A DNA stretch of 64,000 nt from an uncultured virus (IMG/VR IMGVR_UViG_3300029705_005139) (Duplodnaviria > Heunggongvirae > Uroviricota > Caudoviricetes): the IMG/VR virus record IMGVR_UViG_3300029705_005139; one strand, written 5' to 3'. Shown here piece by piece: positions 1-64,000 of this stretch. The position numbers and the translations under genes are program-made. Numbering within the stretch: position 1 is the stretch's first letter; each line of letters begins with the position of its first letter. The notes under the pieces are model-generated. The model saw only the letters and a program-made list of their open reading frames with translations, ran no database searches and was not told the DNA's origin.

Positions 1-878
1 AACAGAGCGGAGCCGTTCATGGGCATCTGCTGGTTCTTGGTGAAGTCCTGGTTGTTAGCCTGAGCGGGGGTGGAAGGATGGGTGTAGTCAGCCAGCTTGT
101 CCAGGATGTTCAGCAGGGTCTTGCCGTCTTCGGAATCCCATGCACCCTCTTCATAGGTGGTAATGGCATTGAAGAACTCGGGACCGCCGATGGCGTTCAT
201 CAGAGCGAACATGAATGCATCGTAGTAGCCGGCGGTGGGATAAGTGAACAGGGAGATGCCCTCAGCAGCGGCAACATCGCCCAGAGCCCACATCTCGTCC
301 CAGGTGGTGGGAACTTCCCAGCCCTTGTCCTCGAACAGCTTTGCGTTGTAGAACAGGCCGCAGGGAGAGTAGAACATGGGAGCCATGTAGGTGACACCGT
401 CACCGTAGGGAGCAACGATGTTGTTGTCGGTGAAGCCGCCAGCGATCTTCTCAGAAACCTTAACGGTCTCGCCGGGGATGGTCAGGGACAGGGCGTTGGT
501 CAGGGGGTGCAGAGCATTGGCCTTGACCAGCTGCTCAGTCAGACCGGCGGGACGGCCGGTAGCCAGGTGAACAACGTCGGGGTATTCGCCATTCTGCATG
601 GGGCCAGTCAGAACGTCTTCCAGGTTCTTGTCGGTGGTCAGCTCAACCTTGATGCCGGTCTCAGCTTCGAAAGCGGCAGCAACGTCAGCCCAAACCTGAG
701 AGCCGTAAGCGGTCTCAATGGCGGCGACCTTGATGGTAACAGCTTCAGCAGCAGGAGCCTCAGCGGCAGGAGCATCGGCCTTGGGAGCCTCAGTAGCAGT
801 GCTCTCGGAAGAGCCGCCGCAGGCAGCCAGAGACAGAACCATAGCCATAGCCAGCAGAAGTGCAATAATCTTCTTCAT
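1..878 (-). CDS. Carbohydrate ABC transporter substrate-binding lipoprotein (runs off the window's left edge)
   Basis: Not in the ORF track. Read manually from ATG at 878 (RBS GGAGG): MKKIIALLLAMAMVLSLAACGG lipobox, then TIKVAAIETAYG...PMFYSPCGLFYN...WEVPTTWDEM, typical of sugar-binding proteins. Confidence 0.9.
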   Translation of the reverse strand, partial: MKKIIALLLAMAMVLSLAACGGSSESTATEAPKADAPAAEAPAAEAVTIKVAAIETAYGSQVWADVAAAFEAETGIKVELTTDKNLEDVLTGPMQNGEYPDVVHLATGRPAGLTEQLVKANALHPLTNALSLTIPGETVKVSEKIAGGFTDNNIVAPYGDGVTYMAPMFYSPCGLFYNAKLFEDKGWEVPTTWDEMWALGDVAAAEGISLFTYPTAGYYDAFMFALMNAIGGPEFFNAITTYEEGAWDSEDGKTLLNILDKLADYTHPSTPAQANNQDFTKNQQMPMNGSAL

Positions 879-1186
879 TTGTGATTCCTCCATAATATTT
901 AGTTTTTGTGAAAGCCTTCTTCCACTTATCTTAAGTATACAGAATATCCTGGCTTTCTCAAGTTGGATATTGCGCTATTTTTTATAGATATTGCTCCCAG
1001 AGCAATTTCAGCATTTCGTTCAATTTGCACATAGGTAAATTGTGCATTTCGCATAACATTGTGCAAAATCAAGTATTTCTCTATATCCTTTTCTGTTTCA
1101 AATCAAATAATTGGTATTGCAAAAAACAAGAATTCAAAATATAATATCAATATATCTAAAATAATTGATCAATTTGGGGATTTTAT

Positions 1187-2026
1187 ATGAGCAGAAACCA
1201 CTACAGCCTGGACCGGGAACAGGGCTTTACCATTCGCGGTACTGCAAAATTGCTGAATGTAGCCAGCGCCAGATATGGCGGTGACTGGCATTCAGTACCG
1301 CATACCCATAATCATCTGGAATTGTTTTTTATTGTAGGAGGCAAAGGACAGTTTCTGATCGAAGAACAGCTCTACCCGGTCGATGTGAATAATCTTGTAA
1401 TTATCAATCCCAATGTTGTCCACACGGAAGTCAGCCTCAATGCACAGCCGCTGGAATACATCGTCCTTGGTATTGATGGAATCCAGCTGGTAGGCAGTGA
1501 TACTTCCAACGGACAATTCAATATTCTGGATCATTTTGAAAGTGTGGAAGTATCCGGCTGTTTACGAAACATTCTCCGGGAAATGGAGCAGAAAAACACA
1601 GGCTACGAAGATGTCTGCCAGGCCTACATGGAGATCCTCATTATTCGCCTCATGCGCAATACCGCTCTTGCCGTCCCCACGGATCCTCAGATTGGCTCCG
1701 GTAACCGCCAGTGTGCCGCCGTGAAACGATACATTGATCTGCACTTCAAGGAGACACTGACCTTAGAACTTCTGGCTGAGGAAGCTCATATGAATAAGTA
1801 CTATCTGTCCCACGCCTTCAAACGGGAGTACGGAGTCTCCCCCATCAATTATATGATCACCCGACGCATCGAGGAAAGTAAGTACCTTCTGGCTGAAACC
1901 GACCTCTCCATGTCCCAAATCTCTCAGCTGCTGGGATTCTCCTCCCTGAGTTATTTCTCCCAGGTGTTCCGCAGAACCCAGGCAGCCACTCCCATGGAGT
2001 ATCGCCAAAGCACCAAAAATATGTAG
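1187..2026 (+). CDS. AraC-family transcriptional regulator
   Basis: N-terminal cupin (HTHNHLELFFIVGGKG) and C-terminal double HTH (LLGFSSLSYFSQVFRR...TPMEYR); divergent from the sugar-binding gene. Confidence 0.95.
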   Translation: MSRNHYSLDREQGFTIRGTAKLLNVASARYGGDWHSVPHTHNHLELFFIVGGKGQFLIEEQLYPVDVNNLVIINPNVVHTEVSLNAQPLEYIVLGIDGIQLVGSDTSNGQFNILDHFESVEVSGCLRNILREMEQKNTGYEDVCQAYMEILIIRLMRNTALAVPTDPQIGSGNRQCAAVKRYIDLHFKETLTLELLAEEAHMNKYYLSHAFKREYGVSPINYMITRRIEESKYLLAETDLSMSQISQLLGFSSLSYFSQVFRRTQAATPMEYRQSTKNM

Positions 2027-2047
2027 TACCGATTCCATAAAAATACA

Positions 2048-2091
2048 AAAAAGGAATTTCCTCTCACCCCAGTGACTGGAAATTCCTTTTT
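2048..2091. terminator. Bidirectional intrinsic terminator
   Basis: Inverted repeat AAAAAGGAATTTCC / GGAAATTCCTTTTT between convergent genes. Confidence 0.75.
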
Positions 2092-2197
2092 GGTGCATCT
2101 TATTGTGATAATATGTCCGTCTCTTCCCGAACTCTGCTGTTATCGATTGAATTATTGCCCATATCGGCAACATTTCAAATCAGAATCTAAATCGGTC

Positions 2198-3061
2198 CTA
2201 CAGTGCAGGCAGAAAGGTAACGGACAATCTCTTATCACCATTCTGGTCAACGATCACTTCTACAGGGTTCTCCCGTGCCCATCCTGAATCAGCATCGGCC
2301 CGTTCTTTCCATTTCCTGTAATGTTCCGCTACACCGTCGAACAGCACTTCCTCTGCTTCTCTGCGAGCATTTGCAGCGTCCTCTATGTTTTCATAGGTTC
2401 CCAGAAAATATTGCTTTTTCTGAAAGACGATCTTGGCAATATACTTACCCCGAACCAAATATACACCTTTATATCCTGTGGTATTGTCCTTGGGGATTTT
2501 TTTGCTTTTGAGCATGTCAACAGAAGTACCGGCTACATGGGTCAAAAATGTCTTCAACTTCTGGTCATGCTCTTTTTTCTGGCATCCGCAGCTTCTTTGA
2601 TTGGTGTATATCAGTGTATTGTAGGATAAATCAACTTCCCGGCCGCAGTCGCAGCGGCAATGCCACATGACGGAACCCTGAGGGCCACGCTCTTTCAAGG
2701 GATAGAGTGCCGTTAAGCTGTTGATCTTTTTCCCGGTGATGTCCACGTAGGCATAATGCTTCTCATGTGCTGGACCTCCACAGTGTGTTTTTTGTCCGGT
2801 TACCAGCAATGTTGCAGGCACATCGTACAGTTCTCCACAACTGCATCTGCATCGCCAGCAGGCACCGCCGGATCTCTGGGGGGCCTGCTGTTTCAGAACC
2901 GTCAACTCTCCAAAAACTTTTCCAGTCAGGTCGTAGGACAGGTCCTGCACAACAGTTTGTTTTCTCTGACCGTTCTGTCGGGGCAAATGCAGTGCCGGAA
3001 CCTGAGCCATCAGGATCGTTTCCTTTGCTGAATCCTCCAAAACCCGCTGCGATTCGTTCAT
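2198..3061 (-). CDS. AP2-domain DNA-binding protein with two N-terminal Cys-rich repeats
   Basis: Start at 3061 with RBS AGGAGGTG. Two repeats (LTGKVFGELTV..WRCRCSCG; ITGKKINSLTA..WHCRCDCG), then NTTGYKGVY...YFLGTY..IEDAANARREAE (AP2-like). Confidence 0.75.
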   Translation of the reverse strand: MNESQRVLEDSAKETILMAQVPALHLPRQNGQRKQTVVQDLSYDLTGKVFGELTVLKQQAPQRSGGACWRCRCSCGELYDVPATLLVTGQKTHCGGPAHEKHYAYVDITGKKINSLTALYPLKERGPQGSVMWHCRCDCGREVDLSYNTLIYTNQRSCGCQKKEHDQKLKTFLTHVAGTSVDMLKSKKIPKDNTTGYKGVYLVRGKYIAKIVFQKKQYFLGTYENIEDAANARREAEEVLFDGVAEHYRKWKERADADSGWARENPVEVIVDQNGDKRLSVTFLPAL

Positions 3062-3118
3062 GGGCACCTCCTTTCCCGGAGATAACACAGCCCGCCCGTA
3101 TTTGGGCGGGCTGTACAA

Positions 3119-3826
3119 TTACTTTTTCTTCTTGCGCTTAACTGCCAGAATGACAATCAGGGCAGCTGCGGAGACAGCCATGACAGCCACAGCCATCATG
3201 ATATAGTCACCGGTTTTGGGGTTGTCCACGCTGGGATCGTCGAAGGCTTCCACCGTGATCTGCCAGTCGATTTCACCAACACGGCGGGCGAATTCATTGC
3301 CCATTGTGATGGGAACATCCAGTTCCACCAGCAGCTGGATATTCTGACCGTTGCGGATTTTGACCGTTTCGGACTTCATCAGCTGGCTGGCCTTACCTTC
3401 CAGAAGAACTCTGCCGGTTTTCACGTTGGTGATCTTCATATCCAGCTGAGCAAGGAATGCCTCCATGGTGGCAATGGTCTCATCTCGACCATTGTTGTCC
3501 ACATCGGTATCGTCCTTACCCTCGATCTGCTCCTGATTTTCGGAGTATCTCAGAGGATTCTCGGTGTCATGAGGGATACCCTTGATGGTGATACGGAGGG
3601 AATCCTCGGAGAAGCGGGAAAAATTGCCATTGATGCGGATGATCTGGTCCACGCTGTCACCGGGCATAAGATTCTTAAAATCCGCGCCAAAGAGGTCGGT
3701 ATCGTGGTAAGCGCTGCCGGGGGACACGGTGATGCCATTACGGCGAATGGTAGCCGTCGCAGAGGCAGGCACCGCCAGGCTCATGACCAGCATCAGGGCC
3801 ATCAGGAGGGAAAATAGTTTTTTCAT
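3119..3826 (-). CDS. Secreted, sortase-anchored cell-surface protein
   Basis: Signal peptide MKKLFSLLMALML..A; C-terminal NPKTG, hydrophobic helix and KRKKKK tail. Confidence 0.85.
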   Translation of the reverse strand: MKKLFSLLMALMLVMSLAVPASATATIRRNGITVSPGSAYHDTDLFGADFKNLMPGDSVDQIIRINGNFSRFSEDSLRITIKGIPHDTENPLRYSENQEQIEGKDDTDVDNNGRDETIATMEAFLAQLDMKITNVKTGRVLLEGKASQLMKSETVKIRNGQNIQLLVELDVPITMGNEFARRVGEIDWQITVEAFDDPSVDNPKTGDYIMMAVAVMAVSAAALIVILAVKRKKKK

Positions 3827-3885
3827 GTTTTTACCTCCTTACTTTGCGCCGACTGCTTCGGCAGCAGCTTCGCCCCATGCCAGTT

Positions 3886-4866
3886 CTACGGGAGTTTTGC
3901 CATTTGCATGGCAGCCTTGGGGTTCTTGGCGTTGGGGTTAACGCCGACAGCCTTGTTGGAAGCGAAGGACTTCATCTGGTAGTCGGTGCCATTCATGGTA
4001 AAGGTGGGCAGAACAGCGCAGCCCAGGTTCTCACCCAGGGCAGCCAGGTTGGGCTCGTCCCAGTCACCGGAGAACATAGCGCCGATGGAACCGTCCAGCA
4101 TACCGGCGATACCGGTGCCGTCAACGTCGTTGATGAAGTTGGGGTTGGCAGCCATGTCGACCATGAACTTGGCAGCCTCGGTGCACAGGTCGGAGGAGAA
4201 GTCGATGCCGGCAGCGGCGTCGATACCCTGGGGACCAAAGACGGTACCGCCTACGCCGAAGAAGAAGGCGCCGGTGTACCAGGAGTTATCCATGGGGAAG
4301 GAAACAACGCCCTTCTCCAGCATGGTGTTCAGGTTCTTGATGTCCTCTTCGGAGAAGATGGACTTGTTGTACCACATGAACCAGGTATTGGGAGAGGTGG
4401 GGAAGCCGTAAACACCGCCGTCGGTGTAGGTCAGCAGGTCAACATGAGTCTGGGAGAAGTTGGCCTTCACATTCTCCAGGTAGGAGCCGCCCAGCTTGGC
4501 CAGAGCGCCGGCCTCAACCAGGGTGCCCATCTGGTCATTGGCGTAGAAGTAAACGTCAGCAGCGGCAGAGGGGTCATTCTTCACGATGCCGGCAGCGTCG
4601 CCTTCACCGCAGACACCCACGTCCCAGGTAATGGTGTACTCGGGGTGAGCTTCTTCGAACTTGGCCAGCATGACGGGCAGCCAGCTCTCTTCGGTTTCCT
4701 GGTCGACCTGGGGAGCCCAGACCTTCAGGGTAATGGCCTGAGGACCAGCATTTTCAGCAGCCTCGGGAGCGGCAGGTGCTGCAGCTTCGGTCTTCTCACC
4801 GCCGCCGCAGGCGACCAGAGACAGAGCCATTGCCAGCACCAGCAGCATTGCAATGATCTTCTTCAT
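3886..4866 (-). pseudogene. Maltose/oligosaccharide-type ABC substrate-binding lipoprotein, C-terminally truncated
   Basis: Lipobox LVACG; ADVYFYANDQ, YGFP..NTWFMWYNK. Ends at 326 aa just after NPKAAMQ; no permease genes adjacent. Confidence 0.7.
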
Positions 4867-4880
4867 TGTGTGTTCTCCTC

Positions 4881-5141
4881 CTATGCCCGTTCCAGATCAA
4901 TGGCAAGCTGAATTGAGCGGCGCTTGCCGATTTCGATGACTTCATATCCCCGGACATTGTAGGCCCGGAAAACCATAGATTTATCATCAGAAATATTCAG
5001 GCCATCGGATCCACAAATCTGCAGCCATTCTTTGGGAATGACAATGGTGTCCTGCAGGCGCTCGCCGGTGCGGTTGTCCTTCAGCGTAACCGGATAGGCG
5101 TACGCATTGATTTTTGTAGTTGTCCTCATTCGATAAACCAT
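4881..5141 (-). CDS. Hypothetical protein of the integrase element
   Basis: 86-aa ORF overlapping the end of the excisionase gene. Confidence 0.6.
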   Translation of the reverse strand: MVYRMRTTTKINAYAYPVTLKDNRTGERLQDTIVIPKEWLQICGSDGLNISDDKSMVFRAYNVRGYEVIEIGKRRSIQLAIDLERA

Positions 5142-5332
5142 CCTTTCTCTGCTTGCTGTTCAATCCATTTTTCCAGCCCCTTAGCGGATACAAGGAGCCG
5201 TTTTCCTAATCGGATACACGGAAAACCCTGGATTTTCACAACTTCATACATTTTTGACGGGCTGACACCGATAATCTCCGCCGCTTCGGGGACAGACAGG
5301 GTCAGCTTTTGGGGTTTGATAATTTCTGCCAT
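5126..5332 (-). CDS. Excisionase-like HTH protein
   Basis: LSVPEAAEIIGVS..KMYE....GFPCIRLGKRLLV....LEKWI; RBS GGAGGG. Confidence 0.85.
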   Translation of the reverse strand: MAEIIKPQKLTLSVPEAAEIIGVSPSKMYEVVKIQGFPCIRLGKRLLVSAKGLEKWIEQQAEKGWFIE

Positions 5333-5335
5333 GGT

Positions 5336-5536
5336 TTAACCCTCCTTGCCTGCAAGGATATCAGAAATATCCACACCAAGAGCGTCTGCAATTTTACCTG
5401 CTACCTTGGTTGTTACCGGTTCACCGCGCATTGCTTTTGTAATAGCATTACAACCAATTCCGCAGCTGCGCAGATCAGTAGCGCACATTTTCTTGCGTGC
5501 AAGACAAATCTGCAGTTTGTTCCTATCTAATCGCAT
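5336..5536 (-). CDS. Cro-like XRE HTH protein
   Basis: 66 aa, GKIADALGVDISDIL; RBS GGAGG; divergent from the repressor. Confidence 0.8.
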   Translation of the reverse strand: MRLDRNKLQICLARKKMCATDLRSCGIGCNAITKAMRGEPVTTKVAGKIADALGVDISDILAGKEG

Positions 5537-5551
5537 ACTTAACCTCCTTGT

Positions 5552-5668
5552 TTCGTTCCGTTTTCGTTCCGGTATTTATACTATAGCACCGTTTTCGTTC
5601 CGTGTCAAGGGGCCACTAAAAAAATTCGTTCCGAAATGGTTCCATTTTACAAAGAGATGTGGTATGAT
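5552..5668. promoter_or_regulatory. Divergent switch promoters with four TTCGTTCCG operator repeats
   Basis: TTCGTTCCG at 5552, 5563, 5594, 5625. Leftward TTGACA(5608-5603)-17-TATAGT; rightward TGGTATGAT near 5660-5668. Confidence 0.75.
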
Positions 5669-5686
5669 ATATGCGGAGGTGAAGCC

Positions 5687-6079
5687 ATGGCCAGAATCGG
5701 CGAAAAAATCAAAGAGCAGAGAAAATGGAAAGGTTTGACACAACAACAGCTTGCTAATGAATCTAATATTTCCGTTATGTCTGTTCGGCGGTATGAATCA
5801 GGAGAACGCGAACCAACTCAAGAGGTGGTCAAAATAATAGCTCAAGTTTTGGATATACATCCAGCTGAACTAGATGACCGCTTTGCTATCAACTTAGGTA
5901 GTGATGTAACTATCTTTGCAGAAGACGGTACACCCATTACCGTATCAGCTTCAACCCGTGAGGGAAGGTTACTAAGCAATTTTCAAGCCCTAAATGCATT
6001 GGGAAAAGATGAAGTTATCCGTCATGCTGATATACTTCTTGAATCAAACAAATTTAGAAAAAAGCCGCTCCAGGACTAA
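5687..6079 (+). CDS. XRE-family repressor
   Basis: RBS GGAGGTG; IGEKIKEQRK..GLTQQQLA....SVRRYESGEREP. Confidence 0.9.
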   Translation: MARIGEKIKEQRKWKGLTQQQLANESNISVMSVRRYESGEREPTQEVVKIIAQVLDIHPAELDDRFAINLGSDVTIFAEDGTPITVSASTREGRLLSNFQALNALGKDEVIRHADILLESNKFRKKPLQD

Positions 6080-6216
6080 CCCAGAACGGCAAAAACAAAA
6101 AACCGCCCAAGAGCGGCAACTCTTGAGCGGTCATGCTGAAAGACTCCCGTGGACAACAGGGGCATTTCTCGCTTTTCTTATTTTAGCAGATTTACCCCGG
6201 AAAGGCAAGGTGAATA

Positions 6217-7386
6217 ATGGCGAAAAGTGCGGCAGGAGCCGGAACAATCCGCAAAAAGACAATCACAAAGAATGGGAAAAAGTATACTTATTGGGAGGCC
6301 CGGTATACAACTGGGCACGATCCAGGAACCGGCAAACAGATTCAGAAAAGCATTACCGGCAAGACTCAGAAGGAAGTTTCCCAAAAACTAAAAGCTGTAA
6401 CAACTGCCATTGATACAGGAACCTTTGTGGCTCCCTGTAAAATGACCGTTGGTCAATGGCTGGATATCTGGACAGCGGAATATCTGGGCGGCGTAAAACC
6501 CCGAACCGTGGACAACTACAAAGGCGTTGTCAGATCCAGAATCAAGCCGGGTCTGGGCGCTGTGAAGCTGGATGCACTCACACCCCACACCATACAGAGT
6601 TATTATAACGGACTGAGCAAAGAAGGTCTTGCACCTAAGTCCGTGAAAAATATTCATGGTATTTTCCACAAAGCCCTGCAGCAAGCCGTTGCCAATGGCT
6701 ACATCAAAATCAATCCAGCGGATTCCTGCATCCTTCCCCGGGCGGTCCGCAAAGAACTGAAGCCCATGGACGAGGATATGATTACAGCCTTTCTGAAGGC
6801 CGTACAAGGGCACCAATTTGAACACCTGTTCACTGTTACACTTTTCACAGGAATGCGAGAGGGCGAAGCCCTGGGCCTGTTATGGGAATGTGTAGACCTC
6901 ACCAAAGGCACCATCACAGTTGATAAGCAGTTACAGTTGATCCGGGGCAGCCGGGGACAGTATCAGATGGTGCCCACAAAGAACAGCAAAGGCCGTACCA
7001 TCAGCATTGCACCCTTTGTTGTGTCCACCCTGAAGAAAGTGAAGCACAAGCAGCTTGAAAACCGGCTCCGATTTGGTGAAGCCTGGGAAGATTCCGGTTT
7101 TGTTTTCACAGATGACCTCGGGCACCATTTGTCAGCATCCACCGTCTACAAGTCTTTCAAGGCAGTCATGGTGCAGATTGGAAGCCCTGAAACACGGTTC
7201 CACGATCTACGGCATTCCTATGCAGTTGCTTCCATCAAGTCCGGTGATGACATCAAAACCGTGCAGGAAAATCTAGGCCATGCCACAGCAGCCTTTACCC
7301 TAGATATATACGGTCATGTTACGGAAAAGATGAAGCAGGAAAGCGCAGCCCGGATGGAGCAATTCATCAAAACAGTAAATAAATAA
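6217..7386 (+). CDS. Tyrosine recombinase/integrase
   Basis: TGMREGE (R), FHDLRH (HxxR), LGH, TLDIYGHV (Y); N-terminal arm-binding and SAM-like regions. Confidence 0.95.
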   Translation: MAKSAAGAGTIRKKTITKNGKKYTYWEARYTTGHDPGTGKQIQKSITGKTQKEVSQKLKAVTTAIDTGTFVAPCKMTVGQWLDIWTAEYLGGVKPRTVDNYKGVVRSRIKPGLGAVKLDALTPHTIQSYYNGLSKEGLAPKSVKNIHGIFHKALQQAVANGYIKINPADSCILPRAVRKELKPMDEDMITAFLKAVQGHQFEHLFTVTLFTGMREGEALGLLWECVDLTKGTITVDKQLQLIRGSRGQYQMVPTKNSKGRTISIAPFVVSTLKKVKHKQLENRLRFGEAWEDSGFVFTDDLGHHLSASTVYKSFKAVMVQIGSPETRFHDLRHSYAVASIKSGDDIKTVQENLGHATAAFTLDIYGHVTEKMKQESAARMEQFIKTVNK

Positions 7387-7474
7387 CCATAAGGGAAAAC
7401 CAAAGGGAAACCCAAAATACAGATTTGGGATTATTTCAACTTTTTACCTTTAGAAACAGCAATATAAGCAAAGA

Positions 7475-7507
7475 AATACCCGGTATCCAATACAGATACC
7501 GGGTATT
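7475..7507. terminator. Hairpin downstream of the integrase
   Basis: AATACCCGGTATC / GATACCGGGTATT inverted repeat. Confidence 0.7.
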
Positions 7508-7575
7508 ATTTCTGGGATTAGACAGTGTTTTGGCGAAATTCCTTTTCTAATAAAATACTGGGGTGTTACTGGTTA

Positions 7576-7758
7576 TTATGGGGTGCATTCATGGTCCTTT
7601 GGCGTAGGCACAGGAAACGGTAATTTACCTGTAGCCGCCACATAATTATACATCCATATGACCGCATCCTCAACAGCAAGCCCATGTCTGCCAAGGACTT
7701 CTTTTGCCTGCTCATAAACCTCCACTGGGAGAGTGAATTCTACCATTGCATCAGACAA
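7576..7758 (-). CDS. RelB/DinJ-like antitoxin (RHH)
   Basis: VYEQAKEVLGRHGLAVEDAV..MY..VAATGKLPF resembles the DinJ/RelB pattern. Confidence 0.6.
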   Translation of the reverse strand: MSDAMVEFTLPVEVYEQAKEVLGRHGLAVEDAVIWMYNYVAATGKLPFPVPTPKDHECTP

Positions 7759-8289
7759 CTATGATATCTCCTCATTTAATTCAATATATCGTTTCATGCT
7801 CATAACCACATATTTGGGATCGCAGTCTTCACAAATAAACAGCGTACTATCAGTTCTATCAATGTGCGCCAGACAAGCATCGAAATAGAGCAGAAAATCA
7901 TTTTTCTCGATAGCCTGCCGAGGCTTCCCCGAGCTATCGTTGGCTAGATCGGTAAGAGGAAGTGCACCTGTAGTAGCATGGGTAACATTGTTCAGCAGAA
8001 AATCATACAATGCCCCCACCTCTGTCAAGTCAGCCTGTACATGCTCACCGTTCTCTTCCCATTCTACGATTTTGGGTACATCCTCATATAGCCACCAGCT
8101 AATCCAATCATTTTGGTCTCCAGTGGTCGCCTGTAGAACCTTCAGCAAAGCATTTCGGTGCAGGCTATCCATATCCAAGTTTACCGGGAAATCACCAAGT
8201 TTCCGCAATGGTATCCGCAGTTCCTCCATGATATCATTATGCTTTTGGATGGCTCCTATGGCCTCAACAAACAGCTTCTTTGACAGCAT
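7759..8289 (-). CDS. Hypothetical protein with Phd/YefM-like C-terminal domain
   Basis: C-terminus DFLLYFDACLAHID...LFI....PKYVVMSMKRYIEL. Confidence 0.5.
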   Translation of the reverse strand: MLSKKLFVEAIGAIQKHNDIMEELRIPLRKLGDFPVNLDMDSLHRNALLKVLQATTGDQNDWISWWLYEDVPKIVEWEENGEHVQADLTEVGALYDFLLNNVTHATTGALPLTDLANDSSGKPRQAIEKNDFLLYFDACLAHIDRTDSTLFICEDCDPKYVVMSMKRYIELNEEIS

Positions 8290-8350
8290 AAGTATTCCCT
8301 CTATTTGCTTGTAGAGAAATTTTATTCCTCATGGAAATAGTATCCGCTAA

Positions 8351-9040
8351 TTATCCATGAAAGTATCTCTGTAATTCAGATGCCCATCCCAGCTTATCAC
8401 AATGCCACTGCCAGTCTTGGAGGCACCAATGGCAATGCCCAACAACATCGCAACCTCCATCATCGCTGTCCTCCGCACGCATGATTGTCAGTAGATTTTT
8501 ACATTCCGGGCAATCTTGACGATCAATAAAAAGCAGATCAATATCCACATCCCACCGTTCTGGAGCAAATTCCCTGGGATGTGCCTGCTGCAGCCACTCC
8601 TTTTTCTTCCGTACTTCCTCAATAAACGGCTTGATATCAATGCCGGAATATTTTCGTGCCCCTCGCAGCATTGTAATTATTTCATTGCCCCAAACCCGTT
8701 CATCGTAGCCGGAATATCGATCCAAACGAAACCTCTCCCCCGGTTTATCCTCTACAATTTTGCCGCCATAGGAAATTAACAGACAATCGTCTTTCAGAAA
8801 GTGGTTAAATACAAGATTGGGCAGATAGATCATATCTGTGATTCCCTTGGCAGACATATAGCCAAACCTTTTATAGTACCGCCCGTACAAATACCACTCT
8901 GGCAAGTCTTCCGGTTTAATTTTGGTGCGATAACAACCGGAGAACAGTGTACCATCCTCATTTTTCACATAACAAAGGTATCCATCCACGCGCTTGATAT
9001 CCTCTAATGTATAGACCCTTTTCTTTAACCTCTTCTTCAC
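8351..9040 (-). CDS. Hypothetical protein with C-terminal zinc ribbon
   Basis: 229 aa, RBS GAGGAAGG; CPEC...CHWC. Confidence 0.65.
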   Translation of the reverse strand: MKKRLKKRVYTLEDIKRVDGYLCYVKNEDGTLFSGCYRTKIKPEDLPEWYLYGRYYKRFGYMSAKGITDMIYLPNLVFNHFLKDDCLLISYGGKIVEDKPGERFRLDRYSGYDERVWGNEIITMLRGARKYSGIDIKPFIEEVRKKKEWLQQAHPREFAPERWDVDIDLLFIDRQDCPECKNLLTIMRAEDSDDGGCDVVGHCHWCLQDWQWHCDKLGWASELQRYFHG

Positions 9041-9071
9041 GTCTAACCTTCCTCGTTTTCTGGTCAGTAGC

Positions 9072-9461
9072 TTACTTCTGATCTCCGGAATTTATGCCGC
9101 CAGCATCTCTCTTCAAGGAAAACACGATAGCATTCTTCTGATCGTTCAAATACCTTCCAACAAACTGATGTGTATGGACAAGATCGTAACCATTCCGCTT
9201 CAGCACATCATAAACAAATGCCTTGCTGACGATGCGCATACCTACTCCCGACTTCTCCATGCCCTCTGGCACTTTAAATGACATCGGTTCTTTGGCCTTA
9301 CAAGGTGTTACCACTATTTCATCATAGCTGTCATTTACCAACAGTTTAAGATAATTTGGTTGTCCCAGTCCTCTAACAGAACTTTTAGTCACCCGCAGAA
9401 CATTGGTGTTGCCAGACATCGTAATCATAAAAGGTTCTTGCCTTTCAGTACCTTTACTCAT
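9072..9461 (-). CDS. LSR-associated accessory protein 2
   Basis: Overlaps the upstream stop; pattern resembles the LSR C-terminal domain. Confidence 0.7.
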   Translation of the reverse strand: MSKGTERQEPFMITMSGNTNVLRVTKSSVRGLGQPNYLKLLVNDSYDEIVVTPCKAKEPMSFKVPEGMEKSGVGMRIVSKAFVYDVLKRNGYDLVHTHQFVGRYLNDQKNAIVFSLKRDAGGINSGDQK

Positions 9462-10272
9462 AGTAACCACCATTTCCTGATCGTGTCATCATGCCTATAT
9501 ATGCCTTTCCGGGCGATACCGCTTCGTTACTTTCCTCCCCCAGGGGAACATCTGCGTAGGTTTTTCCTGCACATGCTTCTAAGTATTCAAACATATTCAC
9601 TTGCTGTGAAGCTACATAGTCCGTATAAGAACGTCCGATGCGTCCCTTATACTTATCAGGATAATAACTAACCTGTTTCTTTTTGGTTTCGCCGGTATTG
9701 GGGTCCACAAATTCTTCCGGTTTTCCAGAGAACATAATTGCCTCTGTGAGATCAAAACGGAGAATCAAGCCACGCTCGGAATTTACGATCCTACCCAGGA
9801 CTTTATACCGGCACCGTTTGTCCCATCCCATAAGATTGTACAGCTTATCGCAAACCTCAATAGAGCCAATTTCCTTTGATACCCATTTATTATCTTTTCT
9901 TTGCTGTCTTGCCCATTCAACAGAATCACTTTCTTCTTCATTGCAGCATACTACCAGCAACCGTTTCTTTTCGCTGTTAATTGGTGTAAGAATAAATTTG
10001 ACACCCTCAAACAAACGGATACAGGCCATGTTAAACTGGAATTTTCCGTACTTGATACTTACAGCCGGCTTATTGAGCATAGAGAACTGGGTCCGCGGAG
10101 GGATTTCATATCCTTCAAAATCCTCATATTCCAGTTCGCTGTTTTGCTCCAGCCTGGCTTTTACCAACTCGCGGATAAGTTCTGCTTCTCTTGCAGAGTA
10201 ACCTTCGCCTTTGCCTTCTTCGGGGGATTCAGGCGTAACGGTTCCCTTTTGTAAGTGTTTTCCCATTTCCAT
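9454..10272 (-). CDS. LSR-associated accessory protein 1
   Basis: RBS GGAGGTG; FEGYEIP...KPAVSI...FNMACIRLF resembles the LSR C-terminal domain. Confidence 0.8.
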   Translation of the reverse strand: MEMGKHLQKGTVTPESPEEGKGEGYSAREAELIRELVKARLEQNSELEYEDFEGYEIPPRTQFSMLNKPAVSIKYGKFQFNMACIRLFEGVKFILTPINSEKKRLLVVCCNEEESDSVEWARQQRKDNKWVSKEIGSIEVCDKLYNLMGWDKRCRYKVLGRIVNSERGLILRFDLTEAIMFSGKPEEFVDPNTGETKKKQVSYYPDKYKGRIGRSYTDYVASQQVNMFEYLEACAGKTYADVPLGEESNEAVSPGKAYIGMMTRSGNGGYYE

Positions 10273-10290
10273 CGAATGCACCTCCGTTAA

Positions 10291-12225
10291 TCACATACAC
10301 ATCAGCAGATTATCAAGTTCATCTGCTATTTCTTCTCTTGTTGGGATCTTTCCAATCAAAGGATTGTCCACAATTCTCATCGGTTGGCGAATATCTTCTG
10401 CGGTTATACTGTCAATTGCACGATCTCTCCGCTTTTTCAATGCATAACTGATGCCAAATCGCTGAGAGTGCCACTTTCTCACCTGTGCTGCAAAGGAATC
10501 GTCATCCATCTCAGTCTGAATCTTATGTTGGATGTATTGTACCGGGGCACCATCATCCGGAATTCTCAGTTTTTCTTTTGCCGCCTTATCAACCAACACT
10601 TGCGGCTCGTCCAAAGATACAATCATAATCTTTGAGCCGTTGCGATCCTTTGTAATGCAGCGGAATCGAAACGACAATTCAGGCTTCCATGACATATTTT
10701 CATATATTGCCTGAGTAAACGCCCGGGATGTAAACTGCGACACAGGGATGCCATCATTCTTTATCCATCTAACGGCATTCGGTTCCCCTTCTTCACTTGG
10801 GCGGACAATAATCGTTTTTAGTACAGGATGATAAAGAAGCTCTATGTACTCGCATTGATCCAATCGTTTATGGCACTCCCTGCTGAATTTGATATTCCTG
10901 GGCGTAATTGTCATTGAAGGGGTTCCGCGATTCAGATAGTAGACCCCTAGCGGGACTTCATACCCAGTAAAATTCATTGACAGCACATTGCAGTGCTCTT
11001 CTCCAGCCAATATCCGTGCCTCACGCTCGATGGTATGAAGTTCGTCCTCGTTATAAACACTCCGGCTGATTTTATGGAATGTATCATTATCAACACCATT
11101 CCAGCCCAAAGAAATGCTTACATAGCCCTTAAACGCTCCCTCTGTAATCACGCCCAAATCGCTGACACCCGACTGTTGGTTATTGCTCACAGCCACCAAA
11201 CGTACTGCTTTTGCGATATCCCGAGTGACAATTCCAGTGTGATAATCCGGGACAAATGCCCAGTCGCGTTCACCATTGTTTTTTCTGGTCTTACCTTTTT
11301 TATAGTTAATTACAATCGTCTTTCGTGCTTCCAAATCGCCCCAACGTCGTTCATTAAGCATAATGCTCCGTACCATCTGGGGTGTCCAATCTGTTCTACC
11401 CTTAAGTGTAGGGCGCTCCATATTGGTTAGAAATTCAGCAATTTCTGCATAGGTATATCCCAACACATAGGCATAGAAAATGAATTTTACCGTCTTCGCT
11501 TCATCCTCCTGGATGATAAGATCCCCGTCTATGGTATGTCGATAGCCAAGCAAGTCTGAAACAGGATACTGACCAGTGATAATGCGCTGATCATAGGATA
11601 GAATCATACGGCGGCTTTTGTTGGCCGATTCCCAGTCTGCCAACATTGCATAGATTTCCAATTGCTGATCACTTTGAGGGTCCAGCGTATAGATATTTTC
11701 TGTTTCAAAATAAACACCTACCGGATGAGAAGGCGAAGCTGTACGCAATTCGTCTATATATTCCAAGCACTCTTTTAAATTACGGGAGAATCGGGAAATA
11801 CTGGCACACAGAATCAGATCCATATCCTTGGCTTTAGCATCCGCAATCATTTGTTGAAATGCTTTACGTTTTCTTACAGATGTTCCGGAGAAACCTTCGT
11901 CACTATAGATATGGCCCATGGTCCATTTCTCTTCATCTTCAATCCGCTTTGTATAATACTTCCGCTGATTTTCGATAGAGGATGTCTGATTCTGGCTTTT
12001 GGTGCTGACGCGGGCATATACAGATACCCTTTTGGGTTGTCCATCATCAACAGAGGGCGGTTCCTTTGCCTTATGGAAAATAGCATTGGGATGCGCCTGT
12101 GATCGGCGAACTCGCTCACGGACACTTTCCTTATATTCAAATCGATCCGCATCCTGTGGTCTCCAGGGACGCTCCGCCGCAGCCGCAGCGCTGGGTACCA
12201 TTATTGCTTTCGTTTCATTCTCCAT
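10291..12225 (-). CDS. Large serine recombinase with C-terminal extension
   Basis: YARVST catalytic motif, YSDEGFSGT, SISRFSRN, VYFETENIYT, recombinase domain LGYR; ~290-aa extra C-terminus. Confidence 0.93.
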   Translation of the reverse strand: MENETKAIMVPSAAAAAERPWRPQDADRFEYKESVRERVRRSQAHPNAIFHKAKEPPSVDDGQPKRVSVYARVSTKSQNQTSSIENQRKYYTKRIEDEEKWTMGHIYSDEGFSGTSVRKRKAFQQMIADAKAKDMDLILCASISRFSRNLKECLEYIDELRTASPSHPVGVYFETENIYTLDPQSDQQLEIYAMLADWESANKSRRMILSYDQRIITGQYPVSDLLGYRHTIDGDLIIQEDEAKTVKFIFYAYVLGYTYAEIAEFLTNMERPTLKGRTDWTPQMVRSIMLNERRWGDLEARKTIVINYKKGKTRKNNGERDWAFVPDYHTGIVTRDIAKAVRLVAVSNNQQSGVSDLGVITEGAFKGYVSISLGWNGVDNDTFHKISRSVYNEDELHTIEREARILAGEEHCNVLSMNFTGYEVPLGVYYLNRGTPSMTITPRNIKFSRECHKRLDQCEYIELLYHPVLKTIIVRPSEEGEPNAVRWIKNDGIPVSQFTSRAFTQAIYENMSWKPELSFRFRCITKDRNGSKIMIVSLDEPQVLVDKAAKEKLRIPDDGAPVQYIQHKIQTEMDDDSFAAQVRKWHSQRFGISYALKKRRDRAIDSITAEDIRQPMRIVDNPLIGKIPTREEIADELDNLLMCM

Positions 12226-12244
12226 CGCTTATCACCCTTGTGGA

Positions 12245-12736
12245 CTAATCCAGCCCCATCTTTTTCATGCTGAGTAGCAGCTGTTCCAACCAGTTTGCAT
12301 ACTCTGACTGCGTCATAGATACAAACTTATTCACCATCCCGGACAAAGCACCCCGCTGATCGTCATCATTGGTAATCGTATCAATGCTATATTTTTCTTC
12401 CTCTGTAATCAAATCAATCGGCGGTTCCAAATCAAAAAGGAACTTTACCAGGTAACAGAAATCCGCCGGATTTGCCGCCAGATATGCTTTGGTTTGGGTC
12501 GCGATAACATCTATCCGCCCCGCCATACAGTCGTGCAGTAAACGAACCATTTCCGGCCTGTTGGGAATCTCCTTTTGTCCCGTAATATCGACATAGACAT
12601 CAGCCAGCTCGAACCGATCATCATCCTTGAATTTTTCACCATAATAACGATACTGGTTTGCCACTGCCGCGTCTCTGCGACGCTCCCACAGCTTTGCCAG
12701 TTTCACATATCCGGCTACCTGTATTTTGTTATTCAT
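12245..12736 (-). CDS. Resolvase N-terminal-like protein lacking the catalytic serine
   Basis: VAGYVKLA replaces YxRVS; keeps VYVD..G...RPEMVRLLHDCMAGRIDVI. Confidence 0.75.
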   Translation of the reverse strand: MNNKIQVAGYVKLAKLWERRRDAAVANQYRYYGEKFKDDDRFELADVYVDITGQKEIPNRPEMVRLLHDCMAGRIDVIATQTKAYLAANPADFCYLVKFLFDLEPPIDLITEEEKYSIDTITNDDDQRGALSGMVNKFVSMTQSEYANWLEQLLLSMKKMGLD

Positions 12737-12746
12737 AGCTTTACCA

Positions 12747-13754
12747 TCATTTCATTTTCTTCCATTCCCGGTCAAACAATGCCGCTACATCTTCCGGCAA
12801 ATGCCAGTACCATACATCCTGCTGTTTATAAGATGTAATGCACAGTTCCTTCTTCGCGGTATAGATCGTTCGCTTGGACATTCCTCTTCTCAGCAATTCT
12901 TCAATAATGTCAGAACTTGGCAGGTCTCCCCGCAGCAACAGCTGAGAAACCAATTTACAGGCCATGTCCTTTTTACTTTCCACTTCCGAAAAGCTGCCTT
13001 GCGGTTCCGGTTCACTGTAACTGCAGGGACCGATAAAGCGAAACCCGTGTTCTCTGCTAAACGAAAAAGAGATCGCATCACCTTCCGGAGCAAGGCTTGA
13101 TTTTACCGGAAACATATACCGAATTTCCGGACAACTTTCATCCCTGGCAATCATCAGTACACTACGTGCAATAGCAGCGATATCTATGCTACCAAGTCCC
13201 CGGTACAAATTTTTTCCGCCTGCCGCTTTATTCATGTGTCCAATCAGCACAACGGCACAGTTGTTTTTTGCTGCAATGCCTGCAAGTTTCCCCAGTACCA
13301 TACGCATCCGTCCAGCAGAATGCATATCACCATCCTGCACCAGGAAAGACTGTAATGGGTCCAGAATCAGAAGTCTTGCGCCCGTCTCACGGATGGTGTC
13401 TTCTATCCGGGTATCATCAAGCGTAAGTTCTCCGGTATCATCAATTATGTACGCAACGCGATCACAATCAGCACCGGCAGCCAACAACCTTGGTTTTGTT
13501 GTATCCGCCATGCCATCTTCCGCGCACTGATATACAACCGTACATGGGGCATCTATTTTGTACCCATCCGGCATGTCCAATCCCCGGGTAAGCCGGGCAA
13601 CGATATTCAGCATAAATGTGGACTTTCCTTCACCGGGATCACCTTGCAGCAGAGTTAATTTCCCGCAGGGAATATATGGATACCATAACCATTTCACTGG
13701 CTGTTCCTGCACTTGCGAAACATATTCATATATTCCCCGATTGATATTGCTCAT
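12747..13754 (-). CDS. AAA_25/RepA-like ATPase-helicase
   Basis: VKWLWYPYIP, Walker A GDPGEGKS, Walker B LLILDPL, HMNK, GS..I...ARS. Confidence 0.88.
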   Translation of the reverse strand: MSNINRGIYEYVSQVQEQPVKWLWYPYIPCGKLTLLQGDPGEGKSTFMLNIVARLTRGLDMPDGYKIDAPCTVVYQCAEDGMADTTKPRLLAAGADCDRVAYIIDDTGELTLDDTRIEDTIRETGARLLILDPLQSFLVQDGDMHSAGRMRMVLGKLAGIAAKNNCAVVLIGHMNKAAGGKNLYRGLGSIDIAAIARSVLMIARDESCPEIRYMFPVKSSLAPEGDAISFSFSREHGFRFIGPCSYSEPEPQGSFSEVESKKDMACKLVSQLLLRGDLPSSDIIEELLRRGMSKRTIYTAKKELCITSYKQQDVWYWHLPEDVAALFDREWKKMK

Positions 13755-13777
13755 GTGGATTCCCCCGAGAATAACGC

Positions 13778-13969
13778 TTACCTCATCTGATTGGATAACA
13801 TCTTTAATGTTTGCTGAATTTTCATCCGTGCCTGGTCCGTGCTTTTCCTCCCACGCAGTACCTGACTCATGTATGACTCCGAGTAACCACATAATCTAGC
13901 AAACTCTTTCTGTGAGATCCCAAGAATCCGTAATGTGGCTATGACTTCAACGGCCCATTGCTCAATCAT
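13778..13969 (-). CDS. Cro-like HTH protein
   Basis: GISQKEFARLCGYSESYMSQVLRG. Confidence 0.8.
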   Translation of the reverse strand: MIEQWAVEVIATLRILGISQKEFARLCGYSESYMSQVLRGRKSTDQARMKIQQTLKMLSNQMR

Positions 13970-14224
13970 AATCAGATCTCCCACTTTTTCAAAATAATCA
14001 CATTTAATTCTGTGTTTTTAGTTGAATTTCTTTAACTTGCGTGATATTATTATTTTGTATAAATATCGCAAAAATAGGCAAAAGCATACCTATATTCGAA
14101 AAAACTGCTTTCAAAAAGTTAAATTTTCTGAACTCTTTGCTTTATTATAGTTTCTATTATCGAACTTGTCAAGAGTCGTGAGTTAGTTTTTTTGAACTTT
14201 TAGTCGCAGTGGAAAGGATTTCTC

Positions 14225-14608
14225 ATGAGTTTTTACGAACGCTACGCTCAGTGCTGCCAACAGAAAGGGATTTCTCCTGTCAGTCAGTTCGCCGCGGATG
14301 CCATCGGCTGCACCAAATCCACCATTTCTACCTTTGCAAAAACCGGAGCAACTCCCAGAGGTGAAATTGTTGCCGGTGCCGCAAAAATGCTTGATGTGTC
14401 CGCCGACTACCTCCTGGGCCTGTGTGAAGACCCTCATCCAATCAGCCTAAAGCTGGAATTGACCCAATCAGAGAAAACTGCCCTACTCCTTCTCAACAAT
14501 TTAAACGATGCCGGCTTCAACGCCGCCCTGGCTGTGTTGGCAGGTTTGGAAGCCCAAGAAATATATAAAAAGGACGCTGCGGCTTCTCGCCTGCAGAAAA
14601 ACGCATAG
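14225..14608 (+). CDS. XRE-family repressor
   Basis: MSFYERY..CC..KGISP...A..IG...AAKMLDVSADYLLG. Confidence 0.85.
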   Translation: MSFYERYAQCCQQKGISPVSQFAADAIGCTKSTISTFAKTGATPRGEIVAGAAKMLDVSADYLLGLCEDPHPISLKLELTQSEKTALLLLNNLNDAGFNAALAVLAGLEAQEIYKKDAAASRLQKNA

Positions 14609-14633
14609 CGACCGATAACTGAATAAATCTAAA

Positions 14634-14679
14634 AAAGCAAGGTTGCAAACGCACTTCCACTCGTTTGCAACCTTGCTTT
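14634..14679. terminator. Long inverted repeat (terminator or recombinase site)
   Basis: AAAGCAAGGTTGCAAACG / CGTTTGCAACCTTGCTTT. Confidence 0.6.
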
Positions 14680-14840
14680 CATTTCTTCTGGATTATTCGG
14701 TTTTTTAACTGTTTCAGCAAGAAATCGCAAATATTATGTCTATGATTTTTAGTTTCTAAGATTGCAATCCGTTTTTCCCATTTTGCAATGTTCATCTTGC
14801 AACCTTCCATTTCCCGGTTCTTTCACAAAAAATTTTCCTA

Positions 14841-14881
14841 AGACCGTCACGTTTGGCGTTTTTCGTGGCCTACCTGTGAAG
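14841..14881 (+). promoter_or_regulatory. Conserved 41-bp motif, copy 1 (candidate phage-sigma promoter)
   Basis: AGACCGTCACGTTTGGCGTTTTTCGTGGCCTACCTGTGAAG; 34/41 identical to 58553-58513 on the minus strand. Confidence 0.65.
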
Positions 14882-14905
14882 AACAATCATGAAGGAGGTC
14901 ATAAC

Positions 14906-15292
14906 ATGACGGAACGGGAAATCGTCAGGATCACACAACTCCAGAAACAGGGCCTGGGTTACCGGAGGATCGCTTCTGAACTGAGACTTTCCCCAAATAC
15001 GGTAAAATCCTACTGCAAGCGACACCCGGTTGCGGTTGAAACTTATGATAAGAGTCTTTGCAAAAACTGTATGACACCCTTGGTAAAACACAAACAGACA
15101 AAACAGTTTTGTTCGGATCAGTGCAGAACCTCCTGGTGGAACCGCCACCGGGCACTCATGAAAAAGAAAACCTACCACAAGCTCGTTTGCGAAACCTGTA
15201 GCAAACCTTTTAGTGTCTACGGCAAACCCCGACAGCGATTCTGTTCCAGAGAGTGTTTTTACCGCCATCGCAGAAAGGCGGAAGCAGAATGA
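14906..15292 (+). CDS. HTH plus zinc-finger protein of the recombinase module
   Basis: RBS AAGGAGG; GLGYRRIASEL.LSPNTVKSYCKR, CKNC..FCSDQCR..WW, CETC..FCSREC. Confidence 0.85.
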   Translation: MTEREIVRITQLQKQGLGYRRIASELRLSPNTVKSYCKRHPVAVETYDKSLCKNCMTPLVKHKQTKQFCSDQCRTSWWNRHRALMKKKTYHKLVCETCSKPFSVYGKPRQRFCSRECFYRHRRKAEAE

Positions 15293-15504
15293 ATGATGCC
15301 GTTATCGCTTACCGCAGTGCCATGGCAGTTGCCCTGGGATTGCTTGATAAGAGTCTGATTACCCAGGAAGAATACTGTGAAATCAGCAGCATCATAGCCA
15401 ACAAGTACAACTTAGATTTGTGTACTATTTCTTGTCAAAATCCCTTGATATTACCCACTTTTAGAGCGAATATAGCACAAACAACTCAAAAGGTGGTGGA
15501 ATAA
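15289..15504 (+). CDS. SHOCT-like small protein
   Basis: LLDKSLITQEEY..I..II..KY; ATGA overlap with the upstream gene. Confidence 0.75.
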   Translation: MNDAVIAYRSAMAVALGLLDKSLITQEEYCEISSIIANKYNLDLCTISCQNPLILPTFRANIAQTTQKVVE

Positions 15505-16824
15505 TTGGCAAGAAACATTCAAAAAATCAGTCCTGCAAATGCACTGACACCTACCCTTTCAAAGGTAGCTGCCTACGCAAGAGTGTCCTCCGGAAAGGAT
15601 GCGATGCTTCACTCCCTTTCTGCGCAGATCAGCTATTACAATGACTACATCCAAAGTCAGCCCGGATGGATATTCGCTGGAATTTATGCGGACGAGGCAT
15701 TAACCGGAACCAAAGACAACCGTGCTGAGTTCCATCGACTTCTGGACGACTGCAGGAAGGGCAATGTAAACAAAATACTGACCAAGAGCATTTCACGGTT
15801 TGCCCGCAACACCGTTACCCTGCTTGAAACTGTACGGGAATTAAAAGCTTTGGGAGTCGATGTTTACTTCGAAGAACAGAACATCCACAGCATGAGTTCC
15901 GATGGTGAGCTAATGCTTACGATTCTGGCATCCTATGCCCAGGAAGAAAGTCGGTCAGCCAGCGAAAATCAAAAATGGCGCGTTAAAAGGAATTTTGAAG
16001 AAGGAATGCCCTGGAAGGGAGCTATGTTGGGCTACCGTTATGACCGGGGGAAATACAATGTCATTCCGGAAGAAGCAAAAATCGTTCAGGATATTTACCG
16101 TTTTTATCTTGATGGCTGCGGTGTTCCCCTTATCATCCGCAGGCTAAAGGAACAGGGAGCTACAACCGAAATGGGTAATACCTGGAGTCGGAGTAGCATC
16201 ACCAAAATTCTAAGAAATTACACCTACACCGGCAACCTTCTTTTACAGCGCTTTTATCGGGAAAATCACTTATCTAAGCGGACATTGATTAACCATGGAG
16301 AATTGCCCCAATACCATGCTGAAGGCACCCACGAAGCCATTATCGACATGGATACCTTTCTTTCCGCCCAGGAGGAAATTCTGCACAGAGCAGAAAAATA
16401 CTGTGGCAACACCACCGCAGGGACATATCCTTTTACCGGTAAACTGATTTGTGCTGGTTGCGGCAAACACTATCGAAGGAAAACACGCAAGAATGGTGTC
16501 TTTTGGATCTGTTCAACCTACAACGCCTTAGGAAAAGCGCACTGCGATTCAAAGCAAATTCCGGAATCCACGCTTTATGAGTTGTGTGCTGATGTTCTTG
16601 GTACCGATAATTTTGATGTACAAATCTTCTCCGAAGAACTTCAGGCACTTAAAATTCATAACGGCAACCGTATCCAGTTTTGTTTCCGGGACGGGAGTGA
16701 GGCCGACCGGATTTGGTCAGACCGGTCCAGATCAGAAAGCTGGACTCCAGAAATGCGGACCGCCGCAGGTACCAAAACGAGAAAAAGACACCAGGAGGCA
16801 AAACAATGGCAAGAAAGAATGTAA
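15505..16824 (+). CDS. Large serine recombinase 1
   Basis: AAYARVSS, KSISRFARNT, recombinase domain, zinc ribbon CAGCG..WIC..C; TTG start. Confidence 0.95.
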   Translation: MARNIQKISPANALTPTLSKVAAYARVSSGKDAMLHSLSAQISYYNDYIQSQPGWIFAGIYADEALTGTKDNRAEFHRLLDDCRKGNVNKILTKSISRFARNTVTLLETVRELKALGVDVYFEEQNIHSMSSDGELMLTILASYAQEESRSASENQKWRVKRNFEEGMPWKGAMLGYRYDRGKYNVIPEEAKIVQDIYRFYLDGCGVPLIIRRLKEQGATTEMGNTWSRSSITKILRNYTYTGNLLLQRFYRENHLSKRTLINHGELPQYHAEGTHEAIIDMDTFLSAQEEILHRAEKYCGNTTAGTYPFTGKLICAGCGKHYRRKTRKNGVFWICSTYNALGKAHCDSKQIPESTLYELCADVLGTDNFDVQIFSEELQALKIHNGNRIQFCFRDGSEADRIWSDRSRSESWTPEMRTAAGTKTRKRHQEAKQWQERM

Positions 16825-18383
16825 CGGTTATCCCGGCAACACTAAATCTTCACACGCGGGCACCCAAAAACGCATCTGTCAAAAGACGGGTTGCCGGTTA
16901 TGCCCGTGTCTCCACGGACAGCGAAGAGCAGTTGACCAGTTATGAGGCTCAGGTAGATTACTACACCAAGTACATCCAAGGCAGATCTGATTGGCAGTTT
17001 GTGGGAGTCTACACAGACGAAGGCATTTCCGCAGTTATGACCAAACACCGGGACGGATTCAACAAAATGATTGAGGATGCTTTGTCCGGAAAGATTGATT
17101 TGATTGTAACTAAGAGCGTATCCCGATTTGCGAGAAATACGGTGGACAGCCTCATAACGGTTCGCAAATTGAAGGAAAAAGGTGTAGAGGTCTACTTCGA
17201 GAAAGAGAACATCTACACACTAGACAGCAAAGGAGAGCTTCTGATCACCATCATGTCCAGCCTGGCCCAGGAGGAAAGCCGATCCATTTCCGAGAACGTC
17301 ACCTGGGGTCGCCGAAAACAATTTGCTGATGGAAAAGTGAGCCTACCCTACGGCCGGTTTTTGGGTTACGAAAAAGGTCCGGATGGTCTCCCAAAAATCA
17401 TCCCGGAACAGGCAAAAATTGTAGTATACATTTATGATCTCTTCATGATGGGACTTACTCCCGGAGCCATTGCCAGAAGACTTACTGCAGAAGGTATCCC
17501 TACACCCGGTGGGAAAACAAACTGGGCGGATTCTACCGTTAAAAGTATTCTCACCAACGAGAAATACAAGGGTGACGCACTTTTACAAAAAGAGTTCACC
17601 GTTGACTTCTTACAGAAAAAGATGAAACAAAACGAAGGCGAAATCGCCCAATACTATGTCGAGGACAGCCACCCCGCCATTATCAGCAAAGAACTCTTCG
17701 ACCGGGTCCAAGCAGAATTCCAACGACGCAAAAACCTGGGACTCAGCAATAGCTGCACCAGCATTTTTTCGGCACGTATTATCTGTAGCGACTGCGGTGG
17801 TTTCTACGGCATGAAAGTATGGAACTCCAACAACAAATACCGGCGCGTTATCTGGCAATGCAACCATAAATACCGAGGAACAAAATGTACCACACCACAT
17901 CTGAGCGAAGAAGAAATCTATTCCCGTTTTCTCACCGCGTTCAATTCCCTTTTGGCTAACAAAGAGGCTCTTATCGACGACTGCCGTCTGATGTACGATT
18001 ATCTAACCGACACCGAGGAATTGGACAGACAGATTATTTCATTGCAAAACGAATTGGAAGTCATTGTAAATATGACCAGGAGGTATGTCGCCGAGAATGC
18101 CACCAAAGTCCAGAGTCAAACTGACTACGGTACCCGTTACAAGGATCTAACCGACCGGTATGAAAAATTGATTGCACAATTACAAGAAACCGAGCAGACA
18201 CGGCAATCCAGGCTTACCCGAAGTGAAGACCTCAGTTCCTACATCAAAACCATTGAAAACCGCGCCGGAGAACTTACTGAATTCGATCCCCGACTCTGGC
18301 TCGAGGTCATTGATACGGCCACTGTCCATCATAATGGGAGCATTACATTCCGCTTTGCGGACGGAAGAGAACTAACGGTATAA
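16806..18383 (+). CDS. Large serine recombinase 2
   Basis: GYARVSTDSEEQ, KSVSRFARNT, NEKYKG, CSDCG..WQC..C, coiled coil. Confidence 0.95.
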   Translation: MARKNVTVIPATLNLHTRAPKNASVKRRVAGYARVSTDSEEQLTSYEAQVDYYTKYIQGRSDWQFVGVYTDEGISAVMTKHRDGFNKMIEDALSGKIDLIVTKSVSRFARNTVDSLITVRKLKEKGVEVYFEKENIYTLDSKGELLITIMSSLAQEESRSISENVTWGRRKQFADGKVSLPYGRFLGYEKGPDGLPKIIPEQAKIVVYIYDLFMMGLTPGAIARRLTAEGIPTPGGKTNWADSTVKSILTNEKYKGDALLQKEFTVDFLQKKMKQNEGEIAQYYVEDSHPAIISKELFDRVQAEFQRRKNLGLSNSCTSIFSARIICSDCGGFYGMKVWNSNNKYRRVIWQCNHKYRGTKCTTPHLSEEEIYSRFLTAFNSLLANKEALIDDCRLMYDYLTDTEELDRQIISLQNELEVIVNMTRRYVAENATKVQSQTDYGTRYKDLTDRYEKLIAQLQETEQTRQSRLTRSEDLSSYIKTIENRAGELTEFDPRLWLEVIDTATVHHNGSITFRFADGRELTV

Positions 18384-18507
18384 ATATAGCACTATAATTA
18401 TAGTTCCGCAAGAACTAGCGACTCGTTTCCCTAGCTTCTGTTTCCAAGTCCAGTTCCCCGATATAATTACTTTGGAACGATTATTTAGTTCTGAAAGGAG
18501 GGGTTGG

Positions 18508-18822
18508 ATGGATCTGCGTGCAATTGGTGCCAGAATTAAGGCAGCCAGAGAAAAAGCCGGTATGACCCAGGAGGATCTTGCTGCCGCTCTGGAAATGAGC
18601 CCCACCCATATCAGCGTTATCGAGCGCGGTGTCAAATGTCCGAAGCTGGACACCTTCGTTAACATCGCCAATACTCTCAGGGTGTCTTCTGATGCACTCC
18701 TTCAGGATGTAGTCGTACACTCTACAGATGGTATTGCATCTGAGCTTTCTCAGACTATTTCTCAAATGCCAAAAAGAGATCAGGAACGGATGCTCAACGC
18801 CATTCGTGCCTTAACCGAATAA
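18508..18822 (+). CDS. XRE-family regulator
   Basis: RBS AAGGAGG; IGARIKAARE..GMTQEDLA......ISVIERG. Confidence 0.9.
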   Translation: MDLRAIGARIKAAREKAGMTQEDLAAALEMSPTHISVIERGVKCPKLDTFVNIANTLRVSSDALLQDVVVHSTDGIASELSQTISQMPKRDQERMLNAIRALTE

Positions 18823-18824
18823 TT

Positions 18825-18851
18825 GAGAGCTGGAAACAGCTCTCTTTTTTT
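18825..18851 (+). terminator. Intrinsic terminator
   Basis: GAGAGCTG-GAAA-CAGCTCTC followed by a T run. Confidence 0.85.
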
Positions 18852-18900
18852 GTTCTTGCCAGATTTCGATGAGTTTCGACATTATCACCCCGTTATACTA

Positions 18901-18934
18901 ATTCTATTAGAACTAGTTTTCGTTCTAATAGAAT
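18901..18934. promoter_or_regulatory. Perfect 13-bp palindromic operator candidate
   Basis: ATTCTATTAGAAC-N8-GTTCTAATAGAAT upstream of the 18965 gene. Confidence 0.55.
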
Positions 18935-18964
18935 CATAGTTGCAATCACATCAACAGAAAAGGA

Positions 18965-19570
18965 ATGATATATGACATGAAGACACTGGAAGAAATTATG
19001 ACAACGATGGCTGGAAAAACTGTTTTAACTAACCTTGCCGATCTTCTGCGAACGCACGAACCGGATTTTCGAGAATCAGAAGCTGCCTATCAGGAAGCTG
19101 TGAATACACTTTATGCCGAGTTACCTGCAGAATTCTATTCCAATCTGGATCAGTACATCAAGGTATGTGAAAACGATGTAATATCCAGGATTGTTTATGC
19201 CGGTTATTTGGGTTATCGTGTAAATCTCGAAAACTTCAAGCATCCTATCATGGTAGATTTTGTTCACCTGGATACGATTGATTATATTAAGGATCACCTC
19301 ATGGGTCATTTCCCCATCAACTACAAAGCAGCATATATTCAGGAATCCTTTTATAAAAGCCTCCCAGAGCATTTAAAGAAGCATCATGATGCCATTGCGG
19401 ACTACTTTATCCATTTTGAATGCTCCGGCCCGAAGCTTGCCCATTATGCGGGTTATGTAATTGCCAATAAATTATTGCCCTGGGTCGAACCTGGGTACCA
19501 GGAAGACTGGCATCAAACGCAGATGTTCGCCGCAGAAACAACGAAAGTCATGGGCTATTTACCGCTATAA
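18965..19570 (+). CDS. Hypothetical protein
   Basis: 201-aa ORF, AAGGA upstream, hairpin downstream. Confidence 0.7.
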   Translation: MIYDMKTLEEIMTTMAGKTVLTNLADLLRTHEPDFRESEAAYQEAVNTLYAELPAEFYSNLDQYIKVCENDVISRIVYAGYLGYRVNLENFKHPIMVDFVHLDTIDYIKDHLMGHFPINYKAAYIQESFYKSLPEHLKKHHDAIADYFIHFECSGPKLAHYAGYVIANKLLPWVEPGYQEDWHQTQMFAAETTKVMGYLPL

Positions 19571-19693
19571 AAAAATACCCCTTGTCAACAAAAATGCTGG
19601 CAAGGGGGCATTTACATCCGGTTTATTGGACACATGCTTTTTTATACTGATATTATCAGAAGAAGAAAAGCTCTTTTAATCGGAGGTATTATC

Positions 19694-20506
19694 ATGGTGA
19701 ACAAAATCGGTTTTATGGCAAAGTTTTTTGATGATCAGCAGGAAGAAGATTCTTCCCTCATTGATGAGCCTTTGGCTACCAAACCCAAAATTTCCATTGT
19801 CCAGGTCTACTTCCCCAGCCAGAACAAGAAGCTGGTATACTATAACGATCAGTTCGATCTGCACTGTGGTGATCTGGTGTATGTGGATGGCAAGCTGGAG
19901 GGTATCCGTGGCCGGGTCATTGACATCAGCTACAATTTCAAAATCAAAACATCCGACTATAAGCGTGTCATTGCTGTGGTGGACACCACTGTAAAGGGTC
20001 AGTTTTTCATGGCTGGTTCTCATTTCATTACTTTTGATTCTGTTGTTTTACCTCAGCAGAAAGCAGCCTTATGGTTCATGCCTCCTGACGAGGATGAGTA
20101 TGTCCTCAGTAATGACGATACCACTTTTCCCCTTCATGATCTATCCCAAATGAATGTCAGTTCCAGCATTGCCGAGCGTGGCCATGATTATTACATGGAA
20201 AACAGAGTGCGGTACATAAGCATCAATGATGATCATGGGTATGCCATCGTAGAAGGAACCAGGGCTTACGAAGTACAGTTTGAGTACCGCGACGGTGAAA
20301 TCAGCAATCTGATCTGTGGCTGTCCCTGCGTCTACACCTGTAAGCATGCCTTTGCTGCCATGCTTCAGCTGAAGGAAACCCTGGCCATGATTGAAAAGCA
20401 TTATCCGAACAAGTATTCTTATGGCGGTTATTTTGCTGCCGTTAACAAAGCAGCGCTGTTCTCTCTGGCTGTGGATGGTAAAGAGACCGGAACTTTTACG
20501 TTGTAA
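19694..20506 (+). CDS. SWIM zinc-finger protein
   Basis: RBS GGAGG; ERG.DYY...V....A.VEGT..YEV and CGCPCVYTCKH. Confidence 0.8.
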   Translation: MVNKIGFMAKFFDDQQEEDSSLIDEPLATKPKISIVQVYFPSQNKKLVYYNDQFDLHCGDLVYVDGKLEGIRGRVIDISYNFKIKTSDYKRVIAVVDTTVKGQFFMAGSHFITFDSVVLPQQKAALWFMPPDEDEYVLSNDDTTFPLHDLSQMNVSSSIAERGHDYYMENRVRYISINDDHGYAIVEGTRAYEVQFEYRDGEISNLICGCPCVYTCKHAFAAMLQLKETLAMIEKHYPNKYSYGGYFAAVNKAALFSLAVDGKETGTFTL

Positions 20507-20607
20507 GGAGAATATGATATATCGCAATACCATACTGCTGGAAAGCTAAATAAAAAGGCATCCCGGAATTGGCCTCGAGATTCAACGAACCAATTCCGGG
20601 AGCTTTC

Positions 20608-21600
20608 TTAGGCGTTTAACATGGAAATATAGCAGATTGAAAAGCCGTAGGGATTTTCAATAATTGCATAATCACCCGGCTGACGCGCAGGATCAAAGCA
20701 CCAGGCATCTATCTCTTCAACGAAATTGCCGGGATCGATGATATACAACTGACCACCGCCTTGATCTGCACCATATTCATCCATAATTTCGATCAGCGAT
20801 GCCTCTGTTGCATCCGAACCTTCCCATAGAGCCAGTACAAATTCAGCTGTAAAAGAGTCGCCTAGCGTAATTGTACGAACTGCTAAAGTGGAACCATGCG
20901 CAACAACCCGATCTCCTAGATGAACATATTCAGAAGTGGTTTCATAAAACTCCACCATGGAAATAGGGCTTTCTACGGATATTTGATCAACTACAGAAAT
21001 CGGAATTGCAAGATTCAGATTTTGTCCTTCTTCGAATCCAGCGCTTGCAATACCAACGACCTGACCATAGGCGTTAATTACAGGTCCGCCGCTGTTTCCG
21101 TGGGAAATTGGTGCACTTATTTGAATGTATGCATTGCCCTCAACATTACGTTCTGCAGTTGAAACCAGTCCCTCAGAAAAAGTACCGGTCAAGCCCAATG
21201 AGCTTCCTAATACATACACAGTTTCACCCGTAGCAACAGTATTGCAAGTTTCGACCGGGATACTATTTGTTTTGGTTGTGGTCAAAATTGCAATATCCAA
21301 TTCTTTGCTATATCCTGCAACACTGGTCACATCATATGTTCCGCCATCACTTGTGGTCACATAGGCACTCGAACAATCTTCGATGACATGATAATTCGTG
21401 ACAACGGTACCGTGATCATCAATATAGAATCCACTGCCGATTCCCGCAACATAATCACTTTCTGCATACACTTCAACCGTTGATGGAGAGATTTTATCAT
21501 GAATTTCTTCGCCTGAAAGTTTTGCAGGTTCATTTGAACACCCTGATATGCAGATTGCCAAAGCCACTACTGAACACAACAGGCATATATATCTTTTCAT
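20608..21600 (-). CDS. Trypsin-like (S1C) serine protease lipoprotein with parvulin-like C-terminal domain
   Basis: Lipobox ISGC; GSGF..TNYHVI, DIAIL, GNSGGP triad. Confidence 0.85.
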   Translation of the reverse strand: MKRYICLLCSVVALAICISGCSNEPAKLSGEEIHDKISPSTVEVYAESDYVAGIGSGFYIDDHGTVVTNYHVIEDCSSAYVTTSDGGTYDVTSVAGYSKELDIAILTTTKTNSIPVETCNTVATGETVYVLGSSLGLTGTFSEGLVSTAERNVEGNAYIQISAPISHGNSGGPVINAYGQVVGIASAGFEEGQNLNLAIPISVVDQISVESPISMVEFYETTSEYVHLGDRVVAHGSTLAVRTITLGDSFTAEFVLALWEGSDATEASLIEIMDEYGADQGGGQLYIIDPGNFVEEIDAWCFDPARQPGDYAIIENPYGFSICYISMLNA

Positions 21601-21616
21601 AACATATCTCCTTAAC

Positions 21617-22099
21617 TTATACAATGAACGTCATAACCCATGCCAGTAAAAGTGCCGTCAGGGGGTAGACCACCACGGTTCCGAACCATTTTCTGGCCAG
21701 CACCCGGGGCGGGATGTAGGGCATCAGATCCTCGGTGCCGGGGAGCAGCCATGCCTTGGTCTTGCCCACCCAGAACCAGTCGATGAAAAGCCGGTCAAAG
21801 AGGCCCATAATGACTAAAATGGCGGTCATCTGCAGGAAGCCTTCCTTGAACTCGGTGACACCGTTGACCCCGTACACCATGTAAGGAACCAAAGTAAACA
21901 GGGGAATGAACAGGATGACGGAGGACACCACGAATTGTGTTTTGATTTGCTTTTTTGTGACCAATCCCAGTTCTACCACACGATCCTGTACATCTTGTTC
22001 GTACAGGCACACCAATCCCACCGGGCCGTTGCGGATCCCCACCACACAGTATAGCAGCAGGATAAAACACATCACGATTGCTTCAAAAATAACGATCAT
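21617..22099 (-). CDS. Membrane protein, hypothetical
   Basis: About four hydrophobic segments; RBS AGGAGG. Confidence 0.75.
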   Translation of the reverse strand: MIVIFEAIVMCFILLLYCVVGIRNGPVGLVCLYEQDVQDRVVELGLVTKKQIKTQFVVSSVILFIPLFTLVPYMVYGVNGVTEFKEGFLQMTAILVIMGLFDRLFIDWFWVGKTKAWLLPGTEDLMPYIPPRVLARKWFGTVVVYPLTALLLAWVMTFIV

Positions 22100-22117
22100 A
22101 ATGAATGCCTCCTATGT

Positions 22118-22705
22118 TCATTTCTTGTTTTCATCGTAGCTGAGCCGGTAATCGCAGCATTCCCCGCCTTCGGCAACGGAGGTAGTCCGGGTGTATTGGA
22201 TATGTCGGAAGCCGGTCATGTACTCCTTGTCCATGGCGCAGACCACCCGGGCGATTTCCGGCAGGCCGATCTTCACCGCTGCGTCGTGGAGGGGACAGGA
22301 GAGAATGTCCACACCTACTAGCTCGCTGGTTTCGCTGACGATCCGCCGGGTGTAGCCTGCCTTGGGGCTGCTGGTTTTCCACATCAGGGCGGGCATATGT
22401 TTCCACAGCAGCTTCGGCACTCTGGGGACAGAGGTAATGCCATGGACGACACTGCGGATTTTCCTGCCCGTCTGCGCACCATAAGCAATCAGCATGGGCA
22501 GTGCTTCCTCCGGGGCATACTCTTTCAACGCAAGGTAGATGCCTGCCGCGGGGAGGATCATCATCCGGCTGTCCCCGGTGATGTCGGGATGTTGCTTTTT
22601 GAGAGATGCAGTATAGGTTTTGGCCTTGTGCCAAATATCATTGGCCACGCTGTCGCCGATTGTTTCGATTAGTACTTTTTTGAATCCCATATATATCATG
22701 TTCAT
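22118..22705 (-). CDS. L-2-amino-thiazoline-4-carboxylate hydrolase (ATC hydrolase)-family protein
   Basis: DILSCP.....G.PE....C..D......RT.....GG.CCDYR motif. Confidence 0.8.
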   Translation of the reverse strand: MNMIYMGFKKVLIETIGDSVANDIWHKAKTYTASLKKQHPDITGDSRMMILPAAGIYLALKEYAPEEALPMLIAYGAQTGRKIRSVVHGITSVPRVPKLLWKHMPALMWKTSSPKAGYTRRIVSETSELVGVDILSCPLHDAAVKIGLPEIARVVCAMDKEYMTGFRHIQYTRTTSVAEGGECCDYRLSYDENKK

Positions 22706-22872
22706 CCAGTTCACCTCTGCTATCATGCAGATTCTCTTTCTGATACCGGGGTTGTAGAAAGGGCGGCTTTCTCAGAAGCCGCCCAACATATTTAGTATAG
22801 CACAGAAAATATCCGGTTGTCTATTCTCATTTTCCCTGATATTTGCCTTCATTTCTTATGGAACATCCCATC

Positions 22873-23056
22873 TTGAAAATAGATCGTACCGGTTGTATTA
22901 TGAAGATACAAGGAGTGAGTCCAATGTACTAAGTAAACTCCCCTTCAAAACTGTAGAAAGTAAGAGGTTATGCAAATGACGGAACCCGCATACGTAAAGG
23001 AATAGCCCTCGACGATCAGAGTGATTAACTGATAAGTCGAGGGTTATTTCTTTTTC
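22873..23056 (+). promoter_or_regulatory. Promoter, two uORFs and terminator (attenuator-like leader)
   Basis: TTGAAA-17-TATTAT; AAGGAG..ATG TAC TAA; AGAGG..MQMTEPAYVKE; hairpin 23001-23048 plus T-rich tail. Confidence 0.5.
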
Positions 23057-23382
23057 ATTGAACAATCCTTCGTGGACGATTTATATGTCCCTGATATCGC
23101 GTCATTCCACAACTAATTGGCGAAGGTTCAAGAGTCTTGTGATGACCCTCTTGTTTTGTATGGAGTCTCAGAGTGGATGTCCTCTGTAATAAAAGCTAAA
23201 TACAGATAAATTAATATGACGGCTTGCATAATGCAGGCCGCTTTTTCTTGCAAATCTGACAACTCTACCCTCATTAGAGCCTCGCTCTCCACAAAAAGTA
23301 GACGGATTTTTAATATTTTAATATCCGCTTTTCAAAAACTCGTGATAGAATAATGAATATCATTTTTGAATTGGAGTGTTTT

Positions 23383-24246
23383 ATGAACTATCAGATCATT
23401 ACAGATTCCTGCTGTGATTTTACAGATGAACAGTACAAGGCCTTGGAAATTGCCTATGTCCCTTTGACCGTTATGTGGGATGGCAGCACACATACGCACT
23501 TTTCCAGCGAAAGTGCTTTACAGGATTTCTACGGTGGAATGCGAAGTGGAAAAATCGCAGCCACTTCTGCTCTGAATCCGAATGATTGGAGGAAAGCCAT
23601 GGTTCCTTTTCTCCGGCAAGGAAAGGACCTTCTGGTGGTGGCTGTTTCTTCCGCCATTTCCTGTACATATCAGTCCGCAGTAATCGCGGCGGCGGAACTG
23701 AAAGAAGCATTTCCCCAAAGAACGATCCATGTGGTAGACAGCCGAAGCGGTTCTCTGGGAGAGGGCTTGCTTGTATGGATAGCCTGCAAAATGAGAGATG
23801 CAGGCAGCACACTACAGGAGTTGGCAGAGTGGTTGGATCGCAACTGTACCCGGCTCTGCCATTGGGTCACGGTCAATGATCTTTCCTATCTGAAACGAAG
23901 CGGACGATTGAGCAACGCCGCTGCCGCCGTTGGAAGCATGTTAAATGTGAAGCCAATTATCAAAGTAACGGAAGAGGGCAAGCTGGTAAGCACCACCAAA
24001 GTCAGAGGACGAAAGCCTTCCATTCAAATGCTTGCAAAGAAATTTGCAGAACACAGAAAGGCTGACGAAGAGGAACTTGTGACCATTGCCCACGGTGATT
24101 GCCTGGATGACGCAAAGGAGCTTGCCGAAATTCTGAAAAATGAGTACGGTGTCCGCAATATCCTCATCAACTACGTTGGACCCATTCTCGGTGCCCATAC
24201 CGGCCCCGGTGTTTTGGGACTGTTTCATATGGGCAAATGTAGATAA
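23383..24246 (+). CDS. DegV/FakB-family fatty-acid-binding protein
   Basis: IITDSCCD, TS..NP, SS..S.TY.SA, L.YL..SGR, H.GPG. Confidence 0.93.
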   Translation: MNYQIITDSCCDFTDEQYKALEIAYVPLTVMWDGSTHTHFSSESALQDFYGGMRSGKIAATSALNPNDWRKAMVPFLRQGKDLLVVAVSSAISCTYQSAVIAAAELKEAFPQRTIHVVDSRSGSLGEGLLVWIACKMRDAGSTLQELAEWLDRNCTRLCHWVTVNDLSYLKRSGRLSNAAAAVGSMLNVKPIIKVTEEGKLVSTTKVRGRKPSIQMLAKKFAEHRKADEEELVTIAHGDCLDDAKELAEILKNEYGVRNILINYVGPILGAHTGPGVLGLFHMGKCR

Positions 24247-24271
24247 ATCATCTTTCTGAAAGGATCATATT

Positions 24272-25114
24272 ATGTTAAGAATATTTGTGGATTCAGGAAG
24301 CAGCATCAAGCAGGAGGAAAAAGAAGCATACGGCGTTGAAATCCTTCCACTGCACATCACACTGGGGGATAAAGAATATTTGGACGGAATCGATTTGTCC
24401 ATGGATATTTTCTATAGGGCTCTGATCGAGGATAAGCTGTTCCCTACTACTTCCCTGCCTTCTCTGGGTGACGCAGAAGAACGGGTAACTGCATACACCC
24501 GGCAAGGGGATGAAGTCATTATCCTGACGATCTCTTCCGGGATTTCCGGTACTTACAACACATTGAAAATGCTTTTTGCTGATAACCCCAAGGTGAAGGT
24601 GATCGACAGCAAAAGTGCTGTGGGCGGAATGCGGATTTTGGTAGAGGAAATTAACCGGCATAAGGAGGAAACATTAGACGAATTGGAAGCTCGGCTTCTG
24701 GCCCTGATCCCCCGGATACGGGTCTGTGCCATTCCCGAAACACTGGATTACTTACAACGGGGCGGCAGACTCAGCAAGACCGCCTGGGTCGTTGGCAGTA
24801 TGCTCCAGCTCAAGCCTCTTATTTCGCTGGACAGTTCTGATGGCGGCGTGAAGGTACTTGGCAAGGTTCGGGGCATCAAAAAAGCAATGCAGGCCCTGGC
24901 GGAATATCTGGAAAAATGCGCCTGCGATCCCAATTACCCCATCGTCCCCTCCTATACTTACAATTCCGAAAACCTGGACAGTCTGATTGCCATGACCGAT
25001 GCCAAATACCACGCTCAGATGATCGCATACGACAACCTTGACCCGGCCATCGCCTGCCACTGGGGTCCCAACGCCTTTGGTTACATCTTTGTTGCAGGAA
25101 ATGAAAACCGGTAA
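24272..25114 (+). CDS. DegV/FakB-family fatty-acid-binding protein
   Basis: IFVDSGS, PTTSLPS, ISSGISGTY, LDYLQRGGR, HWGP. Confidence 0.93.
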   Translation: MLRIFVDSGSSIKQEEKEAYGVEILPLHITLGDKEYLDGIDLSMDIFYRALIEDKLFPTTSLPSLGDAEERVTAYTRQGDEVIILTISSGISGTYNTLKMLFADNPKVKVIDSKSAVGGMRILVEEINRHKEETLDELEARLLALIPRIRVCAIPETLDYLQRGGRLSKTAWVVGSMLQLKPLISLDSSDGGVKVLGKVRGIKKAMQALAEYLEKCACDPNYPIVPSYTYNSENLDSLIAMTDAKYHAQMIAYDNLDPAIACHWGPNAFGYIFVAGNENR

Positions 25115-25193
25115 CGGGTTACGGAAGCTTTTTTATTGTCTGTAATTCAACTTCATGATATAATTTCCTCATCTGCAAGAAAGAGGTAAGCCC

Positions 25194-26741
25194 ATGAAAA
25201 TATATGAAGGAAATATCCTGACCTGCGATGAGCAGAATCATGTTTATAAATATCTGGTAGAGGACGGCGGCAGACTCGTTTATGTTGGCAATGAACTGCC
25301 TGCGAAATATGCCAGTTTCACCCGTGTGAACCTGGGAGAGAAAGCGTTGATTCCAGCCTTTGGCGATAGTCACATTCATTTTGCCAGCTTTGCCACCTTC
25401 AACACCGGCATCAATGTGGCTAACGCAAAGAGCAATGCTGAAATTCTGCAGATGCTCCGGGATTTTGTACCCACCTGCAAAGACAAGATCATCTTCGCCT
25501 TCGGTGCATCCAATCACTCCGTTGCCGAGAAGAAATTCCTTACCCGGCAGGAACTGGACTCTGTGTGTCCAGACAAGCCTGTGTTCATGGTCAAGTATGA
25601 CGGCCACACCTGCGTGGTGAACACCAAGCTATTGGATATCTTGAAAAGCAAGGTTAAAAACCTCCGGGGCTATCATGGGGAGACCGGTGAAATGAATCAG
25701 GAGGCCTTCTTCGCCTTTTCCGATTATGTCAGCAGTTCCATCCCGCCTGTGACGCTGATTCGGAATATGCAGAAGTTCATCGACTATATGGCATCCAAGG
25801 GCATCGGCATGATTCACAGTGTCAGCGGCGTGGGCTACACCATGGATCTGGATGTGGATATGGAAAACTGGTTTGCCAAAGGTCTGAACAACGGGATGCA
25901 GATGCGGGTTTACTTCCAGACCATGGATGTGGGCAAGGCTAGGCGCCGGAAGATGACCCGAATCGGCGGTTGCTTCGATGCCGCACTGGACGGCTGCTTC
26001 GGCAGTGCAGATGCTGCCATGCTGGAACCATACGAGGGTACGGGCGATAAAGGTGTGCTGTACTATTCTGATGAGAAGGTCACGGAGTTCTGCAAAAAGG
26101 CAAACCGGGAAGGTATGCAGATCGAGATCCATGCCATCGGTGATGCAGCCTTTGATCAGGCTGCCCAGGCATTGAAAGCCGCACTGGACGACTTCCCCAA
26201 AAAAGATCACCGGCACACCATCATCCATGCTTGTCTGCCTACGGAGGAAGGTATTCAAATCTGCGCTGATTACGGTATTGCTCTGGCAATTCAGAGCATA
26301 TTCATTGACTGGCCCAACGAGCCCAATGAATATCTGGAATCCCTTTTGGGGGACCGTGCCGCAAAACTGAACCCGTTCAAGACCTATGCCGATAAGGACA
26401 TCGTTTTGACTCTCGGCTCGGATGGCCCCTGCACCGATCCAGATCCCATGCTCTGGATTCATAAAGCCTGCAACAACGGTGCCCAATCCCTGACCGTGCA
26501 GCAGGCCCTGAAAGCCGCAACCTACAATACTTACTGGGCCTCTTTCGACGAAACCGACAGAGGCAGTCTGGAAACAGGAAAGGTTGCTGACATGGTGATC
26601 CTGTCTGCAAACCCTTACGAAACCGATGCTGCCAAGCTTGATTCTATTCAAGTGGAGCAGCTGCTCCTGCAGGGTGAGCCTTACCAGAAGCTGATGCAGA
26701 ATCCCATCGGGCAGGTGCTAAGGGGAATGACCCAGCGATAA
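25194..26741 (+). CDS. Amidohydrolase_3-family metallohydrolase
   Basis: PAFGDSHIH, IHAIGD, HTIIHA, GSDGP, GSLETGKVADMVIL. Confidence 0.9.
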   Translation: MKIYEGNILTCDEQNHVYKYLVEDGGRLVYVGNELPAKYASFTRVNLGEKALIPAFGDSHIHFASFATFNTGINVANAKSNAEILQMLRDFVPTCKDKIIFAFGASNHSVAEKKFLTRQELDSVCPDKPVFMVKYDGHTCVVNTKLLDILKSKVKNLRGYHGETGEMNQEAFFAFSDYVSSSIPPVTLIRNMQKFIDYMASKGIGMIHSVSGVGYTMDLDVDMENWFAKGLNNGMQMRVYFQTMDVGKARRRKMTRIGGCFDAALDGCFGSADAAMLEPYEGTGDKGVLYYSDEKVTEFCKKANREGMQIEIHAIGDAAFDQAAQALKAALDDFPKKDHRHTIIHACLPTEEGIQICADYGIALAIQSIFIDWPNEPNEYLESLLGDRAAKLNPFKTYADKDIVLTLGSDGPCTDPDPMLWIHKACNNGAQSLTVQQALKAATYNTYWASFDETDRGSLETGKVADMVILSANPYETDAAKLDSIQVEQLLLQGEPYQKLMQNPIGQVLRGMTQR

Positions 26742-26823
26742 AATCGCAACATTTACAAATCGTTTATCCATGTGTTGCCTCTTTCTGATATGATAATTAC
26801 AGAATCTATCAGGAGGTAACGCC

Positions 26824-27009
26824 ATGGAAAAATACATTCCCTACGAGAAACTTTCCAAGAAAGAAAAGAGAAAAGTCGATGCCATGCGGCGCAACACCTG
26901 GGGTGAGTTGAAGCCCGTCACAAGGAAGCCGCAGAACAGCAGGGCTTATAACAGAAAAAAGGCACAGAGTTGGAAACATCATTCCAATTCTGTGCCTTTT
27001 GTCATGTAA
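26824..27009 (+). CDS. Small basic phage-associated protein
   Basis: RBS AGGAGG; 61 aa, K/R-rich; convergent on the endolysin. Confidence 0.75.
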   Translation: MEKYIPYEKLSKKEKRKVDAMRRNTWGELKPVTRKPQNSRAYNRKKAQSWKHHSNSVPFVM

Positions 27010-27039
27010 ATGAAATTATTCTTTTTGTGAATCTCATGC

Positions 27040-28014
27040 TTAGTTGGGAATCTTCAGTTTCTGACCAACATAAATGGTATTGGATTTCAGACCGTTCAGA
27101 GCCTTGATCTCCGGGTATCGTCTGCCGTCACCCATCAGGGTTTTGGCAATTTCATAAAGGGTGTCACCCTTTTTCACGGTATAGATATTTGCCTCCTCGG
27201 TATCCTCTTCGGTTTCCTCCGGCTCGGCAGGAACTTCTTCCACAGGGTAGATGGCGATGCCGTCCTCAGTGAACACTTTATAGCCGGGATTGTTGTCTGC
27301 TCTGCGTTTTGCATTGGAAAGGAACCGGTACGCACCGATCTGTCCCCGGCTGCCGTCAGACCAGTTCTTCCGGACCCGATACAGACCTTCTGTCAGTTTC
27401 TCGGGATAAGCAGAAGGTTTCTCCTGCGGCTTTTCCTGGGGCTTCTGCTCCGGAGTAAGCACAGTGTCAACAGTGCCAAGGGCGATAGTCACCCGGTTGG
27501 CAAGATCGCCCAGACGGGAATACAGCCAGTCACCGGGACAGGACTTGTTTGCGAACCACCGATGGACGGTGATCAGCATCTCATCTGCCGCAGGCTCATA
27601 GGCCAGAGCGCCAGCTTTGTCTGCGATCCAGATCAGCTTTGCTTTACCGTTGCGCCTGCAGATGTCGGTGCAGAGTTCCATCAGGGAATCGTACACCGCA
27701 TCATACATGGCATAGGGATGCTTGGTGTCGCTGGCACACTCAATGGTAATGGCACGATGGTCATTCTCCCGGTTGGAAGAACACCAGCTGCGATCCTTTT
27801 CCTCGCAGTACATACCCACCCGGCCATCCTTGTCGATGCCATAGTTGGATGATGCCTGCCGGGAGGTTTCCGCAAACAGCGCACCCAGGCTCTCCGCACT
27901 GCACTGCCCCACAACACAGTGTGGCGTGATACGGTCAATGCAGTGATTCCGGGGACTGGAGCGGTTGGGGCTGATCCTGGTATAAGCCACCAGGGGGCTG
28001 TTGGTATAGGCCAT
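27040..28014 (-). CDS. Endolysin: N-acetylmuramoyl-L-alanine amidase plus LysM
   Basis: ITPHCVVG, ASSNY, ITIECAS, HRWFANKSCPG; C-terminal YTVKKGDTL..IA...GQKLKIP. Confidence 0.95.
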   Translation of the reverse strand: MAYTNSPLVAYTRISPNRSSPRNHCIDRITPHCVVGQCSAESLGALFAETSRQASSNYGIDKDGRVGMYCEEKDRSWCSSNRENDHRAITIECASDTKHPYAMYDAVYDSLMELCTDICRRNGKAKLIWIADKAGALAYEPAADEMLITVHRWFANKSCPGDWLYSRLGDLANRVTIALGTVDTVLTPEQKPQEKPQEKPSAYPEKLTEGLYRVRKNWSDGSRGQIGAYRFLSNAKRRADNNPGYKVFTEDGIAIYPVEEVPAEPEETEEDTEEANIYTVKKGDTLYEIAKTLMGDGRRYPEIKALNGLKSNTIYVGQKLKIPN

Positions 28015-28418
28015 TATTTTTCCTCCCGCTCATGCAGCTGTGCCAGGACATTTTTCATCTGTTCGGGGATGGGCAGACCCAGATGGGCGCAGTTTTCCAG
28101 CATGGACACACCTTCATTGGACAGATAAAAGAAAATGACAGCCGTTCTCAGAACGCTGCCTTCTCCCAGAATATTTACGTCCAGAATGTTTGCCATACCA
28201 ACCATACAGAAAATAAGCACCTTCCGGCAGATGCCCCGGAATCCAACCGCGCTGGACAGCTTGTGATCCGCTGCCGCGCACATGACTCCGGTGATGTAGT
28301 CGATGACCACAAAGGCAATCAGGGCATACAGAAAACCGTCCATGCCGCCCAGGAACCAACCCAGGAAACCACCCAGGGCAGTAAAGGCCATCTGAATACC
28401 GTTCCAAATGTTTCTCAT
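28014..28418 (-). CDS. Phage holin
   Basis: DYITG, SAVGFRGI.RK, NEGVS.LEN...GLPIP. Confidence 0.93.
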   Translation of the reverse strand: MRNIWNGIQMAFTALGGFLGWFLGGMDGFLYALIAFVVIDYITGVMCAAADHKLSSAVGFRGICRKVLIFCMVGMANILDVNILGEGSVLRTAVIFFYLSNEGVSMLENCAHLGLPIPEQMKNVLAQLHEREEK

Positions 28419-28437
28419 AATCATTTCCTCCTAAAAA

Positions 28438-29541
28438 TTAACTGTATAAATCCCAACTGCTCCCGTTGTCCACATAAGGGGCGTACAAATCCCAACCGGA
28501 GCCGTTGTCGATATAAATTTGGTAACCCTCATAAGCCGAGCCGCTGTCGATGTACACCATGCCCAAAGATCCCCAAATGGCATAGAGGGTCACATTGCCG
28601 CTTGGGGTATAGCTGCCGGTTGTGCCGGACGATGCCGTGCTGCTGGTAGCCCAGCCCAGGAACTCATAACCGCTCCGGGTAGGTGTGGGCAAGGTCACCG
28701 CTGCCGTGGAGGTGGACGAAGAGTAGATCGCATACAGATAAAGGGCCGCGTTGGTGGTGTAGGAAGCACCGGAATTATAACTGGTGCCGGTACCACTGGA
28801 ATTGGTATTCCACTTGCTGAAGGTATACTTGGTTGTCCTCGCCGCAGTCAGCGAAGTGGTACTGCAACTGCCGCCATTGGCATTTAAGGTCACCGTATAC
28901 GATCCCGCAGACGCATTGGCCTTGGTAGGTTTTGTGGTGCTGATGGTCGCCGCAACACCATAGGTCTTGTAATGGGTACTGGGTGCACCGCTGCCGCCGT
29001 TGGCATTGTATTGGATCGCATAGGTTGTGGTGGTGTAGGTGATGGTAGATGAGCCATTCCAGGAATTGTTCATACCAAAAATATGAGAGGTACTTTTGGT
29101 ATACAAAAACAGATAGTAGGATGTATTTTTGCTGAAGGACCCGGAAAAGGTCATGGTGACCGTGGTAGGCGACGTGGAACTTGTGGAGATGCCGGTTTTG
29201 CTTGCTTCGCTACCGATGGCATTGGTTCGGAAGGTACTGGCTGTATCACTGGTACCGCTGTCCGTATAGGTGGTACGGAGACTGCCGTATAACGCGCCGG
29301 TGGTAGTGCCTCGGCTGTAAACTTCAAAAGTAACCGACAGCGCGGAAATACTGCCGACCTTCGTGTCATTGGGTGTGGTGACCTTGATGATGACACCATA
29401 TTTGTTGTTGCCGCTGGGATCGGAAATGGAAACATTGATGCCGGTACTGCTTCCGTCAGATACCCAGGAGCCACTCGTGGGATACCAGACCTTACTGGCT
29501 CTGGCCCGCCAGCCGATTACGCTTGCATTCATCGTTGGCAT
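28438..29541 (-). CDS. Tail fibre/adhesin with InlB-B (Flg_new) repeats
   Basis: YNANGG...F..WNT...LYAIY and PTRSGYEFLGW...LYAIW; three 13-aa YxDxGS repeats at the C-terminus. Confidence 0.8.
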   Translation of the reverse strand: MPTMNASVIGWRARASKVWYPTSGSWVSDGSSTGINVSISDPSGNNKYGVIIKVTTPNDTKVGSISALSVTFEVYSRGTTTGALYGSLRTTYTDSGTSDTASTFRTNAIGSEASKTGISTSSTSPTTVTMTFSGSFSKNTSYYLFLYTKSTSHIFGMNNSWNGSSTITYTTTTYAIQYNANGGSGAPSTHYKTYGVAATISTTKPTKANASAGSYTVTLNANGGSCSTTSLTAARTTKYTFSKWNTNSSGTGTSYNSGASYTTNAALYLYAIYSSSTSTAAVTLPTPTRSGYEFLGWATSSTASSGTTGSYTPSGNVTLYAIWGSLGMVYIDSGSAYEGYQIYIDNGSGWDLYAPYVDNGSSWDLYS

Positions 29542-29544
29542 GGC

Positions 29545-30462
29545 TTACACCTTCTTGAAGAAAATTCTGCCCTTGGTACCGGCTGTGGGAAGTGCGGTGC
29601 CGTACTGATTGGCACTCAGCACCGTGTAGCCTGCCGCCAGAAGATTGGCAAGGCCGGTGGCACCATTACTGGAACCGGTACCGCCCTTGGCGATGGTCAC
29701 TGCACCGTCAGCAATCTTTGCTGTGGTGACCGCAGCGGCAGCAATTTTTGCGGTGGTCACATTCAAATCCGCAATCTTCACCGTGGTCACCGCACCGCTG
29801 CCGATTTTGGCAGCAACAACGGCACCGTCGGCGATTTTACCGGAAGATACATTGCCATCGGCAATCTTTGCCGTGGTGACAGCGGCATCAGCCAGCTTTT
29901 CCGTGGTGACCGCAGCGGATGCGATTTTTCCGGATGTGACAGCATTGCTGGCGATCTTTCCGGTAATCACACAGGCACTGCCCAGATGGTCACTGGTGAT
30001 CACGGGCAGATACACCATAGATTCTGCCGCCGTGGAAATAATGGAAGCGATACCCGCACTGCCCAGGGTCAGGGTGCAGAATACGAACTCATACTGCGTT
30101 CCGCTGCCGTTGATGTCCTCCCGGGTCAGAGAAGAAAAAGCGGCTTCGGAGGACGCATATTCCACCACAAAGTCTGCCTGTTCAAAAGTGTCCGCTGTGG
30201 CTACCTGGGTAAAATCCAGCTTTAAAACCACCCGGGCATAACCGCTGGTGCCGCCGTCCACTGTGACCGTGGTATTGGAGGTCAGCTTCATCTGCCGTCC
30301 TGCGGCAATAAAGTAGCCGGGAGAAATAGTCAGGGATGTTCCGCTAAAGGAAACACCGCAGCCGCTCATAATGCCGTCGGTCACCAGGCATTGGAACAGC
30401 CGTCCATGATCCTTTGCGGTAACGGTCTGGTTGTCAAAGTTAATACCATGAATATTGCTCAC
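29545..30462 (-). CDS. Baseplate/tail fibre protein with 10-aa repeats
   Basis: About ten [14 protein letters not shown] units. Confidence 0.8.
29680..30010 (-). repeat. 30-bp/10-aa degenerate tandem repeat
   Basis: [27 protein letters not shown] etc.; edges approximate. Confidence 0.85.
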
Positions 30463-31424
30463 AGTTTTCCTCCTTTCAGGCGTTCTGTCAGAGTGGTTGC
30501 CAGTTCGCCGCTTTTGTAATGGAATCGGTTATCGGAAGAAGAAATTCCGATGTAGGAAATGTAGGAGGTCATAAGGCCTCCGTCCAGACGAATCCGGGTA
30601 TTGTCGTATAGATCAAAAGCACGGGTGCTGCGCCACTCGATCTTGTGGCTGTTGGAATTCTGGGAAAAGATGTCGCTGACCTGTTCGGCCATATCCGCTT
30701 CATCTTCCAACGCCACCACCTTCCATTCACCATCCGGTCTGCGGATCGGGACGGAAGTGGTGATATCACCGTCTTCCGTGAGGTAGTAATCCACACCCAC
30801 ACCAAACTGGTATGCCGTAACCTTTGCCACGGAGGAGCGGCTGTAGGAACGGGAGATCAGCTGCGACCTGCCATCGTCAAACACGATGTTGTGAGTGGGT
30901 CTGTCTCTGTGATAAATCTGAATGATGAGAGCGTCACCGGACACAGAGAATTTCACCTGGACATCCCGGAGGCGGTTGACCTTTCGCATATAGGTTTTCA
31001 GACTGTACAGGCCATCGGTTACGGTGGGGCCAAGGAATGCGGTCATGTCCGTATTGCTGATCTGCAAATACGGCATGGCATAGGCATCGTCCGGACAGGC
31101 CTTGTAATGCAGCTCCAGTTCCCGGGCCAGATAGTTGCCAATGGAGAGGTCGCTTTCTGCATAAGGCAGCAGTCTGTCAAAGACGCAGCGGACATCCATA
31201 ACATTGACCACGGTCTGCTGCTCTTCCGGAGACACCTGGTCAATGAGCCAAATATGGCCGTCCATGATGAGGAAGTCACCCTCGTTGCCCCGGCTGACCG
31301 TAGTGCCGCAGAGTGTGATGCTGCCAACATCGTCCTCTATGGATGCCAGAGGGACCTCCCATGCAACTGCCTCTGCCGCGGCAACGGTTCTGAAATTTTT
31401 TCTGCTTTTTACAAAGGCGATCAT
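30459..31424 (-). CDS. Tail (Tal/hub-like) protein
   Basis: Position after the distal tail gene; 321 aa. Confidence 0.7.
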
Positions 31425-31426
31425 GG

Positions 31427-32299
31427 TTACACACTCCGATAGTAGTAATAGACCCGGACGGTTGCCGTACCCTCCACCGCCTCATCTGCTGAAAGGTACA
31501 AGGTGCAGTCCTCATCAATGGGAATCCGGGGAAAGGGTTCATAAGCAAGATCCAGATAGGCAACGGCATCTGTAACCTTGCCGTTGGAATCCGTTACGGT
31601 CACATAGCTGTTGCCGTACTTGGTGGAGATCTCAAGGGTGTCGCCACTGTTTGTGGTGAGGTTCAAAGCACAGGTGCCGTAGACTTTCCCGGAGTCTGTT
31701 CCCTTGAGGATCAGCTTGGGGTTGATGATGCCACCCACATAGGTGAACACGAAAGCCGCCGGAATATGACCTTCCGCACTGACATCTGCCGCCATGCTGC
31801 CTGCGTTGGAGGAACTGTAGATCAGAGCGGAGTTATACTGGAAGGGATACCGAAGCACACTGCCTTCCTCGGAAGACATGGTCATCCGGGAGGGTGTTGC
31901 TGTATACCAGGGAGTCGTGCAGGCCATGGAGGCAGGAACGGACAGCCAGCGTGTGTCCGTTAGTTCCGTCTTGGTCAGATAGTTCAGCTTGATGCCCCGG
32001 AAGAACTCTTTGGTTCCGTAGGGCTTATACACCAGAAACAGTTCCTCCGAGGCGGTACACCAGTCCACAAACTCCCGGTAATCTTCATAGGCATTGGCAC
32101 CGATGAACACCAGATCGCAGGCCACCGTGGTCTGAGGTTCGGACTCACCGCTGACTGCCCGGAAAAAACCCTTATGCAGATCTGCGAAGGAGGGCGACAG
32201 AGAAAGGCCCAGTCCTGTGGGGTTGGAAAGAAAAATGCCAGACTCGCCATTTAAGGCACGTCTGACACCCAGATTGGTTTCCATATAGAACTTTCTCAA
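31427..32299 (-). CDS. Distal tail (Dit) protein
   Basis: Directly follows the tape measure gene; C.TPWY, YY.Y.SV end. Confidence 0.75.
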   Translation of the reverse strand: MRKFYMETNLGVRRALNGESGIFLSNPTGLGLSLSPSFADLHKGFFRAVSGESEPQTTVACDLVFIGANAYEDYREFVDWCTASEELFLVYKPYGTKEFFRGIKLNYLTKTELTDTRWLSVPASMACTTPWYTATPSRMTMSSEEGSVLRYPFQYNSALIYSSSNAGSMAADVSAEGHIPAAFVFTYVGGIINPKLILKGTDSGKVYGTCALNLTTNSGDTLEISTKYGNSYVTVTDSNGKVTDAVAYLDLAYEPFPRIPIDEDCTLYLSADEAVEGTATVRVYYYYRSV

Positions 32300-34764
32300 A
32301 TCGCCGCCCCCAGTCTTGCATTGAATTTCACGAACAGATAGTCGATGGTCGCCTCATCCAGAGTCTGAGGATAGATGTTGATCACGGTCTGTGCCGCTGT
32401 GGTACCGGGAATGCCGTTGGTACCGATGTTGCCGTTCACATCAATCTGAGAAGGCAGGCTTGTAGACAGATCCGCAGCCAGACCATGCATAACATCATTG
32501 ATGTCGCCAGCCATAGCTTCGGCGGCCTTCACCGCATCATCACCATTGTCCTCAATGGAGCCAGACAGGCCCTTCACCAGCATTTCGCCCACCCACTGCA
32601 TTTCACGGGAAGGAGATCTGATGCCGAAGAAATTGCAGATGCCGTCCCAGATGGAACTGATCCAGGCAGACACCTTGTTCCATAACCACCCCGCCAGGGA
32701 CTGGATTCCAGACCAGAGGCCACGCACCAGATTGGCACCCACATTTTGAAGCTGAGATACACCCTCTCCAAATGCCGAGACCAGACCGGAAAGAATCACC
32801 GGCACAGCCTTGAGAATTTCTACCAGAATGGACGGCAAATTACCGATCAGAGAAACCAGCAATTTTACACCTGCGGCCACGATTTCGCCGCTGCTGCCGA
32901 CTATGGTAGAACTTAAACTTCCCACGATCATAGGAACGGCAGTGAGGATGGTGGAAATGATGAGTGGCAGATTCTGGATCAAAGAAATCAGCAAACTGAC
33001 TCCCGCTTCCACCAATTGTGGAATGGAGCCCAAAATGGCAGAGACCAGGTTTTCTATGATCAACGGGACTGCTGTGAGAATGGTGCCTATGATTACATCC
33101 AGATGGGAAATCAAAGAAGTGAGCAATTGGACACCCGTCTGGATGATCAGAGGGATACAACTGAGAATCGAGGTCACCAGGGAATCCATGATGACCGGGG
33201 TGGATTCCAGCAAAACAGGAATGGCAGTGAGCAGACCCTCTGCCAGACTTTGGATCAGCTGGAGCGCCGCCGCGATCAATAAATCGAGACTGCCCAGCAG
33301 CCCTTCTACCACGGTGACCACGGCCAGTACCGCAGAGGGCAGCAAATCCGGCAAGGCCGCGTTCAGACCCTCAATCAGGCCCAAAACCAACATTCCCGCC
33401 GACTCCACCAAGAGTGGCAAACTGCCGACGATAGAATCTGCCACCGTTAAAACTGCCTGTACCGCAACGGGAATCAGACCCGGCAGCATTCCGAGGAGCG
33501 CAGAGAGAACCTGAGAAAAAAGGCTGCCTGCGGTTTCCAGTAAAACCGGAAGCAAACTGCTTACGGCAGAAAGAATGCCCTCCATGGCGATGGGCAATGC
33601 GGCGATCACATTTTCTATGATCGGCACCACATTGGTCACCACAGCCTGGAAGGCATCCACTACATTTTGGGTCAGATTCACCATATCCGCATTGGCATTG
33701 CCGAGGCCTGCGGTAAAGGAACCGACAGCCGCCTGGAGCAAGCCAATGGAGCCGGTGATGCTCTCGGTAGCTTCCCGTTCAAAGTTGCCAGCGTACTGCT
33801 GGGTGTTTTCCAGGAACATCATCATGGCCATTTCGGCCTTCTCTGCCTGGGACGCTTTATCCCAGCAGAAGTCAAAACCCTTACCCAGGGCATAGGCTTC
33901 AATGTTGGTGGCATTCATGGCAACGCCAAGGTTGTCCATCATGGTGAAGTTACCTTTGGCGGCACCGGCAACGGACTCCATGGCCATGGACATATCAATG
34001 CCCATAACAGATGCCATGTCCGCAGTTCTCTGCATGGCCTGGGTAGTCAGATCCAGGCTTTTCTGCTGAGACAGACCGGCACCCTGGAACAGGGCGCCCA
34101 TCTTATTGGCTGTGGCCAAATATTCACTCTGGGACAGGCCCAGGTTACGATAGGCATCTTCGCCTGTTTTCTGGATTTCTGCCGCATATTCTCCGAATAC
34201 AGCCACCGAGCCACCCAGATTCTGCTCCAGCTCACCAAACTGCTGGACAACTTCCGTACCCAGTTTGATGGCAGCGGCACCGGCGGCAACAACCACCGTG
34301 CCCATGGCTGTACCGACTGTTTTCAGAACCTTTCCCAGGTTCTCGAACTTGCTACCGGACTTTTCCGCAGCGTCCGCAGATTCCTCCAATTCTTCGCCCA
34401 GATCATCTGCTTCCTCCGCAGTCTGAGCCATTTCCCTCTCCATATCATTCAGTGCGGCTTCGGCATTGTTCAGCTGGATCTGCCACTGCTGGGTGCGCTT
34501 ATCGTTCTCACCGAAGGACTCCGTGGCATTCTGCAATGCTTTACGGAGCATTTCGATTTTTTCCTTCTGCTGATCGATCTCCTTGGAAAGCACCTTATGC
34601 TTTGCCGCCAGAGCCTCGGCAGAGGTATCATTTTTATCAAACTGGGAGGAAACCAGCTTCATTTCCGATCCCAGCACTTTGAAGGACTGGTTGATCTCGG
34701 TGAGGGCCTTCTTAAATTCCTTTTCACCCTCCAGACCGATTTTTAAGCCGAAAGAATCAGACAT
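32296..34764 (-). CDS. Tape measure protein
   Basis: MSDSFGLKIGLEGEKEFK, coiled coil, amphipathic repeats, FFGIRSPS. Confidence 0.93.
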   Translation of the reverse strand: MSDSFGLKIGLEGEKEFKKALTEINQSFKVLGSEMKLVSSQFDKNDTSAEALAAKHKVLSKEIDQQKEKIEMLRKALQNATESFGENDKRTQQWQIQLNNAEAALNDMEREMAQTAEEADDLGEELEESADAAEKSGSKFENLGKVLKTVGTAMGTVVVAAGAAAIKLGTEVVQQFGELEQNLGGSVAVFGEYAAEIQKTGEDAYRNLGLSQSEYLATANKMGALFQGAGLSQQKSLDLTTQAMQRTADMASVMGIDMSMAMESVAGAAKGNFTMMDNLGVAMNATNIEAYALGKGFDFCWDKASQAEKAEMAMMMFLENTQQYAGNFEREATESITGSIGLLQAAVGSFTAGLGNANADMVNLTQNVVDAFQAVVTNVVPIIENVIAALPIAMEGILSAVSSLLPVLLETAGSLFSQVLSALLGMLPGLIPVAVQAVLTVADSIVGSLPLLVESAGMLVLGLIEGLNAALPDLLPSAVLAVVTVVEGLLGSLDLLIAAALQLIQSLAEGLLTAIPVLLESTPVIMDSLVTSILSCIPLIIQTGVQLLTSLISHLDVIIGTILTAVPLIIENLVSAILGSIPQLVEAGVSLLISLIQNLPLIISTILTAVPMIVGSLSSTIVGSSGEIVAAGVKLLVSLIGNLPSILVEILKAVPVILSGLVSAFGEGVSQLQNVGANLVRGLWSGIQSLAGWLWNKVSAWISSIWDGICNFFGIRSPSREMQWVGEMLVKGLSGSIEDNGDDAVKAAEAMAGDINDVMHGLAADLSTSLPSQIDVNGNIGTNGIPGTTAAQTVINIYPQTLDEATIDYLFVKFNARLGAAI

Positions 34765-34860
34765 TTTTCCTCCCTTCTAAAGCATTTGGTATCATGAGGT
34801 TTTATTTCGCATATAATATATTGAGCAGCAAAAACATCAGTAAATTTATCAGCAAAACTA

Positions 34861-34889
34861 TTGATCTTTTTGCCGTGCTATGATATACT
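34861..34889 (+). promoter_or_regulatory. Sigma-A promoter of the TA operon
   Basis: TTGATC-17-TATACT with TG extension. Confidence 0.7.
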
Positions 34890-34910
34890 GAATATGCGGA
34901 GGTGAACATT

Positions 34911-35234
34911 ATGGTTAATATTGCAAGTGCGATTAGAAATACTGTTTCTATATCCCTTTTTAACAGAGGCTTAGCAGGAAAAATTTTTGAAGAAGTAAAG
35001 CAGACCGGAGCAAAAGTTGTCATGAAAAACAACATCGCTGAATGTGTTCTGCTTGCTCCCGATGAGTACCTTCGTTTGATGGACGAGGTTAACGATGCAA
35101 GACTTCTTACCATGGCTACCGAGCGTATGGCTCACTACAATCCTGCATCTGTCATTTCCGGTGATGCACTTTATGCAGAATTGGGTATCTCTCAGGCAGA
35201 TCTGGATGAAATTGGTGAGGTAGACATCGAATGA
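34911..35234 (+). CDS. Phd/YefM-family antitoxin
   Basis: VSISLFNRG.A.KIFEEV....KVVMKNN...VLL.P.EY; RBS GGAGGTG. Confidence 0.88.
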   Translation: MVNIASAIRNTVSISLFNRGLAGKIFEEVKQTGAKVVMKNNIAECVLLAPDEYLRLMDEVNDARLLTMATERMAHYNPASVISGDALYAELGISQADLDEIGEVDIE

Positions 35235-35560
35235 AATGGAAGCTTGTTTATCTACCAGAAGCAGCAAAAGACTTAAAAAACCTTGCCGGAAACCAACGGT
35301 TAATGGTTGTTAAAGCCATCAATAAGGTTCTTGAAAACCCTCTTCCTGCACAGGAAGGCGGGTATGGAAAACCTCTGGGAAATAAAAGAGGAAATGACTT
35401 ATCCGGTTTCTTAAAAATCAAGCTCAGGAGTGCCGGTATTCGGGTGATCTACAAACTAATCCAGACCGAAACGGAAATGCTTGTTGTGGTAATTGGAGCC
35501 AGAGAAGATGAAGAGGTCTACGAAACTGCGCAGCATCGTGCAAGCAAACACAATTTATAA
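35231..35560 (+). CDS. RelE/ParE-family toxin
   Basis: A.KDLK.L, GKPLG...L.G..KIK....RVIY.....IG.R...VY; ATGA overlap. Confidence 0.9.
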   Translation: MKWKLVYLPEAAKDLKNLAGNQRLMVVKAINKVLENPLPAQEGGYGKPLGNKRGNDLSGFLKIKLRSAGIRVIYKLIQTETEMLVVVIGAREDEEVYETAQHRASKHNL

Positions 35561-35565
35561 TCGCG

Positions 35566-35600
35566 CATCCCATCCAGCTAATCATGCTGGATGGGATTTT
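35566..35600 (+). terminator. TA operon terminator
   Basis: ATCCCATCCAGC / GCTGGATGGGAT followed by Ts. Confidence 0.8.
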
Positions 35601-35809
35601 TATATACCTGGCGGGATGATCTCATCGATAAAGACCTCCCGTCTGGGTTTTGCAATACCGTTATACTGCTTGTGGCACTCCCAGAGATCCAGGAGTAAGC
35701 CAAAAGGCATCAGCCAGACTTCCTCCCAGGAAAGATGCAGCAGGCCGATGCCGTAATAAAGCAGTCGGGTAAATAACTCTTCGTCACTTACCCGACTGCC
35801 GCGTTTTTT
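35600..35809 (-). CDS. Tail assembly chaperone C-terminal (gpT-like) frame, reached by -1 frameshift
   Basis: Slippery A AAA AAC at 35809-35803; -1 frame ..EELFTRLLYYG..EVWLMPFGLLLDLWECH. Confidence 0.85.
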   Translation of the reverse strand, partial: KKRGSRVSDEELFTRLLYYGIGLLHLSWEEVWLMPFGLLLDLWECHKQYNGIAKPRREVFIDEIIPPGI

Positions 35810-36171
35810 GTGTCTGCCTCGCTTTCGATATGCCGTTTGGTACCTTTCAGCAGACATTCGGTGATGGCACTCTTGAAATCACCCAGTTCCACAGGGGTGG
35901 TCAGCAGTTCCACCATTTCCTCCGTCAGCAGGGTGCGACGGGAATCGGGATTCCGGAGATTGTGGATCAGCAGACTCTGGTTGGCCAGCAGGGTGATGAG
36001 CCAGACGATTTCGGAGATGGCCAATTCGAAGTTTTCGGACTTCATCAGCTTATCGCCCAGATTCTCCAGACCACCGTAGCGACCGGCGATGTCCTTGGTG
36101 GCCTTGGTGGTGAGAATCAGGGCATATTCTTCACCGCCGATGGTGATCACGGCACTGCGTTCCATATCCAT
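35788..36171 (-). CDS. Tail assembly chaperone (gpG-like)
   Basis: Between major tail and tape measure genes; ends TKNAAVG. Confidence 0.88.
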   Translation of the reverse strand: MDMERSAVITIGGEEYALILTTKATKDIAGRYGGLENLGDKLMKSENFELAISEIVWLITLLANQSLLIHNLRNPDSRRTLLTEEMVELLTTPVELGDFKSAITECLLKGTKRHIESEADTKNAAVG

Positions 36172-36185
36172 AGGTCAGATCCTCC

Positions 36186-36788
36186 TTATTCGTCAGTGGG
36201 TGCTACGGCACCATAGGTGGGTTCGTACACTTCGTTATACCAGTTGGTAATAACGGTAGCGGTGACGTTGGCATCACCTTCGGTCACTTCTGCCTTCCAG
36301 GGATGCTTGCCGTTATCGTCCGGCTTGTTCCGGCGCAGAATGGTACCCTCAATGGTGGGTGTAGAGAAGGTGATGCTGTCGCCCTTGGTGGCAAGCACCG
36401 TACCGGGGATGCCGAACTTCACCTTATACAGCCAGAAATACTTATACTTGCCGTTGGCCTTCTTTGCCCGGAAGCCGATGGCCACGGGAGTGCCGCCGTC
36501 CTCACTGCAATAGACCACAACACCGTTGCTGTCGATGACGGAGCCGCTGAGAACAGATGCAACCGTCGCACCCAGGTCATCCACGCCCAGGGACAGCTTG
36601 CCGTTTTTGAATTCCTTGACCACCTCCGCAGCACCGTCATCCGCGTACAGGGTGGCCTCCGCCAGTTCCACGGACAGATCCGCGCTCATGGCCTTTGCCA
36701 GCTGCACGGGGGTGCCATAGGTTTCGTTGCCTTCGGCATCTTCCGTGATGGGTGCGTAATACAGTTTATCCAGACCGATTGTTGCCAT
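36186..36788 (-). CDS. Major tail protein
   Basis: MATIGLDKLYYA, LYADDG, VAIGFRA, WLYKVKF. Confidence 0.93.
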   Translation of the reverse strand: MATIGLDKLYYAPITEDAEGNETYGTPVQLAKAMSADLSVELAEATLYADDGAAEVVKEFKNGKLSLGVDDLGATVASVLSGSVIDSNGVVVYCSEDGGTPVAIGFRAKKANGKYKYFWLYKVKFGIPGTVLATKGDSITFSTPTIEGTILRRNKPDDNGKHPWKAEVTEGDANVTATVITNWYNEVYEPTYGAVAPTDE

Positions 36789-36791
36789 AGG

Positions 36792-37133
36792 TCATTCCTC
36801 CAATTCATAGTAATGAGCTACATCCACAGCATAGTGGTGGTAGCCGGTTTCGGTTTCGTAGCCGATGTATCTGCGTTCTGTGATCGTATAGCCCTGCGAG
36901 AGCAGTGCTGCTATGATCCGGTTTTTATCCTTCACATAATTGCCTTTAGAGTACAGAGAAAGGCGCACCTCTTGAATATCGTACCCGGGAGCGTTATCCG
37001 CATGAAAATCAAAAGAATCCGTCAGCGGCACGACCACCAGATAGGTATCCGGAGCCTTGCCCTTAAAAACACCTGCAAAATAAGGGATTCTCAGATCGGT
37101 TAGCACCTGATCCATATCCTCCAGAATGCTCAC
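36792..37133 (-). CDS. Tail terminator/completion protein
   Basis: Position; YE.ETGYHHYAVD. Confidence 0.75.
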   Translation of the reverse strand: MSILEDMDQVLTDLRIPYFAGVFKGKAPDTYLVVVPLTDSFDFHADNAPGYDIQEVRLSLYSKGNYVKDKNRIIAALLSQGYTITERRYIGYETETGYHHYAVDVAHYYELEE

Positions 37134-37561
37134 AGCTTCTGCACCTCCTCTTCAAAGGTTCGCTGCATGGCGCTGATGCACTCTTTCCGGGATGCAGTCT
37201 TTGCCGGTTTCAGGAAAGGCTTTGCCTGCTGTCCATGCTTTCCGTATTCCAGAATGTTGGCGATTTTGGCATTGCTGCCGCCGTCCTTACGAGGCTCGGC
37301 AAAACCGACTTTGATGTCATGGTTGCCCTGGGCATTGACTTTCACCGGAGACAGACCCAGAGAACCCACCAGTTCGCCGGTGGATCTGGATTCGTATCTC
37401 GTATCCGCGCCCACCACAGCGGAGAGGTTTCCCTGCACTTTTTGCAGGACAACTTCGCCGCCGGCTTCCAGGACAGTTTCGGCAATGGAATCGAAATCCT
37501 TACCCAGCCGGGAGATCTGCATCAGAAAGTCCTCCGGCATTTTCACATCACATTTAGCCAA
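37130..37561 (-). CDS. HK97 gp10-family protein
   Basis: TTG start; STGEL..S, ILEYG....AKPFLKPA. Confidence 0.85.
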   Translation of the reverse strand: MAKCDVKMPEDFLMQISRLGKDFDSIAETVLEAGGEVVLQKVQGNLSAVVGADTRYESRSTGELVGSLGLSPVKVNAQGNHDIKVGFAEPRKDGGSNAKIANILEYGKHGQQAKPFLKPAKTASRKECISAMQRTFEEEVQKL

Positions 37562-37889
37562 CGGTGGACACCACCTTTTTTGCCAGGACTTCCACATACA
37601 TACCCCTTCCCTTCACATCCTCTACGGAGGTGATCTCAAAACGGTCACCGTCACTGATAAGAAACATATCGGTTGTGACCGTGATGCCGGGTATGGTTCG
37701 GAACCGGAACAGATCTGTAGCAGTAGAAAACGTAGCCAAGTTCGCCCACCGCTGGGACCCGTGCCGCCCCTCCCGGTAAACCCGGACAGAGGCAACCACG
37801 GTATCTTCATAGGTGGCGAAGCCTTCGCTGTCTTTCGCAGCGGTGACGGAAATAATATCAGCGAAACCATTCATTTTTCCAAAACTCAT
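37554..37889 (-). CDS. Head-tail adaptor/head closure protein
   Basis: MSFGKM, FRFR, FEI.SVEDVKGR.MY.EV.A. Confidence 0.85.
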   Translation of the reverse strand: MSFGKMNGFADIISVTAAKDSEGFATYEDTVVASVRVYREGRHGSQRWANLATFSTATDLFRFRTIPGITVTTDMFLISDGDRFEITSVEDVKGRGMYVEVLAKKVVSTVG

Positions 37890-37891
37890 GG

Positions 37892-38203
37892 TCACACCTT
37901 CCATTCTCTGTCAAGTCGCAGGAGTAGGTTAACGGTTGTCCAGACCTGTTGGGAGGCCTGGACATTATCCGCAAAAAAGCCGCCTGTGCTGCCATCTCTC
38001 GACTCATAAAAGTGGGAGGCAAGCATGATGACGGCCTGTTCCGTAGTGGGCGGCATAACACCGTCACTGTAGGAACCGGCTGGAATGTGCTGATAGCTTT
38101 CGGCATAGGAAACGGCGGCAGTGATGAAGCTCTGCAAAAGCGCATCATCTGCTGTATGCTCCAGAATCAGATTCCGTTTTACCTTTGTCAGAAGTTCCTC
38201 CAT
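37892..38203 (-). CDS. Head-tail connector (gp6-like)
   Basis: KVK.NL..EH..DD.LL...I.AA..YAE; AV.ML.SHFYE.R. Confidence 0.88.
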   Translation of the reverse strand: MEELLTKVKRNLILEHTADDALLQSFITAAVSYAESYQHIPAGSYSDGVMPPTTEQAVIMLASHFYESRDGSTGGFFADNVQASQQVWTTVNLLLRLDREWKV

Positions 38204-38220
38204 CACTGCCACCTCCCATC

Positions 38221-39417
38221 TTAGGCAGACTTCATCTGCAGGACCTTAACGGCCTCGGGCAGGATCAGCTTGCCATCGGTACGCTTGGTAGCCAGGAAGC
38301 CGACCTGACCGGTGTCGGCATAACGCTCATTCAGCCGACGGAAGGTGATGCCCTGACGGTCACCGATCCAGTAGTAGGAGAAATCACCGAAAGCCACAGG
38401 CTTGGCACCTGCCTCTGCCAGAGGAGCAAAGGGAGAATGGAAGATGGGCTTACCCAGCAGGGTCTCATGCTCACCTTCATGCAGTGCCTTCTGCCACAGG
38501 TACTGACCGGTCTGATCCTTCAGCTTGCGGATGATTCGCATGGTAGCATCATTCACCAGCCACACCGCGTTGGTGCGGTAAGGTGCATCCAGAGAGTAGA
38601 ACAGATCGATCAGCTCGTCCGCAGTGATGGTGGTAGCGGAAGCAGCGGTAACACCGACCTCTGCATCATTCAGCAGACCGGTGGGCTTGCCTGCGCCGTC
38701 GCCAGTCAGGAAAGCAGCTTCCTCCTTGTTACCGATCCGGCGGGCAAATTCCTCCACGAAATACTGCTCCAGATCAAAGGCAGAGTCGTTCAGCAGTTCC
38801 TCGGAGACCTTGATCAGAGTGCCGACCTTATGGGCACCGATGTACTGCTGACCAAAGACATCATCATCCTCGGGGATGGGGCCTTCCTCCTCAATCCAGG
38901 AGGCAGTACCTCGGGTGGCTACCACGGGGATCTTGTGCTGACCGGATTCCGTGCGGAACACATGAGCCAGGTCACGGACAATGTTACGGGCAGTCAGACC
39001 CTTCACCAGTTCATTGGCAAAGGTATCAGGACACAGGTAGCCGCCCTCGGAGTCCACACCCACCTGCAGAGCATTGCGAACCTCATAGGATACACCATTT
39101 CGGTTACGTACCTGGTTCCAGAAAGCATCCTTGTAAGCATCGGCAGCACGACCAGTCTTTTCGGAAGCCGTGGGAGCGGTTTCGGGCTTGTTGGTCAGAG
39201 GCTTGCTTGTGGGAGCGTTCAGTTCCTTGTCCAGAGCCTCCTGACGTTCCAGACGGGCAATTTCCTTGCCCAGGTCGGCTACGTCCTTCTCCATCTGGGT
39301 ATAGGTGGCATCATCCTCCACGGACAGCTTGCCGTCACTGTTGCGATGGGAATCCAGGAATGCCTTGGCGGCTTCCCATGCCTTGGCGCGCTTAATGCGC
39401 AGTTCGTTGATAGTCAT
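38221..39417 (-). CDS. Major capsid protein, HK97 family
   Basis: Delta-domain coiled coil, GGYL.P, VSEELL.DS, GDG.GKP.G, FGDF. Confidence 0.95.
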   Translation of the reverse strand: MTINELRIKRAKAWEAAKAFLDSHRNSDGKLSVEDDATYTQMEKDVADLGKEIARLERQEALDKELNAPTSKPLTNKPETAPTASEKTGRAADAYKDAFWNQVRNRNGVSYEVRNALQVGVDSEGGYLCPDTFANELVKGLTARNIVRDLAHVFRTESGQHKIPVVATRGTASWIEEEGPIPEDDDVFGQQYIGAHKVGTLIKVSEELLNDSAFDLEQYFVEEFARRIGNKEEAAFLTGDGAGKPTGLLNDAEVGVTAASATTITADELIDLFYSLDAPYRTNAVWLVNDATMRIIRKLKDQTGQYLWQKALHEGEHETLLGKPIFHSPFAPLAEAGAKPVAFGDFSYYWIGDRQGITFRRLNERYADTGQVGFLATKRTDGKLILPEAVKVLQMKSA

Positions 39418-39435
39418 AATGTTTACCTCCAAAAA

Positions 39436-40164
39436 TTAATATTTCATGAGATTCAGGCGATCCATAAGTGCATCCACGGACCGCCCCATGGGTTTCGTGG
39501 GACCAGATTTAGGCAGAGGCTTGGGAACCTTTGCACGAATCTTATTGAGAATGGCATTTTCTACGGACTTGCCGGAAAATGCGTAGGCTGTGGTATCGGT
39601 GCTACGCTTGGCATCCTCCAGAATGCCGTCGGCAAAGCCCATCTCCACAGCCTTGTGGGCATTCATCCAAGTTACATTCTCCATGAGATGGGAGAGTTTG
39701 GCTCGGGAAAGCCCGGTTTTGATTTCATAGGCGTTGATGATGGATTCCTTCACCTCATCCAGCATTTCAATGGTGCGGCGCATATCCTCGTGATCACCAA
39801 ACGCAAAGGTGGCCGGATTGTGGATCATCATCAGCGCGGTAGGTGCCATAAGCACCCTTGTTCCTGCCATAGCAATTACCGACGCTGCAGACGCGGCAAT
39901 GCCGTCAACCTTCACAGTGATATCGCCGGGGTAATCCATGAGCATGGAATAAATCTGGCTGGCAGCAATGCAGTCCCCACCAGGGCTGTTGAGCCAGATG
40001 GTTACGGGGCCAGTGGCGCTAAATAATTCCTCCTTGAACATGGCAGGTGTTACATCATCGTCATACCAGCTGTCTTCTGCGATGGTACCGTTCAGTTCCA
40101 GAACGCGCTCAGACTCGCCGTCTGCTGTTTGGTTTTTCCACTGCCAGAACTTCTTGTTCTTCAC
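39436..40164 (-). CDS. ClpP-like head maturation protease
   Basis: GTG start with RBS AAGGAG; LNSPGGD, AASAAS, MMIHNP. Confidence 0.93.
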   Translation of the reverse strand: MKNKKFWQWKNQTADGESERVLELNGTIAEDSWYDDDVTPAMFKEELFSATGPVTIWLNSPGGDCIAASQIYSMLMDYPGDITVKVDGIAASAASVIAMAGTRVLMAPTALMMIHNPATFAFGDHEDMRRTIEMLDEVKESIINAYEIKTGLSRAKLSHLMENVTWMNAHKAVEMGFADGILEDAKRSTDTTAYAFSGKSVENAILNKIRAKVPKPLPKSGPTKPMGRSVDALMDRLNLMKY

Positions 40165-41422
40165 TGGTTTCGTTCTCCTTTCCTTCCGATGTGATATTTG
40201 CAAAAGCACCCGCATGTTGTAGCGGAAGCATATTGCCATTAATGAGGTACAGATCGCCGCCTTCCTCTGCAGGAATTCGATCCAGATTCTCCAGTTCCCG
40301 GATATCGTTGGCGGACATCCAACCATTTTGGCGACCGATGGCATAGCCGTTCATCCGGCTCTGATAGTCGCCCCGCAGCAGTCCCTCCAGATTGAACTTC
40401 ACAAAATACCGGTTCTTTTCGTCAAAAGACAAAAGAGAGCGTTGGATACTCTGCTCCCACCGAACCACCCAGGGGTCCAGGGTGTATTTCACGAACTCCA
40501 GAGACTGCTGCTCAATATTGGAAAAGCTCGACTTTTCCAGATCACCGACCATGTGGGGCGGCACTCGGAAAATTCGAGCAATTTCGTTGATTTGGAATTT
40601 TCGGGTTTCCAGGAACTGCGCCTGTTCCGGAGAAATGGAAATAGGTGTGTATTTCATGCCTTCTTCCAGAACAGCTACCTTGTTGGAATTGCCGCTACCG
40701 CCGAAAGCGGACTGCCAGCTTTCCCGGACTCTCTGAGGGTCCTTAATGGTACCGGGATGCTCCAGGATGCCGCCGGGAGTGGCACCGTTGGCGAAGAACT
40801 TAGCACCGTATTCCTCACAGGCGATGGCCATACCGATGGCATTCTTCGCCATGGCGATGGGACTGTATCCCACCAGGCCGTCAAAACCAAGACCGGGGAT
40901 ATGAAGCACATCGCTGGGCTGCAGCGTTACCGCGTATTCCTTGCTCTTGATGGCCTCGTCCGGGCCACGGTAGTAGGTGTAGTAGAGATGGCCCTGATCA
41001 TCCCGATCCACACTCATTCGGTTGGGCATAAGCGGATACAAAGCAATGACCTCATTCTTACCGTTGCGGATCACCTGGGCATAGGCATTGCCCCAGAGGA
41101 GCAGATGGGTCATGAGGGTCTCCCGGAATACGAAGGAACTCATTTCCGGGTTGGGTTCGTCATGGAGCAGCCGGTACAGCGGATGGTCGATGGCTTTTTC
41201 CTTGCCGCCGTCTCCGTTATACCGATACAGATGCAGCGGTAACCCGGCTACAGCTTCTGCCAGGATGCGGACACAGGAGTAAACTGCCGTCATCTGCATG
41301 GCCGATCGTTCTGTGACGGTTTTGCCTGCGGTAGTGCCGCCCATAAAAAAGGTGTAGGCACTACCGGTAGTGCGATTTTGGGGCTTGTCTCTGGATTTGA
41401 AGAGACCGGTAAAAAGGCTCAT
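40109..41422 (-). CDS. Portal protein, HK97 family
   Basis: AVYSCV..LA, PN.EM, LL.GNAY, G.SPI, IARIFRVPP. Confidence 0.95.
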   Translation of the reverse strand: MSLFTGLFKSRDKPQNRTTGSAYTFFMGGTTAGKTVTERSAMQMTAVYSCVRILAEAVAGLPLHLYRYNGDGGKEKAIDHPLYRLLHDEPNPEMSSFVFRETLMTHLLLWGNAYAQVIRNGKNEVIALYPLMPNRMSVDRDDQGHLYYTYYRGPDEAIKSKEYAVTLQPSDVLHIPGLGFDGLVGYSPIAMAKNAIGMAIACEEYGAKFFANGATPGGILEHPGTIKDPQRVRESWQSAFGGSGNSNKVAVLEEGMKYTPISISPEQAQFLETRKFQINEIARIFRVPPHMVGDLEKSSFSNIEQQSLEFVKYTLDPWVVRWEQSIQRSLLSFDEKNRYFVKFNLEGLLRGDYQSRMNGYAIGRQNGWMSANDIRELENLDRIPAEEGGDLYLINGNMLPLQHAGAFANITSEGKENETSEEQEVLAVEKPNSRRRV

Positions 41423-41440
41423 TAGAATCCCCCCTAATTT

Positions 41441-43042
41441 TTAGATAAAGAAAATGCCCCGGTCATCGTAGACCGAAGCACCGATATCATTTCCACAGCG
41501 GATCGCCCGGTCAAGGGCCATGATGGTAGCAACGGCACCGTCGATCTTCTCTGTGGATTTTTCTTTGTCCGGCTTGATGTTACCGGCAGGGTCGGTGCGG
41601 ATGAAGATGTTGTCCATCATCCACCGCAGTACCGGGTGTCCACCGTGGGCGATCCGCTCCTCCAGCACCAGTTTCATCAATTCCTTGGTGGGCGGAGACA
41701 TATCCTTGAAGCCCTGCCCGAAGGGCACCACCGTAAAGCCCATGCCTTCCAGGTTCTGCACCATCTGCACAGCACCCCAACGGTCAAAGGCGATTTCACG
41801 GATATTGAACCGTTCACCGAGCCTTTCGATGAACCGCTCAATGTAGCCATAGTGGACTACATTGCCCTCGGTGGTTTGCAGGAATCCCTGCCGCTCCCAC
41901 ACATCATAGGGCACATGATCCCGGCGGACACGCAGATCCAGGTTGTCCTCCGGAATCCAGAAGTACGGCAGAATGACGTATTTGTCATCTTCATCACCGG
42001 GCGGGAATACCAACACAAATGCCGTGATGTCCGTTGTGCTGGAAAGGTCAAGGCCACCGTAACAGACCCGGCCTTCCAGATCCTCCTCGGAAACGGCCAG
42101 AGAGCATTTGTCCCACAGATGCATCGGCATCCAGCGGATCGCCTGTTTGACCCACTGGTTCAAACGAAGTTGCCGGAAGGCGTTCTCCTCACCGGGATTC
42201 TGCTTGGCAGACTCACAGGCATCTCTGACCTTATCGATGCCCACTGTGATGCCCAGAGAGGGATTGGCCTTCTTCCAGATTTTAGGATCTGTCCAATCGT
42301 CCGCTTCATCCGCGCCGTAGATCACCGGGTAAAAGGTGTGGTCAATTTTTCTGCCTTCGATGATGTCTTTTGCTTTCTGATGGATCTCGTAGCAGATGGA
42401 TTTGGTATCGTTGCCCGCCGTAGTGATCAGGAAGTAAAGGGGCTGCATACGGGCATCACCGGAGCCTTTGGTCATAACATCAAACAGTTTCCGGTTCGGC
42501 TGGGTATGTAGCTCATCAAAAACAACACCATGGGTGTTGAAACCATGCTTGTTGCCGACGTCAGCGGAAAGCACCTGGTAGATACTGCCCGTTGGCTGAT
42601 AAATCAGCCGTTTCTGGGAATCTAGGATTTTTACTCGTTTGGAGAGTGCCGGACACATACGAACCATATCCGCAGCCACATTGAATACGATGGATGCCTG
42701 CTGGCGATCTGCTGCACAGCCATATACCTCCGCGCGTTCTTCGCCGTCGCCGCAGGTCAAAAGCAGTGCCACCGCAGCCGCCAGTTCCGATTTGCCCTGT
42801 TTCTTAGGGATTTCGATATAGGCCGTATTGAACTGCCGGTAACCGTTGGATTTCAGAGTTCCAAAAATATCCCGGATGATCTGCTCTTGCCAGTCAATCA
42901 GTTCAAAAGGCTTTCTTGCCCAGGTTCCTTTTGTATGGCACAGACTTTCGATAAAGGCTACCGCATAATCGGCAGCGTTCTTATCGTAGTAGGAGCCCTT
43001 CGCTAGGAATCTGGTAGGCTTGTACTTTTTCAGTTTCCGGAT
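41441..43042 (-). CDS. Terminase large subunit (non-canonical ATC start)
   Basis: Frame stays open upstream of the listed ORF and includes Walker A IPKKQGKS; DELH, GLDLS, KIDG; RBS AGGAGG precedes ATC at 43042. Confidence 0.9.
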   Translation of the reverse strand: MRKLKKYKPTRFLAKGSYYDKNAADYAVAFIESLCHTKGTWARKPFELIDWQEQIIRDIFGTLKSNGYRQFNTAYIEIPKKQGKSELAAAVALLLTCGDGEERAEVYGCAADRQQASIVFNVAADMVRMCPALSKRVKILDSQKRLIYQPTGSIYQVLSADVGNKHGFNTHGVVFDELHTQPNRKLFDVMTKGSGDARMQPLYFLITTAGNDTKSICYEIHQKAKDIIEGRKIDHTFYPVIYGADEADDWTDPKIWKKANPSLGITVGIDKVRDACESAKQNPGEENAFRQLRLNQWVKQAIRWMPMHLWDKCSLAVSEEDLEGRVCYGGLDLSSTTDITAFVLVFPPGDEDDKYVILPYFWIPEDNLDLRVRRDHVPYDVWERQGFLQTTEGNVVHYGYIERFIERLGERFNIREIAFDRWGAVQMVQNLEGMGFTVVPFGQGFKDMSPPTKELMKLVLEERIAHGGHPVLRWMMDNIFIRTDPAGNIKPDKEKSTEKIDGAVATIMALDRAIRCGNDIGASVYDDRGIFFI

Positions 43043-43172
43043 ATGCGGTCACCTCCTAAAAATGGGCATAAGAAAAGACCCACGAATGGGTCTGAAAAAC
43101 ATATAAATTTATAAATTATTATTGGTAATAACGAGGAAAAGAGCCTCACGGCCCTTTCCCCGGCAAGGGGCA

Positions 43173-43397
43173 TCAGTTTTCGCTGTAGAGCAGGATTGCC
43201 AGTGCCTTGGCGGTATCTTCATCCATCGGCTCTCTATCCCATTCCCGGTCATAGTTGCATACCGTTTCACCGTTACGGGTGATGGTTAGTTTGCTGATTC
43301 GACCACCGTCGATTCCGTACCGGGAGGGTTCGTCATAAACCTTCATAAGGTAGCGGTAGCCGCAACCGTTGATAATGATCAGGCCTTCTTTCTTCAT
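43173..43397 (-). CDS. Small phage protein
   Basis: KVYDEPS.YGI..GRISKL.I.....NYDR.WD. Confidence 0.75.
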   Translation of the reverse strand: MKKEGLIIINGCGYRYLMKVYDEPSRYGIDGGRISKLTITRNGETVCNYDREWDREPMDEDTAKALAILLYSEN

Positions 43398-43409
43398 GTT
43401 GCTACCCCC

Positions 43410-43730
43410 TTATGCTTTCAGCACATCGACCAGCCAACTGGCTTCCTTGTGTGCGATGCCGGTTGCCTTCTCAACAATCTCATGGTCTTCTTCGATGTAG
43501 TGCAGGCCCTTACCAACCTTAACAAACCGAGCGTCCTCGTAACCGGGAACATTGGTTCGGTAAACATATGCGTTACGACTTTCGCCGTCGTAGGACTTGC
43601 CATCCCAACCGTTAAAAGTGAAGGTGATCCGCTCCTTGGTCTTGGTGAAGTTGCTTTCAAAGGTGTGGCGGCTAATTGCAATGCGGTCGATCAGCTTGAA
43701 TTCATCTCTCAGGCTCCAGATGTTTTTCAT
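43410..43730 (-). CDS. Hypothetical phage protein
   Basis: RBS GGAGG; own promoter upstream. Confidence 0.75.
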   Translation of the reverse strand: MKNIWSLRDEFKLIDRIAISRHTFESNFTKTKERITFTFNGWDGKSYDGESRNAYVYRTNVPGYEDARFVKVGKGLHYIEEDHEIVEKATGIAHKEASWLVDVLKA

Positions 43731-43856
43731 GGTGTTTTCCTCCGTAAAAATGTGTATTTCCCTTTGGGTGCTGTGATATTACCTCTGAATACACATAATA
43801 GCAAGTTATATCAGAGGCATAAACTACACAATGTTTTGGGGAGAATACTGTGGTAT

Positions 43857-44129
43857 TTACGGTACTTTAAGCACGGAAAGGATAATTTGCGCACCGAGCC
43901 GAAACCCGGTTTTGAAGTTGTCGCAGCAGTAGAGCAGTTCCATGTCGGCATGGTCAGCAAGCAACCGGTCCAATAATGCCTTGGACTCTTCATCCAACCG
44001 TTCCTCCAGCTGATCGCTCACCTGGGCCATCCGTTTGTTGAGTTGCTTGAATGCCTCGGTTTCTTCCGGGCGATTCTCCCATGGGATAATCTCACCGTGG
44101 AACAGCCGATCCAAAATATCCCCGGCCAT
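43857..44129 (-). CDS. Small helical phage protein (DUF6809-like)
   Basis: IL..LF.GEI.PWE...F..GFRLGA; TGATG coupling. Confidence 0.7.
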   Translation of the reverse strand: MAGDILDRLFHGEIIPWENRPEETEAFKQLNKRMAQVSDQLEERLDEESKALLDRLLADHADMELLYCCDNFKTGFRLGAQIILSVLKVP

Positions 44130-44359
44130 CACTCTGCCACCTTTCTGCAGGAATCCACACCGTAGGCAACACCCAGACTGGAACCACAGTCCCACTGCAC
44201 ATGGATCGTGCCGATGGAGTCAACCGCCACAACGGTACCACGGCAGCCGGGAACCAGCTTCCGGTTGTAAGGATCATCCATATGGACCAATTCAACCCGT
44301 GTTCCCCGAGGGTAACGCTCACGAAGGGCCTGTAAGGCCTCTTTGGAAATCATCCGCAT
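44129..44359 (-). CDS. DUF4314-like protein
   Basis: YP.GTRVEL..MDDP....G..GTV..VD..GTIHV.WD.GS.L. Confidence 0.85.
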   Translation of the reverse strand: MRMISKEALQALRERYPRGTRVELVHMDDPYNRKLVPGCRGTVVAVDSIGTIHVQWDCGSSLGVAYGVDSCRKVAE

Positions 44360-45084
44360 ACTTCTGCCTCCTTTCCCTTGGAATCGGACTTGAAGGCGGA
44401 ACTGCCGGTGAAGTTCCGCAGGAGGATCTTCCGGGCGGCCTTGTACTCGTCACCGATGAAGCCCAACCGCAGCAGGAAACAGCGGAACGCATACTTTTCG
44501 TTGTCAGCATCCTTGCTCTTGGCATTGACCCGTTTCTGATTCCGGGCCATATCGCACAGCTTGCAAATGAAGGTGTCGTAGGCATTGGTTTCTTCCGGTG
44601 TGGGGATGCCGGGGAACCAGGGGAAGCTAACCTTGTGGTCAGTAATTTCAATGGGCAGTTCCGGAACACCCAGTGCCTTTCGGATCAGATCTCCTTTGGC
44701 AGCAACGATGGCCTTGAGGTTTTCCAGGTTGCCGTCGGTAAACAGGCTGCGGGGCATGGAAATGCAAATACCGTGGAAATCAGTATCCGAGGATTCCTCG
44801 GTAACTCCTTCATCTTCCATGTCCGGCTCCAGCTGGGGATTGTCATAGGTGTGGGAAACGCACGCATGGCCGTTTTCTGCCAGTTTTTCCTTGATGGCAT
44901 CCACCCAGTCGGGAGCGGCATTGTCATCGATGTCCAGAACACCGTTCCTGTCGATGATAATGCAGTCCACCTGGTAGCTGAACCCGGGTGCGCCCAAGTA
45001 TTTGGAGGGAGCGTTGAGGATTTCGCTGAGTAGCCGTACCAGATTCTTGCGGTCGCCGCCGGTGCAATTGTAGTCGAGTTTCAT
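44350..45084 (-). CDS. Conserved phage protein (often called virulence-related)
   Basis: RK.LV, YLGAP, V.FPWF, NEKYAFRCFLLRLGFIG.EYK..RK.LL.N..G.SAF. Confidence 0.8.
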   Translation of the reverse strand: MKLDYNCTGGDRKNLVRLLSEILNAPSKYLGAPGFSYQVDCIIIDRNGVLDIDDNAAPDWVDAIKEKLAENGHACVSHTYDNPQLEPDMEDEGVTEESSDTDFHGICISMPRSLFTDGNLENLKAIVAAKGDLIRKALGVPELPIEITDHKVSFPWFPGIPTPEETNAYDTFICKLCDMARNQKRVNAKSKDADNEKYAFRCFLLRLGFIGDEYKAARKILLRNFTGSSAFKSDSKGKEAEVCG

Positions 45085-45185
45085 TTGGGAACCTCCTGGA
45101 AATGTAATTATCCCTTTCGGGTAGTACACATATTCGCTCTACATCCCCATAATAGCAACTTGTTTCTCGGACAAATCCCGTAGAA

Positions 45186-46922
45186 TTATGTGCCGTCAGA
45201 TTGTGTATTGAACACAATACCGGCCAGCACAAAGAATACGCAGGGCAAAGCCACACCGTTGCCCCACATCTTGTACTCAGCGGCATCCGAATGAGGATCT
45301 CGCAACCATTTGGTGATCTGCCGGATGGACTTAGCCTTGGAGGAGGTACCCGTAACCTTCCGGTGGGTTTCAAAGACATCGTACCAGAAACGAATATCGT
45401 CCATAGTCGGATCGTCCGTGCCAAGGCCGGCACACCACCAGTCCGGGAATCCCTGCAGTCTGGCGCACTCTGTGGGAGTAAGTCTCCGGACGGAATAATT
45501 GGGATCATTACCGTCATTGATGAGTGGCGGGTCCTTGTAGTCCGTGGCAACCAGCGTGTTTGCAGCCTCCTGCACCACATTCAAAAAGAATGTGGATTTG
45601 CTGGCACTGTAGGTTGGTGCGGCCACCGCACCGGGGCCTTTCGATACCAGCGTAGGCTGCAGTTCTTCTTCCACGGCGATATTGTACTTTGCGTTTTTTC
45701 CCTGATTGAAAGCGGCTCTGTCAATGCCGTAGGAAACCACCGCGATACCGCCCTGGTGGCAGATAGGATTTCCACCGTTGCCATCGATGGTACGGGTTAC
45801 CTTCGCTTCGTAAAATCCCACATTGGGATTGTCGGATTTCATGCCCCGGCTATCCATGGAACAGATACCGAATGCTTTCGGCAGATTATCGTTCTCCCGG
45901 ATCACAAACGGCTGATTGTTTCCTCCGGTGCCATAAGTGGCGGCCACGGTAGGTGCAACTTCCAGGGGACCCACATACCGGGTGTCCTGACTGTGATTTT
46001 CATAAACCATTGCCGGTGTATCCAGAATCACCGGAGGATGGTGTGCTTCTGCCCGGAGTGTGCAGGTAACCTCATGGGTCACATCCATACGGTTGCCTCC
46101 TTGGTCATTCAAAACGACACCGTTTCTTCCGGTAGACATTCCACAATTCACACCAAGGGTAGCCGCGACAGGAGAAACGGTGCCGTTGTATCCGTCTATG
46201 CCAAGGACTGTCGTTCCAGCGCAAGTCTCAACACCTCCGGAAGTTCTTTGCCACGCGCGGAAGCCCTCCGCAGAATACCGCGACAGGCCTTCGGACTCAA
46301 ATAATACTTTTCCGGCACATTGACCTGTAAGGTCGCCGACAAGGAAGATGCGTTTTCTGCGTTGGGCCAGGCCCCAATATTGCGCGTCAAGAGTTCTGTA
46401 CGCAACGCTCCATCCGTCTCCCATGTAAACATCGGACTGGGGCCATTTGTTTTTCTCAGGCATAGGCACTGGGGGACAATCCTGGACGATGCCGATGACC
46501 GCGTTGAGGACTGCCTGGAAGTCCCGTCCGGCATTCGAAGAGAATGCGCCGGGGACATTTTCCCAACAGATCCATCGTGGGTATTTGCCATTGGTGGCAC
46601 ACCTCATTTCTTTTATGATTCGGATGGCTTCAAAAAACAGACTGGACTGTTTTCCGTCAAGGCCTTCCCGGCGACCGGCCACAGAAAGATTGGTGCAGGG
46701 TGACCCGAAGGTAATAATGTCCACCGGCTCGATCCTGCCGCCATCCATGGCAGTGATGTCGCCGTAATGTTTCATGAAAGGCAGTCGCCTGGTAGTGACC
46801 CGAATGGGAAACGGTTCGATTTCCGATGCCCACACAGGAGTGATTCCGGAGAGAAGGCCTGCCAAAGGAAATCCCCCGGAGCCGTCAAAGAGGCTTCCGA
46901 GGGTCAGTTTTGTATTACTCAT
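45186..46922 (-). CDS. DNA (cytosine-5) methyltransferase, multi-TRD
   Basis: SLFDGSGG, GSPC, ENVPG, QRRKR, RRLTPTECARLQGFP, YKMWGNGV. Confidence 0.95.
   Translation of the reverse strand: MSNTKLTLGSLFDGSGGFPLAGLLSGITPVWASEIEPFPIRVTTRRLPFMKHYGDITAMDGGRIEPVDIITFGSPCTNLSVAGRREGLDGKQSSLFFEAIRIIKEMRCATNGKYPRWICWENVPGAFSSNAGRDFQAVLNAVIGIVQDCPPVPMPEKNKWPQSDVYMGDGWSVAYRTLDAQYWGLAQRRKRIFLVGDLTGQCAGKVLFESEGLSRYSAEGFRAWQRTSGGVETCAGTTVLGIDGYNGTVSPVAATLGVNCGMSTGRNGVVLNDQGGNRMDVTHEVTCTLRAEAHHPPVILDTPAMVYENHSQDTRYVGPLEVAPTVAATYGTGGNNQPFVIRENDNLPKAFGICSMDSRGMKSDNPNVGFYEAKVTRTIDGNGGNPICHQGGIAVVSYGIDRAAFNQGKNAKYNIAVEEELQPTLVSKGPGAVAAPTYSASKSTFFLNVVQEAANTLVATDYKDPPLINDGNDPNYSVRRLTPTECARLQGFPDWWCAGLGTDDPTMDDIRFWYDVFETHRKVTGTSSKAKSIRQITKWLRDPHSDAAEYKMWGNGVALPCVFFVLAGIVFNTQSDGT
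46196..46591 (-). CDS. Nested out-of-frame ORF, putative beta subunit of the C5 methyltransferase
   Basis: GAGGTG RBS 8 nt before ATG 46591; SSLSATLQ..VPEKYYLSPKACRGILRRA..RGKELP..L..AL. Confidence 0.7.
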   Translation of the reverse strand: MANTHDGSVGKMSPAHSLRMPDGTSRQSSTRSSASSRIVPQCLCLRKTNGPSPMFTWETDGALRTELLTRNIGAWPNAENASSLSATLQVNVPEKYYLSPKACRGILRRASARGKELPEVLRLALERQSLA

Positions 46923-48159
46923 TGGTATCCTCCAGTGCTGTAATCTCAGCATAGGAAAAGGATACACCGTCCCGCTGCACGGTCACACCGGCATCACTGC
47001 CTACCTGCTCGATGTACCGCTTTACGATAACATCGCAGAATTTTTCGTCCAGTTCGATGGTATAGCAAATGCGGTCGGTCTGCTCACAGGCAATCAGGGT
47101 GGAGCCGGAACCGCCGAAGGGGTCCAGTACCAGACAGTTGGTCATGGAAGAATTCATGATGGGGTATGCCAACAGCGGAATGGGTTTCATGGTAGGATGG
47201 TCACCATTTTTCCTGGGTTTATCGAATTCCCAGATGGTGGTTTCCTTCCGACCTGTGTACCACTGATGCTTTCCGTTTTTCTTCCAACCATACAGACAAG
47301 GCTCATGCTGCCACTGATAGGGCGACCGGCCCAGCACCAGAGACTGTTTTTTCCAGATACAGCACCCGGACAAATAGAATCCCGCATCGACAAATGCCCT
47401 GCGGAAATTCAGACCCTCAGTGTCTGCGTGGAACACATAGATAGATGCGTCATCCGCCATGGCAGAATGCATCTGGGTGTAGGCATCCAGCAGGAACTGA
47501 TAGAAGGCATCGTTGGCCATATTGTCATTTTTAATCTTACCGGCAGAACCTTCGTAATTGACATTGTAGGGAGGGTCGGTAATGACCAGGTTGACCTTCT
47601 TGCCATCGAGCAGCTGCTCGTAGGTTTCCGCTTTGGTGCTGTCACCGCAGATCAGACGGTGCCGCCCCAGGGTCCAGATGTCTCCGGATTTCGTAATAGT
47701 TGGCTTTTCCAGTTCCGCATCCACATCAAAGTCATCTTCCTTGACACCATCCTTGAGGGTGTCTTTGAAAAGATCATCGATTTCCGCAGGGTCAAAGCCC
47801 GTGAGGGAAACATCGAAATCGGCACCCTGCAGGTCAGCGATCAGCAGAGACAGCTTGTCCTTATCCCAGTCGCCGCTGATCTTGTTCAGCGCCACATTCA
47901 GTGCCTTTTCCTTTTCCTCAGACAGATCCACCACGACACAGTCCACCTGGGAATGTCCCATATCAATCAGCACCTTCAGCCGCTGGTGACCACCCACAAC
48001 CCTGCCGGTTGCCTTGTTCCAGATGACCGGCTCCACATAACCGAACTGTTCAATGGAGCGTTTCAGCTTTTCGTATTCCAGATCACCGGGTTTCAGATCC
48101 TTACGGGGATTGTAGTCAGCAGGCAGAAGATCTGCCGTATTTTTCTTTTCAATTACCAT
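46915..48159 (-). CDS. ParB-domain N4/N6 DNA methyltransferase
   Basis: YNPR..GGHQR (ParB); TDPPY, HPTMKP, LDPFGGSGST. Confidence 0.93.
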   Translation of the reverse strand: MVIEKKNTADLLPADYNPRKDLKPGDLEYEKLKRSIEQFGYVEPVIWNKATGRVVGGHQRLKVLIDMGHSQVDCVVVDLSEEKEKALNVALNKISGDWDKDKLSLLIADLQGADFDVSLTGFDPAEIDDLFKDTLKDGVKEDDFDVDAELEKPTITKSGDIWTLGRHRLICGDSTKAETYEQLLDGKKVNLVITDPPYNVNYEGSAGKIKNDNMANDAFYQFLLDAYTQMHSAMADDASIYVFHADTEGLNFRRAFVDAGFYLSGCCIWKKQSLVLGRSPYQWQHEPCLYGWKKNGKHQWYTGRKETTIWEFDKPRKNGDHPTMKPIPLLAYPIMNSSMTNCLVLDPFGGSGSTLIACEQTDRICYTIELDEKFCDVIVKRYIEQVGSDAGVTVQRDGVSFSYAEITALEDTNE

Positions 48160-48938
48160 ACCAGACCCCACTCAGCGAACTTCTCAAATCCACCGATAGA
48201 ATGGATGAAGCCCCTCGCCGTTTCTACGATTTCTTCGTAGGGAATACCGTCGATGAATTCATCACCGATGGCGCAGCTCAGTTCCACAGGCTGTCCGGTT
48301 TCCTGGGCCTTGAGAAACGCATAGATATTGACACTGACATCTGCTTTGCTGAGGTCCTTACCGTGGAGACCACCGCCGGTAACGGAATCACCCATATCGC
48401 TGCCCAGCTTTCGGTTGGTAGCACCGGTGTCCACATCCGTGCCGCCGGTCCAGGCACCCAGGGGATTGATTTCCGCAAAGGGATATGTTTTGCGGATTGC
48501 CTCTGCCTCTGCGTTGCTCTGACAGATAACAAGCCGGTTTCCGTCCATGATGTACTTACCATCATAGGGATACCGGCTGTAAATATCGTAGGCGAAGCTG
48601 CACAGCATATGCTGCTCCCGGGTCATGGGCATACCCTTGAAGATGCCGTTGTCGCCGCAGCGGACGGTTTCTTCCTGATTGCGGGCCAGATGCCTGTCCT
48701 GAGGAACGATAACCACATTGGGACGGACATTGCCGGCAATGCGATGAATGGCATCCTTGATTTTCCGCAGATTCAAAACGGCGGAGGTTTCGATGATGGC
48801 ATGGCAAACACCATGACCGATCAGCACCTCCACGGCGATTTTGGGATCGATTTGGGTTTCGTAGGCGATGTCCACGATAGCACCGGCAATACGGTCTGCC
48901 AGCTTATCAGGATGCGCCGGGTTTACTTTTTCAAACAT
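48153..48938 (-). CDS. Compact S-adenosylmethionine synthetase homologue
   Basis: HPDKLADRIA, GDNG, INP.G...GG...DTG.T.RK, GGG..GKD.SK.D.S; only 261 aa. Confidence 0.85.
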   Translation of the reverse strand: MFEKVNPAHPDKLADRIAGAIVDIAYETQIDPKIAVEVLIGHGVCHAIIETSAVLNLRKIKDAIHRIAGNVRPNVVIVPQDRHLARNQEETVRCGDNGIFKGMPMTREQHMLCSFAYDIYSRYPYDGKYIMDGNRLVICQSNAEAEAIRKTYPFAEINPLGAWTGGTDVDTGATNRKLGSDMGDSVTGGGLHGKDLSKADVSVNIYAFLKAQETGQPVELSCAIGDEFIDGIPYEEIVETARGFIHSIGGFEKFAEWGLVW

Positions 48939-48942
48939 GAAA

Positions 48943-49482
48943 TCATCCTTTCCTTGCACGGAGCAGCCGCTCCATGACATCATCTTCGGGACTGGCCCCA
49001 GTGTAATCGCCGGTACAGTTCTCCCGGACGATCTGGAAAATCTCAGACCACAGTCGGTTTGCCTGGGTCATGTACTGATTGGCAATGGAAACATAGGGAG
49101 ACTGGATCGCTGCCCCGGTAGTGGGATGCTTTGCTAGGAAACCAACTTCACTGGTAATGGACTCACACTGAATCCATCTTGCACTGGCCAGAGCATACCG
49201 TTCAATCAGGTCCGGAGAGACGATGGCGGCACACCCACGGTCACGCAGCCATTTCCACACATTTTCATAAATCTCTGCAGCACAGAGCGTGGAGCCGTCT
49301 TTCTGTCTGGCAGAAAGGAACTCCTTGGGTTGGGGCATATCCTGACCTTCCAGGTCAGCCACGCTGTCTTTGAAATCAATGACAGTCAGCGGACGCTTGC
49401 CGGGATTGCCGTCCGTAATTTTATCTGCGATGGCTTTTTTCGGTCTGCCACCGGAGCCGGGTTTGGGTCCTCTTTGGCCCAT
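48943..49482 (-). CDS. Terminase small subunit (P27 family)
   Basis: GGRPKK, GNPGKR, RW.Q.E...GF...HPTTG....SPY. Confidence 0.9.
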   Translation of the reverse strand: MGQRGPKPGSGGRPKKAIADKITDGNPGKRPLTVIDFKDSVADLEGQDMPQPKEFLSARQKDGSTLCAAEIYENVWKWLRDRGCAAIVSPDLIERYALASARWIQCESITSEVGFLAKHPTTGAAIQSPYVSIANQYMTQANRLWSEIFQIVRENCTGDYTGASPEDDVMERLLRARKG

Positions 49483-49489
49483 GGTTCGA

Positions 49490-49600
49490 TACCTCCTTTG
49501 TCAGGGGCCTATTCCCCTTAAAACTTTTGCGATTTTTCACACGAAGCCCCGGGCCGCTGCCCCAGGTTTTTCATTCCGGAGATCTGACCCGCCCCTGGGT
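49490..49600. other. Probable cos/packaging region
   Basis: GC-rich intergenic stretch between HNH and terS, where cos lies in HK97-like phages; exact cut site not determined. Confidence 0.5.
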
Positions 49601-49601
49601 G

Positions 49602-49949
49602 TCAGCGGTCACCAATTTCATGATGAATCTTGTTGTGACAAGAACGGCATAAAGACATGAGATTGTCCCTTGCGTGGGTGCCACCCTTGGAAACAGGCAC
49701 CTTGTGGTGGACTTCTTCCATGGGAACGAGTCGCCCTTCTTCCAGGCACCGTTCACAAAGAGGATGTTGGGCGGCATGGCGATCCCGGATGCGTTTCCAT
49801 GCCCGACCATACTTCTTGTTGATATCCGGGGCGCGTTCGTATTTGTTGTACTGCCGCCGTGCAACAGCAGCATGGTCCTCACAATACTGTCCATCTGTCA
49901 GCTTGGGACAGCCGGGATAGGAGCAGGGTCGTTTTGGCCTTTTGGGCAT
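49602..49949 (-). CDS. Terminase-associated HNH endonuclease
   Basis: PLCERC...EVHH..P...GG....NLMSLC.SCH..IH. Confidence 0.93.
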   Translation of the reverse strand: MPKRPKRPCSYPGCPKLTDGQYCEDHAAVARRQYNKYERAPDINKKYGRAWKRIRDRHAAQHPLCERCLEEGRLVPMEEVHHKVPVSKGGTHARDNLMSLCRSCHNKIHHEIGDR

Positions 49950-49954
49950 TGAAT

Positions 49955-50038
49955 TCACCTCCTGTGGAGCAGCCGCCTAATCATGTGCTTGAAGATGTAC
50001 CAGAGCTGCTCCATGTAGCCAACCTTTCGGTAGCCCAT
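49955..50038 (-). CDS. 27-aa peptide
   Basis: RBS GGAGGTG; MGYRKVGYMEQLWYIFKHMIRRLLHRR. Confidence 0.55.
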   Translation of the reverse strand: MGYRKVGYMEQLWYIFKHMIRRLLHRR

Positions 50039-50269
50039 ATGCAACACCTCCGTCAGGGCATAAGAAAAGCCCCGTGGAATTTCTCCCACGAGGCTCTCTT
50101 GATGTTCTTGGCGATTATAATAATACCATAGGACTATACTGAAAAACAATGAATTTTACTGCACCGATTATGCAAATAAAACCTATATTAGCAAAGAACT
50201 AACCACATAAAATGATTGACTTTTTTCGACATTAGCACTACCATATATGTAATGATTAAGCAAAGAAAG

Positions 50270-51244
50270 GTGGTGTCTTTTCTGGAAAAAAGATTCATCG
50301 GTGAAATAATCCCGGCAGGTAATGCTCATGCTACACTTCCACCGAAGCTCTCCATACCGCAGCAAATTGAACACATGAAACGGAAGGGTATTGCTTTCGA
50401 TCTTTACAAAGAAACTGCTGCGCGTACATTCCTTGCCGAGCACAACTACTATTTCAAGTTGAAGGCGTATGCCCATAACTTTGACAGATATAAGGACCCA
50501 GAAAAGGACAACCGCTATATTAACTTGGATTTTGCCCATCTGGTGGATCTTTCAAAAATCGATGCGGAATTCAGAAAAATCATTCTGAATATGTGCTTGG
50601 ATTTGGAGCATTATTTAAAAGTACGGATGCTCAACCACTGCACAATGGTCGATGAAGATGGGTATGCTATTGTCAGAAAACTTTTTGCCATGCAACCTGA
50701 TTTGAAGGACGAGATTGAAAAGAAGGTTAATACCTCTACCTGCCATCAGATCATTGCAAAGCGAAAGGATGCATGGGCCATCTGGAGCATCGTGGAACTC
50801 ATCTCTTTCGGTCCCTTCATTGATCTGTATAATCTGTTTTATTCAGAAAACAAGTTTGATGATGATTGCCGTGGTTATCTGTACGCAATTAAAATGATCC
50901 GCAACGCAGCAGCTCACAACAACTGTTTGCTGAACCAAATGCGGGCTCCTTATTCCCGATCCATCAATCCTTCCTATGAGCTTAGAAATGCAATCAACAA
51001 AATTTCCAGCTACAAGGCGGATAAAGTGGCGCAGCAGTTGCAAAATCCAACTACGCACGATTTTCTAGCACTGTTACTTGTATATTGCAAAATTGTACCG
51101 GAATCCTCCCGTAAAAAGGGTCTTGATACGGCGAAAGCACTGTTCAACGAGAGAATCCTGGAAAACAAGGAGTATTACGCAAAGCAGCAAGGTCTAATTA
51201 GCACTTATCGCTTCGTAGCGGAGATCCTGAACAAACTATCCTAA
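50270..51244 (+). CDS. Abi_2 (AbiD/AbiF) family HEPN abortive-infection protein
   Basis: QI..M..KG, NYYFKLKAY, DF..L.DL..ID..FR, LE..LK, HEPN RNAAAH. The listed TTG at 50216 is the -35 box (TTGACT-17-TACCAT), so the true start is GTG 50270/50273 or CTG 50282. Confidence 0.9.
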   Translation: MVSFLEKRFIGEIIPAGNAHATLPPKLSIPQQIEHMKRKGIAFDLYKETAARTFLAEHNYYFKLKAYAHNFDRYKDPEKDNRYINLDFAHLVDLSKIDAEFRKIILNMCLDLEHYLKVRMLNHCTMVDEDGYAIVRKLFAMQPDLKDEIEKKVNTSTCHQIIAKRKDAWAIWSIVELISFGPFIDLYNLFYSENKFDDDCRGYLYAIKMIRNAAAHNNCLLNQMRAPYSRSINPSYELRNAINKISSYKADKVAQQLQNPTTHDFLALLLVYCKIVPESSRKKGLDTAKALFNERILENKEYYAKQQGLISTYRFVAEILNKLS

Positions 51245-51253
51245 AATTGGGGG

Positions 51254-51282
51254 TTGACTTTTCGGGTCCGCGCGCATATACT
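51254..51282 (+). promoter_or_regulatory. Sigma-A promoter immediately downstream of abi
   Basis: TTGACT(51254)-17-TATACT(51277). Confidence 0.8.
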
Positions 51283-51288
51283 ATTAAC

Positions 51289-51350
51289 GTAGAACAAAAA
51301 TCACTTCGTGGTTTTATTGGAACCGGTGCCTGTCTCCGGTTCCTTTTTTT
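51289..51350 (+). ncRNA. Candidate AbiF-associated small RNA (antitoxin)
   Basis: Promoter, hairpin AAAAUCAC-UUC-GUGGUUUU, then GGAACCGG/CCGGUUCC-U7 terminator; no ORF or RBS. Confidence 0.65.
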
Positions 51351-51480
51351 GCAAAAAATGTAATATAAATTGGGATATGTATTTGCGGATGCATACTTAG
51401 GGAGCCGGAGAAGTTCGGCTCCTCTTTTCATTTATATGCAGCAACGGGCACTCCCTGCTAGAAGGCGTGCCCGTTTAGCG

Positions 51481-51888
51481 TTATTGAGGTATGACAATTG
51501 CTGCGATGGCACTATCATGTAGCTTATAAATATTGCGTGTGCTATACTGCATATCCACAGCAATCTGTTCCCAAGTCTTGAAGCATAAATACCGCAATTC
51601 CAGTAACGTTTGAAATTCCGGATTTTTTACTGCCTTGATTACCGCAACCATCTCTCGCTTGAGATCTACCAACTGATCAATATCCGCATTGATCTCATTT
51701 TCCAGATCCACAATTTTTACGATGATGTCCTGCATCTTATGAACATTGGGACTGGAACTACCGGGCATACCACTCATGGTAGCGGTGGCCTTCTTGGTAA
51801 GGTCACGCAGGGAAAGAACCTGCTCCAGCTTGCTGTTAATCCGCTGATCCAACCGATACGCCTGTCCTAAGTATTCTTTAGCCGTCAT
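51481..51888 (-). CDS. RinA/ArpU-like late transcription activator (DUF1492-type)
   Basis: MTAKEYL.Q...D.RI, LELRY....WE.IA..M.YS.R....H. Confidence 0.88.
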   Translation of the reverse strand: MTAKEYLGQAYRLDQRINSKLEQVLSLRDLTKKATATMSGMPGSSSPNVHKMQDIIVKIVDLENEINADIDQLVDLKREMVAVIKAVKNPEFQTLLELRYLCFKTWEQIAVDMQYSTRNIYKLHDSAIAAIVIPQ

Positions 51889-52093
51889 TGGATACCTCTC
51901 TTTCTGAAAGACGAATTCCTGTAGCGTACTGATTTCTATGTGCAGTCAGCTTGCGAATCTGTGCATTCCGCTTCCGCTGCGCCTTCCGGCGATCGCTTCT
52001 CTTTTTCCGGTTTTCGCGTTCCAGCTTGGCGAAGACGGTACCAGCGGTGGGGTCATAATAACCCTCGTGATTTCTGTAATAACCATATCCCAT
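51878..52093 (-). CDS. Small phage protein
   Basis: RN.EGY.DPTA motif; RBS GGAGGAG. Confidence 0.75.
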   Translation of the reverse strand: MGYGYYRNHEGYYDPTAGTVFAKLERENRKKRSDRRKAQRKRNAQIRKLTAHRNQYATGIRLSEREVSNDG

Positions 52094-52094
52094 T

Positions 52095-52496
52095 TTAATT
52101 CTCCTCCAATTTCTCAATTTCGATGTAAATGCCACAGGGCTCGTCCGACCAACGCTTTTCAATAATCTCCCGGGCAACCTGGGCATCATCCTTCCAGTAG
52201 CCGGTTTTGGTCATGCAGTCCTTCAGCATTTTCTGTAGGTTGTCTGTATCCGGGCGGGTGCAACGCCAGTCTCCGTTGCGATGGCTCTTTCCTCTGGGGA
52301 ACAGCCACAGCGTTCTTAAGGATACCGGCCCTTCGTAGGATTGCATCGGTCTGTTGATGGACAGATACGCTGACAGCTTTGCTTTTGCCTCCTTCACTGC
52401 AGGGGGATCGTAGAAGATGGGCTTGTTTTTATAAATCCGCACCTTCCGCTCCTGGGCAGTGGCGGTGGGCGGTGTCATTGCGATAAAGAAATTCAT
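52095..52496 (-). CDS. rusA: RusA-family Holliday junction resolvase
   Basis: RPDTDNL.K..KD......WKDDAQV. Confidence 0.92.
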   Translation of the reverse strand: MNFFIAMTPPTATAQERKVRIYKNKPIFYDPPAVKEAKAKLSAYLSINRPMQSYEGPVSLRTLWLFPRGKSHRNGDWRCTRPDTDNLQKMLKDCMTKTGYWKDDAQVAREIIEKRWSDEPCGIYIEIEKLEEN

Positions 52497-52649
52497 ACTG
52501 TACCTCCAGTTGAGAAAACCTTTTATGTTATCGTTTCGCAGTGGGGAAAGGCTAGGCTATCAGCCTTTCCCACACGCGTGAACGATAGAGAACGAAAGTT
52601 ATCTATATATAATGCAGATTTCCGTTTCCGGAAGGAAAACTGGAAAAAA

Positions 52650-54656
52650 TCAGTTTTCCGTCAAATCAGCATCATCGACCCTTCCAACGGTACCCTGACG
52701 GCACCAGAAAACGTCCTTCATTTCCTTCAAACGATCTCGGATACACCGTTCTGACTTACCCAAATAGCTTGCCATCGCGGCCACTGTTACAGGCTGTTCA
52801 ATGGAACAGGCCTGGAATGCGGTCTCAATGGATTCCCGACGCTCATCAAAACTGGTATTCTTTTTGTTCTTTGCCCTGACAGCATCAAAGCTACCTTCCG
52901 TGAAAGCGCGCTCCAATTCTCCGCTGGTATCCACTCGGTGAATGGGATATTCGAACCAGAAGTTGACTGGACGGATATTCTCAAATTCTCTGAGATTGGA
53001 CTCCAACCGCCATGCCGTTGCGTTACCGTCTCGGAGCATGGTTTCCTGACTTTCGGACAACATCAGAGGTGTCATATCCAACTGGGCATCCGGGTCACGG
53101 GCAAACACACCGCTGCCGCTGGCACGATCCATGGCCTTCTTGTTGCCCTGGGTGCCTTTGGAATGGTGATGACAGTAAATGGTGGCACAGCCGGTCTCGG
53201 TACAGATCTTATCGAACTGGTTGCAGAACATGGCCATATCCGATGCGTTATTCTCGTCGCCGGTAATCACCTTATAGATGGGGTCCACGATGATGGCATC
53301 GAAGTGCTGATCCCTGACTCTGCGAATTAGCTTCGGGACCAATTTGTCCAGAGGCACCGCATGACCTCGGAGATTCCAGACCACAATGTTGTCCATGTTC
53401 TTCCTGGGCAGCTTCAGAGCATCATAAATTTTCATGAACCGCATAATGCAGGAAGCAGGATCAATTTCCAGATTCACATACAGCACACGTCCCTTTTTAC
53501 AAGGGAATCCCAGCCAGGGCTTGCCCTCCGCGATAGCGATGCTCAGTTCCATAAGAGCAAAACTCTTACCGGCCTTGGAGGGTCCAGAAATCAGCATCTT
53601 GTGGCCGCAGCGAAGGATGCCCTTAATCAGTTCCTCCGGAAGTGCGGGGGGATTATCCTTGTAACTGTCCAGAGAAACCATGTCCGGCAACTCGTCGGTG
53701 ACACCCTCGGCAAAGTCCAGCCAGTCCACCCAGCTCTTTCTGCCTATATTGGTAGCCACCAAATACTGCCGGTTGCTGTTTCGGGTCACACCGGGCATTC
53801 TGGAAAGCCGGGAAGGGTTACGATTCTGCTTGTCCACGTGGACACCGTTTTTTTGTAGGAAATCATAGAGGAATTCCACGCGCTTGCGGTATTCCGTATA
53901 ATCCGGAGCGTCCACTTTGACAATGGCATGGAGGCTCTTGCCGCCGGAGTGCACCAGGCAGGCAATGGGAAGTTCCAGTTTCCGATACATGGCATCCTGA
54001 TCGGCAACTGGCATACTGTCGGATTCCACCAGGGCATATTTGAACTGGGTCACATTGTCATTACGGACACCTTCGCCGTCCAGAGCATTGAATCTGATCC
54101 ATGCGCCCACATCTTTTTTCCAGTCGCCGATGGTTGCACCCAGGTCATCCGGATGTTTCCGGATAGATGCAATCAGTTCCCCGGCAGTCCGGGAGAATAC
54201 ACCCTTGGCAGGAACCCATCTGCCTTCCGAATCCTGCCAGACATCGTTGGTCACATAACCGACAACATCGTCCTTGTCGAACAGGGTTTCGAGATAGGTA
54301 ATCAGTTCCTCTGCAGGATTCCAATTCTCCGGGGCGGCATACTGTGTGAAGTTATCGCCGTCATCCATGATCACATCGTTCCAGTCCATGGCAGATGCAG
54401 GACCGGTAGGTGTCCAACCGTAGTCCTTTGCCATCTGCACGATGGTCGCCCCGGTAATGGGAGAGGTGCTGCCACGGAAGGTACTCCATTTCCGCTCACA
54501 TTCACCCGCATGGTAGCGGCTGTCTGCCCGGCTCCAGTCATCCCAGACCTCCCAACCGTAGCCTTCCGCTTTCAGGGCCATGCCTACATTGATCCATTCC
54601 TGGTACGATACCGCACCAGGGTTGATCTGCTTCAGCGCAGATAAAATGTTGCTCAT
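52650..54656 (-). CDS. Primase-helicase (PriCT-2 plus AAA_25)
   Basis: W..VGMALK...WS, SGGKSLHA, RLSRMPG, GPSKAGKS, IIVDPIY. Confidence 0.9.
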   Translation of the reverse strand: MSNILSALKQINPGAVSYQEWINVGMALKAEGYGWEVWDDWSRADSRYHAGECERKWSTFRGSTSPITGATIVQMAKDYGWTPTGPASAMDWNDVIMDDGDNFTQYAAPENWNPAEELITYLETLFDKDDVVGYVTNDVWQDSEGRWVPAKGVFSRTAGELIASIRKHPDDLGATIGDWKKDVGAWIRFNALDGEGVRNDNVTQFKYALVESDSMPVADQDAMYRKLELPIACLVHSGGKSLHAIVKVDAPDYTEYRKRVEFLYDFLQKNGVHVDKQNRNPSRLSRMPGVTRNSNRQYLVATNIGRKSWVDWLDFAEGVTDELPDMVSLDSYKDNPPALPEELIKGILRCGHKMLISGPSKAGKSFALMELSIAIAEGKPWLGFPCKKGRVLYVNLEIDPASCIMRFMKIYDALKLPRKNMDNIVVWNLRGHAVPLDKLVPKLIRRVRDQHFDAIIVDPIYKVITGDENNASDMAMFCNQFDKICTETGCATIYCHHHSKGTQGNKKAMDRASGSGVFARDPDAQLDMTPLMLSESQETMLRDGNATAWRLESNLREFENIRPVNFWFEYPIHRVDTSGELERAFTEGSFDAVRAKNKKNTSFDERRESIETAFQACSIEQPVTVAAMASYLGKSERCIRDRLKEMKDVFWCRQGTVGRVDDADLTEN

Positions 54657-54670
54657 AATTTAACCTCCGA

Positions 54671-56251
54671 TTATGGTTGATATTTAGAAGGCGTGATGCC
54701 CATGGGTATCCGCCAGTTATTCATGGACAGCCGGGAAATCATTTTTCTGGCATCATCGAACTGCCAGGTGCCGACCTGACGGAATCCGTATCGTTCCAGA
54801 CAGCGAATCTGCTTCGGTGTAGCCAGCCCCAGGTTTTGTCTCTGCTTCAAGCGGTCAATGAGAAGGCTTGCTTTGCCCATGTTCTCTACGGACTCTGCGA
54901 AGATGCCCCGTTTTTCCAGGAAAGCAAGTTGCTTTTCTGAAGGTGGTGCCATCTCCCAAGCAAAGGTGGGAACATATCCCACAAGATCCTCCGCGGCAAT
55001 GGAAACAGCGTACTGCAGTGGATCTACCAGCTTGCGTTTCCGCATCCGCATTTCTGCCAGTTCCCGGGCAAGTGCCTCTTCACGCTCTGTCAGAACATCC
55101 TTTTCTGCTTCTTCCTCGGCTTCCAGAAGATCGATGCCGTCTTCTTCATCGCTCATCCGCTGATCGATCATCTGAGCGATGACCGCATCTTTGGAAATAA
55201 GCGCAGAGGGCCGGCACAAATCATGCCGTTGGGACAACCAGAGGAAATCCAACAGTAGCAGGTGATCCTTTCCGGGATACAGCCGCATTCCACGGCCTAC
55301 CATCTGCTGATAGAGACTCCGGATTTTGGTAGGCCGCAGCACCACCACACAGTCCACGGAGGGACAGTCCCACCCTTCCGTCAGCAGCATGGAATTGCAG
55401 AGAACATCATATTTTCCGGATTCAAAGTCCGATAGAATCTGCTCCCGGTCTGAACTGTTGCCGTTGACCTCGGCGGCACGGAATCCCACCGTTTCCAGAA
55501 TGTCCCGGAACTTCTGGGAGATATGAACCAGGGGCAGGAACACAACCGTTTTCCGATTCTGGCAGTAATGCAGCATTTCCTGTGCGATTTGATGTAAGTA
55601 AGGCTCCAGAGCATTTCCGATTTCTCCGGAACTGAAGTCGCCGTTGCTGATCTTCACTCCGGAAATATCCAGTTCCAGGGGAATCATCTGTGCCTTTATG
55701 GGGCACAGGTACTTCTCACGGATGGCCTGGCCCATGCTGTATTCGAAAGCCTTACTGTCAAAATACTGGCCCAGATTCTTCATGTCGCCGCGATCCGGGG
55801 TGGCGGTAACTCCCAGCACATTGGCATTGGGAAAATGCTCCAGCACACGCTGGTAGCTGTCCGACAGGCAATGGTGGGCCTCATCCACCACGATGTCGGT
55901 AAAATAATCATTGGGAAATCTAGCAAGACGGAGCGGCTGCGCCATGGTCTGAACGGAACCCACGGTGATCTTGTGGTTACTGTTCAAACTGGTACTTTCT
56001 GCTTTTTCCAGTCCGCAGGGCAGCCCGGTAACTGCCAGCAGTTTGTTCGCCGCCTGTGTCAGCAGTTCACCTCGATGGGCGAGAATCAGTGCCTTGCCAC
56101 CGCGGGCCACACGGTGGCCTACGATGGAAGAAAATACTACGGTCTTACCGGTGCCGGTGGGAAGCACCAGAAGGGTCTTCCGGTGCCCTTTGTCCCACTC
56201 GGCAATGACCGCATCTCTCGCCTGGGCCTGATACGGTCTCAGGTTCATCAT
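54671..56251 (-). CDS. Superfamily 2 DEAH helicase
   Basis: LRPYQ, PTGTGKT, DEAH, TATP, QMVGRG.R. Confidence 0.95.
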   Translation of the reverse strand: MMNLRPYQAQARDAVIAEWDKGHRKTLLVLPTGTGKTVVFSSIVGHRVARGGKALILAHRGELLTQAANKLLAVTGLPCGLEKAESTSLNSNHKITVGSVQTMAQPLRLARFPNDYFTDIVVDEAHHCLSDSYQRVLEHFPNANVLGVTATPDRGDMKNLGQYFDSKAFEYSMGQAIREKYLCPIKAQMIPLELDISGVKISNGDFSSGEIGNALEPYLHQIAQEMLHYCQNRKTVVFLPLVHISQKFRDILETVGFRAAEVNGNSSDREQILSDFESGKYDVLCNSMLLTEGWDCPSVDCVVVLRPTKIRSLYQQMVGRGMRLYPGKDHLLLLDFLWLSQRHDLCRPSALISKDAVIAQMIDQRMSDEEDGIDLLEAEEEAEKDVLTEREEALARELAEMRMRKRKLVDPLQYAVSIAAEDLVGYVPTFAWEMAPPSEKQLAFLEKRGIFAESVENMGKASLLIDRLKQRQNLGLATPKQIRCLERYGFRQVGTWQFDDARKMISRLSMNNWRIPMGITPSKYQP

Positions 56252-56763
56252 CAGAAGCCGCTCTGCTCCCAGGCCTGAGGCTGGGCCTTTTCAGCTTCTG
56301 CCACCCATGCAGGAGTCTGCTCCTCGGGGAAGAAGGCAGGATTGTAATCGCAAAACGTGTCTACACTGTTGGCCATTTTCTGCTCACCATCCTTATTGGT
56401 GTAGGGACGGGGCTTGAAATGGGCACGCCCCTTGGAGCCGACCACCTTGTTCCAGTTCATGACCAGCCGTTCGCCGTGTTTCTTCTGACCGATGCAGCGG
56501 AAGAATTCGGAGAGACGGAACTCCAGTGTGCGGCAGAGGATGAGATCGTGCTTGACTGTAGCGGTTCCCTCACGGGTATCCACTTCCAGAGTCAGGATTG
56601 CCTTATTACAGGCGGGCAGCTTGGCACTGCCGGGGAAATGGCCGCGTTCAAAATCACGCACCACGAAGTTGTAGTCGCCTTCCTCCAGGATGACATATTC
56701 CATGCCGTCATCGACGATGGCATCATCCCAGTCCATGACCAGGTTGTTGTTATAGTTGCTCAT
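56251..56763 (-). CDS. Single-stranded DNA-binding protein (DUF669-like)
   Basis: L.EGDY.F.V...E; position after the AAA gene. Confidence 0.7.
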   Translation of the reverse strand: MSNYNNNLVMDWDDAIVDDGMEYVILEEGDYNFVVRDFERGHFPGSAKLPACNKAILTLEVDTREGTATVKHDLILCRTLEFRLSEFFRCIGQKKHGERLVMNWNKVVGSKGRAHFKPRPYTNKDGEQKMANSVDTFCDYNPAFFPEEQTPAWVAEAEKAQPQAWEQSGF

Positions 56764-56781
56764 ATAGTTACCTCCTAATTT

Positions 56782-57765
56782 TTAGAACGGAAGCCGATCC
56801 GGGTTGGCTTCAATGGTTTCTACGATTTTCTGGAAATGGGGAATGATCCATCCAGTGATAAAGGCCTCGGGATATTCCTCCATGGGCATTCCAGTGGGGA
56901 AATGGCCCTTGCTACCGACAATCTCCTGGATTTCAATGGCAGAAATCTGCGCTTCCATCATCATGTCCTTCAGCACCTCCAGAGGAGGGCGGACGGAAGG
57001 CTGTGTGGGTACCGGTTCTGCGGCAGGAGCCGGAGTATTCGACATCGCCGGTGTGCCTCCAAACAGATGAGACAGGTTGGCATAGTCCAAATCCAGAGTA
57101 GGTGCCAGACCGTGACGGTTCTTGGCATCCCAGCAGGGATGGTGACTGGTATGGATGACCCGCTTGCCGCCCTGGGCCTTACTGACCTTGCTTTCGGTGG
57201 TGATTACATAGGTCTGGTAATTGAGGAACAGCAACATATCGCACCATTCCTTGAACAGAGGGGCCACCTGCTTGGACAGTTTCATTTCCCAGCGGTCATA
57301 AGCCCCCATCTCATCCGGCTGCTCAAATTTCCGCATCTTGGCATGGGCAGTGACCACCACATGAATCCCGGCCGCAATGATGGCATCCAGAGCGGTGAAG
57401 AATTCCGCGAACTCTTCTGCCAGATAGGTGTAGCCCTTGCCGTAGCCGAAGTCCTCAATGCCGCTCTTTTTGAACTTGGAGCAGATGTGACTGACAGCCA
57501 ACTGCTCTGCCCAGTCTGCGGTATCGATGACCAAGGAACCGCAAATCCCGGGAGTAGTAGCGATTTCCTTCAGGATGGAAATCAGCTGCGTCCAGTTGCT
57601 GGGACGCTCGATCCGGCGGACATCCATATGGGAAGTGCCGCCTTCCGTATCGATGAACAGAGGATTGGGGAACTGTGCCGCCAGGGTGCTTTTGCCGATA
57701 CCCTCGGAGCCATACAGCACTACTTTCTGGGCGCGGCAGATTTTTCCGTTTGTAATTTTCAGCAT
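56782..57765 (-). CDS. AAA_24/Sak4-like ATPase
   Basis: YGSEGIGKST, DTEGG, IDTADW, AKNR. Confidence 0.88.
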   Translation of the reverse strand: MLKITNGKICRAQKVVLYGSEGIGKSTLAAQFPNPLFIDTEGGTSHMDVRRIERPSNWTQLISILKEIATTPGICGSLVIDTADWAEQLAVSHICSKFKKSGIEDFGYGKGYTYLAEEFAEFFTALDAIIAAGIHVVVTAHAKMRKFEQPDEMGAYDRWEMKLSKQVAPLFKEWCDMLLFLNYQTYVITTESKVSKAQGGKRVIHTSHHPCWDAKNRHGLAPTLDLDYANLSHLFGGTPAMSNTPAPAAEPVPTQPSVRPPLEVLKDMMMEAQISAIEIQEIVGSKGHFPTGMPMEEYPEAFITGWIIPHFQKIVETIEANPDRLPF

Positions 57766-57777
57766 GGGACTACCTCC

Positions 57778-58287
57778 TTAACGCAGGGAACAGGACAGAT
57801 CCTGCACCAAGCTGAGCCCAGGAATTTCCTTACCGGCAGACAGCAACTTTTTGACTTCGGTCTTGCTGACTTCCGGAGCAGGCTGCTTGTAACAGCTGTC
57901 GTAGCCGTTTTCTTTCAGCCAGAGAATCGCCGCAGGACCGTCCGCCACATCCACCTTGGTGGTTTTGCGGTAGCAGACAGTGGCCACACCGCAGTTGGTC
58001 TTTTCACCGGCGCATTCCCGGTCGAGGATGGCCATAAGCCGGTCGATCTTCCGTTCCAGACCTCCACGGCGATCCCGAAGCCGCTGTTCCTCTTCCCTGA
58101 GGGAAGCAACCTCAGATTTGGTGTTCAGCACCAGTTTGGCCAGATATTCCAGAATACGACTGCGTTCCATCTGGAGGGAATCCAACTGGGCAAGCAGTGC
58201 CTCGTCCGGAATAACCTCTCCGGTGTCCGGGTTGACCAACTGGTCGAAAATGCTGGAGATCAACTGATTTACCTCATACAGCTTCAC
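57778..58287 (-). CDS. Siphovirus Gp157-family protein
   Basis: KLYE...DTGE...EE.RL..RR...K..VK..L..G..IPG. Confidence 0.85.
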   Translation of the reverse strand: MKLYEVNQLISSIFDQLVNPDTGEVIPDEALLAQLDSLQMERSRILEYLAKLVLNTKSEVASLREEEQRLRDRRGGLERKIDRLMAILDRECAGEKTNCGVATVCYRKTTKVDVADGPAAILWLKENGYDSCYKQPAPEVSKTEVKKLLSAGKEIPGLSLVQDLSCSLR

Positions 58288-58474
58288 AGGCCATACCTCC
58301 TACTTCTGTGATAGAAACCGTATCCACGCTGTCACCGGGGATAAGTATCATCACCCTTTGCTTGGGACCCAAAAGAAAAGTCAGTAGCCGATCCCGGATC
58401 GTTACATTCCGACAAGCGACAACACCACCTGTTTTGGGTTCCCTGGAAACACTGATTTTCAAATTGTGCTTCAT
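58274..58474 (-). CDS. Small phage protein
   Basis: RBS AAAGGA; IR.RLL.FL.G.....ILIPGDSV. Confidence 0.75.
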   Translation of the reverse strand: MKHNLKISVSREPKTGGVVACRNVTIRDRLLTFLLGPKQRVMILIPGDSVDTVSITEVGGMACEAV

Positions 58475-58512
58475 GTTTCTTTGTCCTTTCTGAAGGGTTG
58501 TATTGTGTTGCC

Positions 58513-58553
58513 CTTCACTGTTAGGCCACGGGAAAGCCAAAACGTGACGGTCT
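58513..58553 (-). promoter_or_regulatory. Conserved 41-bp motif, copy 2
   Basis: AGACCGTCACGTTTTGGCTTTCCCGTGGCCTAACAGTGAAG just after the sigma-like gene's stop. Confidence 0.65.
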
Positions 58554-58554
58554 G

Positions 58555-58941
58555 TTACAAAAAATTTTTTAATTTTTTTATTGCACGCTGCATGGCATGG
58601 CTGGCAGCTGATCTGTCAATGCCCTCTTCCCGGGCAATGTCAGTGTATTTCCGTCCCTCGAAAAAGACTTGCTGTATCAGCCGCTGCTGCCGTGGCTCCA
58701 GTCTCGTTATGGCTTCTGTCAGACGTTCCTTTTCCTCAGCATCGATCAGTGTTTGTTCCATATTTTCATCAGCTGGAATGAGATTACCGTCTACGTTTAA
58801 CGCATCCAGCGAACAATGCCTGCGACTCTGGGCATGGTCGTTATTGTATTCCTGTCTGTCCAAATCTACGAGGATCGCTCCCCATTCTTCAGACACTTCG
58901 ATTTCTACGGTCTCATTGGCAAATTCGTACTTGATTTTCAT
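58555..58941 (-). CDS. Small sigma-70 region-4/ECF-like factor
   Basis: RRH.SLD, L.EAI..L..RQ..LI...FFEG....DIA..EG.......A..KL. Confidence 0.85.
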   Translation of the reverse strand: MKIKYEFANETVEIEVSEEWGAILVDLDRQEYNNDHAQSRRHCSLDALNVDGNLIPADENMEQTLIDAEEKERLTEAITRLEPRQQRLIQQVFFEGRKYTDIAREEGIDRSAASHAMQRAIKKLKNFL

Positions 58942-59136
58942 TTGTTCTGTTCCTTTCTTCACGGAGAAGTGAAGCAGGAGCAGAAAATAGGCAAAAAATA
59001 ACTGCCGAAATAAAGCAGATCATTTCTGATCATTGCTTCACTTCGGCAGTTAGGTCACTCATCCTTACGGAAGGAGCCAGGGCTCGATAGATGAACGCTG
59101 TTCTTTTGTCGCGGGGAATATCCCCTGGGTAGATTA

Positions 59137-59328
59137 CTAATTTGGGTTTTGTCTTCTAATCTGTTCTATTTGGGTAAGTATGTCGCACAACCGGACAATT
59201 TCCTTCTGTTTAGGCAACTTCAGTTCCAAATAAATCTCGCCATCCGTTGTATCGAAAAGAGCATCACATACACGGGGTTTCTTTTCTCCAATGGCGCTGT
59301 TGTTACGAATGGGCTGTCGAATCAGCAT
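59137..59328 (-). CDS. Hypothetical protein
   Basis: RBS AAGGAGG; 63 aa. Confidence 0.6.
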   Translation of the reverse strand: MLIRQPIRNNSAIGEKKPRVCDALFDTTDGEIYLELKLPKQKEIVRLCDILTQIEQIRRQNPN

Positions 59329-59386
59329 AGTCAAATTCCCTCCTTGAAAGCGGTGGTGTCATTGGTGGCAATTTGCAGATTCCAGA

Positions 59387-60628
59387 TCACTGATACATAA
59401 GACCGGGCATCTTTACGCTGTGCCGTCCGTCATCCGGCATTTTCAGGTCACCCAACAATGTGGCATAGGTTATGGCTTTTTTACCGTATCGGCCACGCAG
59501 ATCCTCTATTGCATCCTCCAGTCTGGCCCTCCGATCCCGGCGTGCTGTATCTACAAACATACTCAGCTGCTCGGCATCTGATTTAGGTACCAGGTTAATA
59601 GCCCGGATGCATACGGCTCGGATATTTGTACCCCATCGGTATCGCTCCTTGAAAATGTTAAAACCGGCACTGGCGATTTCGGAAGGAAGCTGGGTTCTGA
59701 AGGGTAGCCTACATTGGTACTGGGAGCCTAAAAGGTCATTTCCTCTGACATAAACTTGGACACCCTGTGCCGATAATTCATGCACCCGGAGTCGGTGACC
59801 GACATCCTGGGCCAATTCCAGCATCACCTTAAACACTTCCTCCTCGTTTTCCAAGTCTGCTGTACAGGTGATACCGTGGCCAATGGACTTCACTGGGCTT
59901 ACAAAATCTTTGTGCATTACTCTTGATCTGTCTGTACCGTTGGCATAGTGCCACAGCTTCAGACCATTCACTCCAAACCATCCTTGCAATATCTCCGGGG
60001 GAATCGCTGCCAGATCACCAACGGTATGGACTCCATGGCGGGCCAGTTTTGCCTCGGTGGATCGGCCTACATAAATCAGTTCGGATGCTGCCAAGGGCCA
60101 CACCTTTTCACGAAAATCATCTTTCGTAATCTGTGTTACCGCATCCGGCTTTTTCATGTCGGACCCCAGTTTGGCGAAGATCTTATTGAAAGATACGCCA
60201 ATGCTGACGGTCAGACCCAGTTCCTCCCGGCAGGCAAAGCGAATTTTCTCCGCAATCTCCATGCCGGTTCCATAGGCTCCGCTGCCGGTCATATCAAGCC
60301 AGCACTCATCCATGCCGAAGGGTTCTACCAAATCCGTATACCGATAGTAAATCTGGTGGGCCAGTTTGGAATACTTCAAATACTGATCGTACTGGGGCGG
60401 TACTAAAATCAGATTCGGACATCGCTGCTTTGCCTCCCAGTTTACCATTCCGGTTTTGACTCCGGCCTTCTTGGCAAGGTCTGACTTTGCCAGGACAATA
60501 CCATGGCGTTCCTCTGTCGCGCCGCAGACTGCGACTGCTTTCCCTTTGAGGGAAGGGTCCAGCATCATTTCCACGGACGCATAAAAGGAATTCATATCAC
60601 TGTGCAGGATAACTCTGTCATTGGACAC
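59387..60628 (-). CDS. dinB: Y-family DNA polymerase (DinB/UmuC-like)
   Basis: GTG start with RBS GGAGGTG; HSDMNSFYASVE, GMDECWLD, SIGVS.NK..AK..SD..KP. Confidence 0.93.
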   Translation of the reverse strand: MSNDRVILHSDMNSFYASVEMMLDPSLKGKAVAVCGATEERHGIVLAKSDLAKKAGVKTGMVNWEAKQRCPNLILVPPQYDQYLKYSKLAHQIYYRYTDLVEPFGMDECWLDMTGSGAYGTGMEIAEKIRFACREELGLTVSIGVSFNKIFAKLGSDMKKPDAVTQITKDDFREKVWPLAASELIYVGRSTEAKLARHGVHTVGDLAAIPPEILQGWFGVNGLKLWHYANGTDRSRVMHKDFVSPVKSIGHGITCTADLENEEEVFKVMLELAQDVGHRLRVHELSAQGVQVYVRGNDLLGSQYQCRLPFRTQLPSEIASAGFNIFKERYRWGTNIRAVCIRAINLVPKSDAEQLSMFVDTARRDRRARLEDAIEDLRGRYGKKAITYATLLGDLKMPDDGRHSVKMPGLMYQ

Positions 60629-60779
60629 GTTTTCACCTCCTTCGCAAATCGTGTAGAAAAATGATAGCATTAACTCTTGATTTTTGTCAAGTGAACATTT
60701 GTGGACTAAAAGTTCATTTCTTTCTTGACAAGCGTGTTTTCCCCATATATAATTTTTACATAGGAAGGAGCGTGCTACT

Positions 60780-61598
60780 ATGGCTGAAAAAAGCAAGCAG
60801 CAAGTAATCCAGTTCAAAGTTGCATCTGAAAAACGGTACAATGCCGCCGCCGAGCAGCAGATGAATATTATTGGTCAGCGGATCGCCGAGGCCCGTAAAC
60901 GGGCAGGACTAAGCCTAGTCAAATTCAGTGACCTTTTGGAAGACTATGGTGTTTCCGTCAGTTCCGTTGCCATCAACAAATGGGAGCTGGGCAAGAATAT
61001 CCCCAGCTGCTATCAGTTGGTGGCTGTGTCCCAGGCCCTGCATATGGAAGAAGATCTAACTTTCTATATCAGCAACTACCAGCCTGAATTGAATGAAGAA
61101 GGTATAAAAAAAGTGGCCGACTATAAAGCCGACCTGATTGCCTCCGGACGCTACAAACCGCAGTCCAAGCGAAGCATTATTAAATATATCGATATGCCTG
61201 TCAGCAGCCTGGCCGTCTCTGCCGGTACCGGTGAATTTCTGGAAGAAGGTAATTTTGAAATGATTAGCTTCCCAGAAAACGCGGTTCCTGCCGGAGCAGA
61301 GTTCGGTCTGCGGATTTCCGGTGACAGTATGGAGCCTGTTTACCATGACGGCCAGATTGTATGGGTGCAGCAGTGCGAGCGTGTTCCGGTTGGGCAGGTC
61401 GGTATCTTTATCTATGACGGACAAGGCTACCTCAAGGTTTATGATGAGCAGGAGCCGGATGAAGCCGATGCAGAATATTTTACCGACAGTTATGGCCATG
61501 TCCATATGCAGCCAGTCATGATTTCCTTCAACCAGAAATACGAGCCCAGAGTAATTTCTGCCCACGCAGGATTCCAGGTTGTGGGTCGGGTTCTGTAA
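60780..61598 (+). CDS. CI/LexA-like repressor (XRE HTH plus S24 peptidase)
   Basis: INKWELGKNIP HTH; SAGTG cleavage site, GDSMEP, YLK. Confidence 0.92.
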   Translation: MAEKSKQQVIQFKVASEKRYNAAAEQQMNIIGQRIAEARKRAGLSLVKFSDLLEDYGVSVSSVAINKWELGKNIPSCYQLVAVSQALHMEEDLTFYISNYQPELNEEGIKKVADYKADLIASGRYKPQSKRSIIKYIDMPVSSLAVSAGTGEFLEEGNFEMISFPENAVPAGAEFGLRISGDSMEPVYHDGQIVWVQQCERVPVGQVGIFIYDGQGYLKVYDEQEPDEADAEYFTDSYGHVHMQPVMISFNQKYEPRVISAHAGFQVVGRVL

Positions 61599-61688
61599 AA
61601 GTACCGTTTATTGGACTGATAGTCAATTATACTGGAGGTGTCGAGGGATACTGAAAATCCCTATTTTGAATTTTGTGAGGTTTTGGGT

Positions 61689-61889
61689 ATGAATACGTTT
61701 AAGCGACTTGAGGATTTATTGGATGAGAGAGGCCTCACGATGTATAAGCTGGCCATGCTGTGTGACATTTCCTATAATGCACTGAAAAACACGCAGCAGC
61801 GCGGCAGTCAGCTGAAAGTGGACACCATTGAACGGATCTGCCAGGGGTTAGGCATCACCATGGCAGAATTCTTTACGGAAAGGGGCTAA
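61689..61889 (+). CDS. XRE HTH protein
   Basis: RGLTMYKLA....TIERICQGLGITMAEFF. Confidence 0.85.
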   Translation: MNTFKRLEDLLDERGLTMYKLAMLCDISYNALKNTQQRGSQLKVDTIERICQGLGITMAEFFTERG

Positions 61890-61894
61890 CAGTC

Positions 61895-62407
61895 ATGAAT
61901 AAAGAATTTGAGATGCGGTATTATCTGGAGCATAAGCTTTTGCCTGCCACATTGTATAATGAGGGCAAGCGGCTAATGGCGACGGTTATGAGCAAGAGGC
62001 AAAAGTGCATTCATGCTCTTTATGAGAAATTTATTTGTGTCAATCCGGGATATTCCAATCCCTATTCCGTGAAAGATTTTTCCGTCCATTCCCGTACTTA
62101 TGTCCGGGGTCCCGAGAAATTCATGGTCATCCGCATTGGGATGCCGGAGCCGGAAGCATCCCCGCTTTGCCGCGCAATTTACCTCTGCTACGGTACACGG
62201 GGCGGATTTGAACTGTATGTCACATCCGAAATGAATCCGGATGGCGGCTACTGCATCTGTGCCTGGGGTGATGGTGGAGACCACATGAACGTCGGTGAAG
62301 CTCCTGAGGATGCCAATGACGAAATGGATATGGCAGCGGATCTGTTCTGGAGGTCAGTTGAATATGGACAGCAAGCAAATAAAAGTGTACGTGGAGGTCA
62401 ATACTGA
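61895..62407 (+). CDS. Hypothetical protein
   Basis: 170-aa ORF in operon. Confidence 0.7.
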   Translation: MNKEFEMRYYLEHKLLPATLYNEGKRLMATVMSKRQKCIHALYEKFICVNPGYSNPYSVKDFSVHSRTYVRGPEKFMVIRIGMPEPEASPLCRAIYLCYGTRGGFELYVTSEMNPDGGYCICAWGDGGDHMNVGEAPEDANDEMDMAADLFWRSVEYGQQANKSVRGGQY

Positions 62408-62732
62408 CTTCCGGGAAGACGGTATTATGCTCCCCCGGGAAATCACCTGGGAGAACGGCGAAAAATATGAAATTGACCGTATCCTGGACATCCGTCAGGC
62501 CGCAGCCATGAAAGCCGGCGGACAGGGCGACAGATACACTGTCCGCATCCGTGGACAGCAAAGCTATCTGTTCTTTGAGCGCAGCACAAATCAGACCGGA
62601 AACAAACTTGGACGCTGGTTTGTAGAACGCCGCATAACTGAACCACGACCCATCGGCTGGGTCGATTATAGTGATGGTATCGGTGGTCGCTTGTATTCGG
62701 ACGGCTCCATGCGAAAAAACACGCATCAGTAA
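62364..62732 (+). CDS. Conserved small protein often found near Y-family polymerases
   Basis: KVYV.V...F..DG...P..I.WE.G..YEIDR...AGG.G.RY......LFFE....WFVE; RBS GGAGG. Confidence 0.7.
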   Translation: MDSKQIKVYVEVNTDFREDGIMLPREITWENGEKYEIDRILDIRQAAAMKAGGQGDRYTVRIRGQQSYLFFERSTNQTGNKLGRWFVERRITEPRPIGWVDYSDGIGGRLYSDGSMRKNTHQ

Positions 62733-62772
62733 AAATCACAATCAATCGCTATGCAGAAGAGAGGTGATACCC

Positions 62773-63447
62773 ATGAGCGAAAATGTTCGTGAACGTGCAT
62801 ATCCATTCAATCTTCTATCTAGAGTTGATGGAGTTCATGCAAATATGCTGAATGCCGAGAATTTTAGCAAGGACCAATACAGAGGTCTTGCCGCAGCCTT
62901 GTCCATGCTACCGGAAAAAGAGGCAGATGTTCTGAGAATGCGTTATCAGCAATGCCTTTCTCTCGAAGAAATTGGTAAGCATTATCATGTTACCAAAGAA
63001 GCTATCCGGGCGCAAATCGCACGGTCTTTCAAAAAGCTAGGTTCCAAACGTAGCCTATCCTTGATTTCTCTGGGATTGGACGGCTATATCGAGGATAATA
63101 TCGCCCGCAGAGTTACCGCCGTAACAACAACTTTCATCCGTCAGGAATATCTTGACGGATACCGGGAAGGTTTTCTGGACGCACATACAACGGATGAGAA
63201 CGGAAATATCCGCTCTGCACCCAAGAAGGCGCTTGCATTGTCTATCGAAGATGTAGGCTTATCTGTCAGAACATACAACGTACTGAGAAAAAACGATGTG
63301 CACTATCTTTCAGATCTTCTCTTGTACATGGATAAACCGGCTATTGCAAGTATCCCTTGCCTGGGTAGAAAATCCGCAGAAGAAGTTGCTCGGATGTTGA
63401 GAAGCTATGGTATTCACAGTACTGCCTGGGATTCCTTCATATCATAG
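62773..63447 (+). CDS. Sigma-70 region 4 / RNA polymerase alpha-CTD fusion protein
   Basis: L.EKE..VL.MRY....SLEEIG....VT.E.IR; SIEDVGLSVRTYN.L....V..L.DL.....I..LGRKS.EEV. Confidence 0.85.
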   Translation: MSENVRERAYPFNLLSRVDGVHANMLNAENFSKDQYRGLAAALSMLPEKEADVLRMRYQQCLSLEEIGKHYHVTKEAIRAQIARSFKKLGSKRSLSLISLGLDGYIEDNIARRVTAVTTTFIRQEYLDGYREGFLDAHTTDENGNIRSAPKKALALSIEDVGLSVRTYNVLRKNDVHYLSDLLLYMDKPAIASIPCLGRKSAEEVARMLRSYGIHSTAWDSFIS

Positions 63448-63766
63448 TTTGGAATTATTGCAATAGCGCCTGGTTCTTCATTATCCTGCCAGATGCGGTA
63501 ATGCCCGTATGCCGGAAATCACGCACAACATATAACAGAAAAAACCAAAGCCGCTTGGGTACTATGTGCAGTCTGCACCGTACTCTGGCGGCTTTTTATC
63601 CTATATGGCACATTTTCATTTGGGGCTAAAGGATAAAAATTATACAAACACAAATATACGTCTATCTTTTTGAAACAGACCGTGATATAATCCCTATATG
63701 TTGATAAAATGCGACAAATATATCTTGTGTCATGATGAAGAAAACCATCTGCTGGGGGTTTATTAT

Positions 63767-63985
63767 ATGGATGTTAATTACAACAAACTGTTCAAGCTGT
63801 TGATTGACAAGGGTCTGAAGAAAACCGAGTTTGCCAAACAGGTTGGCATCAGCCCCAATACACTTGCAAAATTCTCCCGAAATGAAACTGTGTCCATGGA
63901 TATCATCGTTCGAATCTGCAGATACCTGGATTGCACTGTTGACGATATGATGGACATTCTTCCGGAAACCAAAGAGAGAGGATAA
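63767..63985 (+). CDS. XRE (Cro/C-protein-like) HTH protein
   Basis: YNKLFKLLIDK.....S.NTLAK.....VS......IC..L.C...D. Confidence 0.88.
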   Translation: MDVNYNKLFKLLIDKGLKKTEFAKQVGISPNTLAKFSRNETVSMDIIVRICRYLDCTVDDMMDILPETKERG

Positions 63986-64000
63986 AAGGCTTTATGAATA

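Follow-up and report, generated by a model that had tools for sequence, protein, structure and literature searches.

The window is a 64,000-nucleotide stretch of DNA from an uncultured virus of the Caudoviricetes. Part of its minus strand carries a C5 DNA cytosine methyltransferase gene and, nested entirely inside it in another frame, a second open reading frame. The features of the locus are as follows.

45186..46922, minus strand: C5 DNA cytosine methyltransferase gene, 578 codons plus stop, defining frame 0.
46604..46615, minus strand: two +1-frame stops, TAA at 46615-46613 and TGA at 46606-46604, which shut the nested frame just 5' of its ATG.
46600..46605, minus strand: Shine-Dalgarno-like GAGGTG, 8 nt (46599-46592) ahead of the nested ATG.
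46196..46591, minus strand: nested ORF in the +1 frame relative to the methyltransferase, with ATG 46591, 131 codons and TAG 46198-46196.
46346..46588, minus strand: N-terminal ~82 codons of the nested ORF, which overprint enzyme motifs VI-VIII, are stop-free and are weakly constrained in amino acids.
46199..46345, minus strand: C-terminal tail of the nested ORF, residues 83-131, in which the +1 frame is the main target of selection.

C5 methyltransferases are recognized by motifs I (FxGxGG), IV (PC), VI (ENV), VIII (QxRxR), IX and X, all read in a single frame. The host gene, whose ORF is listed as 45186..46967 on the minus strand and encodes 578 aa when counted from ATG 46922, contains each of these six PF00145 motifs in frame 0: FDGSGG, GSPC, ENV, QRRKR, RRLTPTECARLQGFPD (motif IX) and GNGVALP (motif X). 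A Pfam search places the protein in PF00145 (E 1.4e-37), and M.HhaI aligns to it across motifs I-VI, VIII and IX (E 4.5e-13). Motifs I-VIII occupy aa 1-195 and are followed by TRD-like modules, motif IX (aa 479-494) and motif X (aa 554-560), so the main ORF does retain motifs IX and X, as the first-pass annotation of this DNA had stated. With all ten motifs present, the main chain might be active without a partner. What it lacks is found a little further on: single-chain C5 methyltransferases carry an L-x-D-I-L..KYYLS-type segment right after motif VIII, and frame 0 opposite the nested tail instead reads ..RIFLVGDLTGQCAGKVLFESEGLSRYSAEG.., with KYYLS absent there, again in agreement with that annotation.

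The same annotation had reported a 131-codon, same-strand, out-of-frame ORF with GAGGTG 8 nt before ATG 46591, and we confirm both its coordinates and its +1 frame. The ATG itself occupies 46591-46589; counted from a GTG, the ORF spans 46196..46600 on the minus strand and encodes 134 aa. In frame 0 the GAGGTG lies within the codons of E-M-R-C. These start signals are conserved. Among 45 diverse representatives, an ATG occupies the aligned column in 39 and is absent from the usual column in 6, and GAGGT, GAGG or GGAGG precedes the first ATG in 38; the '*KK*G' boundary of the nested frame is also present in homologues. The nested product lacks motif IX and ends in SLSATLQ..VPEKYYLSPKACRGILRRA..RGKELP..LRLAL, a sequence that had been quoted correctly and that follows the tail pattern LS..L, KYYLS, KAC.GILRRA..RGKELP..L..ALE.

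The frame relation is kept across homologues. The last ~49 nested residues are +1 to both enzyme halves in 139 of 166 loci and +1 to the sole detectable half in 24 more, with 3 exceptions, and at none of the 166 loci is the tail in frame with both halves. All nine annotated phage records that were checked, with hosts in Bacillota, Proteobacteria (including P1 dmt) and Actinobacteria, also have the tail in +1. The frame also remains open in homologues, for at least 78 codons 5' of the tail at 155 of 161 loci, and the remaining six are cut by a contig edge, not by a stop. In public collections the nested gene occurs in at least 576 viral stretches and at least 575 genomic stretches, and the tail has matches in 146 phage records. 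The virus record nearest to the window shows no match to the enzyme.

We compared the observed numbers of +1 stops with those expected under synonymous shuffling. At 137 loci there were none in the 82 codons before the tail (180.0 expected) and none within the tail (92.1 expected), while the flanks behaved as expected (upstream 843 vs 725.9, downstream 1842 vs 1930), although these statistics overstate independence because the loci are mutually related. A set of 42 representatives below 80% nucleotide identity gave the same picture for the 82 codons, with 0 stops vs 57.0 expected. The nested ORF was moreover the longest +1 open run in seven of seven distant genes, at 135-165 codons, and the stretch remained open in only 0-52 of 1000 shuffles of these genes.

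Selection on the nested frame can be seen in the codons as well. Read in the host frame, synonymous codon identity is 0.82-0.91 over host residues 191-240, which correspond to the tail, and 0.44-0.66 over the N-terminal ~82 nested codons; outside the nested ORF it is 0.32-0.47 upstream and 0.32-0.48 past the nested stop. Within the tail, amino-acid identity is higher in the nested frame (0.77/0.86/0.74) than in frame 0 (0.64/0.57/0.43), and the codon periodicity changes over to that of the nested frame: conservation is lowest at frame-0 position 1, equivalent to nested position 3 (0.598 vs 0.804 and 0.819). Lower conservation of the enzyme frame together with a peak of variation at nested position 3 is the signature of nested coding. 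The nested ORF is thus not a chance ORF, but is under purifying selection in well over a hundred related genes.

The +1 conservation might instead be a by-product of nucleotide constraint, imposed by a DNA site or by RNA structure, or of strong conservation in the enzyme frame, with the nested frame left untranslated. This idea draws on the region upstream of the tail, where the nested residues that are conserved are those forced by invariant enzyme motifs. It does not explain a tail that is less conserved in the enzyme frame and varies most at nested position 3, nor stop avoidance sustained over at least 131 codons in hosts whose GC ranges from 0.39 to 0.62. We regard it as already disfavoured and as the least probable account.

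Another explanation would dispense with a separate gene: +1 ribosomal frameshifting near motif VIII would yield an isoform of ~240 residues consisting of the N-terminal domain and the tail. Proteins of just this kind occur in public collections, where most of the 162 matches longer than 230 aa are ~240-residue sequences that have PF00145 and terminate in the tail. In all eight that were inspected, however, the junctions are scattered, from about aa 108 to 190. A programmed +1 frameshift should have a fixed, conserved shift site, which was not found, and we rejected this candidate because of the scatter. A slippery motif at the boundary was looked for by reading, and none was seen. Frameshifting would also require neither 82 stop-free codons upstream of the tail nor an ATG and Shine-Dalgarno sequence placed just past two +1 stops. 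We therefore consider a frameshift product quite improbable, and the ~240-residue proteins look like sporadic indels or assembly errors.

The same collections were searched for an in-frame ancestor, and none of the proteins inspected among the 162 longer than 230 aa has both enzyme halves in frame. The eight that were inspected are joined the other way. In P0144, P0160, P0164, P0187, P0189, P0190 and P0194 the nested start and tail are joined to the C-terminal half alone, and in P0148 the tail is joined to this half but the beginning lies further downstream. These are either functional split forms or indel artefacts. A weak match links the family phrog_1008 to the nested ORFs of MM1 and of Lactococcus phage D7138, and the long fusion forms gave no match to it.

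Searches for known relatives of the nested product returned little. It hit no Pfam family at E <= 1; phmmer against the PDB found just antibody light chains (E >= 0.45); and a six-sequence tail profile had no PDB match at E <= 10. When the natural fusion form P0144 was folded (mean pLDDT 52.6), the tail reached 78-96 and the first ~82 residues stayed below 50. A fold search of this model against 48,161 chains gave a best Z of 4.0, to generic helical hairpins, with no methyltransferase among the matches listed. The resemblance of the tail to the L-x-D-I-L..KYYLS segment, which the first-pass annotation had pointed out, thus stands on inspection and lacks statistical support in the Pfam and PDB searches. 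Because the Pfam, PDB and fold searches gave no support, the equation of the tail with the canonical post-motif-VIII segment rests on inspection and on a model of the complex.

Modelled alone, the host chain has a mean pLDDT of 61.1, with confident regions at aa 1-213 and 479-578 and values below 50 at 214-352 and 372-478. When the nested tail and the enzyme were modelled together, the complex had an ipSAE of 0.71 (runs 0.71, 0.65 and 0.74), a value that expresses the model's own confidence and is not a measurement; the best of three controls scored 0.00. The partner pLDDT was at least 72, and the runs shared at least 24% of contacts. Of 157 solved complexes, 116 reached the mark used for this complex score, as did 2 of 215 mismatched pairs; these counts are a rough guide only, since our own alignments were used. 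Two contact regions on the enzyme are predicted.

45456..45503, minus strand: predicted docking site of the KYYLS strand, frame-0 residues 474-489, comprising motif IX together with the strand that precedes it.
45732..45884, minus strand: second predicted contact surface, frame-0 residues 347-397 in the last TRD-like module, from the model interface.

The contacts of lowest expected error are predicted between frame-0 residues 478-482 and 484-485 and nested residues 87-98.

These observations bear on whether the product of the nested gene works with the enzyme or elsewhere. The nested ORF could be translated and selected and yet do something else, for example regulate how much methylase is made or how active it is, or take part in phage-host conflict while just happening to lie at this locus. 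The coding evidence is silent on function, none of the ten motifs is missing from the main chain, and the tail belongs to no detectable family, all of which would suit such a role. Against it, the complex model docks the tail onto motif IX and the last TRD module of the very enzyme whose gene contains it, with controls at 0.00; the nested gene accompanies this methyltransferase family across phyla, always at the same site after motif VIII; and the rare natural forms fuse it in frame to the half with the TRD, motif IX and motif X. We consider a function elsewhere unlikely, though a better candidate than frameshifting.

The reading that we favour, and hold to be likely, is that the nested ORF is a second, independently translated gene in the +1 frame whose tail completes the enzyme as a separate chain. 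Ribosomes would initiate at ATG 46591, downstream of the internal GAGGTG, and first read ~80 codons that overprint catalytic-domain motifs, a stretch that is kept open while being nearly free to vary and is probably disordered. The product would end in the strongly conserved ~49-residue tail, predicted to form a short strand (KYYLS) and then two helices. This tail may bind the full-length enzyme beside motif IX and the last target-recognition module, and so supply in trans the post-motif-VIII segment of single-chain enzymes that is absent from the host frame. The nested product is probably a small partner chain of the enzyme.

More tentatively, and with a little less than even confidence, we propose that a phylum-spanning class of phage C5 methyltransferases consists of obligate two-chain enzymes, in which an ancient overprinted second chain completes the DNA-recognition domain. 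Since this chain has its own start codon, it could set the amount of active enzyme formed. The proposed class would include enzymes of phages of gut Bacillota, Vibrio, Pseudomonas and Roseobacter, of mycobacteriophages, and P1 Dmt. The second chain would be a detached strand-plus-helices piece lying beside motif IX.

Phages use C5 methyltransferases to evade restriction. Among bacteria and the viruses that infect them, long same-strand overlapping genes with demonstrated selection are, to our knowledge, rare; selection maintains this one at more than 1000 public loci. If activity or specificity depends on the small chain, clones that express the annotated protein alone may mislead, phage methylome predictions would have to include the second chain, and the two chains would form a naturally split methyltransferase, a possible tool as M.EcoHK31I has been.

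Gene callers discard long same-strand overlapping genes. The nested gene is indeed unannotated in most records, phage P1 dmt (AF234172.1) included, as the first-pass annotation had anticipated, and in the window's own subgroup no second CDS lies under the tail match among the matches listed. The nested pair as such is not new, since a homologous pair is already labelled in GenBank: DQ113772.1, from phage MM1-1998, names orf13 and orf14 'C5 methyltransferase alpha subunit' and 'beta subunit'. The corresponding names for the MM1 pair in AJ302074.2 are 'putative DNA methylase' and 'putative methyltransferase'. In the literature searched on M.EcoHK31I, on overlapping-frame or alpha/beta C5 methyltransferases and on MM1 orf13/orf14, no paper described or tested the nested gene, though the MM1 genome papers may say more; we found there no experimental work on the MM1 pair, and nothing that shows directly, for any member of the family, that the product is translated, binds or functions.

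The Streptococcus pneumoniae phages MM1 (AJ302074.2) and MM1-1998 (DQ113772.1) both have, as here, a ~140-codon +1 ORF inside a C5 methyltransferase gene; the offset in MM1 (7631-7480 = 151) gives +1, as in the window. Like the window ORF, MM1 orf14 starts within the N-terminal domain and ends soon after motif VIII, and both carry LS.IL....(K/R)Y(Y/F)LS near the C-terminus. The two products share 29% identity over 94 residues (BLASTP, E 7e-06), which is partly forced by homology in the host frame. MM1 ORF14 matches phrog_16143 (E 5.3e-82), to which the window product has a weak match (E 0.0072, 38 residues). The window differs in that its tail is ~25 residues longer than that of MM1 ORF14 (KAC.GILRRA..RGKELP..L..ALE) and in the greater size of its host enzyme, which has several TRD-like modules. 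A nested CDS is also annotated in Streptococcus thermophilus phage P0091 (NC_070690.1), where gp39 and gp40 are both called 'DNA methyltransferase' and the nested CDS lies at 1201-1620 inside 1050-1913 of locus L172. This phage and similar doubly annotated records, with two features under the match in 4 of 40 rows among the matches listed, belong to the MM1-type subgroup, unlike the window.

The closest characterized parallel is M.EcoHK31I of E. coli HK31, whose beta chain, according to PMC2836561, is encoded entirely within the alpha gene, in a different frame. This agrees with the first-pass annotation, which described the enzyme as a heterodimer with beta in an alternative frame and suggested the same overprinted design for the window. 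The paper also describes the N-terminal part of beta as dispensable and internal start codons as being used. Activity of both chains has been shown for M.EcoHK31I, a type of enzyme that needs both for methylation, whereas the window pair is known from sequence and from a model of binding. The suggested likeness holds for the nested layout, since the small chain of the window is also wholly within the large gene and in a different frame. It does not extend to the division of motifs: M.EcoHK31I beta supplies the motif IX that is absent from alpha, whereas the main chain in the window has its own motifs IX and X, and its nested chain carries a different segment.

The C5 DNA methyltransferase of the window matches PF00145 (E 1.4e-37) and M.HhaI (E 4.5e-13, with motif IX inside the alignment), and a second open reading frame is nested within its gene. 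The features of this locus are as follows:

45186..46967, minus strand: C5 DNA methyltransferase ORF, 578 aa from ATG 46922
46196..46600, minus strand: nested ORF, in +1 phase relative to the enzyme frame and wholly inside the enzyme ORF
46591, minus strand: nested start ATG, 131 codons from there
46605-46600, minus strand: GAGGTG, 8 nt upstream of the nested ATG
46615-46613 and 46606-46604, minus strand: two +1-frame stops that shut the nested frame shortly before its ATG
Enzyme residues 479-494, in the enzyme's own frame: motif IX
Enzyme residues 554-560, in the enzyme's own frame: motif X
46915-48171, minus strand: gene with ParB_N and N6_N4 DNA methylase domains (PF01555, E 6.6e-25), immediately 5' of the C5 enzyme gene
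48153-48983, minus strand: short gene resembling S-adenosylmethionine synthetase (N-terminal domain PF00438 only, E 8.9e-09)

The first-pass annotation had described the nested ORF correctly in every detail (131 codons, a different frame, GAGGTG 8 nt before ATG 46591 and the quoted C-terminus). Opposite the last ~49 residues of the nested product, a KYYLS-containing segment that we call the tail, the enzyme frame reads GDLTGQCAGKVLFESEGLSRYSAEG; the enzyme translation thus bears out the further statement that the main frame lacks KYYLS yet carries motifs IX and X. The end of the N6/N4 methylase gene and the start of the C5 gene share 8 nt (ATGAGTAA); with the S-adenosylmethionine synthetase-like gene, these two make up a phage methylation module that brings its own source of SAM.

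The frame relation between tail and enzyme is widely conserved. A tblastn search with the last 49 residues gave matches in 146 phage records. We checked nine annotated records with hosts from three phyla (three gut Bacillota or Streptococcus phages, Roseobacter, Pseudomonas and Vibrio phages, phage P1 dmt, Mycobacterium phage Dove and Lactococcus phage D7138), and in 9/9 the distance from the annotated start of the methyltransferase to the start of the match is 1 (mod 3). With a profile built from six tails (alignment A1), viral contigs yielded at least 576 relatives and genome contigs at least 575. The 166 loci compared were 160 from these scans (80 kept from each), the window and five phage loci. 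The tail is +1 to both the N- and C-terminal parts of the enzyme in 139 and +1 to the sole detectable enzyme part in 24; three loci (L045, L057 and L082) are exceptions, and in none of the 166 is the tail in frame with both enzyme halves.

In P1 dmt (AF234172.1; positions 2144-2629 of locus L166) the same +1 ORF is open for 163 codons, and the record, though otherwise densely annotated, has no CDS annotation for it. Nor is there a second CDS under the match among the phage records listed for the window's own subgroup, in agreement with the earlier claim that the nested gene is usually missed by annotation. In Dove (positions 1963-3081 of locus L167) two CDS, genes 107 and 108, divide the enzyme frame between them, while the nested +1 ORF remains open for 159 codons. 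The methylase of phage Schatzie (database match H92) is annotated 'coding region not determined; unable ...', and competing frames perhaps lie behind this remark.

As the overprinting first proposed for this gene entails, the alternative frame stays open in homologues. Among the 161 loci in which the tail is +1 to a detected N-terminal half, 155 have 78 or more open +1 codons ahead of the tail, always bounded by the same stop pair; the other six have only 20-36 codons of sequence before the tail, and there the contig end, not a stop, limits the frame. For the 137 loci whose enzyme frame is intact, we then compared the observed +1 stops with the numbers expected from synonymous codon shuffling of each gene, excluding 24 of the 161 for an interrupted frame, an N-terminal match starting after residue 10 or ambiguous bases. 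Not one stop was observed in the 82 codons before the tail (180.0 expected) or in the tail itself (92.1 expected), against 843 in the upstream flank (725.9 expected) and 1842 in the downstream flank (1930 expected). The same pattern was found in a reduced set of 42 representatives, drawn from the 137 loci, with less than 80% nucleotide identity: 0 stops versus 57.0 expected before the tail, 0 versus 33.2 in it, and 261 versus 232.7 and 548 versus 580.1 in the upstream and downstream flanks. In seven distant genes with GC contents of 0.39 to 0.62, no +1 open run anywhere in the gene is longer than the nested ORF (135-165 codons, 7/7), and the same stretch was open in 0-52 of 1000 synonymous shuffles (Vibrio PS10B.1, 0; Lactococcus D7138, 0; MM1, 0; Javan105, 1; P1 dmt, 3). 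These shuffle counts overstate independence because the loci share ancestry, but the wide range of hosts and GC contents indicates that synonymous sites have turned over despite this kinship.

We compared codons in 45 representatives. Host-frame synonymous codon identity is 0.32-0.47 over enzyme residues 1-100, 0.36-0.66 over residues 101-190, 0.82-0.91 over the tail (residues 191-240) and 0.32-0.48 after the nested stop. Over residues 201-230, amino-acid identity is 0.77, 0.86 and 0.74 in the nested frame versus 0.64, 0.57 and 0.43 in the enzyme frame. Outside the tail the enzyme's third codon position is the least conserved (per-site identity 0.36-0.48), whereas within the tail the lowest value falls on the enzyme's first position, which is the nested third (0.598 versus 0.804 and 0.819). 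The identities and the codon-position pattern together show that the tail codes in the nested frame and that, across it, the enzyme frame is for the most part simply maintained as open. In the stretch of about 80 codons that precedes the tail, an open frame is maintained and the protein is barely constrained. Enzyme residues 197-213 (46283-46334, minus strand) overlap the KYYLS codons; D197, A203, L207, F208 and E211 are invariant in 35 sequences, with model pLDDT of about 86-93, and both frames may have a function across this short segment.

Start signals are conserved as well. In 39/45 representatives the aligned column has an ATG, and in 38/45 the first ATG follows GAGGT, GAGG or GGAGG; the distance from the first ATG to the tail is 78-90 codons in 139/161 loci. 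Distant groups also have an ATG with a Shine-Dalgarno-like motif upstream, for example AAGGAG in the Roseobacter phage and D7138, AAAGGAG in MM1 and GGAG in the Pseudomonas phage; in P1, GGAG precedes the second ATG. In the window a second nested-frame ATG (46556-46558, minus strand; nested codon 12) lies on the enzyme's invariant ENV motif (GAA AAT GT), and this codon-12 ATG, 69-71 codons before the tail, is the first ATG in about a dozen loci without the usual one. The nested ORF is real and selected, and it is very probably translated from its own start.

Alternatively, frameshifting near motif VIII could join the tail to the enzyme. Proteins of about 240 residues that match PF00145 and end in the tail do occur in public protein sets. 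The frame junction differs in each of the 8/8 examined, falling between about residue 108 and residue 190, and these proteins look like sporadic indels or assembly errors rather than products of a shift site. We rejected frameshifting, given this scatter and since it leaves the stop-free 82 codons, the ATG and the Shine-Dalgarno sequence unexplained.

The tail is present in 162 of 230 candidate proteins longer than 230 aa, and we inspected eight of the longer tail-bearing ones. In seven (P0144, P0160, P0164, P0187, P0189, P0190 and P0194), all of them 393-674 aa long and of a type rare in public sets, the nested start and tail are in frame with the half containing the TRD, motif IX and motif X. 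The eighth, P0148, has the tail joined to this half and an N-terminus further downstream. These fusion forms, which may be working split forms or mutants, show the tail beside the recognition domain within one chain. In the seven, the enzyme would be truly divided between two overlapping genes; contigs of up to 161 kb carry P0164 and three matches of the same length (567 aa: P0165, P0166 and P0180).

Complex modelling paired the whole enzyme (alignment A3) with residues 76-131 of the nested product (A2), in three runs and with three controls. The complex reached an ipSAE of 0.71 (runs 0.71, 0.65 and 0.74; best control 0.00), with partner pLDDT of at least 72 and at least 24% of contacts agreeing between runs; the ipSAE mark is met by 116/157 solved complexes and 2/215 mismatched pairs, a calibration that is rough here because custom alignments were used. 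The model supports binding of the nested tail to the enzyme. The surest predicted contacts pair nested Y96-Y97-L98 of KYYLS with enzyme V478-T482, the strand preceding motif IX; nested 87-93 is placed against enzyme 482-489, and further contacts are predicted with enzyme 184 and 186 (motif VIII loop) and 347-397 (last TRD-like module). In one natural fusion form, P0144, the tail has pLDDT 78-96, with helices at 82-88, 98-110 and 117-128, and nested residues 1-82 fall below 50; the enzyme modelled alone is confident at 1-213 and 479-578 only. From its position right after motif VIII and the complex model, we infer that the tail may correspond, as a detached piece, to the L-x-D-I-L..KYYLS segment found in single-chain enzymes. 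The resemblance first noted fits the position and the model, but Pfam, PDB sequence and fold searches gave it no statistical support. The best-supported reading, which we consider probable, is that the nested product is a putative small partner chain of the methyltransferase.

The first-pass annotation had likened this arrangement to M.EcoHK31I. According to PMC2836561, the beta chain of that enzyme is wholly encoded inside the alpha gene in another frame, motif IX resides in beta, and the first 42 beta residues are dispensable. The gene layout in the window is the same, and the N-terminus of the window's nested product likewise looks dispensable; the segment supplied by the small chain differs, since the window's main chain retains motif IX. 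A closer precedent is the MM1-type pair in GenBank. In phage MM1 (AJ302074.2), ORF14 (7631-8056, 'putative methyltransferase') is annotated inside ORF13 (7480-8637); in MM1-1998 (DQ113772.1) the pair is labelled 'C5 methyltransferase alpha subunit' and 'beta subunit'; and in an S. thermophilus phage (P0091) gp40 is annotated within gp39. Methanobacterium virus Drs3, an archaeal virus (H117), matches the MM1-type nested product with 47% identity over 82% of that product (E 4e-22), and the feature under the match is a 'hypothetical protein' only. MM1 ORF14 defines phrog_16143 (E 5.3e-82). The window's product matches ORF14 with 29% identity (E 7e-06) and phrog_16143 with E 0.0072, its tail being about 25 residues longer than the MM1 type, and by these similarities it appears to be a distant member of the group. 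Our literature search, with MM1 genome papers outside its scope, found no paper testing any of these nested genes. The nested gene, whose importance lies in its breadth across hosts and in its being testable in P1, is a new, mostly unannotated case of a kind already seen in a few phage annotations.
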